48,683 nucleotides of DNA from Chitinophagales bacterium (GTDB lineage Bacteria; Bacteroidota; Bacteroidia; Chitinophagales; UBA2359), in contig JAHDIA010000001.1 of the NCBI GenBank assembly GCA_020631035.1, positions 1 through 48,683 of the forward strand. The letters run 5' to 3'. Positions within the stretch are counted from its first letter, which is position 1, and each line of letters opens with the position of its first letter. Both the position numbers and the translations under genes were made by a program. Shown here piece after piece: positions 1 to 48,683 of the stretch. Below the pieces are notes generated by a model, which saw only the letters and a list, made by a program, of their open reading frames with translations, had not been told where the DNA came from and did no database searches.

Positions 1-45
1 ACCAACAAAGGGCGATATTGCCCGAATACTTTAAAATTTATAGAG

Positions 46-411
46 ATGAAAAATTATTATTTTGTAGCCGAGAAAATCGAAAACACTTTATTTAATCACC
101 ATACAGGTGAACACGATTTTCAAATAGAGGTCTTGGACACAATAAGAATGGCATTTGAGAGCAGCGAAGATGCTGCTAGGTTTTTAGAAAAGACAGTAGA
201 AGATGATAGAGAGCTTGCAGGCAAGTTAATCATCTTAAGAATAAAAGAAGACGTAGATGCAAACGGGAATACCGTAGACTCGGTAACTATTCCTAGGGAG
301 AATGGTAAATATGGAACAAAGCTGGATGCTTTTACGCTGAGTTCAATTATCTACACAGCAGAAAAAAATGAAAAGACTGGAAGATGGGAGTTCAAGCAAA
401 AGAATCCCTGA
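46..411 (+). CDS. hypothetical protein (early/accessory region)
   Basis: ATG-initiated 121-aa ORF followed by a strong hairpin. No recognisable motifs. Confidence 0.55.
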   Translation: MKNYYFVAEKIENTLFNHHTGEHDFQIEVLDTIRMAFESSEDAARFLEKTVEDDRELAGKLIILRIKEDVDANGNTVDSVTIPRENGKYGTKLDAFTLSSIIYTAEKNEKTGRWEFKQKNP

Positions 412-425
412 AAATTAAACAAAAA

Positions 426-461
426 CCCACCTACAGACCTTGGAAATCTATTGTAGGTGGG
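426..461 (+). terminator. hairpin terminator candidate
   Basis: Perfect 10-bp stem cccacctaca (426-435) / tgtaggtggg (452-461), followed by T-rich sequence, directly after the ORF ending at 411. Confidence 0.5.
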
Positions 462-513
462 ATTTATAGAGATTTTGCAAAAATAAGGAAATTAATAAAT
501 AAATCTATCCCGT

Positions 514-960
514 ATGCAGGGATTCCAGAATAAAAATATTATTAAAATCAAAGAAATGTACAATACAATAAAGTTAGATAGATTCGCCCGAAGAATGGGC
601 GTAAAGATAGTTGAGAGTGGCAATTGCACAAATGAGCATTGTAATTGCGAATACCACGACCCAGTATTAGATGTTTGCTTTCCAAGCCAGGAAGTAATGA
701 ATTTGTTTGAAATTCAAACAAATAGAAACTTTGATAGCAAAGGGAGGTATTATTGCTATGCTGACTGCGTGGTTAGAATAAATAACTCTTTTTACTATTC
801 AAATAGTGAAGACTTTATAAAGCATCAAATAAGGATGAATAGGATTGGTAAAAAACGGAGGGATTTGATGCAAAATAGGAAATATAAAAAAATAAAGGAA
901 GAAGACAAAGGAAAAAAAAGAAAGCGGAGATCCAGAAAGAAAGTCGAGCAATCCATTTGA
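514..960 (+). CDS. hypothetical Cys-rich protein with highly basic C-terminal tail
   Basis: ATG start. 148-aa ORF with a Cys/His cluster (CTNEHCNCEYH) and a KKRKRRSRKK tail. Confidence 0.5.
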   Translation: MQGFQNKNIIKIKEMYNTIKLDRFARRMGVKIVESGNCTNEHCNCEYHDPVLDVCFPSQEVMNLFEIQTNRNFDSKGRYYCYADCVVRINNSFYYSNSEDFIKHQIRMNRIGKKRRDLMQNRKYKKIKEEDKGKKRKRRSRKKVEQSI

Positions 961-973
961 TCCATTTAAATTA

Positions 974-1006
974 GGACTGGCTCTGCACGACCAGTCCCCT
1001 TTTTTC
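974..1006. terminator. bidirectional terminator between convergent genes
   Basis: Stem ggactgg (974-980) / ccagtcc (991-997) followed by cc + T6. Lies between the + ORF ending at 960 and the - ORF ending at 1006. Confidence 0.55.
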
Positions 1007-1338
1007 TATATCTTCTGATAAGAAAATAAAATCCCCAATGCATTAATCTGCATATTTTCACCATCCAAGTAGATTATATCATACAAAAACTCAGCGGTTT
1101 CAAGCTCAAGGAATCCATCAGGCTCAAGAAAGTACAAGTGTTCGCACTCACCTCTTATTTCGTAGTAATGACTTCCAGTACTATCATACATACTATCATT
1201 ATCGAATACAATTATTTCTTCAGGATTTGCGGATAACTGCCAAGTCCCAATAATATCTTTTTCGCACTGCTCCTCTGCGGACTTTGTGCAGGCTGCTGTG
1301 AGGAGCAGAAGTAGGATTAGTAGTGTTTGGTTTTTCAT
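1006..1338 (-). CDS. small lipoprotein, last gene of the repressor operon (superinfection-exclusion/moron candidate)
   Basis: N-terminus MKNQTLLILLLLLTAAC has a signal peptide plus a lipobox Cys. Its start overlaps the upstream gene's stop (1335-1338). Confidence 0.65.
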   Translation of the reverse strand: MKNQTLLILLLLLTAACTKSAEEQCEKDIIGTWQLSANPEEIIVFDNDSMYDSTGSHYYEIRGECEHLYFLEPDGFLELETAEFLYDIIYLDGENMQINALGILFSYQKI

Positions 1339-2117
1339 TGTGAAATATTATTTATAAATTTATTAATCTCTGATACAATTGTAAATCTTTTTTGATTTCT
1401 ATATTCATCCAGTATTTCATATTGTTCCTTGCCAAATAAATCAATATAATCAGACTGATTAAGCGATTCCTTTTCTAATGCCAGCTTGGGTATATCCATA
1501 AGTATTGGTAATTGATTAAGACAAAAATCAGTCAAATCATTAATATATTCATCTATATCTTTTTGAATTCCCGACTTAGAATATTCTTCAATTATATCAT
1601 CAGATTCTAGTCCCCATTTGCCTTCTCTTGTTAATTTTTCTCTATGCTTGAACCTATGTAATGAAATTGGGAATTCTGTCAGGTCTGAAGCAAAAGAGAG
1701 TATATAATTAAATACATAATAATAAATATAGTCTTTGTGTTTGCCTTCTTTTAAGCAAATTTCAGAGGACAAATATGTTGATGAGCTTAGTTTCTTTATG
1801 TATTCAAATCTAGGTAAGTCTGGACTTAAGATTGAATCTGCTTTTACAACTAATCTAAATGCCTCATTAGTATCTCCTTCCTTCAAACAAGTTTGTGCCT
1901 TAGAAATAATGTCATCAAAAGAGCATTCATTTTCTTTTGCAATAAATACAGTATTTAAATCCTCGTCAATAATCACAGGCTCCTCTTGCAATTCATTTTT
2001 GCTAGAAACGTATTCAGGACCAGGCTTTTCTTGGTCATTCTCACCAGATTTAGAAAATAGCCGTTTGAAAAAATTCAGCATTTTAATATAGGTATTACCT
2101 ACTTCCCAGTGATCCAC
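1335..2117 (-). CDS. hypothetical protein in lysogeny operon
   Basis: 260-aa ORF downstream of the repressor on the same strand. An alternative ATG at 2081 (MLNFFKRLF) would remove the 19-nt overlap with the repressor gene. Confidence 0.55.
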   Translation of the reverse strand: MDHWEVGNTYIKMLNFFKRLFSKSGENDQEKPGPEYVSSKNELQEEPVIIDEDLNTVFIAKENECSFDDIISKAQTCLKEGDTNEAFRLVVKADSILSPDLPRFEYIKKLSSSTYLSSEICLKEGKHKDYIYYYVFNYILSFASDLTEFPISLHRFKHREKLTREGKWGLESDDIIEEYSKSGIQKDIDEYINDLTDFCLNQLPILMDIPKLALEKESLNQSDYIDLFGKEQYEILDEYRNQKRFTIVSEINKFINNISQ

Positions 2118-2794
2118 TTCTTAACCCACCAAATTTTGGCAATCTGATCTGGTGGCATAGTCCTGGGCTTGTAGATTGTGTTATGTGAATGAAATATGTA
2201 TTTTGAATCTTCCGATACGCCAGCAAATGCCTGAAGTAGGAAGTCGTTGTCTTTCGTAATTAGGACAAAGATCTCGCCAACTAAGCTTGAGATGTCGGTG
2301 CCCTCCTCAATCATTTTGCCAATGACCACATCTCCAGTTTTGATGAGCGGATGCATTGAGTCGGTTGTGATTTCAAAGCTCAAAAAAACACCTTTTTCAC
2401 TAATTATTGATTTAGGCATTGTCATAATATCAAAATCATTTTCATCATCAATTATGATTTTCTTTTGAGATTCAAATGGAACAACACCAATGTTAGTTAC
2501 TGGCTTGTAGCTTCTCCCACTCCCAGAATCAAGGGCTTTACTAATTGGCTCATAGTGTTCATATGACTCTTCATACACAAAAGTATAGAAGTCTACACCA
2601 AATACATCTCTTATCTTTTGAATAGTCTTGTCCGAAACTGCCTTTGATCCAGATAGCATTGCAGCTACATAAGGCTGTTTCATTCCAAGCATTTTAGCAA
2701 AGTCGCCCTGTGAAGATATAATTTTTTTCTGTTTAAGAGTATTAATTACACTTCTTAATACTTTGGCTTTCAGTTCTTTAACCTCTTGGGACAT
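2099..2794 (-). CDS. CI/LexA-like repressor (XRE-type HTH + S24 peptidase domain)
   Basis: HTH segment SQGDFAKMLGMKQPYVAAMLSG. S24-like ...TTDSMHPLIKTGDVVIGK... with a downstream Lys (ITKDN). Start moved to the internal ATG at 2794 (MSQEVKEL), because the upstream 39 codons look like non-coding read-through. Confidence 0.85.
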   Translation of the reverse strand: MSQEVKELKAKVLRSVINTLKQKKIISSQGDFAKMLGMKQPYVAAMLSGSKAVSDKTIQKIRDVFGVDFYTFVYEESYEHYEPISKALDSGSGRSYKPVTNIGVVPFESQKKIIIDDENDFDIMTMPKSIISEKGVFLSFEITTDSMHPLIKTGDVVIGKMIEEGTDISSLVGEIFVLITKDNDFLLQAFAGVSEDSKYIFHSHNTIYKPRTMPPDQIAKIWWVKKWITGK

Positions 2795-2823
2795 ATTTTT
2801 TATAACTTTTTTTGGAAAAAAAC

Positions 2824-2854
2824 TTGAATTATAACCTAAAAGGATATATATTTG
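2824..2854 (+). promoter_or_regulatory. Bacteroidota-type promoter for the rightward early gene
   Basis: TTG (2824-2826), 20-nt spacer, TAtaTTTG (2847-2854). Followed by tandem taacga repeats (2861-2875) and GTTAACAA (2883-2890) before the ATG at 2892. Confidence 0.5.
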
Positions 2855-2891
2855 TAATCGTAACGATAACGATAATAACAAAGTTAACAAA

Positions 2892-3113
2892 ATGGACCAT
2901 AACACAAACACTCAAATACCCAACGCAAGGAATGTTCGAAATAAGGCGAAATTAGTATTGTTCACTCAAGAAGAATTGGATAGGATTAATTCTGCAAAAG
3001 AAAAGAAAGGGTACAAGGCTTTTGCCTCTTATATACGTGCAATGACCTTGCATTGTTCAGATTTGATTTTGGCAGAAGAACAATCCTTCTCCCAAATCCC
3101 ACAAACAGGATAG
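2892..3113 (+). CDS. small Cro-like/RHH-like regulator candidate, divergent from the repressor
   Basis: 73-aa ORF divergently placed from the CI-like gene. The FTQEELDRINSAKEKKGYKAFASYIRAM segment resembles ribbon-helix-helix proteins. Confidence 0.45.
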   Translation: MDHNTNTQIPNARNVRNKAKLVLFTQEELDRINSAKEKKGYKAFASYIRAMTLHCSDLILAEEQSFSQIPQTG

Positions 3114-3147
3114 ATTCATAAAGTTGTTGTTAACAGGTTAATGGATA

Positions 3148-3261
3148 ACTCTTGTAGCTCAATAGGCAGAGCCGTTTTGGTAAGTGTCTCAACCCACCCA
3201 CAGTTCCACTTATACCTTATCACTGCCAAGAAAGATGTCGGTTCGAGTCCGACCAAGAGTT
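3148..3261 (+). tRNA. tRNA-like RNA 1 (114 nt) with expanded anticodon arm and no recognisable anticodon
   Basis: Acceptor actcttg (3148-3154) / caagagt (3254-3260). D arm gctc-aataggca-gagc. T arm gtcgg-ttcgagt-ccgac (3237-3253). Long stem ttggtaagtg (3177-3186) / cactgccaa (3221-3229) closes a 34-nt G-poor loop. Confidence 0.5.
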
Positions 3262-3304
3262 CAAAAAAACCAACCGTAATACTGACAGCGTTTGACGCAT
3301 TCCT

Positions 3305-3446
3305 TTGGAATTAGGATTTAGTCAGGGATTTAAGCGGCGATGGTTGCAAGAGGCGAAGGAAGCTCGCCAGTTTCTATCTTGCAGAATTGGAAGAGGCATA
3401 GAGTACTCGCATGGTCGCCGAGCAGGTTCAACTCCTGCCTTCCAAT
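3305..3446 (+). tRNA. tRNA-like RNA 2 (about 142 nt) with a very large insertion in the anticodon-arm position
   Basis: T arm gcagg-ttcaact-cctgc (3422-3438). 3' acceptor cttccaa (3439-3445) pairs with ttggaa(t) at 3305-3311. A 'ta' connector and weak D arm follow. Stem cggcga (3335-3340) / tcgccg (3415-3420) encloses nested hairpins (ttgcaag 3344-3350 / cttgcag 3378-3384; ggcga 3352-3356 / tcgcc 3364-3368). The 5' boundary is uncertain. Confidence 0.35.
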
Positions 3447-3463
3447 CAACCTTATATAGAAAA

Positions 3464-3491
3464 GAGCCAGATGGGCTCAGTTAATTTTTTA
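3464..3491 (+). terminator. hairpin + T-run after tRNA-like RNA 2
   Basis: Stem gagcc / ggctc around a short loop, followed by agttaatttttt. Confidence 0.35.
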
Positions 3492-3539
3492 GAATTCTGC
3501 GGCTGGTTAGCGAGCTGGTCGAGAGTAGTTGTTTTTCTA

Positions 3540-3642
3540 ACCTTCATAGCTTAAAGGTCAGAGCATTGTCAGGATATTTCCATGGAGCGCAATCATCCAT
3601 TCCATACTGGCAAGGGTAGCGGTTCGAGTCCGCTTGAAGGTT
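3540..3642 (+). tRNA. tRNA-like RNA 3 (103 nt): canonical cloverleaf geometry but a 38-nt 'anticodon loop'
   Basis: Acceptor accttca (3540-3546) / tgaaggt (3635-3641). 'ta' connector. D arm gctt-aaaggtca-gagc. Anticodon-type stem ttgtc (3566-3570) / ggcaa (3609-3613). 4-nt variable region. T arm agcgg-ttcgagt-ccgct (3618-3634). No split of the 38-nt loop yields a U33-containing 7-nt loop. Confidence 0.5.
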
Positions 3643-3676
3643 CTAGCATTATTGTTTACCACAACATTTTTTCATT

Positions 3677-3892
3677 ATGAATGACATAGATTTTTTCGAG
3701 AGTTACGATAAGTACACATCAGATCTCTTGCATGAAATAAAGAAGGGGATTGGCGAGGATGATTACGAAGAGTTTGATGTACGAGAATACTCTCCAGCAA
3801 GCAAACAAGCCAAAGCCAATGAAAAGCTCAATCCTAGAAACAGCGGACGTATTCTTACAGCTGCTCAAATTCCTTCTACTAATGCAGCCTAA
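3677..3892 (+). CDS. hypothetical acidic protein
   Basis: 71-aa ATG ORF preceded by the leader variant tttaccacaaca. Confidence 0.45.
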   Translation: MNDIDFFESYDKYTSDLLHEIKKGIGEDDYEEFDVREYSPASKQAKANEKLNPRNSGRILTAAQIPSTNAA

Positions 3893-4130
3893 AGCAGCAT
3901 ACAAAGAGGTTGAAAAAGTAGATTTCTCCTACGTGGAAAATCACATTGTAGAGGACTATACATCCTCATCGGGCAATTTGATAATGATTCGCACAAGCCA
4001 TCCACTTTCATGCATTGAAGTAGAGGCTTGGTACAAGCAAAAGAATCCAAAATATGGCTGCATAGCGATGCAGGGGCAGAGATGGAAAGACGGCTTTTAC
4101 TGCTTTAGACTAAGAATAACAGAGCCATGA
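3882..4130 (+). CDS. hypothetical protein
   Basis: Internal ATG (MQPKAAY...) of track ORF 3750..4130. This start gives an 11-nt overlap with the upstream gene and an ATGA overlap with the downstream gene. Confidence 0.4.
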   Translation: MQPKAAYKEVEKVDFSYVENHIVEDYTSSSGNLIMIRTSHPLSCIEVEAWYKQKNPKYGCIAMQGQRWKDGFYCFRLRITEP

Positions 4131-4450
4131 ATAACGCCATCAAACAAGAAAAAAGAGAGGTCACCAAAGAAGTGTTGTTCCAAATGGTCACCTCGATGAA
4201 AGACGACCTCAGAACACTTGCTCAAGGCAAAGAGCAAGTGTTTTCTCCCCAACAGGCAGCAGATTTCGCAGGGATAAGCAAGCCTTACATCCTTAGCCTA
4301 ATCAAAAAAAACATACTTCCTGCTGCCAAAATAGGGGAGCGCAAATACAAAATTTTGAAATCAGATCTCATTGCCTTCCTTCGGGCTAGTGCAAGGGAGA
4401 ATATTGAAGCCAACTGGCTTGACCAAATAGACGAATACATCAATGAATAG
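4127..4450 (+). CDS. excisionase-family (MerR-like) helix-turn-helix DNA-binding protein
   Basis: Segment FSPQQAADFAGISKPYILSLIKKNILPAAKIGERKYKILKSDLIAFL matches the excisionase-family HTH pattern. Confidence 0.65.
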   Translation: MNNAIKQEKREVTKEVLFQMVTSMKDDLRTLAQGKEQVFSPQQAADFAGISKPYILSLIKKNILPAAKIGERKYKILKSDLIAFLRASARENIEANWLDQIDEYINE

Positions 4451-4871
4451 AAGAATAGAAATAGGGGGTTTCGCTCAAATTATAGCGAAGCCAAACCAGC
4501 ATTTTTGGTCGGCATATACAATGCCATATCGGGGAGTTGTGAAGGTGATAGCTTACAACGAACCTAAGACCATACCATTTGCATTTGAAGAAACTGGCAA
4601 GGGATTCGGGAGAATGACAGTTCAATACAGTATTTTCTACCAATACAAATGTGAGATATGGTCATACGCCAAAATGCTGACGGGCTTTGGCTTACTCAAA
4701 GGCGGAATGAATATCATCAGCCTTGACGATGAACACTTAGTTCAAATCGGACCTGGACAAGCCAAGAGGATACTTGAAAGAGAGGATAGTTCAGGGATGC
4801 TACCTGAGTGGCACCACAAGCAACACATCAAAAAAAGAAAGCCCAAACCCAAAGAACGGGCTGAGGCTTAA
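4443..4871 (+). CDS. hypothetical protein
   Basis: 142-aa ORF translationally coupled to the upstream gene (8-nt overlap). Confidence 0.55.
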   Translation: MNRRIEIGGFAQIIAKPNQHFWSAYTMPYRGVVKVIAYNEPKTIPFAFEETGKGFGRMTVQYSIFYQYKCEIWSYAKMLTGFGLLKGGMNIISLDDEHLVQIGPGQAKRILEREDSSGMLPEWHHKQHIKKRKPKPKERAEA

Positions 4872-4903
4872 CCAAATTTTCATCACAAAATTAATAATTT
4901 ATC

Positions 4904-5680
4904 ATGAACGAAAGAATCAAACAATCGGAAACTGTACAAGAGTTGTACAAAGCCTTAATTAAGGCTCAAGCAGAATTCCCAACAATTAAGTTCGATAGCT
5001 GGATACCAAGAAACTACCAAAACAAACGAACTGGGAAATGGGAAGAGCGTAACATTGGATATGCCTCACTATCGGCAATCTTTGAGGGGATTAGAGGTCC
5101 ATTATCCAAAAACGGGCTTGGAATCACTCAAATACCAACAGGTAATACCTTAACAACCACCATCTTTCACCAAAGCGGCGAGTTCATATCTGCGGACTAT
5201 CCACTCAACTTCGGAGATGATATGCAGCGCAATGGCGGCGGCATAACATATGCTAGAAGATACGTTCTTTCTTCCCTTCTAGGCATCGTAACCGATGAGG
5301 ACGATGATGGAGAAGGCACCAAGCAATCAAAGCCAGTACAGCAGAAAAAAAGCACCAAGCCGAAAGCAAAACAACAAGCTCCCCAAGCAGCCAAAAAGAA
5401 AAAAATAGATGTAAGCAAGCATGACAATGCTGCTCTCATCAAAATGAATCAAGATGGAGATTGGAATCCACCAACGGTGGGATCAGAAAAATTTGAAAAA
5501 ATGAAAGAGTGCTTTCAAGAACTAACACTCGCTTGGGATGGAGAATTCTTCGGAAAGGCTGAAAACTGGATCAGAATAGTAATGCCAAACAAACAAGGAA
5601 TAGATACCGAGTACGTAATAGCACTCTCAGATGCACAAAAAAAGGAGTGGGAAGCCCCACAGCCAATCGGACAAAGTTGA
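4904..5680 (+). CDS. erf: ERF-family single-strand annealing (recombination) protein
   Basis: Hallmark ...GGGITYARRYVLSSLLGIVTDEDDDGE... followed by a low-complexity K/Q/P-rich linker. Confidence 0.8.
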   Translation: MNERIKQSETVQELYKALIKAQAEFPTIKFDSWIPRNYQNKRTGKWEERNIGYASLSAIFEGIRGPLSKNGLGITQIPTGNTLTTTIFHQSGEFISADYPLNFGDDMQRNGGGITYARRYVLSSLLGIVTDEDDDGEGTKQSKPVQQKKSTKPKAKQQAPQAAKKKKIDVSKHDNAALIKMNQDGDWNPPTVGSEKFEKMKECFQELTLAWDGEFFGKAENWIRIVMPNKQGIDTEYVIALSDAQKKEWEAPQPIGQS

Positions 5681-5708
5681 GTTTTTTCGTAATAATTATT
5701 TAGTGATG

Positions 5709-5732
5709 CCCCCTAGTTTTCGGACTAGGGGG
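5709..5732 (+). terminator. strong GC hairpin (terminator candidate) after erf
   Basis: Stem ccccctagt (5709-5717) / actaggggg (5724-5732), loop tttcgg. No clear T-run. Confidence 0.4.
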
Positions 5733-5760
5733 GAACTAAACCACCAAAGCCTAACCACTT

Positions 5761-6339
5761 ATGAAAACCAAAATCATCCCTTCCACTGATGGTCGGTACA
5801 GTGTCACGAGCACAGGATTGATCTACGACAATGAAAAGCAGCGTTACCTAACCCAATGCGTCAACGACAAAGGATACAAGTGCATTTCCCTTGTCATAGA
5901 AGGCAAGAGAAAGACCAAGCAAATACACCGATTTGTAGCACAAGCTTTCATTGAAAATCCCGATGATAAGCCCCAAGTGAACCACAAGGATGGCGACAAG
6001 ACCAACAACCACGCCATCAACCTTGAGTGGTCTACCCAAAGCGAAAACATGAAGCATTTGCACCGCACAAGAAAGCTGAAAAGCACAGGATCAAAGAGAA
6101 AACTCAAGGCAATGGATGTGCCAGTGATCTTTGACCTATACTTCGACAGAGGGCTTTCTCAGGCGCAAATAGCGAAAGGTTTTGGTGTAAGCCCCAAGCA
6201 AATCAATAACATAATTAGGGGGATTAGATGGGCAAATGTGAAAACACCGCTGCGCCATCTTGTGGAGAAGGAAACCAAAAAATGGGATAAGCAAATATCC
6301 CTATTCAACCAAATTAATCAACTCAAAAAAGCACAGTAA
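5761..6339 (+). CDS. HNH homing endonuclease (NUMOD4/HNH_3-like) with C-terminal HTH
   Basis: Segment ...VNHKDGDKTNNHAINLEWSTQSENMKH..., plus C-terminal LSQAQIAKGFGVSPKQINNIIRG. Confidence 0.85.
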   Translation: MKTKIIPSTDGRYSVTSTGLIYDNEKQRYLTQCVNDKGYKCISLVIEGKRKTKQIHRFVAQAFIENPDDKPQVNHKDGDKTNNHAINLEWSTQSENMKHLHRTRKLKSTGSKRKLKAMDVPVIFDLYFDRGLSQAQIAKGFGVSPKQINNIIRGIRWANVKTPLRHLVEKETKKWDKQISLFNQINQLKKAQ

Positions 6340-6620
6340 TGATTATAACACCAGGAGAATTAATAGAATTTGCAGAAAAGATAGAGTCAAAACTCAATAA
6401 CAGTTTGCAAGTTGACCAGCATATCAACAACTGCCTCAACAATACAGTTGAAGAGATGAAAGGAGAGATTGCAATCAAGGATGAGTTACTCGAAAAAGCA
6501 AAGTCAATCATTGACCTAATATCTAATATGAAAGGCAAAAAAATAGAAGAGTTCATCAAAGAAAACGAACTCGACAAATTATCAAAACAAATCAACGAAG
6601 CAATAGAGCTTCCTTTTTGA
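6339..6620 (+). CDS. hypothetical coiled-coil protein
   Basis: 93-aa ORF with a taATGa overlap with the HNH gene. Confidence 0.5.
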   Translation: MIITPGELIEFAEKIESKLNNSLQVDQHINNCLNNTVEEMKGEIAIKDELLEKAKSIIDLISNMKGKKIEEFIKENELDKLSKQINEAIELPF

Positions 6621-6653
6621 AAGCTACCAAGTAGGTAGAATTACCCGACAATA

Positions 6654-6709
6654 GCAGGCGGAAACCAATAACCAATTTTGAATCAAATTTACCTTTCCGT
6701 CTGCTTTTT
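6654..6709 (+). terminator. long-loop hairpin + T5
   Basis: Stem gcaggcggaaa (6654-6664) / tttccgtctgc (6694-6704) with one G-U pair, followed by ttttt. Confidence 0.4.
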
Positions 6710-6727
6710 CAAAACATAACTGGGACA

Positions 6728-7612
6728 ATGAGTATTGTAAAATATATCAAAAATATGCAGGTAGAATGGATGTTCGAACAAGGCATGTGCTTTGAAGAAT
6801 ATTGTATCTGCTACGCAATAGCGGTCGCACAAGAGAAGAATAGTGATGGCATTGCAAGCATAAAAATGTCAGTTTTCCAACAGGCAATTAAGAAAACAGA
6901 CAAGCCAACAACAGCTTACATCAACCGACTTATTAAGCTTGAGATGATTGAAAAGCTAGGAAGAGGAAAGTACATTACAACCGATAACTGGCAATCTCAA
7001 TACAAATCAAAACACGGAGAAACTCCGAATAAAACACGGAGAAAGTCCGAGTTAGAGCAGGGGCAAAACACGGAGAAACTCCGAATAAAACACGGAGAAA
7101 CTCCGAATCAAATACGGAGAAAGTCCGAATCAAATACGGAGAAACTCCGAGTTCCTATATATAAGGAAGTAAATAAGATTGTTAAAGAAGATTCTATAAC
7201 TGAGATTGTTAAAGAAGATGATATTTTCTCTCGCACATCAAAAAGTTTTGAAAATCGAAAAATCCTAAACAAGCATCTTGAGGGATTGCTTAACGACCTA
7301 AAACTCGATGAGGAATATTGCATCCGTAAAGCCCGATTTTATCAAGTAAAACTTAACCAAGTGCATTTATACCTTGAAAGATTCGGGGATGCAATGTACG
7401 GAGGGCAGGACTGGCAGAACCGCAGCGACCTGCTTAACCACATCCAAAACTGGATGGGACACCAAATTTCAAGAGATCAAAAAAACTTAAGACAAAATGA
7501 GCAACCTAACAGCACACCAAAACCAGCAAGTGGCAACGAGCAACAAAAGCAACTCATTGGTAGAATCCCAATCTCCCAAGCCCAAGCTTGGGTTGCAGGA
7601 GCGAGTGGATGA
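6728..7612 (+). CDS. replication initiator/organizer-like protein (winged-helix N-terminus) with internal iteron array
   Basis: N-terminal wHTH-like ...TTAYINRLIKLEMIEKLGRGKYITT. The central peptide repeats KHGETPNKTRRKSE arise from DNA iterons. The position resembles lambda O / ori. Confidence 0.5.
   Translation: MSIVKYIKNMQVEWMFEQGMCFEEYCICYAIAVAQEKNSDGIASIKMSVFQQAIKKTDKPTTAYINRLIKLEMIEKLGRGKYITTDNWQSQYKSKHGETPNKTRRKSELEQGQNTEKLRIKHGETPNQIRRKSESNTEKLRVPIYKEVNKIVKEDSITEIVKEDDIFSRTSKSFENRKILNKHLEGLLNDLKLDEEYCIRKARFYQVKLNQVHLYLERFGDAMYGGQDWQNRSDLLNHIQNWMGHQISRDQKNLRQNEQPNSTPKPASGNEQQKQLIGRIPISQAQAWVAGASG
7011..7152 (+). repeat. six 20-bp iterons with 22-bp phasing (origin candidate)
   Basis: Copies of aaYacggagaaaStccgaRt start at 7011, 7033, 7067, 7089, 7111 and 7133. 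Each contains the small palindrome cggag-aaa-ctccg. Confidence 0.8.
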
Positions 7613-8309
7613 AGCCCGAAAGGGAACCTTTGTGGGCAACGCAAGCTCACAGCAGGTTTGTCAAATTCTTCTTGCATTGGCATCGATGGTCAGTTTGAAA
7701 AACCTCCCTGGAGAGGTTAACAGAAATTATCTGGTCGTGCAAATCAAGAAAAATTACGGCACGCTAACTCTTGCGGAGCTAGAACTTGCCTTCTCTATTG
7801 GAGTAAGCAGGAAGCTTGAAGGTGTAGATCCAGATTCGCACTATAACGACCTTTCCTACAAGTATGTTTCGGCATTCTTAGCTGCTTATGAAAAGCTTAA
7901 GTCAAGAGTCCTAATGCAGAAATCAACTGTTCAAAAAGAAGAGTCTACATCTGACAAAGAAATCAAGAAAAGAAACCAGGAGTGTGTCCAGGCTGCTTTT
8001 GAAAAATTCTGCAAAGGAGAAAATCCAAGCATCCCATTTTTTTCAATCTACGAGGAGATAAAAACTCTATTTGCGCCCTATATGCGAAATGGGGAATTCC
8101 CAAAGGATGAAATCTGGAAAAAGGCAAATGCCCAAGTTACAGCTCTCAAGGAAAAACAACAGAGGCAGAAACAAGAGGGATGGATTAACTCCGCAGTCAC
8201 TGAAATAATCGTTCCAAAAGATGCCACAGGCATTGCCAAGGCGTTGTCCGCCGAGTGGCTTTTTCAGAAGAAAAAAGAAGAAGGAGTTATTAATCTATTC
8301 GACCAATGA
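7497..8309 (+). CDS. hypothetical replication-module protein
   Basis: 270-aa ATG ORF. It overlaps the upstream gene by 116 nt. An alternative start at 7683 (MVSLKNLP) would remove the overlap. Confidence 0.5.
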   Translation: MSNLTAHQNQQVATSNKSNSLVESQSPKPKLGLQERVDEARKGTFVGNASSQQVCQILLALASMVSLKNLPGEVNRNYLVVQIKKNYGTLTLAELELAFSIGVSRKLEGVDPDSHYNDLSYKYVSAFLAAYEKLKSRVLMQKSTVQKEESTSDKEIKKRNQECVQAAFEKFCKGENPSIPFFSIYEEIKTLFAPYMRNGEFPKDEIWKKANAQVTALKEKQQRQKQEGWINSAVTEIIVPKDATGIAKALSAEWLFQKKKEEGVINLFDQ

Positions 8310-8551
8310 CCGAAAAACAAAAAGCCATATTCCAGTACGTCAAGTTCGTAGGCATCGCCCAAACAGGTGAAATCATAACTCAGTTTGAGCACTGGTACTA
8401 TAACGGATATGGAGCCTCAAGGCACATTGGGCTAATGCTTGGCAGAATGGTCAAAGCGGGTTTTTTGAACCGAGTGAAAAGAGGTCATTACCAAATTGCA
8501 AGCTCTACAAGAGTGGTTGCAAAAAACAAAAATCAATTAAAATTATTTTGA
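8306..8551 (+). CDS. hypothetical small protein (possible winged helix)
   Basis: 81-aa ORF coupled by overlapping stop/start codons on both sides. Confidence 0.5.
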   Translation: MTEKQKAIFQYVKFVGIAQTGEIITQFEHWYYNGYGASRHIGLMLGRMVKAGFLNRVKRGHYQIASSTRVVAKNKNQLKLF

Positions 8552-8793
8552 TGAAAGAATGCAAAATATGCAAACTAAAAGAGGAAGGAAAATCAATCCT
8601 GTGCCATCATTGCAAAGTCAATGATGCAGAGGTGAACGCCAAGGATGGTATTTTTTGCTTGCAATGTTATACTAGAAATAGACAATCAGAAATGCAAGAT
8701 GCTGCAATTTCCCTTCTTTTTAAGAAAATTGAAAAATTAGAAAAAATGGGCAGTATGGATCAATGCCCATTTGAAACAAATTGTAAATATTAA
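8548..8793 (+). CDS. zinc-ribbon-like small protein
   Basis: Cys pairs CKIC...CHHC...CLQC. Confidence 0.5.
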   Translation: MMKECKICKLKEEGKSILCHHCKVNDAEVNAKDGIFCLQCYTRNRQSEMQDAAISLLFKKIEKLEKMGSMDQCPFETNCKY

Positions 8794-8804
8794 ATTAAAA
8801 AATC

Positions 8805-8987
8805 ATGTCAGGTAAAGTAGCAAAAAGATATTTTTTAGGTGATTACTTAAATACCTATGAAAATCCAAGAAACCAAAAATTGGGGGCAGATTATCGCAAT
8901 AAATATAGAAAGTTGAAAAAAGCATACAGACCATGTGAGATTGATGAAATCGAAGATGCTGATTGGAATCCATTAAATAAAATTTAG
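8805..8987 (+). CDS. hypothetical small basic protein
   Basis: 60-aa ATG ORF in the same-strand gene train. Confidence 0.4.
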   Translation: MSGKVAKRYFLGDYLNTYENPRNQKLGADYRNKYRKLKKAYRPCEIDEIEDADWNPLNKI

Positions 8988-8990
8988 ACC

Positions 8991-9545
8991 ATGATTGATT
9001 CTTTCCACATAAAAGAAGGGCAATTTGAATCAAAAATTGACTTACTCCAGTCAATTATTGATGCCCTAAAAGAAGGCAAAAAAATTGTAGTGGTTCAGTC
9101 TTGGAGCGATGATGACTTTGAGCCATTTTGTGAGATATACTTTGAAAAGTATGCTCCTGAAATAGAGATTTTAATTGTGCGAGACAGTGGCTATCCAGAT
9201 GACTGGCTTGTCACTCGCAAAGTTCAATCTCCAAATTTAGAAGAAGAAGCTCGGAAAAAATCACTGTTGCCTCACATTATCAAAGATGACCTATTCACCG
9301 AGAGGGTAATCGAAACAATAATTTGTACCGAAATTTCTGGCGGAACAGACTACATTGAAAATATGCCTCGAAAGCTCACCTTGCAACGGAGCAGAGAAAA
9401 CCAGTCTGATATTGAGCAGGATTATTTTAGCAGAGACGCCATATTAAAATTAGTAAGTCATCTAATGGACAAAGGAATATGGGAAATCTATAGAAAAAAT
9501 CACAATTGGACAAATAAGAAAATTTTAGATTCATTCCTGAAATAA
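8991..9545 (+). CDS. hypothetical protein
   Basis: 184-aa ATG ORF with no recognised motifs. Confidence 0.55.
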   Translation: MIDSFHIKEGQFESKIDLLQSIIDALKEGKKIVVVQSWSDDDFEPFCEIYFEKYAPEIEILIVRDSGYPDDWLVTRKVQSPNLEEEARKKSLLPHIIKDDLFTERVIETIICTEISGGTDYIENMPRKLTLQRSRENQSDIEQDYFSRDAILKLVSHLMDKGIWEIYRKNHNWTNKKILDSFLK

Positions 9546-9559
9546 AAAGAAACAAACAC

Positions 9560-9613
9560 TTGATTATCAACGAATTATAATTTATCTTAGAGTTGTATTG
9601 TTAACCACAACAA
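9560..9613 (+). promoter_or_regulatory. promoter/leader cassette copy 1 (TTG-N20-TAtcTTAG-N10-TTAACCACAACAA)
   Basis: TTG 9560-9562. TAtcTTAG 9583-9590. 13-mer 9601-9613. ATG at 9624. Near-identical to the cassette at 47692-47745. Confidence 0.6.
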
Positions 9614-9623
9614 ACTTAAAAAG

Positions 9624-9992
9624 ATGATTACAATTCAAGCAAAATTTACGGGAGAAAGACAAAACCTTGAGGTGTTCAAATGCTGCGGCATAAGATACAA
9701 TTCACGCCAAAGATTTGAAGGATCAAGCACACTGATAATTGATTGGATATGCGAGCAGGAAACGGTCAACGAAGCGATTGAGGCTTGCATGGACGATTGC
9801 GATTTGAACGAAGCTGAGAAATGGGGGATTGAACTTGAGAGCTTCGGAGTATTGCCACCAAGCTTCATAGATATATTAGAATCGCAACACAAAAGCCTTG
9901 TCGAGCAAATTGAGCATGGAAGCTCGGATGAAGAGTTAATTAAGCAGCTCAAAGATGAGCTGTACCAAAAAACTGGCTGGGAGTATTTATAA
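9624..9992 (+). CDS. hypothetical protein
   Basis: 122-aa ATG ORF directly downstream of the conserved cassette. Confidence 0.55.
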   Translation: MITIQAKFTGERQNLEVFKCCGIRYNSRQRFEGSSTLIIDWICEQETVNEAIEACMDDCDLNEAEKWGIELESFGVLPPSFIDILESQHKSLVEQIEHGSSDEELIKQLKDELYQKTGWEYL

Positions 9993-10049
9993 TTTTTTTC
10001 ATTGCCAAGCGGGCTGAGGTCCGTTTGGTTTTTCAAAGACAAAATTCAA

Positions 10050-10838
10050 ATGACACACGGAAGCTTCTTTTCAGGGATACTAGGATTCGACATCGCAGCA
10101 ACTCGTGCTGGATGGCAAAATGTATTCACCTGCGAAAAAGACGACTTCCTCAGATCATTTATTAATTTTTCTTCACCCAATACTTACAATCATGGTGACA
10201 TCAAGACATTTCCTTCAGAAAAATTCGCAGGTGCAATTGACGTTATTTCAGGAGGAGACCCTTGCCAGCCACACAGTGTCAGTGGGAAGCGAAGAGGCAA
10301 GGGAGATGACCGTTACCTCTGGCCTGAAATGTTCAAAGCAATTGAGGTCATTAGACCCAGTTGGATTGTTAACGAAAATGTTATTGGAACAATCTCAAAT
10401 TTGGTACTCGACCAAAAGATTGCTGATTTGGAAAGTATCGGCTACTCCTGCCAGGCGTTTGTTATACCAGCTCTCGCCATTGATGCCGACCATCAGCGCA
10501 AGCGAGTATTCCTTATTGCCAACGCCGAAGGCAAACGATTACAAGCAGTACGTTTGCACAATGAAAACAGCAAAGAGCAGCGCAGAGCGCAAGAGCAGGA
10601 ATGGTCAATCAATAATAGAGTCGTCAATGGACTACACGATCTACGCCCTTGTCATACAGCGGAATTTGAGCAAAGGATGGATCAACCCGCTATTACAACT
10701 AGCAAGGATGGGTTACCCTATTCAGTTGATAATAGATTTCTCAAAGCAGCAGGAAACCTCGTAGCTCCTGGGTTGGCTTTTATATTTTTTTCAATAATTA
10801 ATGAAGTAGAGAAAACATGGCAAAAGTATTATCAATAA
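10050..10838 (+). CDS. DNA (cytosine-5) methyltransferase (short form); frame integrity questionable
   Basis: Frame-0 motifs: I FSGILGFD, IV GGDPCQPHS, VI ENV, VIII QRKRVFLIA, X GNLVAPGLAF. The track start at 10002 is TTG, so the ATG at 10050 was chosen. See the finding on the second open frame. Confidence 0.75.
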   Translation: MTHGSFFSGILGFDIAATRAGWQNVFTCEKDDFLRSFINFSSPNTYNHGDIKTFPSEKFAGAIDVISGGDPCQPHSVSGKRRGKGDDRYLWPEMFKAIEVIRPSWIVNENVIGTISNLVLDQKIADLESIGYSCQAFVIPALAIDADHQRKRVFLIANAEGKRLQAVRLHNENSKEQRRAQEQEWSINNRVVNGLHDLRPCHTAEFEQRMDQPAITTSKDGLPYSVDNRFLKAAGNLVAPGLAFIFFSIINEVEKTWQKYYQ

Positions 10839-10847
10839 GAAATCCTT

Positions 10848-10873
10848 GGGCAGTGTTTCGCCGCTGCCCTTTT
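10848..10873 (+). terminator. hairpin + T-run
   Basis: Stem gggcag (10848-10853) / ctgccc (10864-10869), followed by tttt. Confidence 0.5.
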
Positions 10874-10911
10874 AAAAATGAAACTTATTTTTTTAACTAA
10901 AACACATAATA

Positions 10912-11304
10912 ATGGACGATTTCGAAGAAAGACTAAAAAATTTCAAATTTGACATTGGGGATATTACCGAACATCGATTATCGCAGAAGTATGCTTCAGG
11001 AAATCAAAAAACTGTAGAGTTCCTCATCACTGGAAAAGCCAAGCTGATCACTCAGGCAGGTGAACAAAATATCTACAAAGTGAGAACAATTAATAATAAT
11101 GAGTATTGCTGCACTTTTGTAGATGAGATAGAAATGGAGCTTGAGCCAAATTACAAACAGCAAAAGGAGGCTAATCAAAAACCAAACCGCACTGCCAACA
11201 TCCGAGAAGAAATTGAAATACAAGGACCAGCAGGAACAGGAAAAATAGCAGTAGAATTGGAAGTTGAGGATCAAGATTATACCCCAAGAGACAAAGATTG
11301 CTGA
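10912..11304 (+). CDS. hypothetical protein
   Basis: 130-aa ATG ORF. Confidence 0.5.
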   Translation: MDDFEERLKNFKFDIGDITEHRLSQKYASGNQKTVEFLITGKAKLITQAGEQNIYKVRTINNNEYCCTFVDEIEMELEPNYKQQKEANQKPNRTANIREEIEIQGPAGTGKIAVELEVEDQDYTPRDKDC

Positions 11305-11347
11305 AATCAGCAATCTTATTTAATAACTAAATTTAAATTTTAACAGC

Positions 11348-11560
11348 ATGAAAACCTTTTTTTTATTAACAGAATTCGATTTAGAAAGCGGGAATCAGGA
11401 ATTAGTCAAAACTGATGAAGGAGTAGCATATGAGGCGAACTCTTATGAAGAAGCAATGAAGCAAGGCATAGCACTTGGTATTGTCTTCCAAGTTCAAAAA
11501 GTTAATGATTCCAGAGGTGAAGGGATTGCGCCAGAACCAGAGGAAGAGGATCAAGAGTGA
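11348..11560 (+). CDS. hypothetical acidic small protein
   Basis: 70-aa ATG ORF. Confidence 0.45.
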   Translation: MKTFFLLTEFDLESGNQELVKTDEGVAYEANSYEEAMKQGIALGIVFQVQKVNDSRGEGIAPEPEEEDQE

Positions 11561-11608
11561 ATAACTAAGTAAGTTTTTTTTTCATTTGTAATTTTGGTTG
11601 AAAAGGAG

Positions 11609-11645
11609 CCGCCAAACACAAATTATTTTGTGCTTTGGCGGTTTT
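11609..11645 (+). terminator. long hairpin + T-run
   Basis: Stem ccgccaaacacaaa / tttgtg(c)tttggcgg with one bulge, followed by tttt. Confidence 0.5.
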
Positions 11646-11692
11646 ACTATATCATTGTAAGTGATATTTTGCCTAACTAAGAAATACTAACT

Positions 11693-12934
11693 ATGACAAA
11701 GGAAACGACTGAATCAATTACATTTCGATTAGAACTCGTTGAAATCGAAAAAATCATCCCAAACCCAAAGAATAGTCGCTACATCACCGAAAAGAAAAAG
11801 GAGCGCCTATCCTACTCAATGGGAAAATACAAGCTCCACGACCGCCCAATTGTGAACGAAAAAGACAAGGATGGTAATTACCTACTCCTTGCAGGACACA
11901 AAAGGCTCGAAATTGAAAAGGAAAATGGCCATTCCCAAATCTACGTTCAAATTCCAGAGCGACCACTTACTCAGGAGGAATTTGACGAGCTTTCCCTACT
12001 TCATAACAATGCATCAGGTGAATACGACTTCGAGGAGCTTCAGACTCATTTCGACATTGATTACTTGATTGAGGTAGGAGGATTTGAGATGTACCAGTTT
12101 AGTTTCCAAATTGAAGATGATGAAGCCGAGGAAGATGATTACCAAGTTCCTGAGAAAATTGAAACGGATATCAAAAAAGGAGATCTCTTTGTATTTCAAA
12201 AAGGAGATCTCACTCACAAACTACTATGCGGTGACTCCCAAGATGAAAAAGAAGTCTCCAGGCTACTGGATGGCTACACTCCCGACCTAATGGTTACCGA
12301 CCCACCCTATGGAGTGAGCTATGACCCTGAGTGGCGAAATAAGGCTGGCGTGAACAAATCCAAAGGTAGAATCGGAAAGGTCAAAAACGATGACACGCCA
12401 GAATGGACACGGGCTTATGAGCTTTCTAATGCGCCTGTTGCTTATATCTGGCATGCTGGCAAATACACAAGCACCGTCCTTGAAAACCTCAAGTCTGTAG
12501 GCTACCTCCCCATTTCCCAAATTATCTGGAAAAAAGACCAGTTTGTTCTCTCTCGTGGCGACTACCATTGGCAGCACGAGCCGTGTTGGTATGTTCACAA
12601 GAAAGGCAAAAAACATAACTGGCAAGGAGCCAGAGACCAATCCACCATTTGGGAAATTGCAAAGGTCGACAGAAATGAAGATGCCTATGGGCATGGTACA
12701 CAGAAGCCAATCGAATGCATGGCTCGTCCAATCCGTAACAATTCAAAGAAAGGAGAGATTGTATATGACCCATTTTTGGGTAGTGGCACCACGATGGTCG
12801 CCGCCCATCAGATGCAGCGCAACTGCTATGGAATTGATCTGGACGAAAAATGGTGCCAAGTCATCGTTGACAGAATGATAGCACTTGATCCCGAAATTAA
12901 GGTTTTCAGAAACATGAAACCATACAAAAAATAA
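11693..12934 (+). CDS. ParB-like nuclease domain fused to an N6-adenine/N4-cytosine DNA methyltransferase
   Basis: N-terminal ParB-N-like IEKIIPNPKNSRY...LLAGHKRLE. Motif IV TDPPYGV precedes motif I DPFLGSGTTMVAA (beta-class order). Confidence 0.85.
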   Translation: MTKETTESITFRLELVEIEKIIPNPKNSRYITEKKKERLSYSMGKYKLHDRPIVNEKDKDGNYLLLAGHKRLEIEKENGHSQIYVQIPERPLTQEEFDELSLLHNNASGEYDFEELQTHFDIDYLIEVGGFEMYQFSFQIEDDEAEEDDYQVPEKIETDIKKGDLFVFQKGDLTHKLLCGDSQDEKEVSRLLDGYTPDLMVTDPPYGVSYDPEWRNKAGVNKSKGRIGKVKNDDTPEWTRAYELSNAPVAYIWHAGKYTSTVLENLKSVGYLPISQIIWKKDQFVLSRGDYHWQHEPCWYVHKKGKKHNWQGARDQSTIWEIAKVDRNEDAYGHGTQKPIECMARPIRNNSKKGEIVYDPFLGSGTTMVAAHQMQRNCYGIDLDEKWCQVIVDRMIALDPEIKVFRNMKPYKK

Positions 12935-12949
12935 GGAGGCAAGGACATA

Positions 12950-13279
12950 GTGGCACGGACGAGCAAAATCAAAAAAGCTGATGTGCTGAAGGCGGTCAAA
13001 GGATCAAGTGGCAATGTCTCTCTAATTAGAGACAGACTTGGATTGAAGGATTGGACCTCCGCCAAAAAGCACATTGAAAAATACGCTGAGACCAAGCAAG
13101 CATTCGAGGATGAACAGCAAATCATCCTCGATCTTGCAGAGCATCAGCTCAAGAAGAAAATACAATCTGGCGAGCCTTGGGCAATCAAATACTATTTGAG
13201 TCGAAAAGGCAAGCCAAGAGGATACGGAGATGAGATGAAAGTTGTCTCCGAAAATTACGAAATCATCATTGAAGGATAA
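12950..13279 (+). CDS. TerS-like helix-turn-helix protein immediately upstream of TerL
   Basis: GTG start preceded by aaggagg. The C-terminal ...EPWAIKYYLSRKGKPRGY resembles the conserved tail of small terminase/HTH proteins. Its stop overlaps the terL start (taATG). Confidence 0.4.
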   Translation: MARTSKIKKADVLKAVKGSSGNVSLIRDRLGLKDWTSAKKHIEKYAETKQAFEDEQQIILDLAEHQLKKKIQSGEPWAIKYYLSRKGKPRGYGDEMKVVSENYEIIIEG

Positions 13280-14664
13280 TGGTCAAAACCCGAAGGAGAA
13301 AAATACGTTACAATCCCAACTACTGGGATTACCAAGAAGATGTCGCCGAAGGGCATCCTGACAAGAAGTACATCATTGTCAAAAAAGGGAGACGTGTTGG
13401 AATCACCACTGGCATGTCTAAGAGTTATATCAAAACAGGATTACAGCAAAGACCCTTGGTTGAAAAAGGACTTCTTTCGACAGTATCTCCACTCCTTTGG
13501 GTTGACACTATTCATGCAAATATCGACCGATATTTTGAGCGCATGTTTTTGCCAGTACTTAGCAAATTACCAAAAAAACTCTGGCACTGGTCTGCTCAAA
13601 AAAAGCAACTGACGCTCAATGGGACATTCATAGACTTTCGCTCTGCTGACCGTCCTGAAAATATTGAAGGCTTCGGATATAGGAAAATCTTCCTCAATGA
13701 AGCAGGAATCATCCTCAAAAATAATTACCTATACGAGAACGCAATTCTCCCAATGCTTCTGGACTATCCAGATAGCCAACTAATCGCAGCAGGAACACCA
13801 AAAGGAAAACGCCACAAAGGCGAGGACCACAAATTTTGGCAGCTTTGGAAAAAGGTAATGGCAAAATCTCCGCAATATTGGGGAATAACGCTTCCAACAT
13901 CGGTTCGGCTGCATACCAATCCAGCAATTACTCAAGCCGAGCTTGATGATATGCGTTCAAATATGAGCAGACTAGCAGCCAAGCAAGAGCTTAACGGAGA
14001 GTTTGTCGAATATGCATCAAACTTATGGGTACAATCGATGTACTCAGAAGATGTTAGAAAGAAAATCCTCACCAAAGGACTAGGGTTTGACCCAACACTT
14101 CCCATCTACCTGTCTTTTGACTTCAACAAGGCACCTGTGACTTGCCTTGCTACACAATGCCCAAAGTCAAAATTGTATTACGGCAACGCCATCAGGCACT
14201 TCAAGGAATTCAGGGAGGAGCGCATATCAATTGACAAACTATGCAGAATAATAGATAATTACTTTGCCTCTCCAATTAGAAATCCAAAAGGAATTCCACG
14301 CATCTATTACATCACAGGAGACGCCTCTGGTCACAGCAGTGATGATCCATTGCACGGAGTTTTTGTGAATCACTATCAAACCATTCAGAGAGTACTGAAA
14401 GTTGGTAGCGGCATGTTCAAAGTGCCAAAAAGAAATCCACGTCTACATGCATCAAGGCAGCAGGTAGACAACATTTTCGAGAACCATCCTGACATCCTCA
14501 TTGACGAGCAAAATTGTCCATTTCTCATAGATGACCTCCTAACCGTACAAGCAAATGAGAAGGGGGAAATTGACAAGAAAAAGGACGCTGCCAAAGCGCA
14601 TTTGATTGATTGTATTAGATACTATTACTCAACCTTTGAACCAAAATATTTGCAGCACTTATAG
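13279..14664 (+). CDS. terL: terminase large subunit
   Basis: ATPase-like VKKGRRVGITTG (Walker A-like) and KIFLNEAG (Walker B-like). Nuclease-half acidic motifs YLSFDFN, ITGDASG, AHLIDCIRYY. Confidence 0.8.
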   Translation: MVKTRRRKIRYNPNYWDYQEDVAEGHPDKKYIIVKKGRRVGITTGMSKSYIKTGLQQRPLVEKGLLSTVSPLLWVDTIHANIDRYFERMFLPVLSKLPKKLWHWSAQKKQLTLNGTFIDFRSADRPENIEGFGYRKIFLNEAGIILKNNYLYENAILPMLLDYPDSQLIAAGTPKGKRHKGEDHKFWQLWKKVMAKSPQYWGITLPTSVRLHTNPAITQAELDDMRSNMSRLAAKQELNGEFVEYASNLWVQSMYSEDVRKKILTKGLGFDPTLPIYLSFDFNKAPVTCLATQCPKSKLYYGNAIRHFKEFREERISIDKLCRIIDNYFASPIRNPKGIPRIYYITGDASGHSSDDPLHGVFVNHYQTIQRVLKVGSGMFKVPKRNPRLHASRQQVDNIFENHPDILIDEQNCPFLIDDLLTVQANEKGEIDKKKDAAKAHLIDCIRYYYSTFEPKYLQHL

Positions 14665-14702
14665 AAAAAACAGAAATTTGACCAACAAAAAAGCAAGAAT
14701 GA

Positions 14703-15197
14703 ATGAAAAAGCTCACACCAAAACAGGATAGGTTTTGTAATGAGTATCTGGTGGATCTCAATTACACTCAAGCTGCAATCCGAGCAGGATACTCAAAAAA
14801 AACCGCTGGCTCAATCGGTTCTGAAAACCTGAAAAAACCTGAAATCAAAAAAAGAATAGAGCATTTGCGAAAAGATCAGATTGAGCGCATTCAAATGACC
14901 GCTGACGATGTCCTAATGGAGCTTTTCATACTCGCCAAAGCCAATATTGGAGACTTCTTTGAGGAAGGGGAGAATGGAGAGATGGAGTTCAAGGATTTCT
15001 CAGATATAACAGAGCGTCAATGGAGTACAGTCAACCAGGTTCACGCAAAGTATGGTGAAGGCGGTGTAGTTGTGGAAATCAAACTCAAGCAATACGACAG
15101 AGTTCGAGTTATCGAGCTAATCGGCAAGCACCTTGCAATGTGGCAGAACAGACTGCAAATAGACCTCAATGACTTTGACATTGAAATTGAAGGATGA
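14703..15197 (+). CDS. terS: terminase small subunit (Terminase_2-type)
   Basis: N-terminus LTPKQDRFCNEYLVDLNYTQAAIRAGYSKKTAGSIGSENLKKPEIKKRIE matches the family signature. Confidence 0.8.
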   Translation: MKKLTPKQDRFCNEYLVDLNYTQAAIRAGYSKKTAGSIGSENLKKPEIKKRIEHLRKDQIERIQMTADDVLMELFILAKANIGDFFEEGENGEMEFKDFSDITERQWSTVNQVHAKYGEGGVVVEIKLKQYDRVRVIELIGKHLAMWQNRLQIDLNDFDIEIEG

Positions 15198-15219
15198 TCC
15201 CCTTTTATCCATACATTTT

Positions 15220-15240
15220 TTCATACTACTTTAGTATGAA
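15220..15240 (+). terminator. perfect 9-bp hairpin after terS
   Basis: Stem ttcatacta / tagtatgaa with loop ctt. No T-run. Confidence 0.35.
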
Positions 15241-15651
15241 ATAGAATAGAATCCCATCCCGCCATCGACAACAAATTGAAACAAAAACAAATATAAATAC
15301 GTACCATACAACGGAACAACGTTAAGAAAGGATTTTTGCAGTTTACATTGATATTTGAGCCGTTCACGAATATAAATTTCAATAACATTGAATATAATCT
15401 ATATTTGTCTCGGCTTGCATAACTAACATCCTTTGTTAGAATGTATAACTATATCCAAGCAAGATCACCACCCGATTTACCGCCGATAAAATTACCTTTT
15501 TCTTCCCAGTATATTCCTATGCACCCTGCTGAAGAAAAAGGCAGGAGTATTGTGATGTCTAGGTGCTGCTAGATTGCAAGCCCAAAGCAGCCCAAGCAAA
15601 ACAAACTCCTGCTAATTCTTATTATCCTCAAAACCTACAAAACAAACAATT

Positions 15652-15930
15652 ATGAGTATCAACAACGGTGAACTCTCTGCCCAAGAGGAGCGAGTCATCC
15701 TCCTAATGAGGCAGACAAAGCTCAATCCCGAACCCTTATTTGAAATGTACGATTTGGCATGTTGCCCATCCATACTTTTCCAAAAAATGGCTTTCTGGAT
15801 GTGCTACAATTATGCTATATTATTGGAAATCAATAAGGAATTAACAGACGAAAATCAGTCTGTTGACCTTAATGATGTATGGCTTCTTCATCAGCTTGGA
15901 GAGAAGCTTGAAAAATTCAAAATTGATTAG
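15652..15930 (+). CDS. hypothetical protein
   Basis: 92-aa ATG ORF convergent with the integrase gene. Confidence 0.45.
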   Translation: MSINNGELSAQEERVILLMRQTKLNPEPLFEMYDLACCPSILFQKMAFWMCYNYAILLEINKELTDENQSVDLNDVWLLHQLGEKLEKFKID

Positions 15931-15984
15931 ATTATTCTAATATACGTAATTTTTGCAGGATGGTATACATCCGTCCTGCAAAAG

Positions 15985-17223
15985 TTATGCATCAATATCA
16001 TCAATCGCCCTACTTATATCCTTTCCTTCAAGACCAATATATCTGTAAGTTGACTTCTCATCACTCTTGCCTAGCAGGTACATCACCTGAAGAATTGATC
16101 CTGTTTTGTCATACACCAATCTCCCATATGTCCTGCGAAAAGTGTGAGCTGTACACCTCTCCCATTTCTTGAATTTGTCAGTATACAATGTCGCTCCACT
16201 CATCCAGTTTTTTTCCATATCCTTGTCAATTCCAGCTTTCTTGCAAAGGTTCTTGCTTAACCTGTTGAACACCTGCCCTACTGGAACACTATATCCAGTG
16301 CCTTCAAAATCCCTTATCAAATCAACTGCCCTTTGACTCACTGGAAGCCACTCGTATGTTTTCTTTTTGGGAATGTAGATTTGGTGCCAAAACTTCCCAT
16401 TATTTCGCTTTTCGATTCCACCTGAATTGTAAGCCTCAAGGTCGCTATACCTAAGACCAGTTAGGCATAGAAATCGAATCAACATTTTGATGTAATTTTC
16501 AGAGTCAGTTTGAGGATTGTATTTTTTGATTAGATTTATTTCCTCTTGTCTTAGAAAGACAACTGGCGGCTCAATGATTTGAAGATTCAATTTGTATTTG
16601 AATTCATCTTTTCTGTATCCTTGGTCAATTGTCCAATTAAGAAAAGTCTTGAGGTCTTTGAAAATCCTTGTTTGAATTGTGGAATTATTCAATTTTTGTT
16701 GGAAGCAGTGCTTGAGTAATTCATTGCAATACTTACTTCCAAGGTTTTGTATTTTTGGATTAAGTCCAAGCTCCCTAATGTGACCCAAGGTTGTCTTGTA
16801 TCCCTTGACGGTCCTTGAGTCTTTGACCCGATGCCCGCCTTCATGACTCTCTGCAAGGAACTCCTCAAAGCAGCTTATGAGCTTGATGCTATTTTTGATA
16901 TGCCTTGACTTTTGCTCATCATTGAGGCTTGAAATCTCGTACAAGTATTTGATGTTTTCGCCCGACAAATCTCCATTGTGCTGTCTTACCATAATGATTA
17001 TTTTTTCAATGTCTGCTTTGATTTTTTTGATCAAGTCATTGTACTCTTTCGACTTCCTATACTTGGGAGAGACCAATTGTTTTGCAGATGAGAAAAACCT
17101 CGCTGGCACCTTCAGTCCAGTTGAGAATTTTGTTGTCTTGCCATTATGATTGTAGTTGATGTAGATCGTACAACCATCTTTGGTCTTTCTTTTCTCGTAT
17201 ATACGAGCTTTGAGCGTTGCCAT
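15985..17223 (-). CDS. int: tyrosine recombinase / phage integrase
   Basis: Bacteroidota-type N-terminus (ATLKARIYEKRKTKDG...YINYNHNGK). Catalytic-region motifs LTGLRYSDL, HTFRRTYG and ...KSTYRYI. Confidence 0.9.
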   Translation of the reverse strand: MATLKARIYEKRKTKDGCTIYINYNHNGKTTKFSTGLKVPARFFSSAKQLVSPKYRKSKEYNDLIKKIKADIEKIIIMVRQHNGDLSGENIKYLYEISSLNDEQKSRHIKNSIKLISCFEEFLAESHEGGHRVKDSRTVKGYKTTLGHIRELGLNPKIQNLGSKYCNELLKHCFQQKLNNSTIQTRIFKDLKTFLNWTIDQGYRKDEFKYKLNLQIIEPPVVFLRQEEINLIKKYNPQTDSENYIKMLIRFLCLTGLRYSDLEAYNSGGIEKRNNGKFWHQIYIPKKKTYEWLPVSQRAVDLIRDFEGTGYSVPVGQVFNRLSKNLCKKAGIDKDMEKNWMSGATLYTDKFKKWERCTAHTFRRTYGRLVYDKTGSILQVMYLLGKSDEKSTYRYIGLEGKDISRAIDDIDA

Positions 17224-17254
17224 GTTACACAGGTTTTAGCCCTATAAATATTAG

Positions 17255-17275
17255 AAGGGCAATTCATAGGGCAAT
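17255..17275 (+). repeat. 21-bp direct repeat copy 1 (candidate integrase arm-type site)
   Basis: aaGGGCAATtcataGGGCAAT, identical to 17463-17483. Confidence 0.7.
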
Positions 17276-17462
17276 CAAATAAGCACTAATTAGGTTCGAT
17301 TAGGAGAAGGGATACCTATATACCTACGCAAATATAGCAATTTGGTGTCATTAGGGTATGATTACGACAAAAAAGGGGTAGTCCCTCCAGGGATACAAGA
17401 AGGTGTCAAAACACCAAAACAAATAATTGAAAATCAATAAATTAAGACGAGAAAGAAACACA

Positions 17463-17483
17463 AAGGGCAATTCATAGGGCAAT
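17463..17483 (+). repeat. 21-bp direct repeat copy 2 (candidate integrase arm-type site)
   Basis: Identical to 17255-17275, 208 bp away, in the non-coding region next to int. Confidence 0.7.
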
Positions 17484-17498
17484 TAAAACACAAAAATT

Positions 17499-17529
17499 TT
17501 GTTTTTTCAGATGTGTTAGAATAGATTTG
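17499..17529 (+). promoter_or_regulatory. Bacteroidota-type promoter for the tail operon
   Basis: TTG 17499-17501, N20, TAgaTTTG 17522-17529. The ATG at 17537 implies a very short leader. Confidence 0.55.
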
Positions 17530-17536
17530 CATCTAT

Positions 17537-18187
17537 ATGAAAAGCCTAACCCCTACCACCAAAACAGTCATCTACAAATCTCCGCAGGGCAATCGGGAGA
17601 TTCATCTCAATCTAATATACGTAGATAAATTTGGAAATGATTACTGGAGCTTTGAAAAATTAGAGGACATTCCAGCAAGGAGAATGGTCGAAGCATCCAA
17701 AGCCGAACGTCATTTTGATTTCAACCTCACACGCACGCAGTTGGTGCAAATGCTTAATCAAATCATATCATCAGCTGATACCAATCAAAAAAATGCAATT
17801 GCACAGGAGATTATTCAACGCACATACTTTTGCGGTGAACTTGAAACCACAATTGATATTGCCTGTTGCTATTTCCTCATTAATGATGAGTCCATTAATG
17901 AGTGGAGCTATGTGATGCAAGGCAAAAAGCGTGAGGCTTGGCTTGGAGATGGAAAGACGCATGAAGGGGACCCAGCCGCACTCGCTTTTTTTTTGGCAGG
18001 GGCACATCAATTCATCGCTCACTTGGTAGACTTAAGCAAAGACGATTTCCAGCAGTTGATGTTGGACAATATTCAGGGAAGAAAGGTGAGGATAGCGAAG
18101 AGTCAACAGCAAGAAAGCAAGAAGAAAGAAGAAGAAGAGAATTCTACTTTCAATTACGCACAAAGCTCATTACAGAAGAATTCTTGA
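17537..18187 (+). CDS. hypothetical protein upstream of the tape measure (tail assembly chaperone candidate)
   Basis: Position immediately 5' of the TMP gene. The -1 frame stays open from 17965 to the TMP start. Confidence 0.4.
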   Translation: MKSLTPTTKTVIYKSPQGNREIHLNLIYVDKFGNDYWSFEKLEDIPARRMVEASKAERHFDFNLTRTQLVQMLNQIISSADTNQKNAIAQEIIQRTYFCGELETTIDIACCYFLINDESINEWSYVMQGKKREAWLGDGKTHEGDPAALAFFLAGAHQFIAHLVDLSKDDFQQLMLDNIQGRKVRIAKSQQQESKKKEEEENSTFNYAQSSLQKNS

Positions 18188-18350
18188 GGAAATGTTATTT
18201 GTATGCTGGCGAAAATCCACTAATCGCTGAGGAATTGATGGAAGGAACAGTAGTGAGATTTTGGCAAGCTGAGTGGTGCTTCCTCGATCATCTCAAAACC
18301 AAAATTCAAGCAAGAGAAAAAGCAAAACCCAAAACCCAAAACCCAAACCA

Positions 18351-21300
18351 ATGGCGGTAATTCTGGAGGACATATACAGGCTGGACGTAGAGGTCGGAAG
18401 CGATGAGGAGATTATCAAGCTCATCGGTGATGTCGAGCGTCTGAAAAAAGAGCTCGATGGACTTGGTAAGTTCAAAGGCCCAAACTCTGACAAGGTTAGC
18501 CAGCTTGCAAGGGAAGAGAAGAAGCTCGAAGCTGCCCTTTCCCAGCAAGTCAAGACAATGGATGGTCTTGCCAGAAAAGAAAAAGTTCTCGAAGCCAATA
18601 GGGGGAGGCTTGCCAAAGGGACTGCTATCTACGAAAAAAATGAGAGTCGCCTCAGAGTAGTTCAGGCTCAAAGGAAGCGGACGGTTGATGCTCTTGGGAA
18701 ATCTGAGAAGCGACTTGGCGAACAAGCAAAAAAAACAGGAGATGCCTTGAAAAAGCAAGGCACTCAGCTCACTTCATTTCAAAAAACCTTGTCGAGCGGA
18801 ATCAAGGCTCTTCAAGGTTATTTTGCTGTTTCAATAATCACTGACTGGGGTAAGGAGTTTTTTGATACTGCGCAGCAAATACAAGGCACGCTTGGGAAAA
18901 CCGAGCGTGTCTTTGGTGAGTTCACAGGCAAGGTTCAGGACTATGCCAAGCAAAACGCCAATGACATCGGACTCACCGCATTGGAGTTTGAGGCACTCGC
19001 CGCTCAAACCCAAGACTTACTTGTTCCAATTGGCTTTGACAGGGGAGATGCTACTGACATCACACTTCAGCTTCAAGGCTTGTCGGGCGCACTGGCTGAA
19101 TGGTCCAATGGGCAGGTTGATGCATCACAGACCTCCGAAATTCTCACCAAGGCATTGCTTGGAGAGCGTGAGCAGCTCAAAACACTCGGCATCGCCATCA
19201 ATGAGGCAGATGTCAAGCAGCGTCTATTGGACAAGGGGCAATCAAAGCTGACAGGCAATGCTGAGAAGCAGGCACGGGCAATTGCTACCCTTGAATTGAT
19301 TTATGAAAAGTCAACTGATGCACAGGAGGCATTCAGAACGGGAGGGGAGAGCCTGGAGAGACAGAGTGCAAGGAATGCGGCACGTATGCGTGAACTCGGG
19401 GAAAGCATATCAAAACTTCTTACTCCTGCTTTTGCAGCAGCTTTAGGGCTTGCAGACTCTCTACTTACCCGCCTGAAAGGATTTGAAGGCTTGACAATTG
19501 ACGATAATAACAGTGCCTTGAAGCAAGCTGAAAACCTCAAAAAAATACGGGAGCAATTGCCCGACCTTATCGCCCAATATGAAACACTTTCACAGAAGAC
19601 CACCAAAACCACAGAGGAACAAAAACAGCTTGATAAAGTAATAGGGCAAATTTCGCAACGTGTCCCAACGGTAGAAATTACCCAAAGGGGCGATCTTGGG
19701 AATTTAGCCATTGATATTGCCAGTGTAAATACTGAACTCGAAAAACTGGAGCGGGCAAATTTGGACAACCTCAATTCAAGCGTCAATGATCTACAAATTG
19801 CCTTTTCTGAGTCACTGAATAAATTAAAGGAGAACGAAGCACAGTTTCAAGAAATCGAAAAGCGGGCAAATAGAACGACCTTTCAAAAGATTTTTTCTTT
19901 TGACTTTGACGAAATCCCAGACTCATTTCTTGACGATTATTTTGGTGCATTTTCGGGGGGCGATGGTGTCTCCATTAGTGAACTTTTTGAAGCTCCAGAC
20001 TTTGAAACATATGCGAAATCTGTTGGTAAAATTCGGGGCGAAATTTCAAACACTTCAAACCAAATTAAGGATGAGTTGTCAGAGATCGTTGCTCAACTTC
20101 TTAAGAGTGGTGTGGAGCTGACAGAAGACCAAAAAAGATTTATTCGTGTTATTGCAACTGATGCAGAAAATGGAAAAGGCAAGAATGCTTTTGACTTATT
20201 GGGTAGTAGCGCAAGTGATTCACAAGACTTTGTCGAAGGCTCCCTTCGCTTCTTCAGAAACGAAGTCTCTAAACTTGAGCAGCAGCTGCAAAACACCAAT
20301 CTGGAAGAAGAAAAGGCAATCAATATCGCAAAAAATCTCGAAATTGCAACAAAGCAGCTCACTGAAGCAGAGGAGAAATACCGCAAACTCAAAGGAGAGA
20401 CCAAAATTCAGACGCTAGACCTAAGAATTGAAAAAACCAAGCAGGAGCGTGAGGAGCTTGTCAGACTACTCGGCACCGCAGAGGGACTTGAGGAGATTAG
20501 CAAGAAGTACGAGGTCGAAATTGACATAGCACAGGAAACCGCTCTTGAAAAAATCACTGAGTTTGACGCTCAAATCAGTGAACTTGAAAACAAAAAAATA
20601 GAGGTCGAACTCTCCATTCTTCAGCAAGGAGAGCTCAATCTTGAAACGCTGCCAAGGATAATTGAAATCCAGACAGAAAAGCTCAAAGACCTTACTCTTA
20701 CAGAAGAGCAAAGAGGGGCAATTACCAACCAACTAAGCGCATACCAAAGAGAGCTGAACCGTCAGCAGCAGGAGTACAACGAGCAGCTTGAAAGAACGAA
20801 AATCCTTTCATCTGATATTGAAAAACTGCAAGGGAGGCAGGTCACTGGGACCTTCTCCCTTATCAGTGAGGATGGCTTCACAAAATCCGATGTTGACAAT
20901 GCAATCGCATCAATTGAAAATCAAATTAAGGAAATCCGCTTCACAGGCGATGCCTCCCTTGACGTTGAAGCAAGATTGAAAAAAGAGCAATTTGAAAAAG
21001 AGGTGGAAAACCTCAAACAGTTAGCACAGCGTGTTTTTGGAGAGGTTGAAATTCCAATTAAGCCATCAATTGATTATGAAGGAATCGAACCTCTCAACTC
21101 CAAGACGGGAGCCGCAGGCATTCAAAAATTCTTTCAAGACATTGTCGACTCTGAACTTTTTGAGATAGTTGAGCAAATTGATGATGTTGCTCGCTCTATC
21201 AAAAATGTGTACGCCACTCTTGAGGAAGGTCAAAAAGAAAGAATAGCAGCACAAGAGCGAACTGTTGACAAGATTACCCAAATTGCTGATGAGGGCAATG

Positions 21301-22427
21301 CCGAGCTTCTTGAGTCTGAGCAGGACAAACTACTCAAGCTTGAAGAGGAGAGAAGAAAGTCCGTTCAGAGGCAAAGAGCACTTGACTTGATTGCAGCGGC
21401 ATCAAATATTGTTGTTGCAGTAAGCAAGACAGCAGCGGAGTCGGGCGTTTTGTCTCCAGCTTTCATTGCAACAACCCTTGCAGCAATTGGAGCGGGCATA
21501 AGTGCGGGACTCTCAATTACTTCTAGCATACCTGGAGCAGCAGTTGGAGAAGAAAATATTAATGCTCCAGGAACAGAGACAAGCGACAGCGCACTTAGAA
21601 GAGTCTCAAAGGGAGAGCGCATTGTCACTGCAAAAGCAAATCGGGAGTATTGGGACACGCTTCACGCCATCCATACTGGCAAGGTGCCAGCAGACATCAT
21701 CAACGATTTTGTCAAACTTGGAAGTTGGAAACAAAAGCCTGCAAAAGAGGCTGTTCCTGCTCAAGCATCCAATCAAAGTTTTGTTGAGAAAATACTGGAA
21801 AGAGTTGTCTCTCGTGAGGTACTTGAACAAAAGGAAGTTAAGCAATTACTTAACTCTGAATCAGTCAAAAACACACTGCTTTCATCTCTGTATGATAGAA
21901 GCCTTAGAGAGGAAAAGTCTGATGTTTCAAGTATTTCTCAAGTTGTCAACTACAAAGACATCAAAGAGAAAATAGAATCTCACGTTCAGAGCCTACTCAG
22001 GGATAGGGTTTCAAAAGAGGTACAAACAAGCAGAGGTCAAATATCCAATAATTATTTCTATGATGGTTCACCAGTAGTCAGTCCTGCTCCAGCAGTCCAA
22101 AGCGCAGCAAAAAGTGCAACTGAGGCATTTGCCCAGTATTGGTCGCAAAATGTCCAAGGGATTGGACAGCAGCAATTACAGACAAATCAATTCATTTCCA
22201 TTGCTGCTCCTGCTGCTATGAATCCTCCTTCTATTGATACATCAAAACTTGAAAAAAAGTTTGATAGGCTGGCAAATGAGATGCAGCGGATGCGAAGTGA
22301 AATGTCCAATCTTCATCAGCAGATTCCAAAAACGAATGTACGAGTCAATATGGACAAAAAAGGAGTAGCGGCTATGGTTCAGCAGGAGGTTCAAAAGCAA
22401 ATCAACATCGAAAGGAGGGCAAAGTAA
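18351..22427 (+). CDS. tail tape measure protein
   Basis: 1358 aa, long coiled-coil. N-terminal TMP-core-like ...DYAKQNANDIGLTALEFEALAAQTQDLLVPIGF...LTKALLGEREQLKTLGIAI. Hydrophobic segment AAIGAGISAGLSITSS. The track start at 18273 is GTG, so the ATG at 18351 (MAVILEDIY) was chosen. Confidence 0.85.
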   Translation: MAVILEDIYRLDVEVGSDEEIIKLIGDVERLKKELDGLGKFKGPNSDKVSQLAREEKKLEAALSQQVKTMDGLARKEKVLEANRGRLAKGTAIYEKNESRLRVVQAQRKRTVDALGKSEKRLGEQAKKTGDALKKQGTQLTSFQKTLSSGIKALQGYFAVSIITDWGKEFFDTAQQIQGTLGKTERVFGEFTGKVQDYAKQNANDIGLTALEFEALAAQTQDLLVPIGFDRGDATDITLQLQGLSGALAEWSNGQVDASQTSEILTKALLGEREQLKTLGIAINEADVKQRLLDKGQSKLTGNAEKQARAIATLELIYEKSTDAQEAFRTGGESLERQSARNAARMRELGESISKLLTPAFAAALGLADSLLTRLKGFEGLTIDDNNSALKQAENLKKIREQLPDLIAQYETLSQKTTKTTEEQKQLDKVIGQISQRVPTVEITQRGDLGNLAIDIASVNTELEKLERANLDNLNSSVNDLQIAFSESLNKLKENEAQFQEIEKRANRTTFQKIFSFDFDEIPDSFLDDYFGAFSGGDGVSISELFEAPDFETYAKSVGKIRGEISNTSNQIKDELSEIVAQLLKSGVELTEDQKRFIRVIATDAENGKGKNAFDLLGSSASDSQDFVEGSLRFFRNEVSKLEQQLQNTNLEEEKAINIAKNLEIATKQLTEAEEKYRKLKGETKIQTLDLRIEKTKQEREELVRLLGTAEGLEEISKKYEVEIDIAQETALEKITEFDAQISELENKKIEVELSILQQGELNLETLPRIIEIQTEKLKDLTLTEEQRGAITNQLSAYQRELNRQQQEYNEQLERTKILSSDIEKLQGRQVTGTFSLISEDGFTKSDVDNAIASIENQIKEIRFTGDASLDVEARLKKEQFEKEVENLKQLAQRVFGEVEIPIKPSIDYEGIEPLNSKTGAAGIQKFFQDIVDSELFEIVEQIDDVARSIKNVYATLEEGQKERIAAQERTVDKITQIADEGNAELLESEQDKLLKLEEERRKSVQRQRALDLIAAASNIVVAVSKTAAESGVLSPAFIATTLAAIGAGISAGLSITSSIPGAAVGEENINAPGTETSDSALRRVSKGERIVTAKANREYWDTLHAIHTGKVPADIINDFVKLGSWKQKPAKEAVPAQASNQSFVEKILERVVSREVLEQKEVKQLLNSESVKNTLLSSLYDRSLREEKSDVSSISQVVNYKDIKEKIESHVQSLLRDRVSKEVQTSRGQISNNYFYDGSPVVSPAPAVQSAAKSATEAFAQYWSQNVQGIGQQQLQTNQFISIAAPAAMNPPSIDTSKLEKKFDRLANEMQRMRSEMSNLHQQIPKTNVRVNMDKKGVAAMVQQEVQKQINIERRAK

Positions 22428-22428
22428 T

Positions 22429-24198
22429 ATGTGTCTAACAGTCACCATAGATGGGAAAAACCTCAAGGGGATAAGTGGTCTTGAATCCGCTCAAATAACC
22501 TTTCGAGATGTCAATTCCCAAAACAAGAGTGCGCTCTCTTTCACCTCTTCTGCTGAGTTCACAGGGGAGGCCTATAGCTATATCAAGGAAAAGCTCGTCT
22601 GCCCTGACGATGGCTATACAAAAAGCTGTGATGTTGTCATAATGGATGACTGTTGTAGTGTGAATCTACTTGAGGCGAAAGTTAGAGGCTCAGATGTAGA
22701 GTATTGTGAGAAGGGAGAAGATTGCGAGAAAATTACTTCAAATTTTGTGCAATCAGACGAAGACTCTGAAAAGCGGGCTTGCCTCGAAAGCACACTGATT
22801 TGGGATGGATTAAGCAGAAAGTACAATACAGATCCAACAGGATTTGACACAAGAACCGACCATCCAAAAGTCCCTTATTGTCTTGAAATTCGTCCGCAAT
22901 TCTTGCATGAATTAATGCTTGGACTCACCGCAATTGCGTGGGCTTCTGTTGTATTCATCTTCATCCCGCTCATTCCATTTTTGGCAATATTGAGCCTTTT
23001 GCTTTGTGGAATCATTGGTCTGTGGAATGCGCTTAACAATATAGGAATTATATCTGGATTGATTCCCGACCCACCCCAAGCAGCACAAATTTTCATTCAA
23101 GATTATTGCGATAACCCTTTTCAGGGATTGCTTGGTCTTTTCCAGCAAATACAAAACTTTCTTTTCCAAATTGGCATAGGATGCGACCGCTATCACCCAA
23201 CTCCCCTACTGAGAGAATACATTGAAAATGCGTGCGATATCTGCGGATTGGAATTCAAAAGCTCAATTTTGAATGACCCAATCTCCCAATACTACAATAC
23301 TTTGTACTTTAATGCTCCAAGCCAAAAAGGTTATAAGGGTTATGACTGCGATAAGCCACTGATAGAGGCGAACCGCCCACAATTGACAGGCACGGAACTT
23401 TTGGACAAAATAAAAGAAGTTCATAATGCAGAGTGGAAGGTCAAAGATGGATGCCTAATATATGAGCGAAAAGATATTATAGACACTTGGGGAGATGTGA
23501 TTTTTGATGCAATTAGGAATCAAAAGGACGTGGTTAGCCTTTGTTTTTCTGCAATTGACGCTCCTTGTGCATTGGGGGATTTCAAATACAGTCAAGAGGG
23601 TGTTGACTGGCTAGGGGATGAAGCACTCGAATTATACAATGATGTGGTTGAGTGGAATCCCAATGGCGCAAATGAAAATTTGAAAGGAAAATGTGAGACC
23701 ACTGTGCAATTCGGAGCGGCACGTTTTCGGGGGGACGGCATTGACCGTGACGTTTTGGACAGTGGCTTTTGGAATCTTCCAATCTTTCCATTTGCACAAA
23801 ATCTACAGCAGTTCGAAGAGGTTCTAGTAATGAACAATGGGACCGCTCAACTCCCGAAATTGCTTCTATGGGATGGAGTCGATCCTTGTTTCGCTCGAGT
23901 GGTTCGTAGGCCATCCATCTACAATCCTGGACTAGATTTCAACTATCCATATTGGTTTGACCAGCCTTATCCAGAAGACGAACTCTATGAAAACTTCCAC
24001 TACATCGACAGACCAGATGGGGAGGTTAAGAGACGACCTTACACTTTGACGGTTAAGGCAAATTGCGAGCTTCTTGCTAGGCTGGACCCGTGCGGCACGG
24101 TGAATCTACCCTACTGCGGAGTATCAAGAGAGGGAAGTATTGATTCTATTAATTACTCCTGCAAAAACAAAACAATCACTTTCATTGGGAAAATATGA
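22429..24198 (+). CDS. tail protein (distal-tail-position) with internal hydrophobic segment
   Basis: Starts 2 nt after the TMP stop. 589 aa, Cys-rich, with a stretch of about 45 aa predicted to be membrane-like (LGLTAIAWASVVFIFIPLIPFLAILSLLLCGIIGLW). Confidence 0.5.
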   Translation: MCLTVTIDGKNLKGISGLESAQITFRDVNSQNKSALSFTSSAEFTGEAYSYIKEKLVCPDDGYTKSCDVVIMDDCCSVNLLEAKVRGSDVEYCEKGEDCEKITSNFVQSDEDSEKRACLESTLIWDGLSRKYNTDPTGFDTRTDHPKVPYCLEIRPQFLHELMLGLTAIAWASVVFIFIPLIPFLAILSLLLCGIIGLWNALNNIGIISGLIPDPPQAAQIFIQDYCDNPFQGLLGLFQQIQNFLFQIGIGCDRYHPTPLLREYIENACDICGLEFKSSILNDPISQYYNTLYFNAPSQKGYKGYDCDKPLIEANRPQLTGTELLDKIKEVHNAEWKVKDGCLIYERKDIIDTWGDVIFDAIRNQKDVVSLCFSAIDAPCALGDFKYSQEGVDWLGDEALELYNDVVEWNPNGANENLKGKCETTVQFGAARFRGDGIDRDVLDSGFWNLPIFPFAQNLQQFEEVLVMNNGTAQLPKLLLWDGVDPCFARVVRRPSIYNPGLDFNYPYWFDQPYPEDELYENFHYIDRPDGEVKRRPYTLTVKANCELLARLDPCGTVNLPYCGVSREGSIDSINYSCKNKTITFIGKI

Positions 24199-26153
24199 TC
24201 AGCATTACAAACATACAGCTCCAGACAGCCTGGGGGCTTTTGCCCAATACAAATCCAGGCTTAAATGATCCATCAGACATCACCAAACTCACAATTGGAG
24301 ATAAGAAGAAGGCTCTCATTGATGTGGAAATTGATGGCGGTTCTACATTATCAGATTTTGATACATTGTATTTCAATCCTAAGCTTTTTGGTCAGCTTAC
24401 GCCTCCAGTCACATCTGATTATACTTCGGGATGGACCATCCCAGTCTCTCAACTTATTACAGGCACTACAGTACCAATGGCATTCTATCTCAGCGGTGCC
24501 ATTGTAGTGAATCAAAACATATCTGCATCGGTCATCAAGACAAGCGACACGACCTTTCAAATATGCTTTGAATTCTATGTAACGGCTGATACACACAACT
24601 TTGTTGGAGCTTACCTTTTCAGTAATGCAAACCGCCTGAAAAGTAGGTCAATGAATCGACAGTCACCAAATGTCTACAACTCCCAGTCTTGGGCTTGCTT
24701 TTTGGTGAACCTCCGTGACTCAGATGGAATCAACACCAGCACTGTTTCCTCTTTTGCGGTTGAGGGCTGCTTCTATGATGAGGGAAATGATGACTGGAAT
24801 TTCATCACGATGGCAATCAATACTGAGAGCTGTGGCGAAAGTGTAAATGAAATGCTCTCTCAGTTTGAGGACAACACCATTGATTTTGGATTCATCCTTG
24901 GTGGTGCTCCGCCAAGCTCTGCCAGAATGATGGTGGTGAGTCAATGTCCAAACAACCAGTCAAATTTTGTAGAGGATATTATTGTTTTTGAGCAACAGGT
25001 CACGCTGCAAATTAGTCAATCAAACCAGTACGCAAACGTTTTGCACACTTTCCCAAAGGGCTTTTTTGACAGCAGCTGCTGTTACTGCATCATTGTAATT
25101 CTGTATGACGATGTTAATGAAATAGCCGCAAGCTACAGTGTGGAAGATGTATGCGCAGGGCAGCCTCCCTGCTGCAAACCTGAAATAACTGCAACAATCA
25201 ATTCAGAGCAAACCGACTGCGCTACCCTTTGTCTTGGTACCACAAATGAACTGAAGGTTTGCCTTGGTGATTTTGATTGCGAGGTTCAAGACACCGAAGT
25301 TACAGTCCAAGTACTGATTCTTGAAATACAGAATAATACTGGCGGCAGGCTCCAAACAGAGTCTATTGAAATCGATGAGAATGGATGCGGTGTATACAAT
25401 TATTTTGCAGCAGAGGGCGGTCAGGAGCTTTCGCTCACTTGGAGAATACTTCTCAAGGCAGTTAGCGATGCAGGCATAGAGATTGACTACGAAGCACACT
25501 ACAAACAAAAAATCATTGTAAGTGATTTTGAGAGTGAGCGCATAGAAAGCATCAAATTCACAGATGAAAATGGCAAAACAATTACCAATCTTTGTTATGC
25601 CGAAATCATTAATGTAGAGGTTTGTGTTGATGTAGATGGCCTGGACAATCCTCGCATTGATTTGACGCTACTTGAGTCGCCTTATGTAGATCAAAGCTCT
25701 ATTATCGCCACTCTACTATCGGGAGTATCAATTGGCGCAAATTGCATCATAGCTCAAATTGATACAAACCTTATTGAAGAGGGAAAACAGTATTGCGTGA
25801 TTGCCTCAATTAGTCACGATGTAGAAGATCCTCCAATGCAAATAGATTGCAATGAATTCATATCTTCTGTAATAACAATTATGACCTCAAATCAAGCTGA
25901 GATTTCCATTACATTTACAAATGAATCTCCCAATGTGATATTGGTCAATAGCTCTGAAATGGTCATAGATAGTAGTATTAATGGGAGCAATATCTCTCTT
26001 ACAATACCTGCCCAAAATGGATGCATTGAAAATGTGATAGTTCACCTACAGCTTGAAAACACAGATGTAATAGAAGTCTTATTTGATAATGTCTGCGATG
26101 CATCGACCGAGTATGATTGTAGATATATTCAATCAACAAATACCGAATCATAA
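24195..26153 (+). CDS. large Cys-rich tail/baseplate protein
   Basis: ATGA overlap with the upstream gene. 652 aa. Position after the TMP and distal tail protein. Confidence 0.5.
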   Translation: MISITNIQLQTAWGLLPNTNPGLNDPSDITKLTIGDKKKALIDVEIDGGSTLSDFDTLYFNPKLFGQLTPPVTSDYTSGWTIPVSQLITGTTVPMAFYLSGAIVVNQNISASVIKTSDTTFQICFEFYVTADTHNFVGAYLFSNANRLKSRSMNRQSPNVYNSQSWACFLVNLRDSDGINTSTVSSFAVEGCFYDEGNDDWNFITMAINTESCGESVNEMLSQFEDNTIDFGFILGGAPPSSARMMVVSQCPNNQSNFVEDIIVFEQQVTLQISQSNQYANVLHTFPKGFFDSSCCYCIIVILYDDVNEIAASYSVEDVCAGQPPCCKPEITATINSEQTDCATLCLGTTNELKVCLGDFDCEVQDTEVTVQVLILEIQNNTGGRLQTESIEIDENGCGVYNYFAAEGGQELSLTWRILLKAVSDAGIEIDYEAHYKQKIIVSDFESERIESIKFTDENGKTITNLCYAEIINVEVCVDVDGLDNPRIDLTLLESPYVDQSSIIATLLSGVSIGANCIIAQIDTNLIEEGKQYCVIASISHDVEDPPMQIDCNEFISSVITIMTSNQAEISITFTNESPNVILVNSSEMVIDSSINGSNISLTIPAQNGCIENVIVHLQLENTDVIEVLFDNVCDASTEYDCRYIQSTNTES

Positions 26154-27094
26154 TGACAGTGTTGACTTACCCAAATAATGATATAGAAAACTGCTCGACT
26201 GCTGAGTGCATTGCTGCTCAGGCTTGCTTGCCAGTCAAAAAGGATTGTAATTTCAGCTCACCGCTTTTTGGTGATAAGAATGGACTTTTCAATTGTAATT
26301 TGTGTGCTGGCGATAAGTATTTTGCAATGCCATTTGTGAGAGGGGATAAGATTCCATTTCAAATGCGTTTGCCCGATTGCCTTAATGATGGTTGTGATTT
26401 GATTGGCGGCTGGAAAGACAATACAAATGAGGATTACTACATTGGGGCAGAGCTTTTGAGTGAGGGAGAAGTGGTATATGAGCATATTGGACAGTTTTCA
26501 TCTGATTATGTAGTAGGTCTTGACTCAGATGGCATTCCATATCAAAATTTTGTAGTTGACACCTCTGTTTTTGAGGAGAAATGCTTTCAAATTGCAATCA
26601 CCTACTACTGCAAAAACGCAGATGGTGAGTATGAAATCAAAGATTCATTTGTAAGCGAACCTTTTGTAGAATCTGCGAAATCTGAATGTACAATTGTTTT
26701 GGAATCGGAGCTTGAAAACTCTTGTGATGGATTCCACTACGGAAGCGGAGCGGATGATTGCCACTACGGAACCTCTGATTTTGCATACTCAAACCGTGTA
26801 CGCCTTCCTGGTTCTATATACCTCAATCAAGTCAGCTTCGAGGACATTATTTTGGACAATGGCGACATTGCCTCAAGTGAGTTGAGGGAGAACTACACAG
26901 TAGACATCTACTGCGTGCCTCCCTATGCGGTAAGGCTCTTGAAAGAAGTGCTTCAGGGTAGACATCTCACTATTGATGGAGTAAGCTACGAAAAAGAAAA
27001 CATCACCATAAGCAAAGGCATAGCACAAGGTAGGATGTGGGATGGCATAACATTCTCGGTGTATAGAGAATGCTCAAATGATAATTGTAATTAA
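26153..27094 (+). CDS. Cys-rich tail-associated protein
   Basis: taATG overlap with the upstream gene. 313 aa. Confidence 0.5.
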   Translation: MTVLTYPNNDIENCSTAECIAAQACLPVKKDCNFSSPLFGDKNGLFNCNLCAGDKYFAMPFVRGDKIPFQMRLPDCLNDGCDLIGGWKDNTNEDYYIGAELLSEGEVVYEHIGQFSSDYVVGLDSDGIPYQNFVVDTSVFEEKCFQIAITYYCKNADGEYEIKDSFVSEPFVESAKSECTIVLESELENSCDGFHYGSGADDCHYGTSDFAYSNRVRLPGSIYLNQVSFEDIILDNGDIASSELRENYTVDIYCVPPYAVRLLKEVLQGRHLTIDGVSYEKENITISKGIAQGRMWDGITFSVYRECSNDNCN

Positions 27095-27112
27095 TCAAAA
27101 AAACTTGAAATA

Positions 27113-27367
27113 ATGGCAAAAGTAAAAGTTATAGAAGTCAAGGATTTGACCAATGGAAAGACCTTAACGGTCAAGGAAAATTGGTGGAAAAAATACAAGG
27201 ATTCTGGCAAGTATCAGTTCATTCAGGAGTTACAAACCGATGGAGTCACGCCAGTTGCCCGAACACCAGACTCGAAACCCAAAACCACAAACTTCAAAAC
27301 AAGTGTGAGTACAACCACAAAGTCAGTAAGCACCTCTACAGGAGGCTGCGGCGGCTGTGGACACTAA
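27113..27367 (+). CDS. small protein with S/T-rich region and C-terminal GGCGGCGH
   Basis: 84-aa ATG ORF at the start of the head block. Confidence 0.5.
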   Translation: MAKVKVIEVKDLTNGKTLTVKENWWKKYKDSGKYQFIQELQTDGVTPVARTPDSKPKTTNFKTSVSTTTKSVSTSTGGCGGCGH

Positions 27368-27403
27368 TATTATATTACCACAACAAAATCAAAACCCATA
27401 ATT

Positions 27404-28222
27404 ATGGATAAGTTAAAAGAACTCTTGAAAGAGTTGAAAATCAATGTCAGTGATGATTATTTCTCTGACGATATTACTATAACAGATAAGCTTGATCCCA
27501 AAAAGGACGCTGAGGGGATTATCGCAGCATTTTCTGATCCAATCAAAACTGAGTTGGAAAAAACGCTCAAGGAAACACTTTCAAAGGAGATTTCCGACCA
27601 AGAGAAAGTTAAATCCCTTATTAAGTATAAGAAGATTGTAGCCGACAAACTTGGCTTGAAAATGACCGACAATGAACGCAAGGAGAAGGATTTGGAGAAA
27701 ATTTGGGAAATGGGACTGGAGGCTATTACCAAGGAGCAAAAGAATGTGCTTCCTGAAGATTATCAAAAACTTCAAGGAGATCTCGTTGAGGCGAAAAATC
27801 TCTATGATGCACTGAAAGGGAAGTATGATGAGGAAACCAGTGGATTTGATACCAAGCTGGCAGAGGCGTTGGCTGGTCAAAAATCAAGCCTTCAAAACAA
27901 TTGGGATCTTCAATCGATCCTTGGAAAAATTGGGAAAGGCAAAAAATCAGATGTATTACTCAGAGTAGTGCTTCCTGAAATTGAAAAAATTGGAGTAATT
28001 GGAAAAGATGCAAGCGGAAAGCTCGCAGTATTGGACAAAGAAGATCCCAAAAAACTGGCGATGATTGATGGCAAGCCAATCAATATTGAGGAATTTTCAA
28101 CCAGCTACTTGCAGGAAGCAGGGATCTTGGCAAAGAATGACTTCGATGAAACTCCAGATCCTATTGATCTTGGGGGAGGTAGTCAAGATTTCAATCTGCC
28201 ATCTGAGAAAGCTGCGATGTAG
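27404..28222 (+). CDS. scaffolding-like protein (acidic, helical)
   Basis: 272 aa, rich in K/E/D/L heptad-like sequence. Lies directly upstream of the capsid-like gene. Preceded by the ttaccacaacaa leader variant. Confidence 0.45.
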   Translation: MDKLKELLKELKINVSDDYFSDDITITDKLDPKKDAEGIIAAFSDPIKTELEKTLKETLSKEISDQEKVKSLIKYKKIVADKLGLKMTDNERKEKDLEKIWEMGLEAITKEQKNVLPEDYQKLQGDLVEAKNLYDALKGKYDEETSGFDTKLAEALAGQKSSLQNNWDLQSILGKIGKGKKSDVLLRVVLPEIEKIGVIGKDASGKLAVLDKEDPKKLAMIDGKPINIEEFSTSYLQEAGILAKNDFDETPDPIDLGGGSQDFNLPSEKAAM

Positions 28223-28263
28223 GCTTTTTTACACAATTTTCACAGAAAAACATCAAAATACTT

Positions 28264-28286
28264 GCGGGATACTATCCCGCTTTTTT
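28264..28286 (+). terminator. rho-independent terminator
   Basis: Stem gcgggat / atcccgc, loop act, followed by T6. Confidence 0.7.
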
Positions 28287-28338
28287 ATTTTTGTTTCAAA
28301 TCGACTGAGAAATTAGGAAAGTCAATGTCGATTTTTCT

Positions 28339-28402
28339 CACCGAGGCGACTAGTTGAGCCTATCTAATCAACCCACCGAGGACGCTTGATCCTATCTAAT
28401 CA
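28339..28402 (+). promoter_or_regulatory. conserved upstream element, copy A (internally duplicated)
   Basis: caccgagg-N12-cctatctaatca occurs twice in tandem. The core gttgagcctatctaatcaacccaccgagg (28353-28381) recurs at 43536-43565. Confidence 0.6.
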
Positions 28403-28437
28403 CAGCACATTATTTCACAATTTAGAATACTATAAGT

Positions 28438-30078
28438 ATGTATATTGATGTGCGAAAAATGTTCAAGTATACACAAGCATACTTGAAAGATATACGCCAA
28501 AATGCCCCTGAGCTGCGTGAGCGTTCAGGAAATATTGGCTTTCTCTCCGCTCTTGCATCCGACCTTAATGAACGTCGAAAACCACGACTACAAAGCTTAG
28601 TCGATGGTGGAGACGGGAAGTGTAGAACTGCAATTATCACCAAAAGAAAAAGACCTTGTAAGAAAAGTTGTTACTGTAATCCAGGAAATTGCCCAACAGA
28701 TGGTAGAAATCCAGAGGATGACAGAAGCAGAATGAAATTTGAGGTCAAAAACCAGTGCGGTATTCAGCCAATCAAATTCAATGATGAGTACATTAGATGC
28801 CTTGACAAATCAAGAGCACAGCTCATTAATGAGGAGTTCTCAATGGATATGGATCTATGGCGTGAGGCTCTGAATGAAAAATTGATTGCTGAAGTTCTAG
28901 AAAAACACATTGGTGGAACAAAAGGAAGTAGCGGTCCAACTGGTCAGACAGTGAAAATTCCATTATACAAAACCGATGGGACAATCAACCCTATGGGAAT
29001 GGTCAAGCTCAAGCGCATCTTCCGAGATATGAATGTGGTTGGAAATCCTTATGTGGTTGGGGCTGGAATCTGGCAGGACTATGCTGACCTCAAATCTATT
29101 GCCTGTTGCAATGCTGGTTTCAATGTATCAAATCAGCCATCTCCATTTATGATGGGATATGACAGCACACTTGCCTCTCTTGTAATGGGTAGTAGCTGGG
29201 GATACAATGATGCCAATAATGTAGCAATCGCCTTTGCCCCTGGTGCATTGGGATTATACTACTTCAATAAGAATAGAGGCGACTTCCGATATGATGAAGG
29301 AATGAATCATTTTTGGAGAACCACAATAACTGATCCCGTTACAGGATGGCCTCTAGATTACTATGGCAAAAACGATGGATGTGATAATTTGCTTGTTTGG
29401 GCAAATATGAACTATAGCCTCTATGCAGAAGATGATGCGTATCATCAATGTGATGAGTTGTATGGAACCAATGATATTGTTTTGATCGAGGCGATATGCT
29501 CTGATGAAACAGTTTGTGTTGGAAATGTAATCCCGACTTGCTGCAAGCCAACTGCCAACTTCACAGCCACTATGGTTGCTGGTGGATGCAGAACATATAC
29601 ACTTGATGCCAAATCTTCTGTTGTCGGAGCTGATGGTGAAAACTGTGGAACCTCAATTACAATGTATCGCTGGAGAATTCCTCACATTGGATACATCAAA
29701 GGAGCTGCTGGTGAGCCTATTCTTGGAATGCCTGGCATCTGTGGAACTTATGATTGCCCAATTGTAACCTTTGCAGAATGTGGCGACCATGAGATTTCTT
29801 TGAGCGTGGTAGATGACAATGGATGCCCATCGACTGAAACCAAAGATGTGATTACGGTGTCTGACAACTGTCCACCACCCGATGCGCCTTGTCCTCCTGA
29901 AGAAGAGGGATGCCCCGAAGGAGTGGCTGAGTTTGATGCCACATCCGATTACCCACAAGGATCAGTTGTTTGCTTTGAGGGCAAGTGCTATGGAAATGCA
30001 GATGCTGCATACACTGCTGGCAAAGCAGGTCCTGGAGAAGATGGCTCTGCATTTGTGGAGACTGAGTGCCCCCAGTAA
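28438..30078 (+). CDS. major capsid-like protein with C-terminal PKD/Ig-like and carbohydrate-binding-like extension
   Basis: Position after the scaffold-like gene. 546 aa. The C-terminal ...ANFTATMVAGGCRTYTLDA...ISLSVVDDNGC... looks PKD-like. ...DYPQGSVVCFEGKCYGN... looks CBM5/12-like. The capsid assignment is positional. Confidence 0.45.
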   Translation: MYIDVRKMFKYTQAYLKDIRQNAPELRERSGNIGFLSALASDLNERRKPRLQSLVDGGDGKCRTAIITKRKRPCKKSCYCNPGNCPTDGRNPEDDRSRMKFEVKNQCGIQPIKFNDEYIRCLDKSRAQLINEEFSMDMDLWREALNEKLIAEVLEKHIGGTKGSSGPTGQTVKIPLYKTDGTINPMGMVKLKRIFRDMNVVGNPYVVGAGIWQDYADLKSIACCNAGFNVSNQPSPFMMGYDSTLASLVMGSSWGYNDANNVAIAFAPGALGLYYFNKNRGDFRYDEGMNHFWRTTITDPVTGWPLDYYGKNDGCDNLLVWANMNYSLYAEDDAYHQCDELYGTNDIVLIEAICSDETVCVGNVIPTCCKPTANFTATMVAGGCRTYTLDAKSSVVGADGENCGTSITMYRWRIPHIGYIKGAAGEPILGMPGICGTYDCPIVTFAECGDHEISLSVVDDNGCPSTETKDVITVSDNCPPPDAPCPPEEEGCPEGVAEFDATSDYPQGSVVCFEGKCYGNADAAYTAGKAGPGEDGSAFVETECPQ

Positions 30079-30749
30079 TTCAGGGAGACCCTACGTCCAG
30101 TGGTCTCTCTTGCGAACAAATCGGACAGATAGTAATTGATAATTCAACAGGCTGTGCCTATGTAGCAACTGATGATGGTGAAGGCGGATGCAGATGGGAG
30201 CTTGACAGAGTCAACTCCTCCCAAGAATGCCTTGATGCATTAAGAGTTTGCTTGGTGCCTGGAGATGGTACAACTGATTGGAGTGCAACTGGCGTGACAA
30301 CTGGTGAAGGCACATTGACTGGTCCTGCAACGCCTCTTGGCTGGAACAAAGGTGGAACATTCGGATGTGTAGATGGCGAGCTTACGCTTTCATTCACACA
30401 TGTAGATCCATCTGCAACAGCAAACGGAATGTTTGGTCTTAGCTGCACTGACACAAACACAAACTGGAATACAATCGCACATGCGTTCTATCTATATCAG
30501 TTTGGTACAAACTATTATTATAGAATCTATGAAAATGGAGCGTATCAATCAGTGTTTGGAACGCACGCTGCTGGCGATTCTTTCGAGATCACTCGTACAG
30601 CAGCTGGAGTAGTTGAGTACAAAGTTAATGGCTCTGTGGTTCATACTTCCGCAAATCCAATTGCTTGTGATTGTGTCGTATTTGACTCATCAATCTATCG
30701 AAACTCACAAATTGAATCAATTCAATTATGTGGTGACAGAAATTCTTAA
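30066..30749 (+). CDS. hypothetical structural protein or -1 frameshift extension of the upstream gene
   Basis: No ATG. The ORF opens with GTG immediately after an in-frame TGA and overlaps the upstream stop across a C5 run. Confidence 0.45.
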   Translation: MPPVIQGDPTSSGLSCEQIGQIVIDNSTGCAYVATDDGEGGCRWELDRVNSSQECLDALRVCLVPGDGTTDWSATGVTTGEGTLTGPATPLGWNKGGTFGCVDGELTLSFTHVDPSATANGMFGLSCTDTNTNWNTIAHAFYLYQFGTNYYYRIYENGAYQSVFGTHAAGDSFEITRTAAGVVEYKVNGSVVHTSANPIACDCVVFDSSIYRNSQIESIQLCGDRNS

Positions 30750-30764
30750 CCCAAATAACCCAAA

Positions 30765-31166
30765 ATGGTCCAAGTGATCATTTTGGGTTTTCAAAACATA
30801 GTTATGACAGCAAAAGAAAGACACGAACTTGTCGTGCAAAATATCAAAACAGCCGAGTGCTGTGTGGTTGATCCTGTGGTGCTAGAAATTGCAGACCAAG
30901 ATGTTGAGCAAACACAAAAAGGTTTTCAAAAGCAAAGCCTTGTACATATCGCAACGGTGTTGCAATTAGAAATCAATGAGCTTTCAGTTCCACTTTCTGA
31001 GTCTGAAAAGACAATCTCTGATCTTGATATTAAGAAAGCAAAAGCTGTTGAATTGATTGAAGTCATCAAGGCTTATCAAATTGAAAAGCGATCAGAGCTT
31101 TCTGGCATCACAGAGGAAGAATCAAAAGGAAAGTCAGGATCAGAGGAAGAATCAGAGGAAGAATAA
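30765..31166 (+). CDS. hypothetical acidic protein
   Basis: 133-aa ORF. Alternative ATG at 30804 (MTAKERHEL). Confidence 0.5.
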   Translation: MVQVIILGFQNIVMTAKERHELVVQNIKTAECCVVDPVVLEIADQDVEQTQKGFQKQSLVHIATVLQLEINELSVPLSESEKTISDLDIKKAKAVELIEVIKAYQIEKRSELSGITEEESKGKSGSEEESEEE

Positions 31167-31199
31167 CAGGAGATTAAGCAAACAAAAAAGTAATCAAAA

Positions 31200-33548
31200 A
31201 TGAGTTGTTATAAGATCATTACAAACAAGGATATTAATGTAGGAGCAGGTGAGATGCAGCAAAAGTGCATCCCTGTATTGGACCCTGCGGGCAATCCAAT
31301 GTGTCCAATCAATTATCCCATCAAGCTTGAAGCTAACGGAGAGGTGTATTACACCGATTCACAATTAATTAATGGTTTGAACAATGATATTTTGATTACT
31401 GGGCAGACTGCGTCTCTCTCAGCGGACGGATGCAGTATTTGTATTGAATACTCTACTGGCTGCGTTCCAGAAAACATACCAACTTTGTATTTTCCACCAA
31501 TAGCTGATATTGAATTGACCCAAAATCCAGATGGCACTTTTTCAGTTACTCCAGGCGCTCCAGATGACAATGGATGTCCATCGGGAATAACTGGACAGGG
31601 GTGGTTGATCAAAAACCAGAACGGAATCGTGGTTCTTGATTTGGGCATTGGCTCTCTTACTGACCCAATACCAGCAAACCCTTATGGCATTACTGGCAAT
31701 TATGGAAATCTCACAATTGAACCTTGGAGTCTTCCTGAAAACATATACATCTGCTCAGTTGTGCAAACTGACTGCGCACTAAGCACAAACGAGGTTTGTG
31801 AGTATATTGAAAAAGTTACTTTTGAATGCCCAATAGCTGACATAACAATCGAAGATGGTCCAGATGGCACCTTTGTCATTACTCCAGGTACTCCAGATGA
31901 CAATGGGTGTCCTGGAGGAATTACTGGGCAGGGATATGTGATACAAAATGCTGAAAATGGCAATGTTGCCTTCCAACTTGGAATCACTTCTGATCTTGCA
32001 CAAAGCATTGACAATCCAATCCCGATACCGTTCGCAGATGGCAAATACAGCACTTTCACCGTGCTGCCAGAGCTGCTCATATTCCCAATCAAAATTTGCA
32101 GTATTGTAAGAACTGGGTGCTGCGAATCCAGTAATGTGGCGTGCGTTACAATAGAGCCAAAACGCACGATTAATATTGTTGATTCATCTGGCAATCCTAC
32201 AAGTTGCCTTGCAGAAAACAATACTTACATCTATCCTGTAACACTTGATTTCTCTGGACAAGGAGGACTTAGTGGCGTGACAGTTAACTCGGATGCCGAA
32301 CTTGCAGCAGCGGTAATCGCCAATACAAATGCAACAGTAGTTGAAATTGTTGGTTGCAGGATTTGCGTCCTCAGTTGGGATGGAGATGAGCCGCAGGATA
32401 TTCCAACCATTTGTGGTGAGCTGGTTGATGCTGGAGCTGCAATTGCTTGCCTCTGTGAAAATGGGGTGTTTGTATATCCTTTCTATCTAGGGGATAACAC
32501 GCTAATAACATCTGATGCGGAACTTGCAGCAGCAACAGGCGGCACTCTAAACGGGTGCCAAATTTGTGGATCTGGCAATGTTGAAGTTTGCAACACTGCA
32601 ATTGCATCAATTTCCACAACACTTACAAACCTAGTTTCTGAAGGGGACTTTGATATTTGCATAACAGCGGATATTTGTGGAAATGCCATTCCTGATGGAT
32701 GGGTTGCTTGTGCTAGAGTAGAAGACGAAAATGGCAATGTGATTGCTCAGGCAGATTTGATTTTTGGACAAGATCCATCTACACCAGCTGGAGTTCAAAA
32801 TGACACAAATTGGTTTGGAGCTGGAAACTTCGGAGAATACTTGTCAAGTGGTATACTCAGCGGAGCGGATGCACTTGCCTCTGGCTCTTGCTTTGTATTC
32901 TCAAAGCTAATTTGGGCGCAGGACAATGGTCTAACTGGAGATACAAATGGGAATGATTTGTCAGTTGGTCTGACAATGACAATCGAAATCAAAAACCCAA
33001 ATGGATGCATTTCTTCAGGTGAGGTTTCAGCTGATATGTGCGCCGTCAAACATTTTGGATTTGACAACGGAACCTTCACAACGCTTGAGATAGGTAACAC
33101 AGGCGGAGTAATCACTTACAATCCCTACCCTGCATCTCCGACTTATGGCACGCTTGGAAGCATTATAAGTATGCATGAAGATATTATTGCAGGAGTACCA
33201 ACTTGCTCTCCATTCTCAAGAGTGGCAATCAATCAAGATTATACAATTGTGGAAATGGTAGTGAATGCAGTGCCAACTGCTTATTCAATTCCTGCACCAA
33301 CAATTAATGGAGGAAGTGCATACAGCGTAATCTCCATTGCACCAGCAATTGACTCGGCTGGTCTGTTCTCACAATATAATGTGTATACAACTCAAAGTTA
33401 CTTCCAAAACTGTCTTGAAAGACATGCAGGATATGCCATCATGCAAGTGTGCAAAAACGATATTGATATATCTCAAATCACGCTTGAGGACTCACAAGGC
33501 AGACAGTTCATAATGACCATTGAGCCACTTTTATTCCTTAATTTCTAA
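31200..33548 (+). CDS. tail fibre / receptor-binding-like protein with internal domain duplication
   Basis: 782 aa, Cys/Gly/Asn-rich. A repeated domain of about 111 aa (PIADI...PDGTF.(V/I)TPG.PDDNGCP.GITGQG) and a repeated SDAELAAA motif. Confidence 0.5.
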   Translation: MSCYKIITNKDINVGAGEMQQKCIPVLDPAGNPMCPINYPIKLEANGEVYYTDSQLINGLNNDILITGQTASLSADGCSICIEYSTGCVPENIPTLYFPPIADIELTQNPDGTFSVTPGAPDDNGCPSGITGQGWLIKNQNGIVVLDLGIGSLTDPIPANPYGITGNYGNLTIEPWSLPENIYICSVVQTDCALSTNEVCEYIEKVTFECPIADITIEDGPDGTFVITPGTPDDNGCPGGITGQGYVIQNAENGNVAFQLGITSDLAQSIDNPIPIPFADGKYSTFTVLPELLIFPIKICSIVRTGCCESSNVACVTIEPKRTINIVDSSGNPTSCLAENNTYIYPVTLDFSGQGGLSGVTVNSDAELAAAVIANTNATVVEIVGCRICVLSWDGDEPQDIPTICGELVDAGAAIACLCENGVFVYPFYLGDNTLITSDAELAAATGGTLNGCQICGSGNVEVCNTAIASISTTLTNLVSEGDFDICITADICGNAIPDGWVACARVEDENGNVIAQADLIFGQDPSTPAGVQNDTNWFGAGNFGEYLSSGILSGADALASGSCFVFSKLIWAQDNGLTGDTNGNDLSVGLTMTIEIKNPNGCISSGEVSADMCAVKHFGFDNGTFTTLEIGNTGGVITYNPYPASPTYGTLGSIISMHEDIIAGVPTCSPFSRVAINQDYTIVEMVVNAVPTAYSIPAPTINGGSAYSVISIAPAIDSAGLFSQYNVYTTQSYFQNCLERHAGYAIMQVCKNDIDISQITLEDSQGRQFIMTIEPLLFLNF

Positions 33549-33558
33549 TCCCAAAAAG

Positions 33559-33987
33559 ATGATTGTAGACTTAGCACAAATATCAAATAAGAATCAACTT
33601 CTCACAAGAGATAGGGCAAGATACAACCCTAGAAGCCGAAAATGGGAAAGACCATCTTATGCCTATATTGACAATAATGCAAATGCTGGGAAGCCCTTTT
33701 TTGATGCGGATATGGCTTACAATCTTCAGGATAAGCCGATCAAGCAAATGCAGTGGGTAGAATTATCAAATTCAGAAGTTCAGGAGGTAGGCAAGGAAAT
33801 GGCTCTAGAAATGGCCATCGCCGCAGATGGCAAGAGCTATGGAGTTGACGAATCTGGCAATCCAATCAATATTGATTTTCAGGCAAACAATAGCTTTCAA
33901 AGAATTGCAAAGAAAATACTGGATCAAAGCGGAATTGGAACAGATGGACAATTAGAAAATTATTTCATTTCAAAAATTATAGCCTAA
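33559..33987 (+). CDS. hypothetical virion-module protein
   Basis: ATG at 33559 chosen (MIVDLAQ...), avoiding overlap with the upstream gene. Confidence 0.5.
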   Translation: MIVDLAQISNKNQLLTRDRARYNPRSRKWERPSYAYIDNNANAGKPFFDADMAYNLQDKPIKQMQWVELSNSEVQEVGKEMALEMAIAADGKSYGVDESGNPINIDFQANNSFQRIAKKILDQSGIGTDGQLENYFISKIIA

Positions 33988-34463
33988 TGGCAATATACAA
34001 CGGACAATTGGCAAGAGCGGTGAACCCAACACTCACAATTGCCATTCAAAAGATCAATTCAAGCTTCGCTGTAGCATCAGCAGCATCTAAGAACAAAGAT
34101 GCCACAGGCTTGCTATTTCTCAAAATTGAAAAAACAGGCGAAAGAGACAAGCTTAATTACCTGAAGAAAATACAAATTCTTCCAGTTAAGATTGTGAAGA
34201 CTCGTCAAAGCAGTAAGCCACAGCCAATCAAGAATCTTGATGTATTTGAGCAGGCGGTCTATGCTGCATTAGAGAAATCGCCCCGAATTGGATTTGACAA
34301 ATCAAATTATGAGCTGTACATCCTTGACAAGGATGAGCAAAAGCCCAAAAGAATTATTCAAACCAAATCGCAAATTGAGGCTGCCAAGAACCGCCCAGAA
34401 TCAGAGGCTGAAACTCCAAAAGAAGATGTGAAAAAGACCACTAAATCCACAAAGAAAAAGTAA
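33987..34463 (+). CDS. hypothetical protein with Lys-rich C-terminus
   Basis: 158-aa ORF with a taATG overlap. Confidence 0.5.
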   Translation: MAIYNGQLARAVNPTLTIAIQKINSSFAVASAASKNKDATGLLFLKIEKTGERDKLNYLKKIQILPVKIVKTRQSSKPQPIKNLDVFEQAVYAALEKSPRIGFDKSNYELYILDKDEQKPKRIIQTKSQIEAAKNRPESEAETPKEDVKKTTKSTKKK

Positions 34464-34469
34464 TCTGAA

Positions 34470-35474
34470 ATGACCAATAACATCAAGCTCAAAGATTGCT
34501 TCAAAGGCATAATCGGTGTTAGAAATTTCTGCAAAGAAATGGATGATGAGTTCGAGTATTATCTCGAAGACTTCCTTCCTCTGCCATTTCCATTGATTGC
34601 AGATTTCACGTCATCGACATATATCTCTGCAAGCAATCTTATCAATGCCAAGACCAATCTTGCATTCAAGAAAGTTGCAAAAACGGTGCTTGGGAAGCTT
34701 CAGACTTCAAATTCAATGACCTTCAACACGGTCATTGAAGGAGCGGTTTTTGGTGAGTTTTCAGACAAATATGAGCTTGACACATTTAAGGGGTTTCGTG
34801 GTCCAAAATTCTATTCAAATTCCAAATCAGCCTTTCACTGCTTTTTCATCAACGAGATAAGATTTCAGGCATGCACCAATGTCGCCTGCCAAATCTTTGA
34901 AGTTCTCAATGAAAAGGGACAGGTGCTTGACAGCTTCAAAGCTGAGGTCAAAGCAGGGCAAATCATCTGCATTCCTGTAGGGAAATCCTACTCAGCGCAG
35001 CAACTTTGGGTTCGCACAACAAATCAGAACCTACTGGTCAATGCCTCAACTCTCAAGTTCCGAAGCAATGGGTGCTGCACCACTCAGGTTGGAAACTGCA
35101 TCAAGTCGGCGGGCTATGATGGGTTGAATAACTATATCAATGAAACCTTCGGTTTTCAAGTGGATATTGAACTGAGATGCTGTGAGGAAAATATGATCTG
35201 TTGGCTTGCGCCAAGACTAGGGCTCGCAGCTGGTCATCAGTTGGCAATCGAACTGCTTAACGAACTTATTTCGCCCAATGGCCGGTTCACACTTATCAAG
35301 CTCAAAGCGGACCAGCAAGATTGGGCGAGAGAGGAAATTGCCACAAATGATCAACTTGTCAAGAGATACATCAAGCAGGAACTTGCTGGAATTCAAAAGT
35401 ATCTAAGAGGAATGTCTGGTCAGTGCGGTTGCATTACTTGTCACGGTCCAAGAGTGGTTGGTCGAATGCCTTAA
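34470..35474 (+). CDS. hypothetical Cys-rich structural-module protein
   Basis: 334-aa ATG ORF. Confidence 0.5.
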   Translation: MTNNIKLKDCFKGIIGVRNFCKEMDDEFEYYLEDFLPLPFPLIADFTSSTYISASNLINAKTNLAFKKVAKTVLGKLQTSNSMTFNTVIEGAVFGEFSDKYELDTFKGFRGPKFYSNSKSAFHCFFINEIRFQACTNVACQIFEVLNEKGQVLDSFKAEVKAGQIICIPVGKSYSAQQLWVRTTNQNLLVNASTLKFRSNGCCTTQVGNCIKSAGYDGLNNYINETFGFQVDIELRCCEENMICWLAPRLGLAAGHQLAIELLNELISPNGRFTLIKLKADQQDWAREEIATNDQLVKRYIKQELAGIQKYLRGMSGQCGCITCHGPRVVGRMP

Positions 35475-35484
35475 CAAAAATGCT

Positions 35485-36039
35485 ATGTCAGTTATTAGAA
35501 ATAGATTACAGGAAATTAAGCGGCTGATTGAAACTAGGAAAACAAGGATTCAAACAGTTGCTGCCAATGCTGCCATTGTGCCATATCTCAATCGGATTTT
35601 TGTCGAAGGAAAGGCGACTGATGGCACCGATATTGGTCAGTACTCAACCGATGAATTATCTGTTCACATTCCTTCGGTTTCAGCGCAGCTTCCAAAATCA
35701 AGACTGAAAGCAAGGTCTAGATTGAGCGGAGGCAAAGTTGGCAAAACCGCTTACTACAAAGAAGGCGAAGGCTACAGAGCTTTCAGGCCAGATGTAGGAA
35801 GACAAAACAAGAAGGTTGACCTCAACCTAACTGGATCTGCCCAAGGAACCATTCAAGTTGGAATAAGTGGCGATGATGTAGTAATCGGTTTCACTGATGA
35901 GGAATCACGAGATATTTTGAAATGGAATGAGGAGAAATTCAAGGGGAAAGACAAAGTGCTTCCTTTGAGCAAAGAGGAAAGAGAGGCGGCGGCAAAAGCT
36001 GCTCAAAAAGAAATTGTACTAATTCTTTCAAATGAATAA
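35485..36039 (+). CDS. hypothetical virion-module protein (possible connector/tail-completion role)
   Basis: The track start at 35458 is TTG, so the ATG at 35485 (MSVIRNRLQEI) was chosen. The role is positional only. Confidence 0.45.
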   Translation: MSVIRNRLQEIKRLIETRKTRIQTVAANAAIVPYLNRIFVEGKATDGTDIGQYSTDELSVHIPSVSAQLPKSRLKARSRLSGGKVGKTAYYKEGEGYRAFRPDVGRQNKKVDLNLTGSAQGTIQVGISGDDVVIGFTDEESRDILKWNEEKFKGKDKVLPLSKEEREAAAKAAQKEIVLILSNE

Positions 36040-36661
36040 GACCTATCACATATTACCAATCAAGGAGGTTGTCGATTCGCTTATACAGCAAATCAAAGAC
36101 GGCTCATGTGGGCTTTTTGATAAGTGCGGAGGATATGGAATTGCCCGTCAAATCAAAGAAAAAGACGGTCTTAGAATCGTTGTGATTGGTAGCGGAAGTA
36201 ATACTAAGTCAGTTTCAATCGAGGATAATAAGTGCAATTACTTCTATATACGCTATAGAAATGATTGCAAGAAAGAGTACAAGCCAAAAGCAAAGAAATC
36301 GCAGCGCAGTGCATGTGTGACTGATTACGAGGCTATCATTCCCTTAAGGCTTGTCGCCGTTGTGATGGGAGAGCCTTGCACAAAGCTTGATCCCGATGTT
36401 GTTGAATTCTGTATTCTATCCTCAATCATTGGGGCAAATCTGAGCAGATGTTCTACACAAGCAACAATCAAAATCAAAGATTCTTGTACGGATACCTGTC
36501 TTGTGATTGAGAAGGAATATGGCAAGGATGACATATCTCAATTCTCCAATGGGCTAATGGCAATTTCTATTGATTTTGATTTGTCTATTGATTTGAATGT
36601 CGGGCTATGCCAGCAGGCTGCGCCGACGATTTGTGAACAAATTAAGAATGCTTGCGGATGA
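36032..36661 (+). CDS. hypothetical protein
   Basis: 209-aa ATG ORF overlapping the upstream stop. Confidence 0.5.
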   Translation: MNKTYHILPIKEVVDSLIQQIKDGSCGLFDKCGGYGIARQIKEKDGLRIVVIGSGSNTKSVSIEDNKCNYFYIRYRNDCKKEYKPKAKKSQRSACVTDYEAIIPLRLVAVVMGEPCTKLDPDVVEFCILSSIIGANLSRCSTQATIKIKDSCTDTCLVIEKEYGKDDISQFSNGLMAISIDFDLSIDLNVGLCQQAAPTICEQIKNACG

Positions 36662-37107
36662 GTTGCTGTAATAATACATATGACTTAGGCTGTTATAATC
36701 ATTGCCAAAATATTGAAGTGCTGCTTGATGGAATCAATCCCGCAAACGATTACACCTTTGTGACTTCTTTTTCGGGTTCCCAAATCATTATGCTTTTGGC
36801 GGTTTCACAAAATGATGCTGGGGAGAATGTGCTTGTAATTGATACGTGCGGACTCAATGAAAATCACTGCTACACAGGTCAGATTTTGCAAAATTCTCAA
36901 CCACTTACCATCGAAGTGGACAGCGTGGTATATGACTGTTTTTCCTTCAAGATAGTTCCCAAAGCTGTGGTATACTGTCCACCAGTGGAGACGAACCCAC
37001 CAGAGGAATGCACACCATGCGATGCCATTGAGCAGTGCGCTCCTGAGTGCGAGCAGCCAGAAGTTCCGCCCGATTGTCTAACCCAAACCCAAACCGATGA
37101 CTGTTGA
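36658..37107 (+). CDS. hypothetical Cys-rich protein
   Basis: ATGA overlap at 36658 (MSCCNNTYDLGC...). The track start at 36652 is TTG. Confidence 0.5.
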   Translation: MSCCNNTYDLGCYNHCQNIEVLLDGINPANDYTFVTSFSGSQIIMLLAVSQNDAGENVLVIDTCGLNENHCYTGQILQNSQPLTIEVDSVVYDCFSFKIVPKAVVYCPPVETNPPEECTPCDAIEQCAPECEQPEVPPDCLTQTQTDDC

Positions 37108-37555
37108 AATATTAATATCAGTATTGATTCTATTTGCTTGCGTGAAATCCTGTGCGAGCATCACTGCACTGCTGTACTTTGCAATGGGGGAGCCTCAGAG
37201 TGATGGCAACAACCAATCAGGCATGATATTCTCACGGCTTGGAAGGTATATCTCCAGCAAATACATCGCACATCAAGATCACTACAAGGCGTGGGTAGAA
37301 AGGCAATTTGAAAGCTTAGAAGAAAGCATTGAAGTTCAAAAAAAACGAGCTGCACTATACCAAAAAATGCCGATCTCTATATGGAAGCTTGGTATATGCG
37401 TTTTTTGCCTTAACGTGTGGATTACAGCATTTGTAGTGAGCGTTGTAATATACTTTGATTTTGTCTCATTTGGCAGTTGGTATTGGGACATACTCGCCTT
37501 TCTTCTTTCAGTCGGATACTCCTATACCGCAATACGAAAAGTTTATTCATCCTAA
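37097..37555 (+). CDS. membrane protein (holin-like candidate)
   Basis: 152 aa with an N-terminal and two C-terminal hydrophobic helices. Confidence 0.45.
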   Translation: MTVEILISVLILFACVKSCASITALLYFAMGEPQSDGNNQSGMIFSRLGRYISSKYIAHQDHYKAWVERQFESLEESIEVQKKRAALYQKMPISIWKLGICVFCLNVWITAFVVSVVIYFDFVSFGSWYWDILAFLLSVGYSYTAIRKVYSS

Positions 37556-37573
37556 CAAAAAATAATTGTACAA

Positions 37574-39514
37574 ATGCAAAATTCCACAACAAAAGATGCT
37601 ATACGCACCATTCTCATATTTTTCATATTGGTGTTTTTTTCTTGCTCTCTTCAGAAAGTAGGATTGCAGACGGATCGCTTTGACATTGACATCAATCTCA
37701 GCGACTCCACCCTATCGGTGACGCCACTTGGAATCACGGAACCTACTCATCACAAAAACCTTCCACCGCCGCCCGCTGGTCTTTCGGTTTCCGATGCTGA
37801 CATTGGATCTCCTAAGAATCTTGAAGTAATCAATTTCGGCAGGCTTGGATTCATCTGCCAGTTCGACTCGGTTGAAAACGCTGAGTCTTATTGGTATGCA
37901 CTATCTCACAATGAGGAAGGAACTGACCTCCTATTCCGCTCAATGGCAGCAGACAAAAAAAGCAATCGCCAAAAAACGGACCTTGTCACTTTTTCTGAAG
38001 TAGAAAACTACAATCCTGAAAAGCAGCTGTATCTCTCAGTTTTTGCAACTCAAAATTTGCGTGATGCAGGTCGACCCGCTGTCATCACGCTGCGTCCCGA
38101 TGATTTCAAACCAGGATATGATGATTTTTCTTGGGAGTTTGATGATAGATTTGATGTAAATTACAAAAGTTACGTTGACAGCATCCTTGTAGCAGCCAAG
38201 CCGCATATTGTGAAGGTTTTTGGTAAGGCATTTTCTAGCCATCCAATTAGAATCCGTCAGTCTAATCAGTGGTGGATTTTCTTATATAAGAAGTGGGACA
38301 TTGAGCTGAAGGGAAACGCCAATCCAAATGTGATCATTCACGAGATTTGCCATTTTCTTCAGGGACTGTACCTACCATCAGTGACCCAAAAAGGAGAATA
38401 CAACAACACCCTCGAATGGCTCGCCGAAGGGATGGCACAGGCAGCGAGCTATGAGGTGATGACCTCTATGGGAATACAGGCGCATTCCCAATATGGGAAT
38501 TTCTATGATTTGGAAAACTGCGAGGAGCTTTCCTGCTCCTACTTTCGCTCTGATGGCGGGGGGATGGGGATGACTTGGTGGAGATATGAGATGGCCGGGC
38601 ATTTCTTCAGAAAACTCTCAATTGAGTATAGCAGGGATAATTCTGGTCGGTTTTTCTTTGCAGACCTCAATCAATTATATTTTGAGCATCTAACAAATAG
38701 CCCTGGACTTGATAGGCTCACAGCATTCAAAAAGGCAATCTCTCAACTGATGCCTTATGTAGAGGGACAGTACGTGCTTGACTGGATAGATGAGCAATAC
38801 ATTAGCTTTGGCAAGGAGAGCCTTGGTAGAAAAATTCACATTTCCCATCAGCCGTATTGGACCAATAACTCGGGCGGTGGAGAGTTCACTTCGATTGAAA
38901 AAATATACTTCTATGAAACCCATCCAAGCTGCCGCTCCAATTGGTGGTGTTCTGAATCAGAAAAGCATGATCTCAATGGTCTGTATGCTCAAGTTAATAT
39001 AATAGAGAGCTGGAGCGGCGACACTATTTCCACCATCAATCACAGGACAAATCCTTACCCAAATGAAAAAGGCTTCTCTTCTATTGTCTTGCTCATTGGC
39101 ACCAGCACTGATGAATCTAGCAATACACAGTATCTCAAAACCTATTACAAGGATATTGGGAAAAACCCAACGGTCCTGAAGGTGAAAAAAACAGGTCTGT
39201 ATCGAATCGACATTGATTTTGGCATTGCCAAGCGGTCCGTCTATCGACTTTTGGGAGATGGCATTGGAGAGCATAGAGACAAGGTCATTGTAGCGATGCC
39301 TGATGCCCCAAAAGGAAGCTATATGATGGTTTCAAAAGATGGGACTTGGAACCTTGCAAGATGGAAATTTGAAAGGGGCATTGCCCTTACAAATGTTAAT
39401 GCAGAAACCTCAAGGCTACTACTCAATGTTACAGATGCGAGAGGAGGACATTTGAGGACCGAAAAGAGAAATATTGATTCCAAAAATACTCAGCTAATAT
39501 TGATAGAAAACTAA
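37574..39514 (+). CDS. lipoprotein with HExxH zinc-metallopeptidase-like motif
   Basis: Signal/lipobox ...FFILVFFSC. FN3-like N-terminal region. VIIHEICHFLQG motif. Confidence 0.55.
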   Translation: MQNSTTKDAIRTILIFFILVFFSCSLQKVGLQTDRFDIDINLSDSTLSVTPLGITEPTHHKNLPPPPAGLSVSDADIGSPKNLEVINFGRLGFICQFDSVENAESYWYALSHNEEGTDLLFRSMAADKKSNRQKTDLVTFSEVENYNPEKQLYLSVFATQNLRDAGRPAVITLRPDDFKPGYDDFSWEFDDRFDVNYKSYVDSILVAAKPHIVKVFGKAFSSHPIRIRQSNQWWIFLYKKWDIELKGNANPNVIIHEICHFLQGLYLPSVTQKGEYNNTLEWLAEGMAQAASYEVMTSMGIQAHSQYGNFYDLENCEELSCSYFRSDGGGMGMTWWRYEMAGHFFRKLSIEYSRDNSGRFFFADLNQLYFEHLTNSPGLDRLTAFKKAISQLMPYVEGQYVLDWIDEQYISFGKESLGRKIHISHQPYWTNNSGGGEFTSIEKIYFYETHPSCRSNWWCSESEKHDLNGLYAQVNIIESWSGDTISTINHRTNPYPNEKGFSSIVLLIGTSTDESSNTQYLKTYYKDIGKNPTVLKVKKTGLYRIDIDFGIAKRSVYRLLGDGIGEHRDKVIVAMPDAPKGSYMMVSKDGTWNLARWKFERGIALTNVNAETSRLLLNVTDARGGHLRTEKRNIDSKNTQLILIEN

Positions 39515-39558
39515 CTAAGTAATGCGCCTAGCAATTACCAAACCACAAAACTAAAGGA

Positions 39559-40407
39559 ATGAGACATTTTTTTTTCATCACAATACTTGCCTGCCTGCTT
39601 GTCTTTCTTTTCGCCTGCGCTCCTCAAAATAGGATTGCAGTTGAATCTGCCGAAGTAGGATTTGAGCAGGGCAGAGATTATAAGAAAATATATGGCAAGG
39701 TTGTATTTGGGCGGTGTAGCTACGATGATAGCGCACCTTATAATCAAATAAGCTGTTACCTATCAGATTACAAGAAAATAAGCTACGCCATCAATCATCC
39801 AATGCCTGGATTCACGCTTGATCAAACTGACACAATTATTCAGGCTGCAGCCCAGTACATCAATGAGTACATTGATCTGCCATTCTACCGAGTAAGTTAC
39901 TTTCAAAACCCAAAGTTGGTATTTTCAGCTTATAGGCTTAATGAGATGCCCCCCTTCCATCCTTTTGACGGGGAAGGCGGCACCATTGCTCATACATATC
40001 CAGGCTGCTACATAGATTGTGAGATGGCCTCTCATATTTTCTATGATCTTGACAGCAAACTCAGTAATGGATTTGATGATGAAGGAAGCCTACTCAACGC
40101 AGTGAAAGTGACGGTTCACGAAATACTGCATTTTCTAGGTTTTGGGCATACCCAAGACCCGCAGTCAATCATGTTTCCAATGTACAATGACCATCCGATT
40201 TTTTTCACATCGGATGATTCACTCGGACTAGTAACACATTACCTACCACAAAATAATAAGGAAAATGAAAGAGATGAAAACATTAACAATGATGCTGATT
40301 ATAAGCCTAGAGGCTTTTTTCATCGCATCTTTGGGAGGCACAAATGTAGCCGCCCAAGTAGACCAGGAGAGTCCGCCGACACTCCCAAAAGTATATCAGT
40401 TAGATAG
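39559..40407 (+). CDS. lipoprotein, matrixin-like (metzincin, M10-type) zinc metalloprotease
   Basis: Signal/lipobox LVFLFAC. Extended zinc motif VHEILHFLGFGH (HExxHxxGxxH) followed by the Met-turn-like SIMFP. Confidence 0.75.
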   Translation: MRHFFFITILACLLVFLFACAPQNRIAVESAEVGFEQGRDYKKIYGKVVFGRCSYDDSAPYNQISCYLSDYKKISYAINHPMPGFTLDQTDTIIQAAAQYINEYIDLPFYRVSYFQNPKLVFSAYRLNEMPPFHPFDGEGGTIAHTYPGCYIDCEMASHIFYDLDSKLSNGFDDEGSLLNAVKVTVHEILHFLGFGHTQDPQSIMFPMYNDHPIFFTSDDSLGLVTHYLPQNNKENERDENINNDADYKPRGFFHRIFGRHKCSRPSRPGESADTPKSISVR

Positions 40408-41107
40408 TCTTGAGAAAAAAGAGATTGTCGATTCAGGTGAAGTTCAATGCAAAATCCTTAAAAAATCATACCTGGGGTATTGGATAGAGTACGAAGATGG
40501 AGTGGCACTGATCGAGGCAAACTTTTTGCCAGCTGGCACAAGACCAAAGCCTCAGATTTGCAGCGGTCCTCCTCCTGCTAAGATGGTAGAAGTCATTAAG
40601 GAACAAACTGACTCACTACCCCAGCAAAACAGGATGTATAGCAAGCAACCACAAGGTTGGAAGGTGCTGCTTGACAACCTTTGGGAATCTGAAATACCTG
40701 GAGCAGAAAACAACTGGAAGCTTCAACATATTATAGATCATGCTATGAAGTCAACGGGCATCTATCTTCCACCCGAATGGGTATCAGATAAGCTGCCAAG
40801 CTGCGCCGTTGCAGTCATCTATGCAGAGAGTGCATCGGGAAAAGATGTGTCGTCTTTGAATTTCAAAGCCATCTCTTTTTTGAAATATGGAACGGCTGTG
40901 GAGAGCCTGGAGAAAGCAAAGTTTGGGGATATAATTGTTTTGTATAGATTTTCACCTGAGAGATGGGAATCTCACGTTGGCTACCTAATGGGAGTAATTG
41001 GGAACAATGTAATGCTGCTTGGGGGCAATCAAGATGATAGGATTGGAATTGATGCATTCCCAATCTCAAAAATTAGGGCTGATGGCATCCGCCGTCCTCC
41101 TCCGTAG
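40265..41107 (+). CDS. secreted TIGR02594/CHAP-like peptidoglycan hydrolase (endolysin candidate)
   Basis: N-terminal signal peptide (MKTLTMMLIISLEAFFIASLGG). C-terminal ...GDIIVLYR...HVGYLMG...LLGGNQDDRI... signature. Overlaps the upstream gene by about 140 nt. Confidence 0.65.
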   Translation: MKEMKTLTMMLIISLEAFFIASLGGTNVAAQVDQESPPTLPKVYQLDSLEKKEIVDSGEVQCKILKKSYLGYWIEYEDGVALIEANFLPAGTRPKPQICSGPPPAKMVEVIKEQTDSLPQQNRMYSKQPQGWKVLLDNLWESEIPGAENNWKLQHIIDHAMKSTGIYLPPEWVSDKLPSCAVAVIYAESASGKDVSSLNFKAISFLKYGTAVESLEKAKFGDIIVLYRFSPERWESHVGYLMGVIGNNVMLLGGNQDDRIGIDAFPISKIRADGIRRPPP

Positions 41108-41113
41108 AGCTAT

Positions 41114-41144
41114 TTGCAAAAGTGGTTTTGATTTGGTACATTTG
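41114..41144 (+). promoter_or_regulatory. Bacteroidota-type promoter
   Basis: TTG 41114-41116, N20, TAcaTTTG 41137-41144. Confidence 0.5.
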
Positions 41145-41148
41145 TAGT

Positions 41149-41295
41149 ACCACAACAAAGAAAATGCTGATTCTAGCGATATGGCTCACGCCAAGTTAGT
41201 TCACTATTTTTGACATAATATTGAGTAATTAAGATACAGCCTGACTGTTTTCGGTATATCCGTATTCGTGCGGAATCAGCATCTTTTGTTGTGGT
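41149..41295. repeat. imperfect inverted repeat pair flanking a segment of about 100 bp
   Basis: accacaacaaagaaaatgctgattc (41149-41173) versus gaatcagcatcttttgttgtggt (41273-41295). Matched blocks of 11 nt and 10 nt, separated by a 2-nt indel. Confidence 0.7.
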
Positions 41296-41313
41296 TAACA
41301 TTAATGCAACCGA

Positions 41314-41353
41314 GCAGTCAGGTTCCTCTTTTTTTGCCTGACTGCTCTTTTCG
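41314..41353 (+). terminator. hairpin + T-rich tail in the leader of the 41379 gene
   Basis: Perfect 9-bp stem gcagtcagg (41314-41322) / cctgactgc (41337-41345), followed by tcttttcg. Confidence 0.5.
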
Positions 41354-41378
41354 ATAACCACTAAAAATCAAAAGAGGC

Positions 41379-42149
41379 ATGTTAGAAAAATTATTCAAAC
41401 AAAGCTTTGTGCCAAGACAGGCAAAAGGAGCAAAACCTACCACCAAAACTAACAGCCAAAGGGAAAAAACTAAAACCATACTGAAGGCAAGCGAGCATAT
41501 TGAGCATCTCACTGAGGGGTATGTACTAAGCTCAGAAGCTAAGAAGAACATCGCCAAGGCATACATCGCCAAGCGTCCAAAGGGATACGGAGAAATCTAC
41601 TCTCCTATCTATAATCTATCCTATTACGCCACTACCCTGCTTCACATTTTTTCACTTGTGATTGCACTGCCATTTGTGACCATCTTGGTGGGCTTTTTTG
41701 CTCAACAAATTGGGCTTCCAATTGGAGAGCAGACGGCATACATCATTGCAGCAGGATTTTTGGCATCTCTTGAAATTGCCCAACACAGCACTCTTAATGT
41801 AATGTGGAATATCTACTTTCAAGATGGGAAGTTTGCCGCTGGAATTACAGTAGTGGCCATTATCTTCTCAGCTTTTTCTGTTGCAAGTTCAGGTTATTCA
41901 GCTTATCATTTTTTGCAGGGTTCACAATTTGTGATTTGGGGGCTTGCCATTTCAATAGGAAATGAAGCACTCATCAATTGGCTCTCGCATTGGAGACACA
42001 AATATGAGTGGACAACAAGGCAAGAATCACAAATGGTCAATGACCTATACAGAGGGAAAAAAGATGACCATCTATTCACAAAAGTAAGCAAAAATGATTC
42101 ATCGCTGGGAAAGGAGAGAGGGCAGCAGGCTCACAAAATGGAGCAGTAA
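41379..42149 (+). CDS. polytopic membrane protein
   Basis: 256 aa with at least four hydrophobic helices after a basic N-terminal region. Confidence 0.55.
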   Translation: MLEKLFKQSFVPRQAKGAKPTTKTNSQREKTKTILKASEHIEHLTEGYVLSSEAKKNIAKAYIAKRPKGYGEIYSPIYNLSYYATTLLHIFSLVIALPFVTILVGFFAQQIGLPIGEQTAYIIAAGFLASLEIAQHSTLNVMWNIYFQDGKFAAGITVVAIIFSAFSVASSGYSAYHFLQGSQFVIWGLAISIGNEALINWLSHWRHKYEWTTRQESQMVNDLYRGKKDDHLFTKVSKNDSSLGKERGQQAHKMEQ

Positions 42150-42280
42150 TCACAAAAGAAAAAAAGACTGTTGCCCACCCTATCACAGATGGCAAAAAGC
42201 CCTTATCACAAAAAGGGGAATCACAATCACAAAAGGGAGAACCCCCAGTGAGTACGGGAGTTTCGAGCGAATCACAAAAA
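42131..42280 (+). repeat. cluster of same-orientation (A)TCACAAAA(G) repeats
   Basis: Copies at 42131, 42149, 42182 (variant), 42205, 42220 (short), 42226 and 42271. More dispersed copies lie at 42026 and 42075. Confidence 0.7.
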
Positions 42281-42310
42281 AATGAGAAGAAGAAAAAGCC
42301 AAAGCATCCA

Positions 42311-42550
42311 ATGTTTGATTTGAAGGAAGTGATAAGGTACAAAGGGATGTATTGGGACAAATTACAGGAAGGATACACTGACCGAAAGCAAGCGTATTAC
42401 GACCTAGTTTGTGACATAGAATCAAACTGGGATGAGCTTCAAGACGGAGGCGTTGTGAGAAAACCAAATACTGCCGAAAGGTTGAAATACTTCAGAGAGG
42501 GGAGAGATAGAAATTACCTAATTGAAATCACAAAAATTCAAGACAAATGA
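42311..42550 (+). CDS. hypothetical protein
   Basis: ATG at 42311 (MFDLKEVIRYKG). The track ORF begins at GTG 42248, inside the repeat cluster. Confidence 0.45.
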   Translation: MFDLKEVIRYKGMYWDKLQEGYTDRKQAYYDLVCDIESNWDELQDGGVVRKPNTAERLKYFREGRDRNYLIEITKIQDK

Positions 42551-42885
42551 GTATACCATCAAACAATCAAAGACCGCAAACTGGATCACAAATGATTTCA
42601 TTGTTCATTTTCCTATGTATGATTCTATTCATTATTTGGCATCCAACAGCCGACCAAGCAACTGACCCATTTTGCAGGAAGGTCAATGGCGATATTCACA
42701 AAGCTGGCGGCGTGCTGAATTACTACTTTGACAGAGTAGGGATGCACTCTGAGTCACAAAGACATGTTCGTTCTGGTCAAAAAAGCATGCAAAAACAAGA
42801 GCAGTATAGATATGAGGAAGAAGAGCAGAAACAGGAAAATGATCTTGCAGAATACTATCGACAAAGATTCCAAAGAAGGAGGTAA
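42547..42885 (+). CDS. small membrane-anchored protein
   Basis: ATGA overlap. One hydrophobic helix (MISLFIFLCMILFIIW). Confidence 0.5.
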   Translation: MSIPSNNQRPQTGSQMISLFIFLCMILFIIWHPTADQATDPFCRKVNGDIHKAGGVLNYYFDRVGMHSESQRHVRSGQKSMQKQEQYRYEEEEQKQENDLAEYYRQRFQRRR

Positions 42886-42888
42886 CAA

Positions 42889-43119
42889 ATGTATGAATTG
42901 ATCCTATTTTTCATCCTCACATACGCCTCAGTGATGTCCCATTTTTTTGGACCAGTTTTGTCCAAAAAAATTGGACTGCCTCAGTGGGATGCATACCAAT
43001 ACATCCCAACTGAGCAGGACTGGATAATGGTTCATTACTCCAATGAGGCAAAAAAGAACCTTGCATCCATTAAGAAAAAACCAAACCAAAAGAAACCAAT
43101 TTTTGAAATCAAAAAATAA
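42889..43119 (+). CDS. small membrane protein
   Basis: 76 aa with an N-terminal hydrophobic helix. Confidence 0.45.
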   Translation: MYELILFFILTYASVMSHFFGPVLSKKIGLPQWDAYQYIPTEQDWIMVHYSNEAKKNLASIKKKPNQKKPIFEIKK

Positions 43120-43128
43120 CAAATCATT

Positions 43129-43431
43129 ATGGAAACATTCAGAGCAGTTGTGCTGGAAATCAACCCAGCAACAATGAAACCCGAGGAGAAACATATTTTT
43201 GAAGGAGAGTTGCCAAGGGGATTTGCAGTTCTCAAGATTGAAGAAAAACTGTATCACGTTCAAAATGTGATTTGGGACACCACCCAAGATTGTGCTTTCT
43301 TCTATGTCATTGACCCTATACGGTTTGAAAGAGCTAAGGAGATTATGGGAGCAAAAGGAGGGATTAAGTATCAAGGAAAAGGAGAGAAGTCATTCACACA
43401 AAAAATCAAATCCCCCAAAAATATCAACTAA
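43129..43431 (+). CDS. hypothetical protein
   Basis: 100-aa ATG ORF followed by a terminator. Confidence 0.5.
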   Translation: METFRAVVLEINPATMKPEEKHIFEGELPRGFAVLKIEEKLYHVQNVIWDTTQDCAFFYVIDPIRFERAKEIMGAKGGIKYQGKGEKSFTQKIKSPKNIN

Positions 43432-43438
43432 CAAAAGA

Positions 43439-43464
43439 GGCTGCCAAAACGGGCAGTCTTTTTT
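43439..43464 (+). terminator. rho-independent terminator
   Basis: Stem ggctgcc / ggcagtc (one G-U pair), loop aaaacg, followed by T6. Confidence 0.65.
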
Positions 43465-43526
43465 GTTAAACCATTTTTTTTGCATTTCTCACACTTTCCT
43501 TTTTTCTTTGTAATACTTTCCTAAAA

Positions 43527-43565
43527 TGAGGCAACGTTGAGCCTATCCAATCAACCCACCCGAGG
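43527..43565 (+). promoter_or_regulatory. conserved upstream element, copy B
   Basis: gttgagcctatccaatcaacccacccgagg (43536-43565) matches 28353-28381 with one substitution and one extra c. It ends 53 nt before the ATG. Confidence 0.6.
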
Positions 43566-43618
43566 GCAAGGTCTGTCCCTGAGAAAATCTAGACTGATAA
43601 TATTTTGAAAGACAAAAT

Positions 43619-44254
43619 ATGGTTACAAATTTCTATGATGGCTGCATTGCTCCTTGCCCAACCCAGCAGCCAACTCCAATATATAATCCATGTACAACAG
43701 AGGTAGGCGAGGTAAGCGCAAAAATCAAGGGATTGGTATGGAAAACCTGTACCTCGATTATTACCGACTTAGCCGACTTAACCGACCAAGGAGATTGGTA
43801 TGCACTGCTTGGAGCGGGAGATATTGTTGGCACGCCATGCCGCAAGACCAACGGCGAGTGGAAGGTACCAACTCCTACTAAGAAAAAGAGATCCGCTTGT
43901 TGCCCTGAAGAAGTCACTGAAATTTTGCGTGGTTTCACGTTCCGAGATTGGAATTACGACTGCGTCAATTATACAAATGTTGATTTCTACCAAGACAAGA
44001 TGTGTAATCAGCAGTATTACGAACTTGGCATCATTACCTGTGATGACCGTTTCTATGGCTGGATCCCACCTTGTCATTATAGCTTGACTTACTGGGAGGA
44101 TCCCGAACAAGAGGATGATGGCAAATTAGCAAACTTAATTGATGTAGATATTAAGCTTCCTGTTTGTTATCCTTGGAAGCCTGTATACCTTCCTGGTCTT
44201 TGTGGCTTGCTTTCGCAAGCAGCGCAAGGATTGATTACAGGAAAAGCTGCATAG
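43619..44254 (+). CDS. Cys-rich structural protein (abundant virion component candidate, e.g. major tail protein)
   Basis: 211-aa ATG ORF preceded by a terminator and the same conserved element as the capsid-like gene. The functional guess is positional only. Confidence 0.4.
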   Translation: MVTNFYDGCIAPCPTQQPTPIYNPCTTEVGEVSAKIKGLVWKTCTSIITDLADLTDQGDWYALLGAGDIVGTPCRKTNGEWKVPTPTKKKRSACCPEEVTEILRGFTFRDWNYDCVNYTNVDFYQDKMCNQQYYELGIITCDDRFYGWIPPCHYSLTYWEDPEQEDDGKLANLIDVDIKLPVCYPWKPVYLPGLCGLLSQAAQGLITGKAA

Positions 44255-44276
44255 TAAATCCTTAGAAAAACAAAAA

Positions 44277-46256
44277 ATGACTGCAATTGAATTTGCAGTC
44301 ATTTTCCCCATTCCAAAACTAGATACAATGCAAATTACAACGGAGTACATCACCAAATTACTCAAAAACGGAATTGATGCAGTAGGAGAGCGTCACAAGG
44401 TCTCCTATGCAGAGATAGAAGTATATAAGGATGAAAGTGAGGATATTACATCCCACTACAATGGATCAAAACCAAAGAAGCTTTTTGGAGAGAGATTCCC
44501 ATCGGAGCGGGAGGTATACCGCAAATACAGAGAGGAGAACTTTCAACCAATCACCCGTGCCTCAGTTCTTAGGGGACTTGCTGCATTGTATAGAATTTTC
44601 ACGGGAGCCAACCACTCAATACATTACAATGCTCCATTAGATGAGTATATGGAAAAGGCAAAGTTTGAAGGCTTGACTTTTCCCCAATACATCTTCAAGA
44701 CATTCATTACAAACTCTGTGTGCGACCCAAATGGATGGCTCGTTACAGTTCCCAAAAAACCAGAAAACAGCAATGACAGAGCTGAAATAGAATTGATATG
44801 TGTGCCTTCCTCAGCTCTTATTATCACGCCAAAATCCCATGCTGGAATTTTCGCTTTTCAGCACAAAAATGCTGAGAAAATAATGCAGTACAAAGGAGAG
44901 ACCTATCAGGTCAAATCGTCGTACTATATCATTACAAAAGAATGGTACTACAAGTATGTACAGGTATCCAGAAAAGGAAAAGAAAAGCGTCTGCTCATAC
45001 CATATTACAAAAACTACTGTGGTGAGATTACTGCCGTGAAAAATGGCGGGATTACCGCTATGAAAAAAAATGAGCTGGAACAGATTTCTTACCAAATCTC
45101 TTACTTTGCACACGCCGTTCCTTACTTGAATGAAGCGAGAATTGACCATACGCTCCATCAGGTTAATAAGGTGCTTAATGGTTCGCCTAAGTTGGTGATT
45201 GGCGGTACAGAGTGCTCAAACTGCCATGGCCAACCTGTAATTGGACAAGAGTGGTGTGATAAAGAACAATGCAACAAACAAATATTTTGTGATAAGTGTG
45301 GCGGATTTGGGTTCACAAAACCTGAATCGCAGTTTGACGCAATAGAGGTTCTGCCTCCCGTGAATGAAGCACTTGGTCAGTCGTACAAATTTGTCTACGA
45401 CTATATTACCGTTCCAATTGCTAACTTGGAACATCTTGGCAAGGAAGCTGAAAAGAACATTCAAAAAGCCGATGAGGTTCTTTTGCTTCGATTTGTACAA
45501 GAAGCTCAATCGGGAGTGGCAAAAGAAATTGACAGGGAAGAAAAATACTCCTCGTTCTATTCCATATCAGATTACATTTTCGACACAGTAATGCAAAGGC
45601 TACTGACTTGGATTGATTGCCTCAGGCATAGGGGCAGAGCAGTAGGATTTCAGATTCACAAGCCTATTAGCTTCCAGATAAAAACAGAGATAATGCTTTG
45701 GGAGGAGCTGTGTGAGAAATTGACCAAAAACGCTCCACAGGGCGACATAATTGCCACTTACCTCGATTACATCACAAAACGCTATCCAACCAACAAAAAG
45801 ATGCAGAAAATTGAAAAAATCTGCATCTATTATGAGCCGCATTACATTCATACCATCACGCAGCGGCAGCAGCTGCAAGCAAGTGAGAATATTGACAAAA
45901 ATGCGAACATTCGGGCGACTCGTGTCAACGGTATTGTCAGACTAATTTGCGAGGATCTTGGCGATCAGCAATTCTTGGACGCTTCATTCTCTCAAATTAA
46001 GAAACGCATTGATGAATTAATGAAAGAGTATATGCCAAGCGAACAAGTCAACGGTGAACTTACAACTGAGCAAAAAAGATTAAGGTCGCTTGTTGGGACA
46101 ATGCGATCTATAACAGAACTTCAAAAAGCGGTTGTCGAAGGCAGTATTGAAAAAGATGAGGCAATTAATTCTGTAGTTACCCTACTTGGCTTCACACCAG
46201 AAGAGGCAGCTAATCTAATCGGCGATGCCGTCCCATCACCAGAACCAGCACAGTAG
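44277..46256 (+). CDS. portal-like protein (positional call) with embedded CxxC-rich cluster
   Basis: 659 aa, immediately upstream of a Mu-F-like head morphogenesis gene. Cluster CSNCHGQP...CDKEQC...CDKCGGFG. Confidence 0.45.
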   Translation: MTAIEFAVIFPIPKLDTMQITTEYITKLLKNGIDAVGERHKVSYAEIEVYKDESEDITSHYNGSKPKKLFGERFPSEREVYRKYREENFQPITRASVLRGLAALYRIFTGANHSIHYNAPLDEYMEKAKFEGLTFPQYIFKTFITNSVCDPNGWLVTVPKKPENSNDRAEIELICVPSSALIITPKSHAGIFAFQHKNAEKIMQYKGETYQVKSSYYIITKEWYYKYVQVSRKGKEKRLLIPYYKNYCGEITAVKNGGITAMKKNELEQISYQISYFAHAVPYLNEARIDHTLHQVNKVLNGSPKLVIGGTECSNCHGQPVIGQEWCDKEQCNKQIFCDKCGGFGFTKPESQFDAIEVLPPVNEALGQSYKFVYDYITVPIANLEHLGKEAEKNIQKADEVLLLRFVQEAQSGVAKEIDREEKYSSFYSISDYIFDTVMQRLLTWIDCLRHRGRAVGFQIHKPISFQIKTEIMLWEELCEKLTKNAPQGDIIATYLDYITKRYPTNKKMQKIEKICIYYEPHYIHTITQRQQLQASENIDKNANIRATRVNGIVRLICEDLGDQQFLDASFSQIKKRIDELMKEYMPSEQVNGELTTEQKRLRSLVGTMRSITELQKAVVEGSIEKDEAINSVVTLLGFTPEEAANLIGDAVPSPEPAQ

Positions 46257-47116
46257 TGAACTCCGCAGCCGAAAAAATAATAGACCGCTTAGACAACATC
46301 ATCGAAGATGGTGAGCAGCTGCTGCTGCGCTCAATCGCAGCCTCCGAGGATGAAATCTACAATGCACTTATTAAGATTCTTAGAAAATACTCAAATGGCG
46401 ATAAGCTTTCTTCCAGCGAGGTCTCACAAGCCTTTCTCAACAGGATAGACTCCGAAATTGAGGCAGTTCTAAGGAAGGTGGGCTACTATGATGATGTTGC
46501 TAATTTCTTGGTCAATTTCGACCTAATTGATGGCAATGTCAGGAAACTACACAAGGCGGTCAATAACCTAACCATTGAGTCGGCACTGACCAATCCGTTC
46601 AAAAAACTCGCCATTGATTTCACGACTCAAAACCTGCGAAGCTCAGGCATATCTTCGTCTTTCATTCAACCCATCAAAGAAATAATTGTTCGACATGTTG
46701 TATTGGGTGGATCTCTTGCCAATGCAGAAATCGAACTCTCCCAAAAAGTAAGAGGCATCAAAGGCGGCAGCCAAGGAACGCTTCAGCGGTACGTTGGACA
46801 AGTGGCAAGGGATGGACTTAGCCAGTTTGATGGCACCATTCAAACGGTCATCAAAAACCGTTATCGTCTTACCAAAATCAATTACATAGGTTCCATTGTT
46901 GAAGGAACCAGAGGGCAATGCTACAAATGGGTGAATATGGGAGTGATTGAGGAAAGCAATCTTCAGGCTGAGATTGATTGGGTGGAATCCAACATTGGCT
47001 CAACCTACTCAGGCAGGCGCATAAGCGGGTGGATACCTGAAACCACGGTTGATAATTTCCTTATCAACCGTGGTGGTTTTCGTTGTCGGCATCGGGGGAT
47101 TGCTACTAGGGATTAA
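46256..47116 (+). CDS. head morphogenesis protein (Mu F / SPP1 gp7-like)
   Basis: GTG start overlapping the upstream stop (TAGTG). C-terminal ...YIGSIVEGTRGQCYKWVNMG...GGFRCRHRG pattern. Confidence 0.65.
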   Translation: MNSAAEKIIDRLDNIIEDGEQLLLRSIAASEDEIYNALIKILRKYSNGDKLSSSEVSQAFLNRIDSEIEAVLRKVGYYDDVANFLVNFDLIDGNVRKLHKAVNNLTIESALTNPFKKLAIDFTTQNLRSSGISSSFIQPIKEIIVRHVVLGGSLANAEIELSQKVRGIKGGSQGTLQRYVGQVARDGLSQFDGTIQTVIKNRYRLTKINYIGSIVEGTRGQCYKWVNMGVIEESNLQAEIDWVESNIGSTYSGRRISGWIPETTVDNFLINRGGFRCRHRGIATRD

Positions 47117-47346
47117 CCATCTGTCAATATTTTATTATCGTCAAGCCAATACAGTATTGCTTCGTCAAATCCGACTTCGGGATGGTATTGATATATGACA
47201 TAATCTCCAGCACTGTTTATGGTTACATAGGCTGATTTTTCATTTGGAGTTCTATCCTTTACTGATACCCAAATGCCAATTATAAGCTTTCCTTCTTTGT
47301 CAATCCTAACAGCTCTTTGGTTTTTAATTCTTTTAATTTCTTTCAT
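47113..47346 (-). CDS. hypothetical small protein
   Basis: 77 aa. Shares the N-terminal MKEIK and the corresponding DNA with the upstream minus-strand gene. Confidence 0.5.
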   Translation of the reverse strand: MKEIKRIKNQRAVRIDKEGKLIIGIWVSVKDRTPNEKSAYVTINSAGDYVIYQYHPEVGFDEAILYWLDDNKILTDG

Positions 47347-47537
47347 TTTACATCTGTTTTTGAAACCATAATTCTGTATCCATTATAGTCAACCCATATG
47401 TCTTTGTCAGGATTGATCAAGTCTTTCATTGCAAAGGTCATTATTGGCTGATTTGGGTCCCAGCCAATAAATCCTTTTCCAATATACTCCAGCTTCTGCC
47501 CTTCTTGGAATTCCTGTGAATTTTTAATTTCTTTCAT
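47343..47537 (-). CDS. hypothetical small protein
   Basis: Start moved to the ATG at 47537 (MKEIKNSQEF), 10 nt downstream of a TTAACCACAACAA leader copy. Confidence 0.5.
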   Translation of the reverse strand: MKEIKNSQEFQEGQKLEYIGKGFIGWDPNQPIMTFAMKDLINPDKDIWVDYNGYRIMVSKTDVK

Positions 47538-47547
47538 TTCAATTCTT

Positions 47548-47601
47548 TTGTTGTGGTTAATAATATAGTCCAAAGATGAGACAATTAAGCACACAAGTCA
47601 A
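47548..47601 (-). promoter_or_regulatory. promoter/leader cassette copy 3 (minus strand)
   Basis: On the minus strand: acTTGactt, N20, cAtcTTTG (fwd 47571-47578), then ttaaccacaacaa (fwd 47548-47560). Confidence 0.55.
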
Positions 47602-47691
47602 GTCATTTTTGATGATTATTCCTGCATTAAGAGAACTCTGTAATGGTGATTACACATTAGAAACAAATGCATAAAACACATGGGAATTAAC

Positions 47692-47745
47692 TTGACTTAT
47701 GCCTCACCTTAATCTATCTTAGAGTCATATTGTTAACCACAACAA
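47692..47745 (+). promoter_or_regulatory. promoter/leader cassette copy 2
   Basis: TTG 47692-47694. TAtcTTAG 47715-47722. 13-mer 47733-47745. ATG at 47755. Confidence 0.6.
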
Positions 47746-47754
47746 CTTAAAAAG

Positions 47755-47961
47755 ATGAAATTATTATTTTTCCCAACAGACGAAAATGAAGCATTGAAAT
47801 TTGACGACTTCCTAGAAAGTAGCACTTGGTACGGCACCTATAATGATGAAGTAAGCTGCTTTGAATTTGAGGAGACTGAGGATTGTATAGCGGACTTGGA
47901 ATATTATTTGAAAATAGATGTTGGTCAACTTGGCATCAACGGACACTTTGAAACTGAATGA
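47755..47961 (+). CDS. hypothetical acidic small protein
   Basis: 68-aa ATG ORF after the conserved cassette. Confidence 0.55.
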   Translation: MKLLFFPTDENEALKFDDFLESSTWYGTYNDEVSCFEFEETEDCIADLEYYLKIDVGQLGINGHFETE

Positions 47962-48218
47962 AAACAAAAACCTCCAAGGAGCGAATCCTTGGGGGTTTTT
48001 ATTTTGAAAATTTTCAAATTCAAAAAATGAAATTAAAATTCAAAACTGAAAGAAATCAAGATTTGAGGGAGGTTAAAAGAGTTTTCATAGAAACTCCAAA
48101 CAAACATTATAGAGTCGCTATAAACAAAAATGGCGACTTAGAAATCAACATAGATGACTTGTCTGACCAATACCCTAAAATTGAAATTATAAGTAATGCA
48201 AAAATCAGAATTAAATGA
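47958..48218 (+). CDS. hypothetical small protein
   Basis: ATGA-coupled 86-aa ORF. Confidence 0.5.
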   Translation: MKTKTSKERILGGFYFENFQIQKMKLKFKTERNQDLREVKRVFIETPNKHYRVAINKNGDLEINIDDLSDQYPKIEIISNAKIRIK

Positions 48219-48556
48219 AAAATCAAATTATAGAATTCCTAGTAGCCGCCAAAAATGAAAGCCTTTCAAAAATCCTTGAAATACAGGACTTGATTAATAG
48301 AGAGGAAGGGCAAAACAAATGCCGTATAGACGCCGACAAATTCCTTGTAGGTATTGACTACGAAAAGCACCGAGAGTCGGTCGAAATCGCCAAAACCCAA
48401 AAGGAAATATACCACATGGTTCAAAAATGGATCAATAGAGTTGTAGGTAGAACGGACATACAAATCAAAGAATTATTCCTTCAGACAAAAGAGCGCAACT
48501 TTTGGGAATTTGAAAAAAGAATGTGCGAATTTATTATTGCAACCTACATACAGTAA
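48215..48556 (+). CDS. hypothetical protein
   Basis: ATGA-coupled 113-aa ORF. Confidence 0.5.
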   Translation: MKNQIIEFLVAAKNESLSKILEIQDLINREEGQNKCRIDADKFLVGIDYEKHRESVEIAKTQKEIYHMVQKWINRVVGRTDIQIKELFLQTKERNFWEFEKRMCEFIIATYIQ

Positions 48557-48578
48557 TTAAATACATCTTGCTTTTAAG

Positions 48579-48614
48579 CACCAGCTTGGTTTTCGGACTG
48601 GGCGGGTGTTTTTT
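48579..48614 (+). terminator. rho-independent terminator
   Basis: Imperfect stem of about 12 bp (48579-48590 / 48597-48608) with loop tttcgg, followed by T6. Confidence 0.6.
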
Positions 48615-48643
48615 ATTTATTTCAAAACTTTTCTTTCAAATAC

Positions 48644-48674
48644 TTGCACGGTACGAATATTTGATTTATATTTG
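48644..48674 (+). promoter_or_regulatory. Bacteroidota-type promoter reading across the window end
   Basis: TTG 48644-48646, N20, TAtaTTTG 48667-48674. The next ORF in this direction is 46..411 at the other end of the window. Confidence 0.5.
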
Positions 48675-48683
48675 TACCAACAA

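What the first reader, a model, noticed from the sequence alone, without database searches (positions are those of the whole stretch)
3148..3642. Three tandem tRNA-like RNAs with canonical acceptor, D and T arms but no anticodon loop
Seen directly: three same-strand elements (3148-3261, about 3305-3446, 3540-3642) fill the 563-bp gap after the Cro-like gene.

Shared features:
- Each has a 7-bp (element 2: 6-bp) acceptor helix.
- Each has the 'TA' 8-9 connector and a GG-containing D arm.
- Each has a textbook T arm (GGTTCGAGTCC in elements 1 and 3, GGTTCAACTCC in element 2).
- Each has a T discriminator and no encoded CCA.

The anticodon position is where they diverge from tRNAs:
- The anticodon stem closes a 34-38-nt loop in elements 1 and 3, and a 74-nt nested-hairpin insertion in element 2.
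- For element 3, whose geometry is otherwise perfectly canonical, I tried every way of splitting the 38 nt into a 7-nt loop plus intron. None gives U33 with a purine at position 37.
- They therefore do not look like ordinary intron-containing tRNAs, and the insertions are far too short for bacterial group I introns.

Inference (untested): these could be a phage-encoded family of tRNA mimics. Possible roles are decoys for anticodon-nuclease or tRNA-targeting defences, RNase P/Z processing punctuation, or substrates or sponges for CCA-adding or modification enzymes.
Basis: partly seen in the sequence, partly recalled or inferred. Interest (0 to 1): 0.78.

Follow-up and report, generated by a model that had tools for sequence, protein, structure and literature searches.

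The report
Anticodon-less tRNA-shaped RNAs in a phage
Just after the lysis/lysogeny switch, an orphan temperate phage carries two near-perfect tRNA bodies and one acceptor/T-arm mini-helix, none with a usable anticodon loop, so they are probably tRNA look-alikes rather than working tRNAs, and their function remains untested.

Summary
Elements 1 (3148-3261) and 3 (3540-3642) pass Rfam's tRNA model (41.4 and 46.4 bits; cut-off 29). In both, the model skips the whole anticodon arm, which is replaced by a 6-8-bp stem closing a 34-45-nt irregular insert.

Element 2 is weaker. Only a 59-61-nt acceptor/T-arm mini-helix (3386-3447) is supported. It is preceded by two partial duplications of its 5' part.

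A T-arm-plus-acceptor scan finds exactly these three sites in the window, against 0.04 expected in shuffles. No single excision restores a canonical anticodon arm. No group I intron, tmRNA or YrlA signal was found, and no RNA-splicing enzyme domain was found among the ORFs scanned.

The phage is an orphan with no relatives in any collection, so covariation could not be tested.

A truncated IMG/VR scan found at least 100 tRNA-shaped genes with 20-50-nt inserts. These include a new 'CAGCAA' intron family that does restore perfect anticodon arms. The window's inserts do not belong to it.

Best reading (about 0.4): these are non-decoding tRNA-derived RNAs, cut from the early transcript by RNase P and RNase Z. 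Rivals are unconventional-intron tRNAs and decaying relics.

The parts
2824..2854 (+). Promoter-like site for the rightward early transcript. A Bacteroidota-type -7 box TATATTTG lies at 2847-2854. A divergent -7 box TAACTTTG lies at 2879-2886 on the minus strand.
   Evidence: No TAnnTTTG box occurs on the + strand between 3100 and 3680, so the elements are inferred to be co-transcribed from here.
2892..3113 (+). Small 73-aa ORF at the Cro position, immediately upstream of the elements.
   Evidence: It has no Pfam or PHROG family. 'Cro-like' is by position only.
3148..3261 (+). Element 1, a tRNA body. Acceptor 3148-3154/3254-3260; D arm 3157-3172; T arm 3237-3253; discriminator U at 3261. The anticodon arm is replaced by the stem 3175-3182/3224-3231, which closes 41 nt.
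   Evidence: RF00005 41.4 bits, E 4.6e-8; cloverleaf minimum-energy fold; strict scanner.
3183..3223 (+). Insert of element 1. It has an inner helix TAAGTG/CACTTA, a C/A-rich 20-nt loop, short tandem duplications (CCCAC-CCAC; CTTATAC-CTTATCAC), and an orphan heptamer CTTATAC that looks like an anticodon loop.
   Evidence: No excision restores a canonical arm.
3305..3385 (+). Upstream part of element 2. It holds two degenerate copies of the 5' acceptor-like unit (TTGGAAT at 3305, TTGCAAG at 3344) and the hairpin GGCGA-AGGAAGC-TCGCC at 3352-3368.
   Evidence: Direct repeat D1, 71% identity over 24 nt. The hairpin appears.
3386..3447 (+). Element 2 core, a mini tRNA-like helix. The 8-bp acceptor is ATTGGAAG/CTTCCAAT and the T arm is GCAGG-TTCAACT-CCTGC. 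It has no D arm or anticodon arm.
   Evidence: tRNA-Sec 15.6 bits, E 0.9; T-arm plus 7/7 acceptor scan; ARAGORN in mitochondrial-tRNA mode (-mt).
3464..3490 (.). Terminator-like hairpin GAGCC-AGATG-GGCTC with T runs on both strands, between elements 2 and 3.
3540..3642 (+). Element 3, a tRNA body. Acceptor 3540-3546/3635-3641; D arm 3549-3564; T arm 3618-3634; discriminator U at 3642. The anticodon arm is replaced by the 7-bp stem 3566-3572/3607-3613, which closes 34 nt.
   Evidence: RF00005 46.4 bits, E 1.8e-9; cloverleaf minimum-energy fold; strict scanner.
3573..3606 (+). Insert of element 3. It has an inner hairpin ATGGA-GCGCAATCA-TCCAT and a TCCAT-TCCAT duplication.
   Evidence: There is no solution with U33 and a purine at 37.
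3677..3892 (+). First downstream early ORF (71 aa). It starts 34 nt after element 3.
   Evidence: It has no family hit.

Best explanation
The three elements are tRNA-derived RNAs that do not decode.

**Proposed pathway**
1. They are transcribed with the small ORF 2892-3113 from the Bacteroidota-type early promoter at about 2847.
2. Each folds into the tRNA elbow and acceptor shape.
3. Each is therefore cut at its 5' end by RNase P and after U73 by RNase Z or exonucleases, and then receives CCA.
4. These cuts release stable RNAs of about 60-115 nt. They also sever the upstream ORF's mRNA from the downstream early genes.

**Why they cannot decode.** The anticodon arm is replaced by a 6-8-bp stem carrying a unique 34-45-nt module, so they cannot read codons.

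**Likely role.** The most likely use is as tRNA look-alikes or tRNA-scaffolded cargo RNAs made at the very start of lytic growth. They could occupy proteins that recognise the tRNA body or the CCA end, or they could display the inserted module.

**Shown:** tRNA-body identity, absence of a canonical anticodon arm, and position in the early operon.

**Inferred:** co-transcription, processing, CCA addition and the ultimate role.
For: - RF00005 hits at 41.4 and 46.4 bits, with the anticodon arm skipped by a local end.
- In elements 1 and 3 all 16 acceptor, D and T stem pairs are intact. U8, A14, G18, G19, A21, Y48, G53, T54, T55, C56, R57, A58 and C61 are all present.
- All the change is concentrated in the anticodon arm. 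This pattern is expected if the body is under selection and the arm is not.
- Three such sites lie on one strand within 500 bp, against 0.04 expected by chance.
- No canonical arm can be restored by any single excision.
- True phage tRNA introns in the same survey do restore perfect arms.
- There is no Bacteroidota -7 box (TAnnTTTG) inside the gap, and a good one upstream at 2847.
- The rest of the genome is tightly packed, so 563 bp of junk would be unusual.
- Other tRNA-shaped genes that stand alone and have no recoverable anticodon arm recur in viral contigs. One family is conserved and shows covarying helices.
Against: - No homologue exists, so there is no covariation, no conservation and no expression data.
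- Element 2 is untidy, with an internal duplication.
- The inserts carry short tandem duplications and orphan anticodon-loop-like heptamers. Both features also fit decay.
- A terminator-like hairpin lies between elements 2 and 3, which complicates simple co-transcription.
- No partner protein, target or defence system was identified. Complementarity to the rest of the phage is at chance level.
Confidence: 0.4

Rival explanations
1. The elements are real tRNA genes interrupted by unconventional short introns, like the 'enigmatic' phage tRNA introns. An unknown host or phage pathway splices them into decoding tRNAs, possibly with more than one excision per gene.
For: - Lak megaphages carry tRNAs with 79-114-nt introns of unknown mechanism.
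- My IMG/VR scan found at least 100 insert-bearing tRNA-shaped genes, many clearly spliceable.
- The window's inserts contain heptamers that look like anticodon loops: CTTATAC, CTGCCAA, TTTCCAT and CTGGCAA.
- ARAGORN in intron mode proposes Ile and Ser models.
- Element 2 resembles the 'hairpin plus nested mini-tRNA' layout of the Lak introns.
Against: - No single excision gives a 5-bp stem, U33 and a purine at 37 in canonical geometry.
- The heptamers have no flanking stems, or lie too close to the T stem.
- The covariance model built from the CAGCAA intron family finds nothing in 3100-3700.
- No RNA ligase or splicing endonuclease domain was found in 40 ORFs scanned.
- The phage has no ordinary tRNA.
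- The ARAGORN models need A34 or lack nucleotide 26.
Confidence: 0.2
2. The elements are decaying relics of former phage tRNA genes. Slippage duplications and insertions destroyed the anticodon arms, and the remnants are now functionless.
For: - Short tandem duplications occur in all three inserts, and element 2 has a 43-nt unit duplication.
- Orphan anticodon-loop heptamers are present. CTTATAC is the loop of phage tRNA-Ile(UAU), and one such tRNA (L045) shares element 1's acceptor 5' strand.
- Element 2 lacks a credible D arm.
- There is no evidence of conservation.
Against: - There is not one broken pair in 32 acceptor, D and T stem pairs of elements 1 and 3, and all tertiary nucleotides are kept. 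Meanwhile the anticodon region has undergone several events.
- The closing stems are lengthened to 6-8 bp rather than eroded.
- Phage genomes rarely keep 0.5 kb of junk in an early operon.
Confidence: 0.2
3. The region acts mainly in cis on the early operon. The tRNA-like folds and the hairpin at 3464-3478 would work as processing, stability, termination or antitermination signals between the switch gene and the delayed-early genes. The released RNAs would be by-products.
For: - The position is equivalent to nutR/tR1 of lambdoid phages (established knowledge).
- A terminator-like hairpin lies inside the gap.
- The elements sit 34 nt after the upstream stop codon and 34 nt before the next start codon.
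- No internal promoter box was found.
Against: - One minimal RNase P/Z substrate would be enough for this role. Three different elements with full D arms and tertiary nucleotides are more than punctuation needs.
- No known antitermination RNA is tRNA-shaped, and Rfam gives no match.
Confidence: 0.12

Closest known systems
Intron-containing tRNA genes of Lak megaphages of Prevotella (Devoto et al. 2019, PMC6784885)
   Same: - These are phage tRNA genes with short, non-group-I insertions in the anticodon region.
- The excision mechanism is unknown.
- Rfam finds nothing in the inserts.
- The Lak introns contain a hairpin plus a nested mini tRNA-like unit (8-bp acceptor plus T arm), much like window element 2.
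- The window's host is inferred to be Bacteroidota, the phylum of Prevotella, from the integrase arm domain and promoter boxes.
   Different: - The Lak introns sit inside an otherwise canonical anticodon loop and leave a normal tRNA after removal.
- They occur in large tRNA arrays of 500-kb lytic phages.
- The window's elements have no recoverable anticodon arm and stand alone in a 48.7-kb temperate phage.
'CAGCAA' intron family found here in IMG/VR phage tRNA arrays (for example L062:6628-6745, L008:1052-1166). I found no publication describing it.
   Same: The genes have the same overall look: a tRNA body plus a 39-50-nt insert between the D and T arms. They are often in tandem.
   Different: - The intron lies at tRNA position 28/29 or 29/30.
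- It has an invariant CAGCA motif and a 7-bp hairpin in which every pair shows compensatory changes.
- Its removal restores a perfect 5-bp stem, U33 and a purine at 37, with many different anticodons.
- The covariance model built from it finds nothing in the window's gap.
Bacterial Y RNA-like YrlA (a tRNA mimic bound by Rsr/Ro60). This comparison rests on my own knowledge.
   Same: It is a non-decoding RNA that keeps tRNA-like D, T and acceptor features. Some copies are phage-encoded.
   Different: - In YrlA the RNA ends lie on the anticodon side and the acceptor-like stem is closed by a loop. Here the ends are at the acceptor stem, as in real tRNAs.
- No Rfam match to YrlA or Y RNA was found.
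tRNA-like domain of tmRNA
   Same: The acceptor and T arm are retained, and the anticodon arm is replaced by other RNA.
   Different: - There is no G3:U70 alanine identity pair, no tag reading frame and no pseudoknots.
- ARAGORN in tmRNA mode and Rfam find nothing.
- A full D arm is present in elements 1 and 3.
The tRNA-like-plus-hairpin RNAs (TMERs) of murine gammaherpesvirus 68 (MHV68), and engineered 'tRNA scaffold' RNAs (Ponchon and Dardel). This comparison rests on my own knowledge.
   Same: A tRNA body serves as a processing and stability handle for a non-tRNA cargo. In the engineered scaffold the cargo replaces the anticodon loop on a lengthened anticodon stem, which is the geometry of elements 1 and 3.
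   Different: These are eukaryotic-virus or artificial systems. No natural bacterial or phage example is known to me, and the cargo function here is unknown.

Membership tests
tRNA (Rfam RF00005) | Covariance-model score at or above the gathering cut-off (29 bits) | tested here: met
   Element 1 scores 41.4 bits and element 3 scores 46.4 bits. Element 2 gives no RF00005 hit. Whole-window scans missed all three because of the speed filters.
tRNA (Rfam RF00005) | 7-bp acceptor helix, D arm with A14/G18/G19/A21, and T arm GTTCRANYC with a 5-bp stem | tested here: met
   Met for elements 1 and 3. Element 2 has only the T arm and an acceptor helix.
tRNA (functional decoder) | 5-bp anticodon stem closing a 7-nt loop with U33 and a purine at 37, either directly or after removal of one intron | tested here: not met
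   Default ARAGORN finds 0 tRNAs. The exhaustive single-excision search gives no solution for elements 1 or 3. The covariance-model alignments skip the arm.
tRNA with group I intron | Group I ribozyme core (more than about 200 nt) in the anticodon loop | tested here: not met
   The inserts are 34-45 nt. No Rfam intron match appears at E up to 10.
tRNA with archaeal/eukaryal-type intron | Bulge-helix-bulge motif at the splice sites, and a splicing endonuclease and ligase available | tested here: inconclusive
   No bulge-helix-bulge motif is evident by eye in the folds, but I made no formal search. No endonuclease or ligase domain was found in 40 ORFs scanned. The host is unknown.
   Covariance model R1 (built from alignment A2) gives no hit in 3100-3700 at E up to 10 with filters off. 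Pairwise similarity of element 3's insert to family members reaches only z = 2.2-3.3.
Lak-type nested tRNA-like intron | Hairpin plus A/T linker plus mini tRNA-like unit (8-bp acceptor, T arm), inserted in the anticodon loop of a host tRNA | tested here: inconclusive
   Element 2 has the hairpin (3352-3368), a 17-nt linker and the mini tRNA-like unit (3386-3447). It is not nested in a tRNA, and I built no model.
tmRNA | tRNA-like domain with G3:U70, plus a tag-peptide reading frame | tested here: not met
   ARAGORN in tmRNA mode finds 0. Rfam finds none. The 3:70 pairs are U-A and C-G.
YrlA / bacterial Y RNA | Rfam model match, with the RNA termini on the Ro-binding stem opposite the tRNA-like module | tested here: not met
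   No match appears in any E-value scan. The termini are at the acceptor stem.

The most novel reading that the evidence does not exclude
Phages widely encode tRNA-shaped RNAs whose anticodon arm has been swapped for a cargo module. In this temperate phage three of them would be made immediately after the genetic switch. They would act as decoys or sponges for host factors or defence nucleases that recognise the tRNA body or CCA end, or as naturally tRNA-scaffolded regulatory RNAs. This would be a natural counterpart of the engineered tRNA scaffold and a new class of phage non-coding effector.
Probability: 0.2. Interest if true: 0.85.

Novelty: new variant of a known kind. Interest (0 to 1): 0.6.

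Why it matters
tRNAs are a main battleground between phages and bacterial immunity, and phage tRNA genes are usually read simply as decoders. tRNA bodies that cannot decode, yet are kept intact and expressed first, would point to a different use of the tRNA shape: mimicry, titration, or a processing and stability handle for cargo RNA.

There is also a practical lesson. Standard pipelines miss these genes. Default ARAGORN found none, and Rfam scans of the whole window at the gathering threshold and of an 801-nt region at E up to 10 both missed them because of speed filters. So the phenomenon is probably much under-counted.

Tried and rejected
**Searches for homologues (all negative)**
- blastn and megablast against INPHARED phages.
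- An exact 22-mer in IMG/VR.
- Relatives of the neighbouring proteins in IMG/VR and in GTDB genomes.
- An exact-protein look-up, which returned only a 1.8-kb Logan contig 100% identical to the window.
- A search of the 5.8-billion-protein collection with the 107-aa HTH_17 (helix-turn-helix) protein, which returned only itself.
- A metagenome pattern combining the D arm, a gap and the T arm. It gave 6 loci, none related.
- Large terminase subunit (TerL) identity to known phages is only 21-40%.

**Intron solutions**
- The ARAGORN intron models are rejected. They need A34 with an extra nucleotide at position 26, or they lack nucleotide 26 and add a 24-nt 'variable arm'.
- Single-excision solutions allowing 4/5 stem pairs give only a 2-nt variable loop for element 1.
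- Two-intron readings around CTTATAC and TTTCCAT follow no consistent rule.

**Membership of the CAGCAA intron family.** Rejected by the covariance model.

**Base-pairing targets of the inserts within the phage.**
- Complementary matches of 11-13 nt occur at chance frequency.
- The 12-mer complement at 42328 lies inside a coding ORF.

**A shared partner gene next to stand-alone tRNA-like genes in IMG/VR.** None was found beyond synteny within single families.

**GOLLD, ROOL and other large-RNA readings.** Rfam gives no match.

**A fourth GGTTCGATTCC motif at 21081 (minus strand).** It lies inside a coding region and has no acceptor pairing.
Full report
**Context.** The window looks like a complete temperate phage.
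- A helix-turn-helix/S24-type repressor (2099-about 2794, minus strand; phrog_4) faces a rightward operon that begins with a 73-aa ORF (2892-3113).
- Downstream lie a helix-turn-helix (HTH_17) protein, an ERF recombinase, an HNH endonuclease, two DNA methyltransferases, the large and small terminase subunits (TerL, TerS), and a tyrosine integrase with the Arm-DNA-bind_5 domain that I know mainly from Bacteroidota integrases. Mostly unannotatable structural genes follow.
- The divergent control region carries Bacteroidota-type -7 boxes (TAnnTTTG) at 2847-2854 (+) and 2879-2886 (-).
- The 'Cro-like' ORF has no Pfam or PHROG hit, so that label rests on position only.
- The gap 3114-3676 is 563 bp.

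- Default ARAGORN finds no tRNA in the window.
- Rfam at the gathering threshold finds nothing. An 801-nt E-value scan found only weak unrelated matches.
- That negative result was a filter artefact. When each element was searched in a window of about 120 nt, the Rfam tRNA model RF00005 scored 46.4 bits (E 1.8e-9) on 3540-3642 and 41.4 bits (E 4.6e-8) on 3148-3261, against a gathering score of 29.
- In both alignments the model uses a local end that skips the anticodon arm. In element 3, 11 model positions are replaced by 42 nt. In element 1, 18 positions are replaced by 60 nt.
- RNAfold gives cloverleaf bodies for both as the minimum-energy structure.
- Both have 7/7 Watson-Crick acceptor pairs, a 4-bp D stem, a 5-bp T stem and every canonical tertiary nucleotide: U8, A14, G18, G19, A21, Y48, G53, T54, T55, C56, R57, A58 and C61. 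Both have a U discriminator and no encoded CCA.
- My strict cloverleaf-body scanner finds exactly these two sites on either strand of the window, and none in 200 dinucleotide shuffles.

**Element 2 is different.**
- RF00005 does not hit it. The only match is a weak tRNA-Sec alignment (15.6 bits, E 0.9) on 3386-3446.
- A scan for a T arm plus 7/7 acceptor finds three sites in the window, all on the + strand and all inside the gap: 3148-3260, 3387-3445 and 3540-3641. The expectation from 300 shuffles is 0.04, and no shuffle had three.
- The acceptor that passes for element 2 belongs to a 59-61-nt mini-helix: ATTGGAAG/CTTCCAAT plus the T arm GCAGG-TTCAACT-CCTGC.
- The upstream part contains a 71%-identical tandem duplication (3344-3367 versus 3387-3410) and a third TTGGAAT at 3305.
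- Element 2 is therefore a mini tRNA-like unit preceded by two degenerate copies of its own 5' part and by a hairpin (3352-3368).

**Is there a hidden anticodon?**
- ARAGORN in intron mode forces element 1 into tRNA-Ile(AAT) with a 40-nt intron, and element 3 into tRNA-Ser(GGA) with a 12-nt intron plus a 24-nt variable arm. Both models need non-canonical junctions.
- I wrote an exhaustive solver. It removes every possible single segment between the D and T arms and asks for a 5-bp stem, a 7-nt loop with U33 and a purine at 37, and a variable loop of 3-6 nt.
- The solver finds no solution for element 3.
- For element 1 the only solution has 4/5 stem pairs and a 2-nt variable loop.
- The inserts do contain heptamers that look like anticodon loops: CTTATAC and CTGCCAA in element 1, TTTCCAT and CTGGCAA in element 3. 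These have no flanking stems, or they lie only 4-7 nt from the T stem.
- The inserts also carry short tandem duplications: CCCAC-CCAC, CTTATAC-CTTATCAC and TCCAT-TCCAT.

**Comparative evidence.** None could be obtained, because the phage is an orphan.
- No DNA match in INPHARED.
- No relatives of three neighbouring proteins in IMG/VR or GTDB genomes.
- The only other contig is a 1.8-kb Logan fragment 100% identical to the window.
- The 107-aa neighbouring protein has only itself among 5.8 billion proteins.
- A metagenome pattern scan returned nothing related.

**The wider class.** I scanned IMG/VR for a D arm, a 46-76-nt gap and a T arm.
- 100 of 126 matches had an acceptor helix (at least 6 of 7 pairs) and a T stem (at least 4 of 5 pairs).
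- Some are eukaryote-type tRNA-Tyr genes with introns at 37/38, probably from giant viruses. Some are class II tRNAs.
- One large group shares an invariant CAGCA motif. For 19 such genes (18 of them aligned) my solver restores a perfect anticodon arm by removing an intron of about 39-50 nt at tRNA position 28/29 or 29/30, inside the 5' strand of the anticodon stem. For most of them that solution is unique.
- Removal yields Thr, Asp, Asn, Ser, Val, Pro, Ala, Gln and other anticodons.
- The intron's hairpin has 7 pairs, each with compensatory changes.
- Rfam's tRNA model scores these genes at 47-53 bits.
- I found no paper describing this family.
- The nearest published precedent is the 'enigmatic' introns of Lak megaphages. 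Their published sequences show a hairpin plus a nested mini tRNA-like unit. That layout resembles element 2.
- A covariance model built from the CAGCAA family finds nothing in 3100-3700 with filters off. The window's inserts are therefore not members.
- The sequence resemblance of element 3's insert to that family is weak (z = 2.2-3.3).

**Insert-bearing genes with no recoverable anticodon arm.**
- About half of the tRNA-shaped genes in the sample (53 of 103) have no solution under my strict rule.
- Many of these stand alone, with no ordinary tRNA nearby.
- One such family (L015, L025 and others) is syntenic across diverged contigs. It sits next to what look, by eye and without a family search, like tail-module genes.
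- That family shows two helices with compensatory changes, AGACC/GGTCT to TGGTC/GACCA and CCAG/CTGG to CCGC/GCGG, arranged in pseudoknot order.
- Non-canonical tRNA-shaped RNAs that appear to be under selection therefore exist in phages. This makes a functional reading of the window's elements plausible. It does not prove it.

**What it most likely is.** I favour non-decoding tRNA-derived RNAs (about 0.4).
- The argument from the sequence is that the bodies of elements 1 and 3 are flawless, while several independent events have remodelled only the anticodon arm. In both elements the closing stem has been lengthened rather than eroded.
- Neutral decay should also have hit some of the 32 acceptor, D and T stem pairs.
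- There is no Bacteroidota promoter box inside the gap. This places the elements on the early rightward transcript, although a terminator-like hairpin at 3464-3478 may separate element 3.
- From established knowledge of tRNA maturation, such folds should be cut by RNase P and RNase Z and should receive CCA. That step is inference.
- What the released RNAs then do (decoy, sponge or scaffolded cargo) is open. I found no target by complementarity and no partner gene.

**Rivals.**
- Unconventional-intron tRNAs, about 0.2.
- Relics of former tRNA genes, about 0.2. This is supported by the duplications, the orphan heptamers and the untidiness of element 2.
- A mainly cis-acting processing or termination role, about 0.12.

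**Verdict.** This is a real and unusual feature that standard tools miss. It is a new variant within the poorly understood set of phage tRNA genes with short insertions. Its function is unproven because no relatives or expression data exist. Interest 0.6.

Noticed in passing
IMG/VR loci, e.g. L062:6628-6745, L062:6304-6422, L008:1052-1166, L005:2407-2520, L050:10274-10648, L080 (several), L099:5792-5909: A family of phage tRNA genes carries an intron of about 39-50 nt inside the 5' strand of the anticodon stem (position 28/29 or 29/30). The intron has an invariant CAGCA(A) motif and a 7-bp hairpin in which every pair shows compensatory changes. Removing it restores perfect anticodon arms for many isotypes. 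The genes often occur in tandem within tRNA arrays. I found no publication on it.
   Followed up: partly
IMG/VR loci L015, L025 (8390-8495), L033, L056, L061, L074, L084, L091, L115, L118, L049, L112: A conserved tRNA-shaped gene stands alone next to what look, by eye, like tail-module genes. It has no canonical anticodon arm. It has two covarying helices in pseudoknot order and a loop reading CUUCAAA or CUUUAAA, which resembles a stop-codon anticodon loop.
   Followed up: partly
window 3148-3261 and 3540-3642: Rfam scans of the whole window (gathering threshold) and of an 801-nt region (E up to 10) both missed two tRNA-model hits of 41 and 46 bits. The hits appear only when about 120 nt is searched at a time. 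The speed filters hide insert-bearing tRNAs.
   Followed up: yes
IMG/VR loci L002/L035, L066, L068, L073, L079, L102: The inserts of some phage tRNA-shaped genes contain a second, nested T-arm-like motif (GGTTCGAGTCC and variants). This echoes the nested tRNA-like introns reported for Lak megaphages.
   Followed up: no
window 3464-3490: A terminator-like hairpin GAGCC-AGATG-GGCTC, with T runs on both strands, lies between elements 2 and 3.
   Followed up: no
window 2856-2880: A tandem ACGATA-type repeat (CGTAACGATAACGATAATAAC) lies between the two divergent -7 promoter boxes. It may be an operator for the repressor or for the small ORF's product.
   Followed up: no
window 3601-3615 and 21670-21684: A 15-nt exact direct repeat TCCATACTGGCAAGG links the 3' side of element 3's insert and closing stem to a site inside the 1384-aa ORF. 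About 0.05 such repeats are expected by chance, by my own extrapolation from the 13-mer expectation.
   Followed up: no
window 3122-3131 and 3524-3533: A similar leader motif AGT(T/A)GTTGTT lies 17 nt upstream of element 1 and 7 nt upstream of element 3. Element 1's copy overlaps TAAAGTTG, which is one mismatch from the Bacteroidota -7 box.
   Followed up: no
window 13279-17223: The gene order is unusual. The large terminase subunit (13279-14664) precedes the small subunit (14703-15197). A minus-strand integrase (15985-17223) follows, sitting between the packaging genes and the structural genes.
   Followed up: no
L045:13628-13701: A normal phage tRNA-Ile(UAU) shares element 1's acceptor 5' strand ACTCTTG and the start of its variable loop (AGAT). 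Element 1's insert contains the tRNA-Ile(UAU)-type loop heptamer CTTATAC. This may hint at the ancestry of element 1.
   Followed up: partly

What the first reader, a model, noticed from the sequence alone, without database searches (positions are those of the whole stretch)
10050..10838. C5-methyltransferase locus with two long open frames that both carry methyltransferase-like motifs
Frame 0 (10050..10838) contains motifs I, IV, VI and VIII (FSGILGFD, GGDPCQPHS, ENV, QRKRVFLIA) and motif X (GNLVAP, 10752-10769). The +1 frame is also open for 219 codons (10105..10764), which is very unlikely by chance at this base composition.

In its last 84 codons the +1 frame reads LLPTPKANDYK (10513-10545) and NPLLQLARMGYP (10684-10719). 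From memory, these resemble the 'LPTPxAxDxK' and 'NPxFxEWLMGFP' blocks found between motifs VIII and X in many phage C5-methyltransferases. The frame-0 translation of the same stretch (EGKRLQAVRLHNENSKEQRRAQEQEW...) looks non-homologous.

The +1 block begins exactly where motif VIII ends (about 10512). It ends just before motif X.

Possible explanations:
- two compensating frameshift mutations, making a cryptic pseudogene that still looks intact
- sequencing indels
- an overprinted or dual-coding gene
- programmed shifting
Basis: partly seen in the sequence, partly recalled or inferred. Interest (0 to 1): 0.6.

Follow-up and report, generated by a model that had tools for sequence, protein, structure and literature searches.

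The report
Methyltransferase gene with nested second subunit
This phage gene for a DNA cytosine methyltransferase is read in two overlapping frames, one giving the catalytic core and the other, shifted by one base, most likely giving the DNA-recognition part, a layout shown experimentally only for the E. coli enzyme M.EcoHK31I.

Summary
Frame 0 (10050-10838) encodes a 262-aa C5 methyltransferase, and the +1 frame is open over 10105-10764 with the quoted peptides at the quoted coordinates.

It is neither an accident nor a pseudogene. The +1 ORF has 2813 database relatives (best E 4e-34). In all 92 related loci I examined, from phages and prophages of several bacterial phyla, a homologue lies in the +1 frame over the methyltransferase gene.

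- Shuffling the synonymous codons of frame 0 destroys the +1 frame: about 6 stops appear and profile score falls from 165 to 58 bits.
- Synonymous sites of frame 0 sit at chance identity (0.28-0.29) outside the nested ORF but at 0.46-0.60 inside it. The rise begins at the +1 ATG at 10192.
- A complex model scores 0.88 against 0.12 for the best control.

Best reading: alpha carries the catalytic core and motif X. Nested beta (about 10192-10764) carries the small domain and motif IX, as in M.EcoHK31I.

This scan has reached the same reading before on other DNA. Translation of beta and enzyme activity are untested here.

The parts
10050..10838 (+). Alpha subunit gene (262 aa). It contains C5-methyltransferase motifs I, IV (catalytic Cys72), VI and VIII, then a poorly conserved linker, then motif X.
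   Evidence: PF00145 E 9.8e-33 and phrog_363 E 1e-53. It aligns end to end with P0002 and P0003. The AF2 model has pLDDT 82, with residues 167-222 below 60. Foldseek matches M.HhaI and M.HaeIII at E 6e-14 over only about 165 of about 327 columns.
10192..10764 (+). Beta subunit gene (190 aa), nested in the +1 frame. It has an N-terminal docking part, an LLPTP/variable (target-recognition) part and a motif IX-like NPLLQLARMGYP.
   Evidence: Exhaustive phmmer found 2813 hits, best E 4e-34. It hits phrog_1008 at E 1.4e-18. The beta profile scores 198 bits on the real sequence against 56 (maximum 83) after synonymous shuffling. Synonymous constraint starts at 10192-10197 and ends near 10730. A +1 ATG aligns with 10192 in 41 of 85 loci.
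10105..10191 (+). Upstream part of the open +1 frame, from GTG 10105. It is probably not translated as part of beta.
   Evidence: The ORF list shows it. Synonymous sites here are at chance identity, 0.26-0.31.
10294..10308 (+). Possible second internal start for beta: ATG 10306 (Met39 of MTVTSG) preceded by GAGG and AGGGAG.
   Evidence: Read directly from the sequence. A +1 ATG aligns here in 54 of 85 loci. By analogy, internal Met codons of M.EcoHK31I beta can serve as starts (PMC2836561). That this site is used is an inference.
10513..10545 (+). LLPTPKANDYK block of beta (+1 frame). It overlaps the start of the alpha linker.
   Evidence: Family consensus is GLLPTPxAxD. Identity at alpha synonymous sites is 0.60 in 10513-10640.
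10684..10719 (+). Motif IX-like block NPLLQLARMGYP of beta (+1 frame). It overlaps alpha's ...TTSKDGLP.
   Evidence: Family consensus is LNPxxVEWLMGxPxGWT. The third bases of alpha's Gly and Pro codons are 98-100% identical across loci. In the complex model beta 166-175 touches alpha 231-241, which is motif X. hhalign places the block on the RLQGFPENFI of a canonical enzyme, but without significance, E 0.24.
10752..10769 (+). Motif X (GNLVAP) of alpha. Its first part lies over the unconstrained 3' tail of the beta ORF (TAG stop at 10762-10764); the rest lies downstream of it.
   Evidence: G235 and N236 are invariant in the family alignment. Synonymous sites return to chance here.
10848..10873 (+). 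Hairpin GGGCAG-N10-CTGCCC followed by TTTT, a likely terminator after the gene pair.
   Evidence: Read from the sequence. The consensus scan did not list it because the loop is longer than 8 nt. This is an inference.

Best explanation
The locus encodes a two-subunit (alpha/beta) DNA cytosine-5 methyltransferase from two fully overlapping same-strand genes.

**Alpha** (10050-10838, frame 0) is the catalytic large domain. It carries motifs I-VIII with Cys72, then a linker whose sequence is weakly constrained, and then the motif X helix.

**Beta** (about 10192-10764, frame +1) starts inside alpha, just upstream of motif IV. It provides an N-terminal part that docks on alpha, the variable LLPTP segment (the likely target-recognition domain) and motif IX.

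Both are most likely translated from one mRNA, with beta made by internal initiation at ATG 10192 and possibly also at ATG 10306. They assemble into a complete enzyme.

Shown here:
- both frames have homologues;
- both frames are under purifying selection;
- the layout is conserved across the family;
- a model docks the two chains confidently.

Inferred:
- beta is translated in this phage;
- the heterodimer is active;
- it methylates phage DNA to protect it from host restriction, since no restriction gene lies nearby.
For: 1. **Homology of both frames.** Frame 0 hits PF00145 at E 9.8e-33. The +1 ORF has 2813 hits at E<=1e-3 and 1037 at E<=1e-10 in an exhaustive search.
2. **The +1 relatives are encoded inside methyltransferase genes.** Three-frame translations of their loci show each one in the +1 frame of a C5-methyltransferase gene.
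3. **The layout is universal in the family.**
   - Of the 92 distinct alpha-family loci examined, 91 have a beta-profile hit (E 6e-16 to 1e-78) in the +1 frame of alpha. In the 92nd, the broken L094, it lies one base ahead of the frame holding PCQ and ENV.
   - The loci include Paenibacillus, Lacticaseibacillus, Mycobacterium, Pseudomonas, Klebsiella and Escherichia phages, and prophages of Bacteroidota and Bacillota.
   - Two distant canonical methyltransferases of the same genome have no such hit.
4. **Synonymous shuffling of alpha in 89 loci.**
   - The +1 frame has 0 stops in real sequences against a mean of 6.0 in shuffles.
   - The beta profile scores 165 bits real against 58 shuffled, and the real score exceeds the maximum shuffle in 89 of 89 loci.
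   - The N part scores 99 against 43 bits and the C part 50 against 3.7.
   - For the window the scores are 198 against 56 bits.
5. **Synonymous-site identity of alpha between genes under 80% identical.** It is 0.28 and 0.29 (chance 0.27-0.28) in the two alpha-only segments, and 0.46, 0.60 and 0.60 in the three overlapped segments. The step up lies at 10192-10197 and the step down at about 10730.
6. **Complex model.**
   - ipSAE is 0.88 (three runs, 0.88-0.89) against 0.12 for the best of three controls.
   - The tool's calibration: this mark was reached by 58 of 80 solved complexes and 2 of 110 mismatched pairs. These counts are only rough, because my own alignments were used.
   - The runs share at least 91% of contacts, and partner pLDDT is at least 74.
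   - Beta motif IX touches alpha motif X.
7. **Alpha alone lacks the small domain.** It folds as the catalytic domain only; residues 167-222 have low confidence, and M.HhaI is matched over about half its length.
[quoted passage not shown] Alpha holds motifs I-VIII and X, beta holds motif IX, and both chains are needed for activity (PMC2836561; PMC3404938).
9. **Independent annotation.** The GenBank record of Paenibacillus phage Rani annotates the nested ORF as 'g50 Internal gene'.
Against: - No expression or methylation data exist for this phage.
- ATG 10192 has no Shine-Dalgarno sequence.
- The window's beta C-terminal part scores lower than the family mean, 19.6 against 50 bits. Its nearest relative with DNA in hand (L006) scores similarly, so this looks like a feature of the subclade.
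- The motif IX assignment rests on a short motif and modelled contacts. hhalign against a canonical enzyme is not significant, E 0.24.
- Beta alone folds poorly (pLDDT 66, pTM 0.33) and has no sequence or fold match in the PDB.
- Part of the conservation of the beta N part is a by-product of alpha: 43 of 99 bits survive shuffling.
- The complex score could partly reflect the model's memory of single-chain C5 methyltransferases.
- Motif I reads GILGF where most family members have GIGGF.
- Direct sequence homology to M.EcoHK31I could not be tested.
Confidence: 0.88

Rival explanations
1. One protein is made by two programmed frameshifts. Ribosomes would shift +1 after motif VIII (about 10512) and back before motif X (about 10730), giving a single-chain enzyme ordered I-VIII / LLPTP / IX / X.
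For: The order of motifs across the frames (0, +1, 0) is what a single chain would need. In L010 and L011 the frame-0 reading stops after motif VIII, and the +1 ORF carries motifs IX and X.
Against: - The +1 frame is open and under its own selection for about 107 codons upstream of the supposed shift site: N part 99 against 43 bits, and synonymous identity 0.46 from 10192 onward. A shift mechanism does not need this.
- A +1 ATG lies at the onset of constraint in about half of the loci.
- Frame 0 stays open through the linker in nearly every locus.
- Beta residues 53-96, encoded upstream of the shift site, form much of the modelled interface.
- In M.EcoHK31I the two chains are separate polypeptides.
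- I did not search for a slippery site.
Confidence: 0.05
2. The gene is a decayed or mis-sequenced single-chain methyltransferase. Two compensating indels would leave an ORF that looks intact but is non-functional.
For: The frame pattern 0/+1/0 is what two compensating indels would give. Truly broken relatives exist: P0097 is shifted into the +1 frame and truncated, L012 is frameshifted right after PCQ, and L065 has a stop in beta.
Against: - The same pattern is present in all 92 independent related loci from several phyla, each with both frames open.
- Frame 0 downstream of the 'first indel' is conserved as protein among the nearest relatives, for example GLHDL.P...EF...MD.P...SKDG.P.
- Selection acts on both frames.
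- As an ancient origin of the family, a double frameshift remains possible but was not tested. I found no same-frame single-chain relative.
Confidence: 0.02
3. The +1 frame is open and conserved only as a side effect of the conserved frame-0 protein and its base composition, and no second product is made.
For: Part of the +1 signal is indeed a by-product: shuffled genes still score 58 bits on average. With GGG and CCC codons, the frame-0 DGLP reads as MGYP in the +1 frame.
Against: - Real scores exceed every shuffle in 89 of 89 loci.
- Shuffles carry about 6 stops.
- Synonymous sites are constrained only inside the nested ORF and are at chance on both sides of it.
- The strongest constraint (0.60, up to 0.9-1.0 at MGYP) lies where the frame-0 protein is least conserved.
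Confidence: 0.03

Closest known systems
M.EcoHK31I (E. coli HK31, YGGCCR), the alpha/beta C5 methyltransferase of Lee, Kam and Shaw 1995, as described in PMC2836561 and PMC3404938
   Same: [quoted passage not shown] - Beta has alternative internal Met starts.
- The beta N-terminal part is needed for association with alpha; here, modelled contacts run over beta residues 53-96.
- Sizes are similar: this family has alpha of 245-440 aa and beta of 170-340 aa.
   Different: - M.EcoHK31I belongs to a restriction-modification system, whereas this is an orphan gene in a temperate phage.
- The papers place the target-recognition domain in alpha. Here the alpha stretch between motifs VIII and X is a poorly conserved, low-confidence linker, and the variable LLPTP segment lies in beta.
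M.AquI (Agmenellum quadruplicatum, CYCGRG), a two-subunit C5 methyltransferase (PMC3404938)
   Same: It is a natural heterodimeric C5 methyltransferase. The relatives L010 and L011 resemble it: frame 0 ends after motif VIII, and the second ORF carries the variable region plus motifs IX and X.
   Different: In M.AquI the small subunit holds motifs IX and X, and the genes are not described as fully nested. In the window, motif X is on alpha and beta lies wholly inside alpha.
Short phage 'orphan' cytosine methyltransferases (phrog_363 and phrog_1008), for example Paenibacillus phage Harrison gp72, Lactobacillus phage Lc-Nu ORF40 and Paenibacillus phage Rani gp50/gp51
   Same: They belong to the same family and have the same nested layout. 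Rani gp51 is annotated as an internal gene.
   Different: - Identity to the window's alpha is only 36-38%.
- Most records annotate only one of the two frames.
- For Pseudomonas phage PMG1 the annotated frame is beta.
Single-chain C5 methyltransferases M.HhaI and M.HaeIII
   Same: Alpha matches their catalytic domain at E 6e-14, with rmsd 1.7-2.1 A over about 165 columns. Beta's ..ARMGYP.. resembles the motif IX RLQGFPENFI of a canonical methyltransferase from the window's own genome, which is where hhalign places it, though without significance.
   Different: They are one polypeptide with no overlapping gene. The small domain and motif IX lie in the same frame as the catalytic core.

Membership tests
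C5 cytosine DNA methyltransferase (PF00145) | Profile match above the curated threshold | tested here: met
   Alpha scores 114.4 bits against a cut-off of 22, E 9.8e-33, over profile positions 2-204 of 324. Beta has no Pfam match.
C5 cytosine DNA methyltransferase (PF00145) | Catalytic motifs: I (FxGxGG), IV (PCQ with Cys), VI (ENV), VIII (QxRxR) and X (GN) | tested here: met
   FSGILGFD, GGDPCQ (C72), ENV (109-111), QRKR (149-152) and GNLVAP (235-240) are present. Motif I has Leu where most members have the second Gly of the GG pair.
C5 cytosine DNA methyltransferase (PF00145) | Small (target-recognition) domain and motif IX in the same chain | tested here: not met
   Alpha lacks them. The Pfam match stops at profile position 204, residues 167-222 have low confidence, and Foldseek covers only the large domain. 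The motif IX-like block is in the +1 ORF.
M.EcoHK31I-type nested alpha/beta methyltransferase | Second ORF lying wholly inside the alpha gene, on the same strand, in another frame | tested here: met
   10192-10764 (+1 frame) lies inside 10050-10838.
M.EcoHK31I-type nested alpha/beta methyltransferase | Beta carries motif IX, and alpha carries motifs I-VIII and X | tested here: inconclusive
   The motif layout fits, and modelled contacts put beta 166-175 on alpha motif X. The motif IX alignment to a canonical enzyme is not significant, E 0.24.
M.EcoHK31I-type nested alpha/beta methyltransferase | The nested frame is under its own purifying selection | tested here: met
   Shown by the synonymous shuffle and the synonymous-site identity profile.
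M.EcoHK31I-type nested alpha/beta methyltransferase | The two polypeptides bind each other and both are required for methylation | not testable with these tools
   Only a model is available: ipSAE 0.88 against 0.12 for the best control. That is support, not proof.
M.EcoHK31I-type nested alpha/beta methyltransferase | Sequence homology to M.EcoHK31I alpha and beta themselves | not tested
The 1995 paper is not held, and no supplement is held.

The most novel reading that the evidence does not exclude
The whole clade, thousands of phage and prophage genes, may descend from one ancient double frameshift in a single-chain enzyme. If so, the roughly 100-residue N-terminal part of beta, encoded over alpha motifs IV-VIII, is a domain born by overprinting that became the docking module. 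The alpha linker would then be the out-of-frame relic of the old recognition domain. That would make this one of the longest (about 570 nt here, up to about 1 kb elsewhere) and most widespread conserved same-strand gene overlaps known in phages and bacteria.
Probability: 0.4. Interest if true: 0.75.

Novelty: new member of a known kind. Interest (0 to 1): 0.55.

Why it matters
**Annotation.** The standard single-gene annotation of this gene is incomplete.
- In the plasmid records where the nested frame matched an annotated gene, only the alpha gene was annotated.
- At least one phage record annotates only the beta frame.
- An alpha chain expressed alone would probably be inactive, so predictions of phage methylation and anti-restriction capacity that count it as a complete enzyme may be wrong.

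**Biology.** The literature available to me treats two-chain C5 methyltransferases as two exceptions, M.AquI and M.EcoHK31I (PMC3404938). Here the nested layout is the rule for a very large family. About 190 codons are under selection in two frames at once, which makes the family a good system for studying how overlapping genes arise and co-evolve.

Tried and rejected
- **tblastn of the last 83 +1 codons against phage genomes** found nothing (E>=2). That fragment is too diverged by itself. The whole ORF and a family member (P0124) did find relatives.
- **Pfam and NCBIfam** have no family for beta.
- **Beta against the PDB:** a profile search gave 0 hits. Foldseek with the isolated beta model gave nothing below E 0.9, and the model is weak (pLDDT 66).
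- **Search for longer, fused (single-chain) forms of beta** returned one weak hit with no Pfam domain. No same-frame form was seen in any locus. The double-frameshift origin therefore stays untested.
- **hhalign of the beta profile against a canonical methyltransferase of the same genome** aligned only the 10-residue motif IX, without significance.
- **The 1995 M.EcoHK31I paper and the supplement of PMC2836561** were not available.
- **Literature searches** for 'Mte8', for 'internal gene' in Paenibacillus phages, and for nested or overlapping methyltransferase genes gave nothing relevant.
- **DNA for the closest relative, P0002,** could not be fetched.
- **The promoter and terminator scan** of 9500-11000 gave no more sites than shuffled sequence.

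Full report
**Observation**

The window is one whole contig of a metagenome-assembled genome. Earlier notes of this scan describe it as a temperate phage.

Frame 0 holds an ORF at 10002/10050..10838. The +1 frame is open over 10105..10764, which is 219 codons.

When the synonymous codons of frame 0 are shuffled, the same +1 stretch acquires 7 or more stops in all 20 trials, with a mean of 9.6. The open frame is therefore not a compositional accident.

**Frame 0 is a real methyltransferase**

- It matches PF00145 at E 9.8e-33 and phrog_363 at E 1e-53.
- It aligns end to end with a family of 245-440-aa proteins. The nearest are P0002 (61% identity) and P0003 (59%). Paenibacillus phage Harrison gp72 and Lactobacillus phage Lc-Nu ORF40 are at 36-38%.
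- The C-terminal stretch GLHDL.P...EF..MD.P...SKDG.P..V(D/N)..FL.AAGNLV.P is conserved in frame 0 among the three closest members.
There the mean pairwise identity is 18%.

**The +1 frame is also real**

An exhaustive phmmer search with the 219-aa +1 ORF found 2813 cluster representatives at E<=1e-3 and 1037 at E<=1e-10. The best were 4e-34 and 9e-32, at 50-52% identity.

The family consensus is QLTLF.ED..AS...PGS.EA..MTVTSG.KC...P.G.L.KMLL.SS.W.ST.C.LTWK..ATP..RLLFQL.PSMP....E.GLLPTP.A.D ... LNP..VEWLMG.P.GWT. PHROGs holds it as phrog_1008, 'DNA methyltransferase' (E 1.4e-18). Pfam and NCBIfam have nothing for it.

I fetched the DNA of four of these hits and translated three frames. Every one is encoded in the +1 frame of a C5-methyltransferase gene.

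**The layout is universal in the family**

I built profiles of both proteins and scanned all fetched loci.

- Of the 92 distinct alpha-family loci, 91 carry a beta-profile hit (E 6e-16 to 1e-78) in the +1 frame of alpha. In the 92nd, the broken L094, the hit lies one base ahead of the frame that holds PCQ and ENV.
- The set includes 80 genome loci (mostly Bacteroidota, but also Bacillus, Virgibacillus, Sutcliffiella, Chlamydiia, Verrucomicrobia and gamma-proteobacteria).
- It also includes phages of Paenibacillus, Lacticaseibacillus, Mycobacterium (SG4 gp64), Pseudomonas (PMG1), Klebsiella (Soft) and Escherichia (ESSI2_ev129).
- Two distant canonical methyltransferases of the same genome have no such hit.

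Variants exist:
- In L010 and L011, frame 0 stops after motif VIII and the +1 ORF carries motif X. This resembles M.AquI.
- L012 is frameshifted just after PCQ.
- L065 has one stop in beta.
- L094 is broken and holds an HNH-type ORF.

**Selection on the nested frame**

Two controls separate real constraint from the by-product of a conserved frame 0.

*Control 1: synonymous-codon shuffling within each of 89 alpha genes.*

| Measure | Real | Shuffled |
|---|---|---|
| Stops in the +1 frame (mean) | 0 | 6.0 |
| Beta profile score (bits) | 165 | 58 |
| Part over motifs IV-VIII (bits) | 99 | 43 |
| LLPTP/motif IX part (bits) | 50 | 3.7 |

- The real beta score exceeds the best shuffle in 89 of 89 loci.
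- About 40% of the N-part signal is a by-product of alpha.
- For the window, the scores are 198 against 56 bits overall, 145 against 49 for the N part, and 19.6 against 0.6 for the C part.

*Control 2: third-base identity at identical four-fold codon boxes of alpha.* This is independent of any beta profile. It uses all pairs of 82 genes under 80% identical.

| Segment | Content | Identity |
|---|---|---|
| 10050-10191 | alpha only | 0.28 (chance 0.27) |
| 10192-10512 | overlap | 0.46 |
| 10513-10640 | overlap | 0.60 |
| 10641-10761 | overlap | 0.60 |
| 10762-10835 | alpha only | 0.29 (chance 0.28) |

The per-codon profile steps up at 10192-10197 and down near 10730. It reaches 0.98-1.00 at the Gly and Pro codons under MGYP.

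**Where beta starts**

The step up coincides with the +1 ATG at 10192. A +1 ATG aligns with that position in 41 of 85 loci, and it is the commonest first ATG. A second ATG, aligned with 10306 (Met39), is present in 54 of 85 loci. In the window it follows GAGG and AGGGAG.

I therefore place beta at 10192-10764 (190 aa), with 10306 as a possible alternative start. This step is an inference.

**Structure**

- Alpha folds with pLDDT 82. Residues 167-222, the frame-0 reading of the beta recognition/motif IX region, have low confidence.
- Foldseek matches M.HhaI and M.HaeIII at E 6e-14, but over only about 165 of about 327 columns. That is the catalytic domain.
- Beta alone folds weakly (pLDDT 66, pTM 0.33) and matches nothing in the PDB by sequence or fold.

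Together the two chains give ipSAE 0.88 (runs 0.88-0.89), against 0.12 for the best of three controls. The three runs show 275-301 contacts and share at least 91% of them. Partner pLDDT is at least 74.

The tool's calibration says this mark was reached by 58 of 80 solved complexes and by 2 of 110 mismatched pairs. Those counts are only rough here, because my own alignments were used. The score may also lean on the model's memory of single-chain enzymes.

In the model:
- beta 166-175 (NPLLQLARMGYP) lies on alpha 231-241 (motif X);
- beta 89-96 pairs with alpha 135-140;
- beta residues 53-96, encoded over alpha motifs VI-VIII, are part of the interface.

This supports binding but does not prove it.

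**Mechanism and known relatives**

The closest known system is M.EcoHK31I.
[quoted passage not shown] - Both chains are required for activity.
- The N-terminal 42 or so residues of beta are needed for association.
- Internal Met codons of beta can serve as starts (PMC2836561).

PMC3404938 lists M.AquI and M.EcoHK31I as the exceptions among otherwise monomeric C5 methyltransferases.

The window fits this layout feature by feature. One difference is that here the variable, recognition-like segment lies in beta, and the corresponding alpha stretch looks like a linker. I could not obtain the M.EcoHK31I sequence, so direct homology is untested.

No restriction gene lies nearby. A second methyltransferase of the N6_N4_Mtase family sits at 11693-12934. 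The likely role is therefore self-protection of phage DNA, which is an inference.

**Rivals**

- *Double programmed frameshift.* It is disfavoured because the +1 frame is open, begins with a conserved ATG and is selected for about 107 codons upstream of any possible shift site. Those residues also form much of the modelled interface.
- *Recent pseudogene or sequencing error.* It is excluded by the recurrence of the layout in all 92 independent loci.
- *Pure by-product.* It is excluded.
- *Ancient double frameshift as the origin of the family.* It remains attractive, but I found no same-frame relative to anchor it.

**Why the +1 frame reads MGYP**

Frame 0 reads DGLP as GAT GGG TTA CCC. Shifted by one base, this reads ATG GGT TAC CC., which is MGYP. 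The GGG and CCC codons are fixed across the family, so both readings are kept.

**Annotation and earlier findings**

- In plasmid records the nested frame lies under genes annotated only as dcm.
- Paenibacillus phage Rani annotates it as 'g50 Internal gene'.
- Pseudomonas phage PMG1 annotates only the beta frame.
- After I had reached this reading, a look-up showed that this scan has reported the same nested two-subunit layout on other genomes. At least eight followed-up findings are shown, and 103 notes hold the search words. My tests here agree with them.

**Verdict**

The 'dual-coding' reading is supported, and the locus is a new member of a known but rarely recognised kind.

Noticed in passing
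window 11693-12934 (+): A second DNA methyltransferase lies two genes downstream. It matches N6_N4_Mtase (PF01555) at E 1.7e-24 over residues 198-392, with an N-terminal extension of about 190 aa. No restriction endonuclease was recognised between 6.7 and 14.7 kb.
   Followed up: partly
window 10068-10091: Motif I reads FSGILGFD. The window and its two nearest relatives (GILGF, GIMGF) have Leu or Met where most family members have the second Gly of GIGGF. The effect on cofactor binding is unknown.
   Followed up: no
window 10848-10873: GGGCAG-N10-CTGCCC followed by TTTT lies just after the alpha stop codon and is a likely terminator. The consensus scan missed it because the loop is 10 nt long.
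   Followed up: no
L010:554-1778 and L011: In this variant of the family, the catalytic frame stops after motif VIII. The +1 ORF (344 aa, P0128) carries four LPTP-type repeats, motif IX and motif X, which resembles the M.AquI split.
   Followed up: partly
L098:784-1545 (Pseudomonas phage PMG1, PMG1_00057): The annotated 'DNA methyltransferase (Mte8-like)' CDS is the beta frame. The catalytic alpha frame over the same DNA is not annotated.
   Followed up: partly
L094:26-1555: This family member is broken. It has a frameshift inside motif I, the catalytic frame stops after motif VIII, and an HNH-type ORF (CLACG...HHKD...CSSCH) lies in the third frame between motif IX and motif X.
   Followed up: no
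L012:2501-3240; P0097: These relatives are naturally frameshifted. In L012 the catalytic frame jumps right after GGDPCQ, so the called protein (P0122) fuses motifs I-IV to beta. P0097 runs from the alpha frame into the beta frame (ECLMGYPKGWT) and then terminates.
   Followed up: partly
L006:909-1688; contig of P0002: In both nearest relatives the alpha/beta gene lies next to a gene with a faint MethyltransfD12 (Dam-like) hit. The P0002 contig also holds a HEPN_LA2681 gene on the other strand.
   Followed up: no

What the first reader, a model, noticed from the sequence alone, without database searches (positions are those of the whole stretch)
41108..41378. Inverted-repeat-bounded segment with an internal promoter and mutually exclusive hairpins upstream of a membrane-protein gene
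Seen in this 270-bp non-coding region:
- (i) A consensus promoter, TTG-N20-TAcaTTTG (41114-41144).
- (ii) Imperfect inverted repeats of 23-25 nt (41149-41173 and 41273-41295). Each combines the ACCACAACAA leader word with ATGCTGATTC. Each therefore starts a micro-ORF beginning MLI: 41164-41199 on the plus strand and 41282-41229 on the minus strand, convergent.
- (iii) An exact TAttTTTG box (41205-41212) inside the segment bounded by the repeats, pointing towards the 41379 gene.
- (iv) Three copies of one 8-9-mer that allow alternative pairing. A is cctgactg (41240-41247). B is (g)cagtcagg (41314-41322). C is cctgactgc (41337-41345). B:C forms a terminator-like hairpin followed by tcttttcg. A:B would prevent it.

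Inference: either an invertible promoter switch of the kind common in Bacteroidota, perhaps using the phage tyrosine recombinase or a host invertase, or a leader-peptide/antisense attenuator. Either would control the polytopic membrane protein (41379..42149) and the downstream small membrane proteins.
Basis: partly seen in the sequence, partly recalled or inferred. Interest (0 to 1): 0.62.

Follow-up and report, generated by a model that had tools for sequence, protein, structure and literature searches.

The report
Attenuator-like RNA leader in a phage
The inverted repeats in front of this phage membrane-protein gene most likely act in the RNA, as part of a roughly 229-nt leader that can fold into either a terminator or an anti-terminator, and not as the ends of a flippable DNA promoter; this rests on folding predictions and one partial relative.

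Summary
The inverted repeat and the A/B/C words are more than chance would give.

New points from this check:
- **Repeat arms.** Both arms are copies of this phage's own translation-start cassette: an ACCACAACAA-type word about 20 nt before an ATG. That word precedes 17 of 56 gene starts in the phage and shows no such positioning in the host contigs.
- **A and C.** They belong to a longer direct repeat, and B can pair with an extended A (11+5 bp) or with C (12 bp).
- **Folding ensembles.** With the left arm (L) free, L:R and the terminator-like hairpin T form. With L blocked, A:B wins.
- **Conservation.** T sits 26-34 nt before the start codon in four other homologous loci. The right arm (R) is conserved in the one closer relative.
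- **Against inversion.**
  - The contig's only recombinase is the integrase, 24 kb away.
  - The inner TAttTTTG box occurs at chance frequency and lacks a -33 TTG.
  - Three assemblies show one orientation.
  - A consensus promoter already points at the gene from outside the repeats.

Best reading (about 0.47): an RNA-level attenuator in the leader of a five-gene small-protein operon, three of whose products have hydrophobic stretches. Comparative support is thin.

The parts
41113..41144 (+). Promoter P1: -33 TTTG (41113-41116), 20-nt spacer, -7 box TACATTTG (41137-41144). The inferred start site is about 41149-41152.
   Evidence: one of four exact TTG-N20-TAnnTTTG matches, all on the + strand and intergenic. 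The consensus is from PMC7366714. It is paralogous to the promoter at 48644-48674, including the following gtACCA(C)AACAAAG.
41149..41173 (+). Arm L: a copy of the phage's translation-start cassette (leader word ACCACAACAA at 41149-41158, AUG at 41164), placed at the very 5' end of the P1 transcript.
   Evidence: The predicted duplex with arm R is -34.4 kcal/mol.
41164..41199 (+). Micro-ORF MLILAIWLTPS*, whose start codon lies inside arm L. It is a candidate leader peptide; expression is untested.
   Evidence: It has an A-rich upstream context, and the leader word starts at -15.
41205..41212 (+). Isolated TATTTTTG box inside the segment. Probably not a promoter.
   Evidence: TAnnTTTG is at chance frequency (52 found, 46.7 expected). 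No TTG lies 17-23 nt upstream.
41238..41255 (+). Element A (extended): the 5' strand of the predicted anti-terminator. It is a direct-repeat copy of the terminator's 3' arm plus its T-tract.
   Evidence: 12 of 5000 shuffles reach the score. It pairs with 41309-41324 as 11+5 bp.
41229..41282 (-). Minus-strand micro-ORF MLIPHEYGYTENSQAVS*. Probably not expressed.
   Evidence: No minus-strand -7 box with a correctly spaced TTG lies between T and this cassette; the only hit is a 1-mismatch box about 100 nt away at 41393. The equivalent frame in L014 is only 4 codons long, read by eye.
41273..41297 (+). Arm R: the reverse complement of a translation-start cassette (TTAACCACAACAAAAGATGCTGATTC). In the + strand RNA it is an anti-start-site element. 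It pairs with L, or more weakly with the membrane gene's own start region.
   Evidence: (I4, I6, I7, I11). It is conserved in L014 as CAGCATTCGTTGTGGTAAAC.
41309..41324 (+). Element B (extended): the shared strand, which pairs with A (anti-terminator) or with C (terminator).
41312..41355 (+). Hairpin T: a 12-bp stem (41312-41323 with 41336-41347), a 12-nt U/C-rich loop, then the tail TTTTCGAT.
   Evidence: -22.3 kcal/mol, z = -3.8. A hairpin sits at the same position in L014, L011, L012 and L013.
41355..41381 (+). Element L': the membrane gene's own start region (TAACCACTAAAAATCAAAAGAGGC + ATG). It carries a degenerate leader word at -22.
   Evidence: It is complementary to arm R (I7 and I11). 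The word TAACCnnTAAAAAT is conserved in homologous loci.
41379..42149 (+). Controlled gene: a 256-aa protein with several long hydrophobic stretches (read by eye as about four membrane segments). It is the first of five small genes, which end at the terminator at 43429-43468.
   Evidence: No PHROG or Pfam match.

Best explanation
The 270-bp region is the promoter and roughly 229-nt 5' leader of a small phage operon. The operon runs 41379-43431 and encodes a 256-aa membrane protein plus four small proteins, two of them with hydrophobic N-terminal stretches. It acts at the RNA level as an attenuator, not as a DNA switch.

**Layout.** Transcription starts at the consensus Bacteroidota promoter P1, at about 41150. 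The RNA begins with L, a copy of the phage's own translation-start cassette that carries the AUG of an 11-codon micro-ORF. About 100 nt downstream lies R, the reverse complement of the same cassette.

**Default state.** L:R forms a stem of about 24 bp that encloses element A. B then pairs with C to form hairpin T, followed by UUUUCG. Transcripts stop, or are held back, 31 nt before the start codon.

**Switched state.** L may be occupied by an initiating ribosome on the micro-ORF, or by a factor that recognises the cassette. A is then free to pair with B, T does not form, and transcription runs into the membrane-protein gene.

**Shown here:** the sequence elements, their non-random nature, the predicted folds, and conservation of T and R.

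**Inferred:** that T terminates, that the switch works during transcription, and what occupies L.
For: 1. P1 is one of four exact TTG-N20-TAnnTTTG sites. All four are on the + strand at plausible operon starts. The MAG is Bacteroidota, with at least 150 Por_Secre_tail domains.
2. The leader of about 229 nt is far longer than the Bacteroides median of 32 nt. Long leaders with small ORFs have been noted there as candidate attenuators (PMC7366714).
3. The arms belong to a translation-start word family.
   - There are 6 exact ACCACAACAA copies, all intergenic and upstream of ATGs, a density 17 times that of the whole MAG.
   - The looser motif lies at -17 to -33 before 17 of 56 starts, against 1.6 expected. 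Some of these genes have almost no gap from the upstream gene.
   - The host contigs show no such positioning.
   - A fixed distance to the ATG, with a variable distance to the promoter, points to RNA-level function.
4. In thermodynamic ensembles, L free gives P(L:R)=0.94, P(T)=1.00 and P(A:B)=0. L blocked gives P(A:B)=0.57-0.79 and P(T)=0.21-0.43 (structures).
5. A is a duplicate of C plus its T-tract (12 of 5000 shuffles reach the score). B's complementarity to A runs over 16 bp.
6. A stable hairpin ends 26-34 nt before the start codon in the window and in four other loci encoding homologues of the membrane protein. The stem sequences are unrelated. Every transcript of the gene must therefore pass through it.
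7. In L014 (membrane protein 46% identical, portal 64%), R is conserved, and R, T and L' fold into the same architecture with different stem sequences.
Against: - There are no RNA data: no start site, no 3' ends and no proof that the micro-ORF is translated.
- T has a 12-nt loop and only four consecutive U's. The phage's clear terminators have 6-nt loops and longer T-runs, so T may not terminate.
- The exclusion of A:B by L:R is partly a product of nested-structure folding. A pseudoknot carrying both is not modelled.
- The only closer relative (L014) is cut off 119 nt before the ATG, so conservation of L and A is unknown.
- The more distant homologous loci have T but no L:R or A element.
- The micro-ORF has no run of regulatory codons.
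- Arm similarity may simply reflect an inverted duplication of a cassette.
- The predicted change in accessibility of the start region is small (0.60 against 0.40).
Confidence: 0.47

Rival explanations
1. Relic without a switch. An inverted duplication of a translation-start cassette left the L/R repeat. T is an ordinary hairpin (a leaky terminator or an mRNA-stabilising stem) that is always present before this gene, and nothing toggles.
For: - Weak palindromic similarity continues a little beyond the arms (alignment), as a duplication would leave.
- More distant homologous loci have T but no L/R or A.
- The cassette family is dispersed and clearly duplicates.
Against: - The arms keep two exact blocks of 11 and 10 nt while the interior has diverged.
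- R is conserved in L014, at 46% protein identity.
- The A/C repeat and the 16-bp A:B complementarity are unlikely by chance.
Confidence: 0.2
2. Terminated small RNA. P1 to T gives a stand-alone RNA of about 200 nt whose R segment pairs in trans with the leaders of other phage mRNAs, especially the three early cassettes. It would act as an antisense shut-off.
For: - Predicted duplexes of R with the start regions of the genes at 9624, 47755 and the minus-strand gene starting near 47537 are about -25 kcal/mol. The background median is -12 with sd 5.
- R shares 15-17 nt of contiguous identity with those cassettes.
- Promoter plus terminator-like hairpin is the usual shape of a small-RNA gene.
Against: - In the RNA itself R is predicted to be locked by L (P=0.94, -34.4 kcal/mol), so the seed would be hidden.
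- The complementarity follows automatically from R being a family member.
- There is no Rfam match.
Confidence: 0.1
3. DNA-level operator pair. The TTAACCACAACAA word is the binding site of a phage regulator, and the two inverted copies bracket the region to repress or loop P1.
For: - In the three early cassettes the word sits at a fixed 13 nt after the -7 box.
- The word contains a small dyad, TTGTT-N6-AACAA (read by eye).
Against: - The distance to the promoter varies (13, 4 and 1 nt), whereas the distance to the ATG is near-constant at about -20.
- That spacing holds for some genes with almost no gap from the upstream gene, where no promoter is expected.
- The dyad is not kept in L.
- All copies are sense-oriented relative to their gene.
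Confidence: 0.1
4. Invertible promoter (inverton). A recombinase flips 41174-41272 between the arms, turning an internal promoter towards or away from the membrane-protein gene.
For: - The repeats of 23-25 nt flank 99 bp.
- A TAnnTTTG box lies inside and points at the gene.
- Candidate viral invertons have been reported (PMC13501310).
Against: - The contig has no serine recombinase. Its only tyrosine recombinase is the integrase, 24 kb away.
- The inner box is at chance frequency and has no -33 TTG.
- The consensus promoter P1 outside the segment already drives the gene.
- The MAG contig and two Logan contigs from other runs are identical, unbroken and in one orientation. The MAG has no second copy.
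- The arms are explained by the cassette family.
Confidence: 0.07

Closest known systems
Leader-peptide transcription attenuators (trp, his and pyrBI type; my own knowledge)
   Same: - A promoter followed by a long leader.
- A short ORF at the 5' end.
- A terminator-like hairpin just before the first structural gene.
- A mutually exclusive anti-terminator that shares one strand with the terminator.
- Ribosome occupancy of the first segment is predicted to decide the fold.
   Different: - The micro-ORF has no run of regulatory codons.
- The anti-terminator strand A lies inside a long-range clamp (L:R) and not in a simple 1-2-3-4 series.
- The clamp is built from an inverted copy of the phage's own translation-start cassette.
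- The host phylum lacks Shine-Dalgarno-led initiation.
- The terminator has an unusually large loop.
Lambda pR'-6S RNA-tR' late leader with Q antitermination (my own knowledge)
   Same: A strong promoter is followed about 200 nt later by a terminator. This sits just before a block of membrane-protein genes next to wall-active enzymes and head genes, so a short terminated RNA would be the default product.
   Different: No Q-like protein or qut-like site was identified. Here an RNA-encoded anti-terminator (A:B) is present, which lambda does not use.
Bacteroides invertible promoters (PMC8748976; PMC4747536)
   Same: Short inverted repeats flank a segment of about 100 bp that holds a -7-like box, upstream of a surface or membrane gene.
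   Different: There is no invertase nearby. The inner promoter is incomplete. A complete promoter lies outside the segment. Only one orientation is seen in three assemblies.
Phage P1 c4 and P22 sar antisense RNAs; T4 RegA (my own knowledge)
   Same: An element complementary to translation-start regions of the phage's own mRNAs is made from the same transcription unit (c4). A shared start-region word could be read by one factor (RegA).
   Different: No processing, no trans target and no binding protein has been shown. R is predicted to be paired in cis.

Membership tests
Invertible promoter (inverton) | Inverted repeats flank the segment | tested here: met
   41149-41173 and 41273-41295, with exact blocks of 11 and 10 nt.
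Invertible promoter (inverton) | A functional promoter lies inside the segment | tested here: inconclusive
   Only a lone TATTTTTG box is present. That motif is at chance frequency (52 found, 46.7 expected) and this copy has no TTG 17-23 nt upstream. Promoter activity was not measured.
Invertible promoter (inverton) | Both orientations are present in sequence data | tested here: inconclusive
   The MAG contig and two Logan contigs show one orientation and are unbroken. The MAG has no second copy.
Invertible promoter (inverton) | A site-specific invertase is encoded nearby, or the repeats match a known invertase site | tested here: not met
   The contig has no Resolvase-family gene. Its only Phage_integrase hit is at 16036-16557, within the integrase ORF, 24 kb away. 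Read by eye, the arms do not contain the B. fragilis Mpi core (that consensus is from my own knowledge).
Leader-peptide transcription attenuator | A long leader carries a short ORF that has its own start signals | tested here: met
   The leader is about 229 nt. The 11-codon ORF at 41164-41199 has the phage's start-region word at -15.
Leader-peptide transcription attenuator | An intrinsic terminator lies between the leader ORF and the structural gene | tested here: inconclusive
   The stem has 12 bp at -22.3 kcal/mol, and the tail has 5 T in 8. The loop is 12 nt, so the consensus scan did not list it. No termination assay was done.
Leader-peptide transcription attenuator | A mutually exclusive anti-terminator whose formation depends on occupancy of the leader ORF | tested here: met
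   Met in silico only. With L blocked, P(A:B) rises from 0 to 0.57-0.79 and P(T) falls from 1.00 to 0.21-0.43 (helices).
Leader-peptide transcription attenuator | Premature 3' ends and regulated read-through occur in vivo | not testable with these tools
Curated RNA families (Rfam 15) | A match to a covariance model | tested here: not met
   No hit at gathering score in the window. The only hit at relaxed threshold is a chance-level miRNA match with E = 3.2.
Miniature inverted-repeat element | Multiple copies in the genome and target-site duplications | tested here: not met
   There is a single copy in the 6.07-Mb MAG. No direct repeat flanks the arms (read by eye).

The most novel reading that the evidence does not exclude
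The leader is a 'start-site decoy' sensor. The phage marks many of its genes with a private word about 20 nt before the start codon. This operon's leader carries one sense copy (L) and one antisense copy (R) of that word. Whatever reads the word, either the ribosome in a phage-specific way or a phage-encoded RegA-like start-site binder, would open the L:R clamp and switch on the membrane-protein operon. That would tie the timing of this possibly lysis-related operon to the translational state of the infection. No such device is known to me in Bacteroidota or their phages.
Probability: 0.15. Interest if true: 0.7.

Novelty: new variant of a known kind. Interest (0 to 1): 0.42.

Why it matters
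RNA-level control is poorly charted in Bacteroidota and almost unknown in their phages, and translation there starts without Shine-Dalgarno pairing. A leader whose switch is built from the phage's own start-site word would have two uses. It would give a defined object for testing how such start sites are recognised. It would also allow a test of whether transcription attenuation coupled to translation works in this phylum.

The result is also a caution for inverton screens that work without reads. Short inverted repeats next to a -7 box can be RNA stems.

If the controlled genes are lysis genes, which is an inference from the neighbouring wall-active enzymes and the membrane proteins, the element would set lysis timing.

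Tried and rejected
1. **Read-level inversion test.** The look-up of sequencing runs and read laying were both closed.
2. **Relatives by protein.**
   - The membrane protein, the upstream hydrolase and the portal, singly or as alignments, were scanned against IMG/VR, JGI metagenomes and GTDB genomes. No locus was found.
   - The 5.8-billion-protein search gave one useful homologue of the membrane protein (P0002, on contig L014) and none for the hydrolase.
   - Portal relatives are at most 30% identical. Their loci (L017-L019) lack the gene and the element. An apparent AATCAGCATC match in L019 proved to be at background level (7 of 23 mismatches, like random hits).
3. **A longer contig for the L014 phage.** None is on record.
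4. **DNA pattern for R...L'.** It was run against 33 family genomes, about 400 order genomes and IMG/VR. Only the window matched, plus unrelated chance hits.
5. **Consensus folding of the five homologous leaders.** MAFFT could not align hairpins of unrelated sequence, so no pairs were predicted. Each was folded singly instead. No covariance model was built.
6. **Rfam.** Nothing was found.
7. **Paralogue on contig C373 of the same MAG.** It has no comparable upstream region.
8. **Self-against-reverse-complement alignment as a repeat statistic.** It was confounded by the symmetric path and was not used.
9. **Minus-strand promoter for the R-side micro-ORF.** Only a 1-mismatch box at 41393 was found. 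By my estimate that is expected by chance.

Full report
**Setting.** The window is a whole contig, C211 of an 852-contig MAG, and is the MAG's longest contig. It has 40.7% G+C against 38.5% for the MAG. It carries a portal-like gene at 44277-46256 and a gene with a tail-lysozyme-like match at 40265-41107. It also has a repressor-like gene whose product, read by eye, has an S24-peptidase-type C-terminus, and a single tyrosine recombinase. The MAG has at least 150 Por_Secre_tail domains, so it belongs to Bacteroidota. No phage in GenBank or IMG/VR resembles it.

**Observation.** All four items are real.
- The promoter TTG-N20-TACATTTG (41114-41144) is one of four exact matches in the window. All four are on the + strand and intergenic. 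The motif is the sigma-ABfr consensus (PMC7366714).
- The repeat arms 41149-41173 and 41273-41295 share exact blocks of 11 and 10 nt around a 2-nt indel.
- Both micro-ORFs translate as stated.
- The inner TATTTTTG exists, but TAnnTTTG occurs at chance frequency (52 found, 46.7 expected). This copy has no -33 TTG.
- A, B and C are exact and extend further. A/C is a 21-column gapped direct repeat that includes the T-tract (12 of 5000 shuffles reach its score). B extended pairs with A extended as 11+5 bp.

**What the arms are.**
- ACCACAACAA occurs six times in the window, always intergenic and upstream of an ATG. Its density is 17 times that of the whole MAG.
- A looser form, A[CT]CA[CA]NA[AC]A, lies at -17 to -33 before 17 of 56 gene starts, against 1.6 expected. 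Most copies lie at -19 to -22. Some of these genes have almost no gap from the upstream gene, where no promoter is expected.
- In the host contigs the word shows no fixed distance to ATGs.
- The distance to the promoter varies: 13 nt in the three early cassettes, 4 nt at P1 and 1 nt at the 48644 promoter.

The word is therefore best read as a phage-specific part of the translation-start region, acting in RNA. Arm L is such a cassette, with an AUG, at the very 5' end of the P1 transcript. Arm R is its reverse complement. In the + strand RNA, R is an anti-start-site element.

**Folds.**
- The P1 transcript folds with L:R as a long stem and B:C as hairpin T (-71.2 kcal/mol, z = -7.35).
- In ensembles, L free gives P(L:R)=0.94, P(T)=1.00 and P(A:B)=0.
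- With L blocked, as by an initiating ribosome, or in a transcript lacking L, P(A:B) is 0.57-0.79 and P(T) is 0.21-0.43. Helices are listed.

This is the geometry of an attenuator: a clamp (L:R), an anti-terminator (A:B) and a terminator (B:C). One caveat applies. Nested folding forbids L:R and A:B together, and a pseudoknot holding both was not modelled.

**Comparative evidence (thin).**
- The membrane protein has one close homologue (46% identity). It lies on a 4.7-kb Logan contig, L014, whose portal is 64% identical to the window's.
- That contig starts only 119 nt before the ATG. Within that stretch R is conserved (CAGCATTCGTTGTGGTAAAC), and a hairpin with an unrelated stem and a U-rich loop follows. 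The gene's start region carries GTTTACCACAAAA, perfectly complementary over 11 nt to R.
- Three more distant homologues from same-genus MAGs, plus L014 and the window, each have a stable hairpin ending 26-34 nt before the start codon. Too little room is left for a promoter, so every transcript of this gene family passes through the hairpin.
- L, A and the micro-ORF could not be checked in any relative.

**Against inversion.**
- The contig has no serine recombinase, and its only tyrosine recombinase is the integrase, 24 kb away.
- P1 lies outside the segment and points at the gene.
- The inner box is not a credible promoter.
- Two Logan contigs from other runs cross the region unbroken, identical and in the same orientation. 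The MAG has no alternative copy.

**Other readings.**
- A trans-acting RNA is possible, since R pairs with the three early cassettes at about -25 kcal/mol. However, R is predicted to be locked by L.
- A DNA operator reading fits the spacing data less well.
- A functionless relic of an inverted duplication remains a serious rival. It is weakened by conservation of R in L014 and by the non-random A/B/C set.

**Verdict.** This is most likely an RNA-level, attenuator-like leader (0.47). It would be a new variant of a known kind of control, in a phylum and phage group where such control is barely described. Interest is moderate and depends on RNA data.

Noticed in passing
whole window; e.g. 4882, 9604, 27377, 39542, 40245, 41357, 42226, 42527, 47736: A phage-specific word, A[CT]CA[CA]NA[AC]A, lies about 20 nt before 17 of 56 start codons (1.6 expected). 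Some of these genes have almost no gap from the upstream gene. The host contigs show no such positioning. It looks like a private translation-start signal.
   Followed up: partly
window 37584-37600: Seventeen nt (CCACAACAAAAGATGCT) are identical to the minus-strand cassette copy at 41278-41294. Here they lie inside the first codons of the 646-aa lipoprotein ORF (MQNSTTKDA...), and the embedded ATG is out of frame.
   Followed up: no
window 41114-41158 and 48644-48683 joined to 1-10: The two consensus promoters are paralogous: TTGCA...TTTGATTT..TAnATTTG followed by gtACCA(C)AACAAAG. The second fires across the contig ends, which share an 8-nt overlap (ACCAACAA). This fits a circular or permuted genome.
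   Followed up: partly
L011 2992-3060 (-), L012 2270-2327, L013 2017-2071, L014 55-122: Homologues of the membrane protein in other MAGs and contigs all have a long non-coding upstream region. Each ends in a stable hairpin followed by a conserved start-region word, TAACC(TG/AC)TAAAAAT.
   Followed up: partly
window 42149-42279: There are four exact + strand ATCACAAAA copies in 130 bp, just after the membrane-protein gene. A further copy at 42527 lies 20 nt before the next-but-one start codon. The word is a close variant of the start-region word.
   Followed up: no
window 41324-41335 and L014 70-79: The loop of hairpin T is long and pyrimidine-rich in both phages (UCCUCUUUUUUU and UUUCUUUUUU). 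In the window it is complementary to AAAAGAGG just before the start codon (I13), so a loop-to-start-site pairing is possible.
   Followed up: no
G000 contig C373 4833-5918: The same MAG holds a second, longer paralogue of the membrane protein (34% identity over the full alignment, 361 aa) on a short contig with a different upstream context. A second related phage may be present in the bin.
   Followed up: partly
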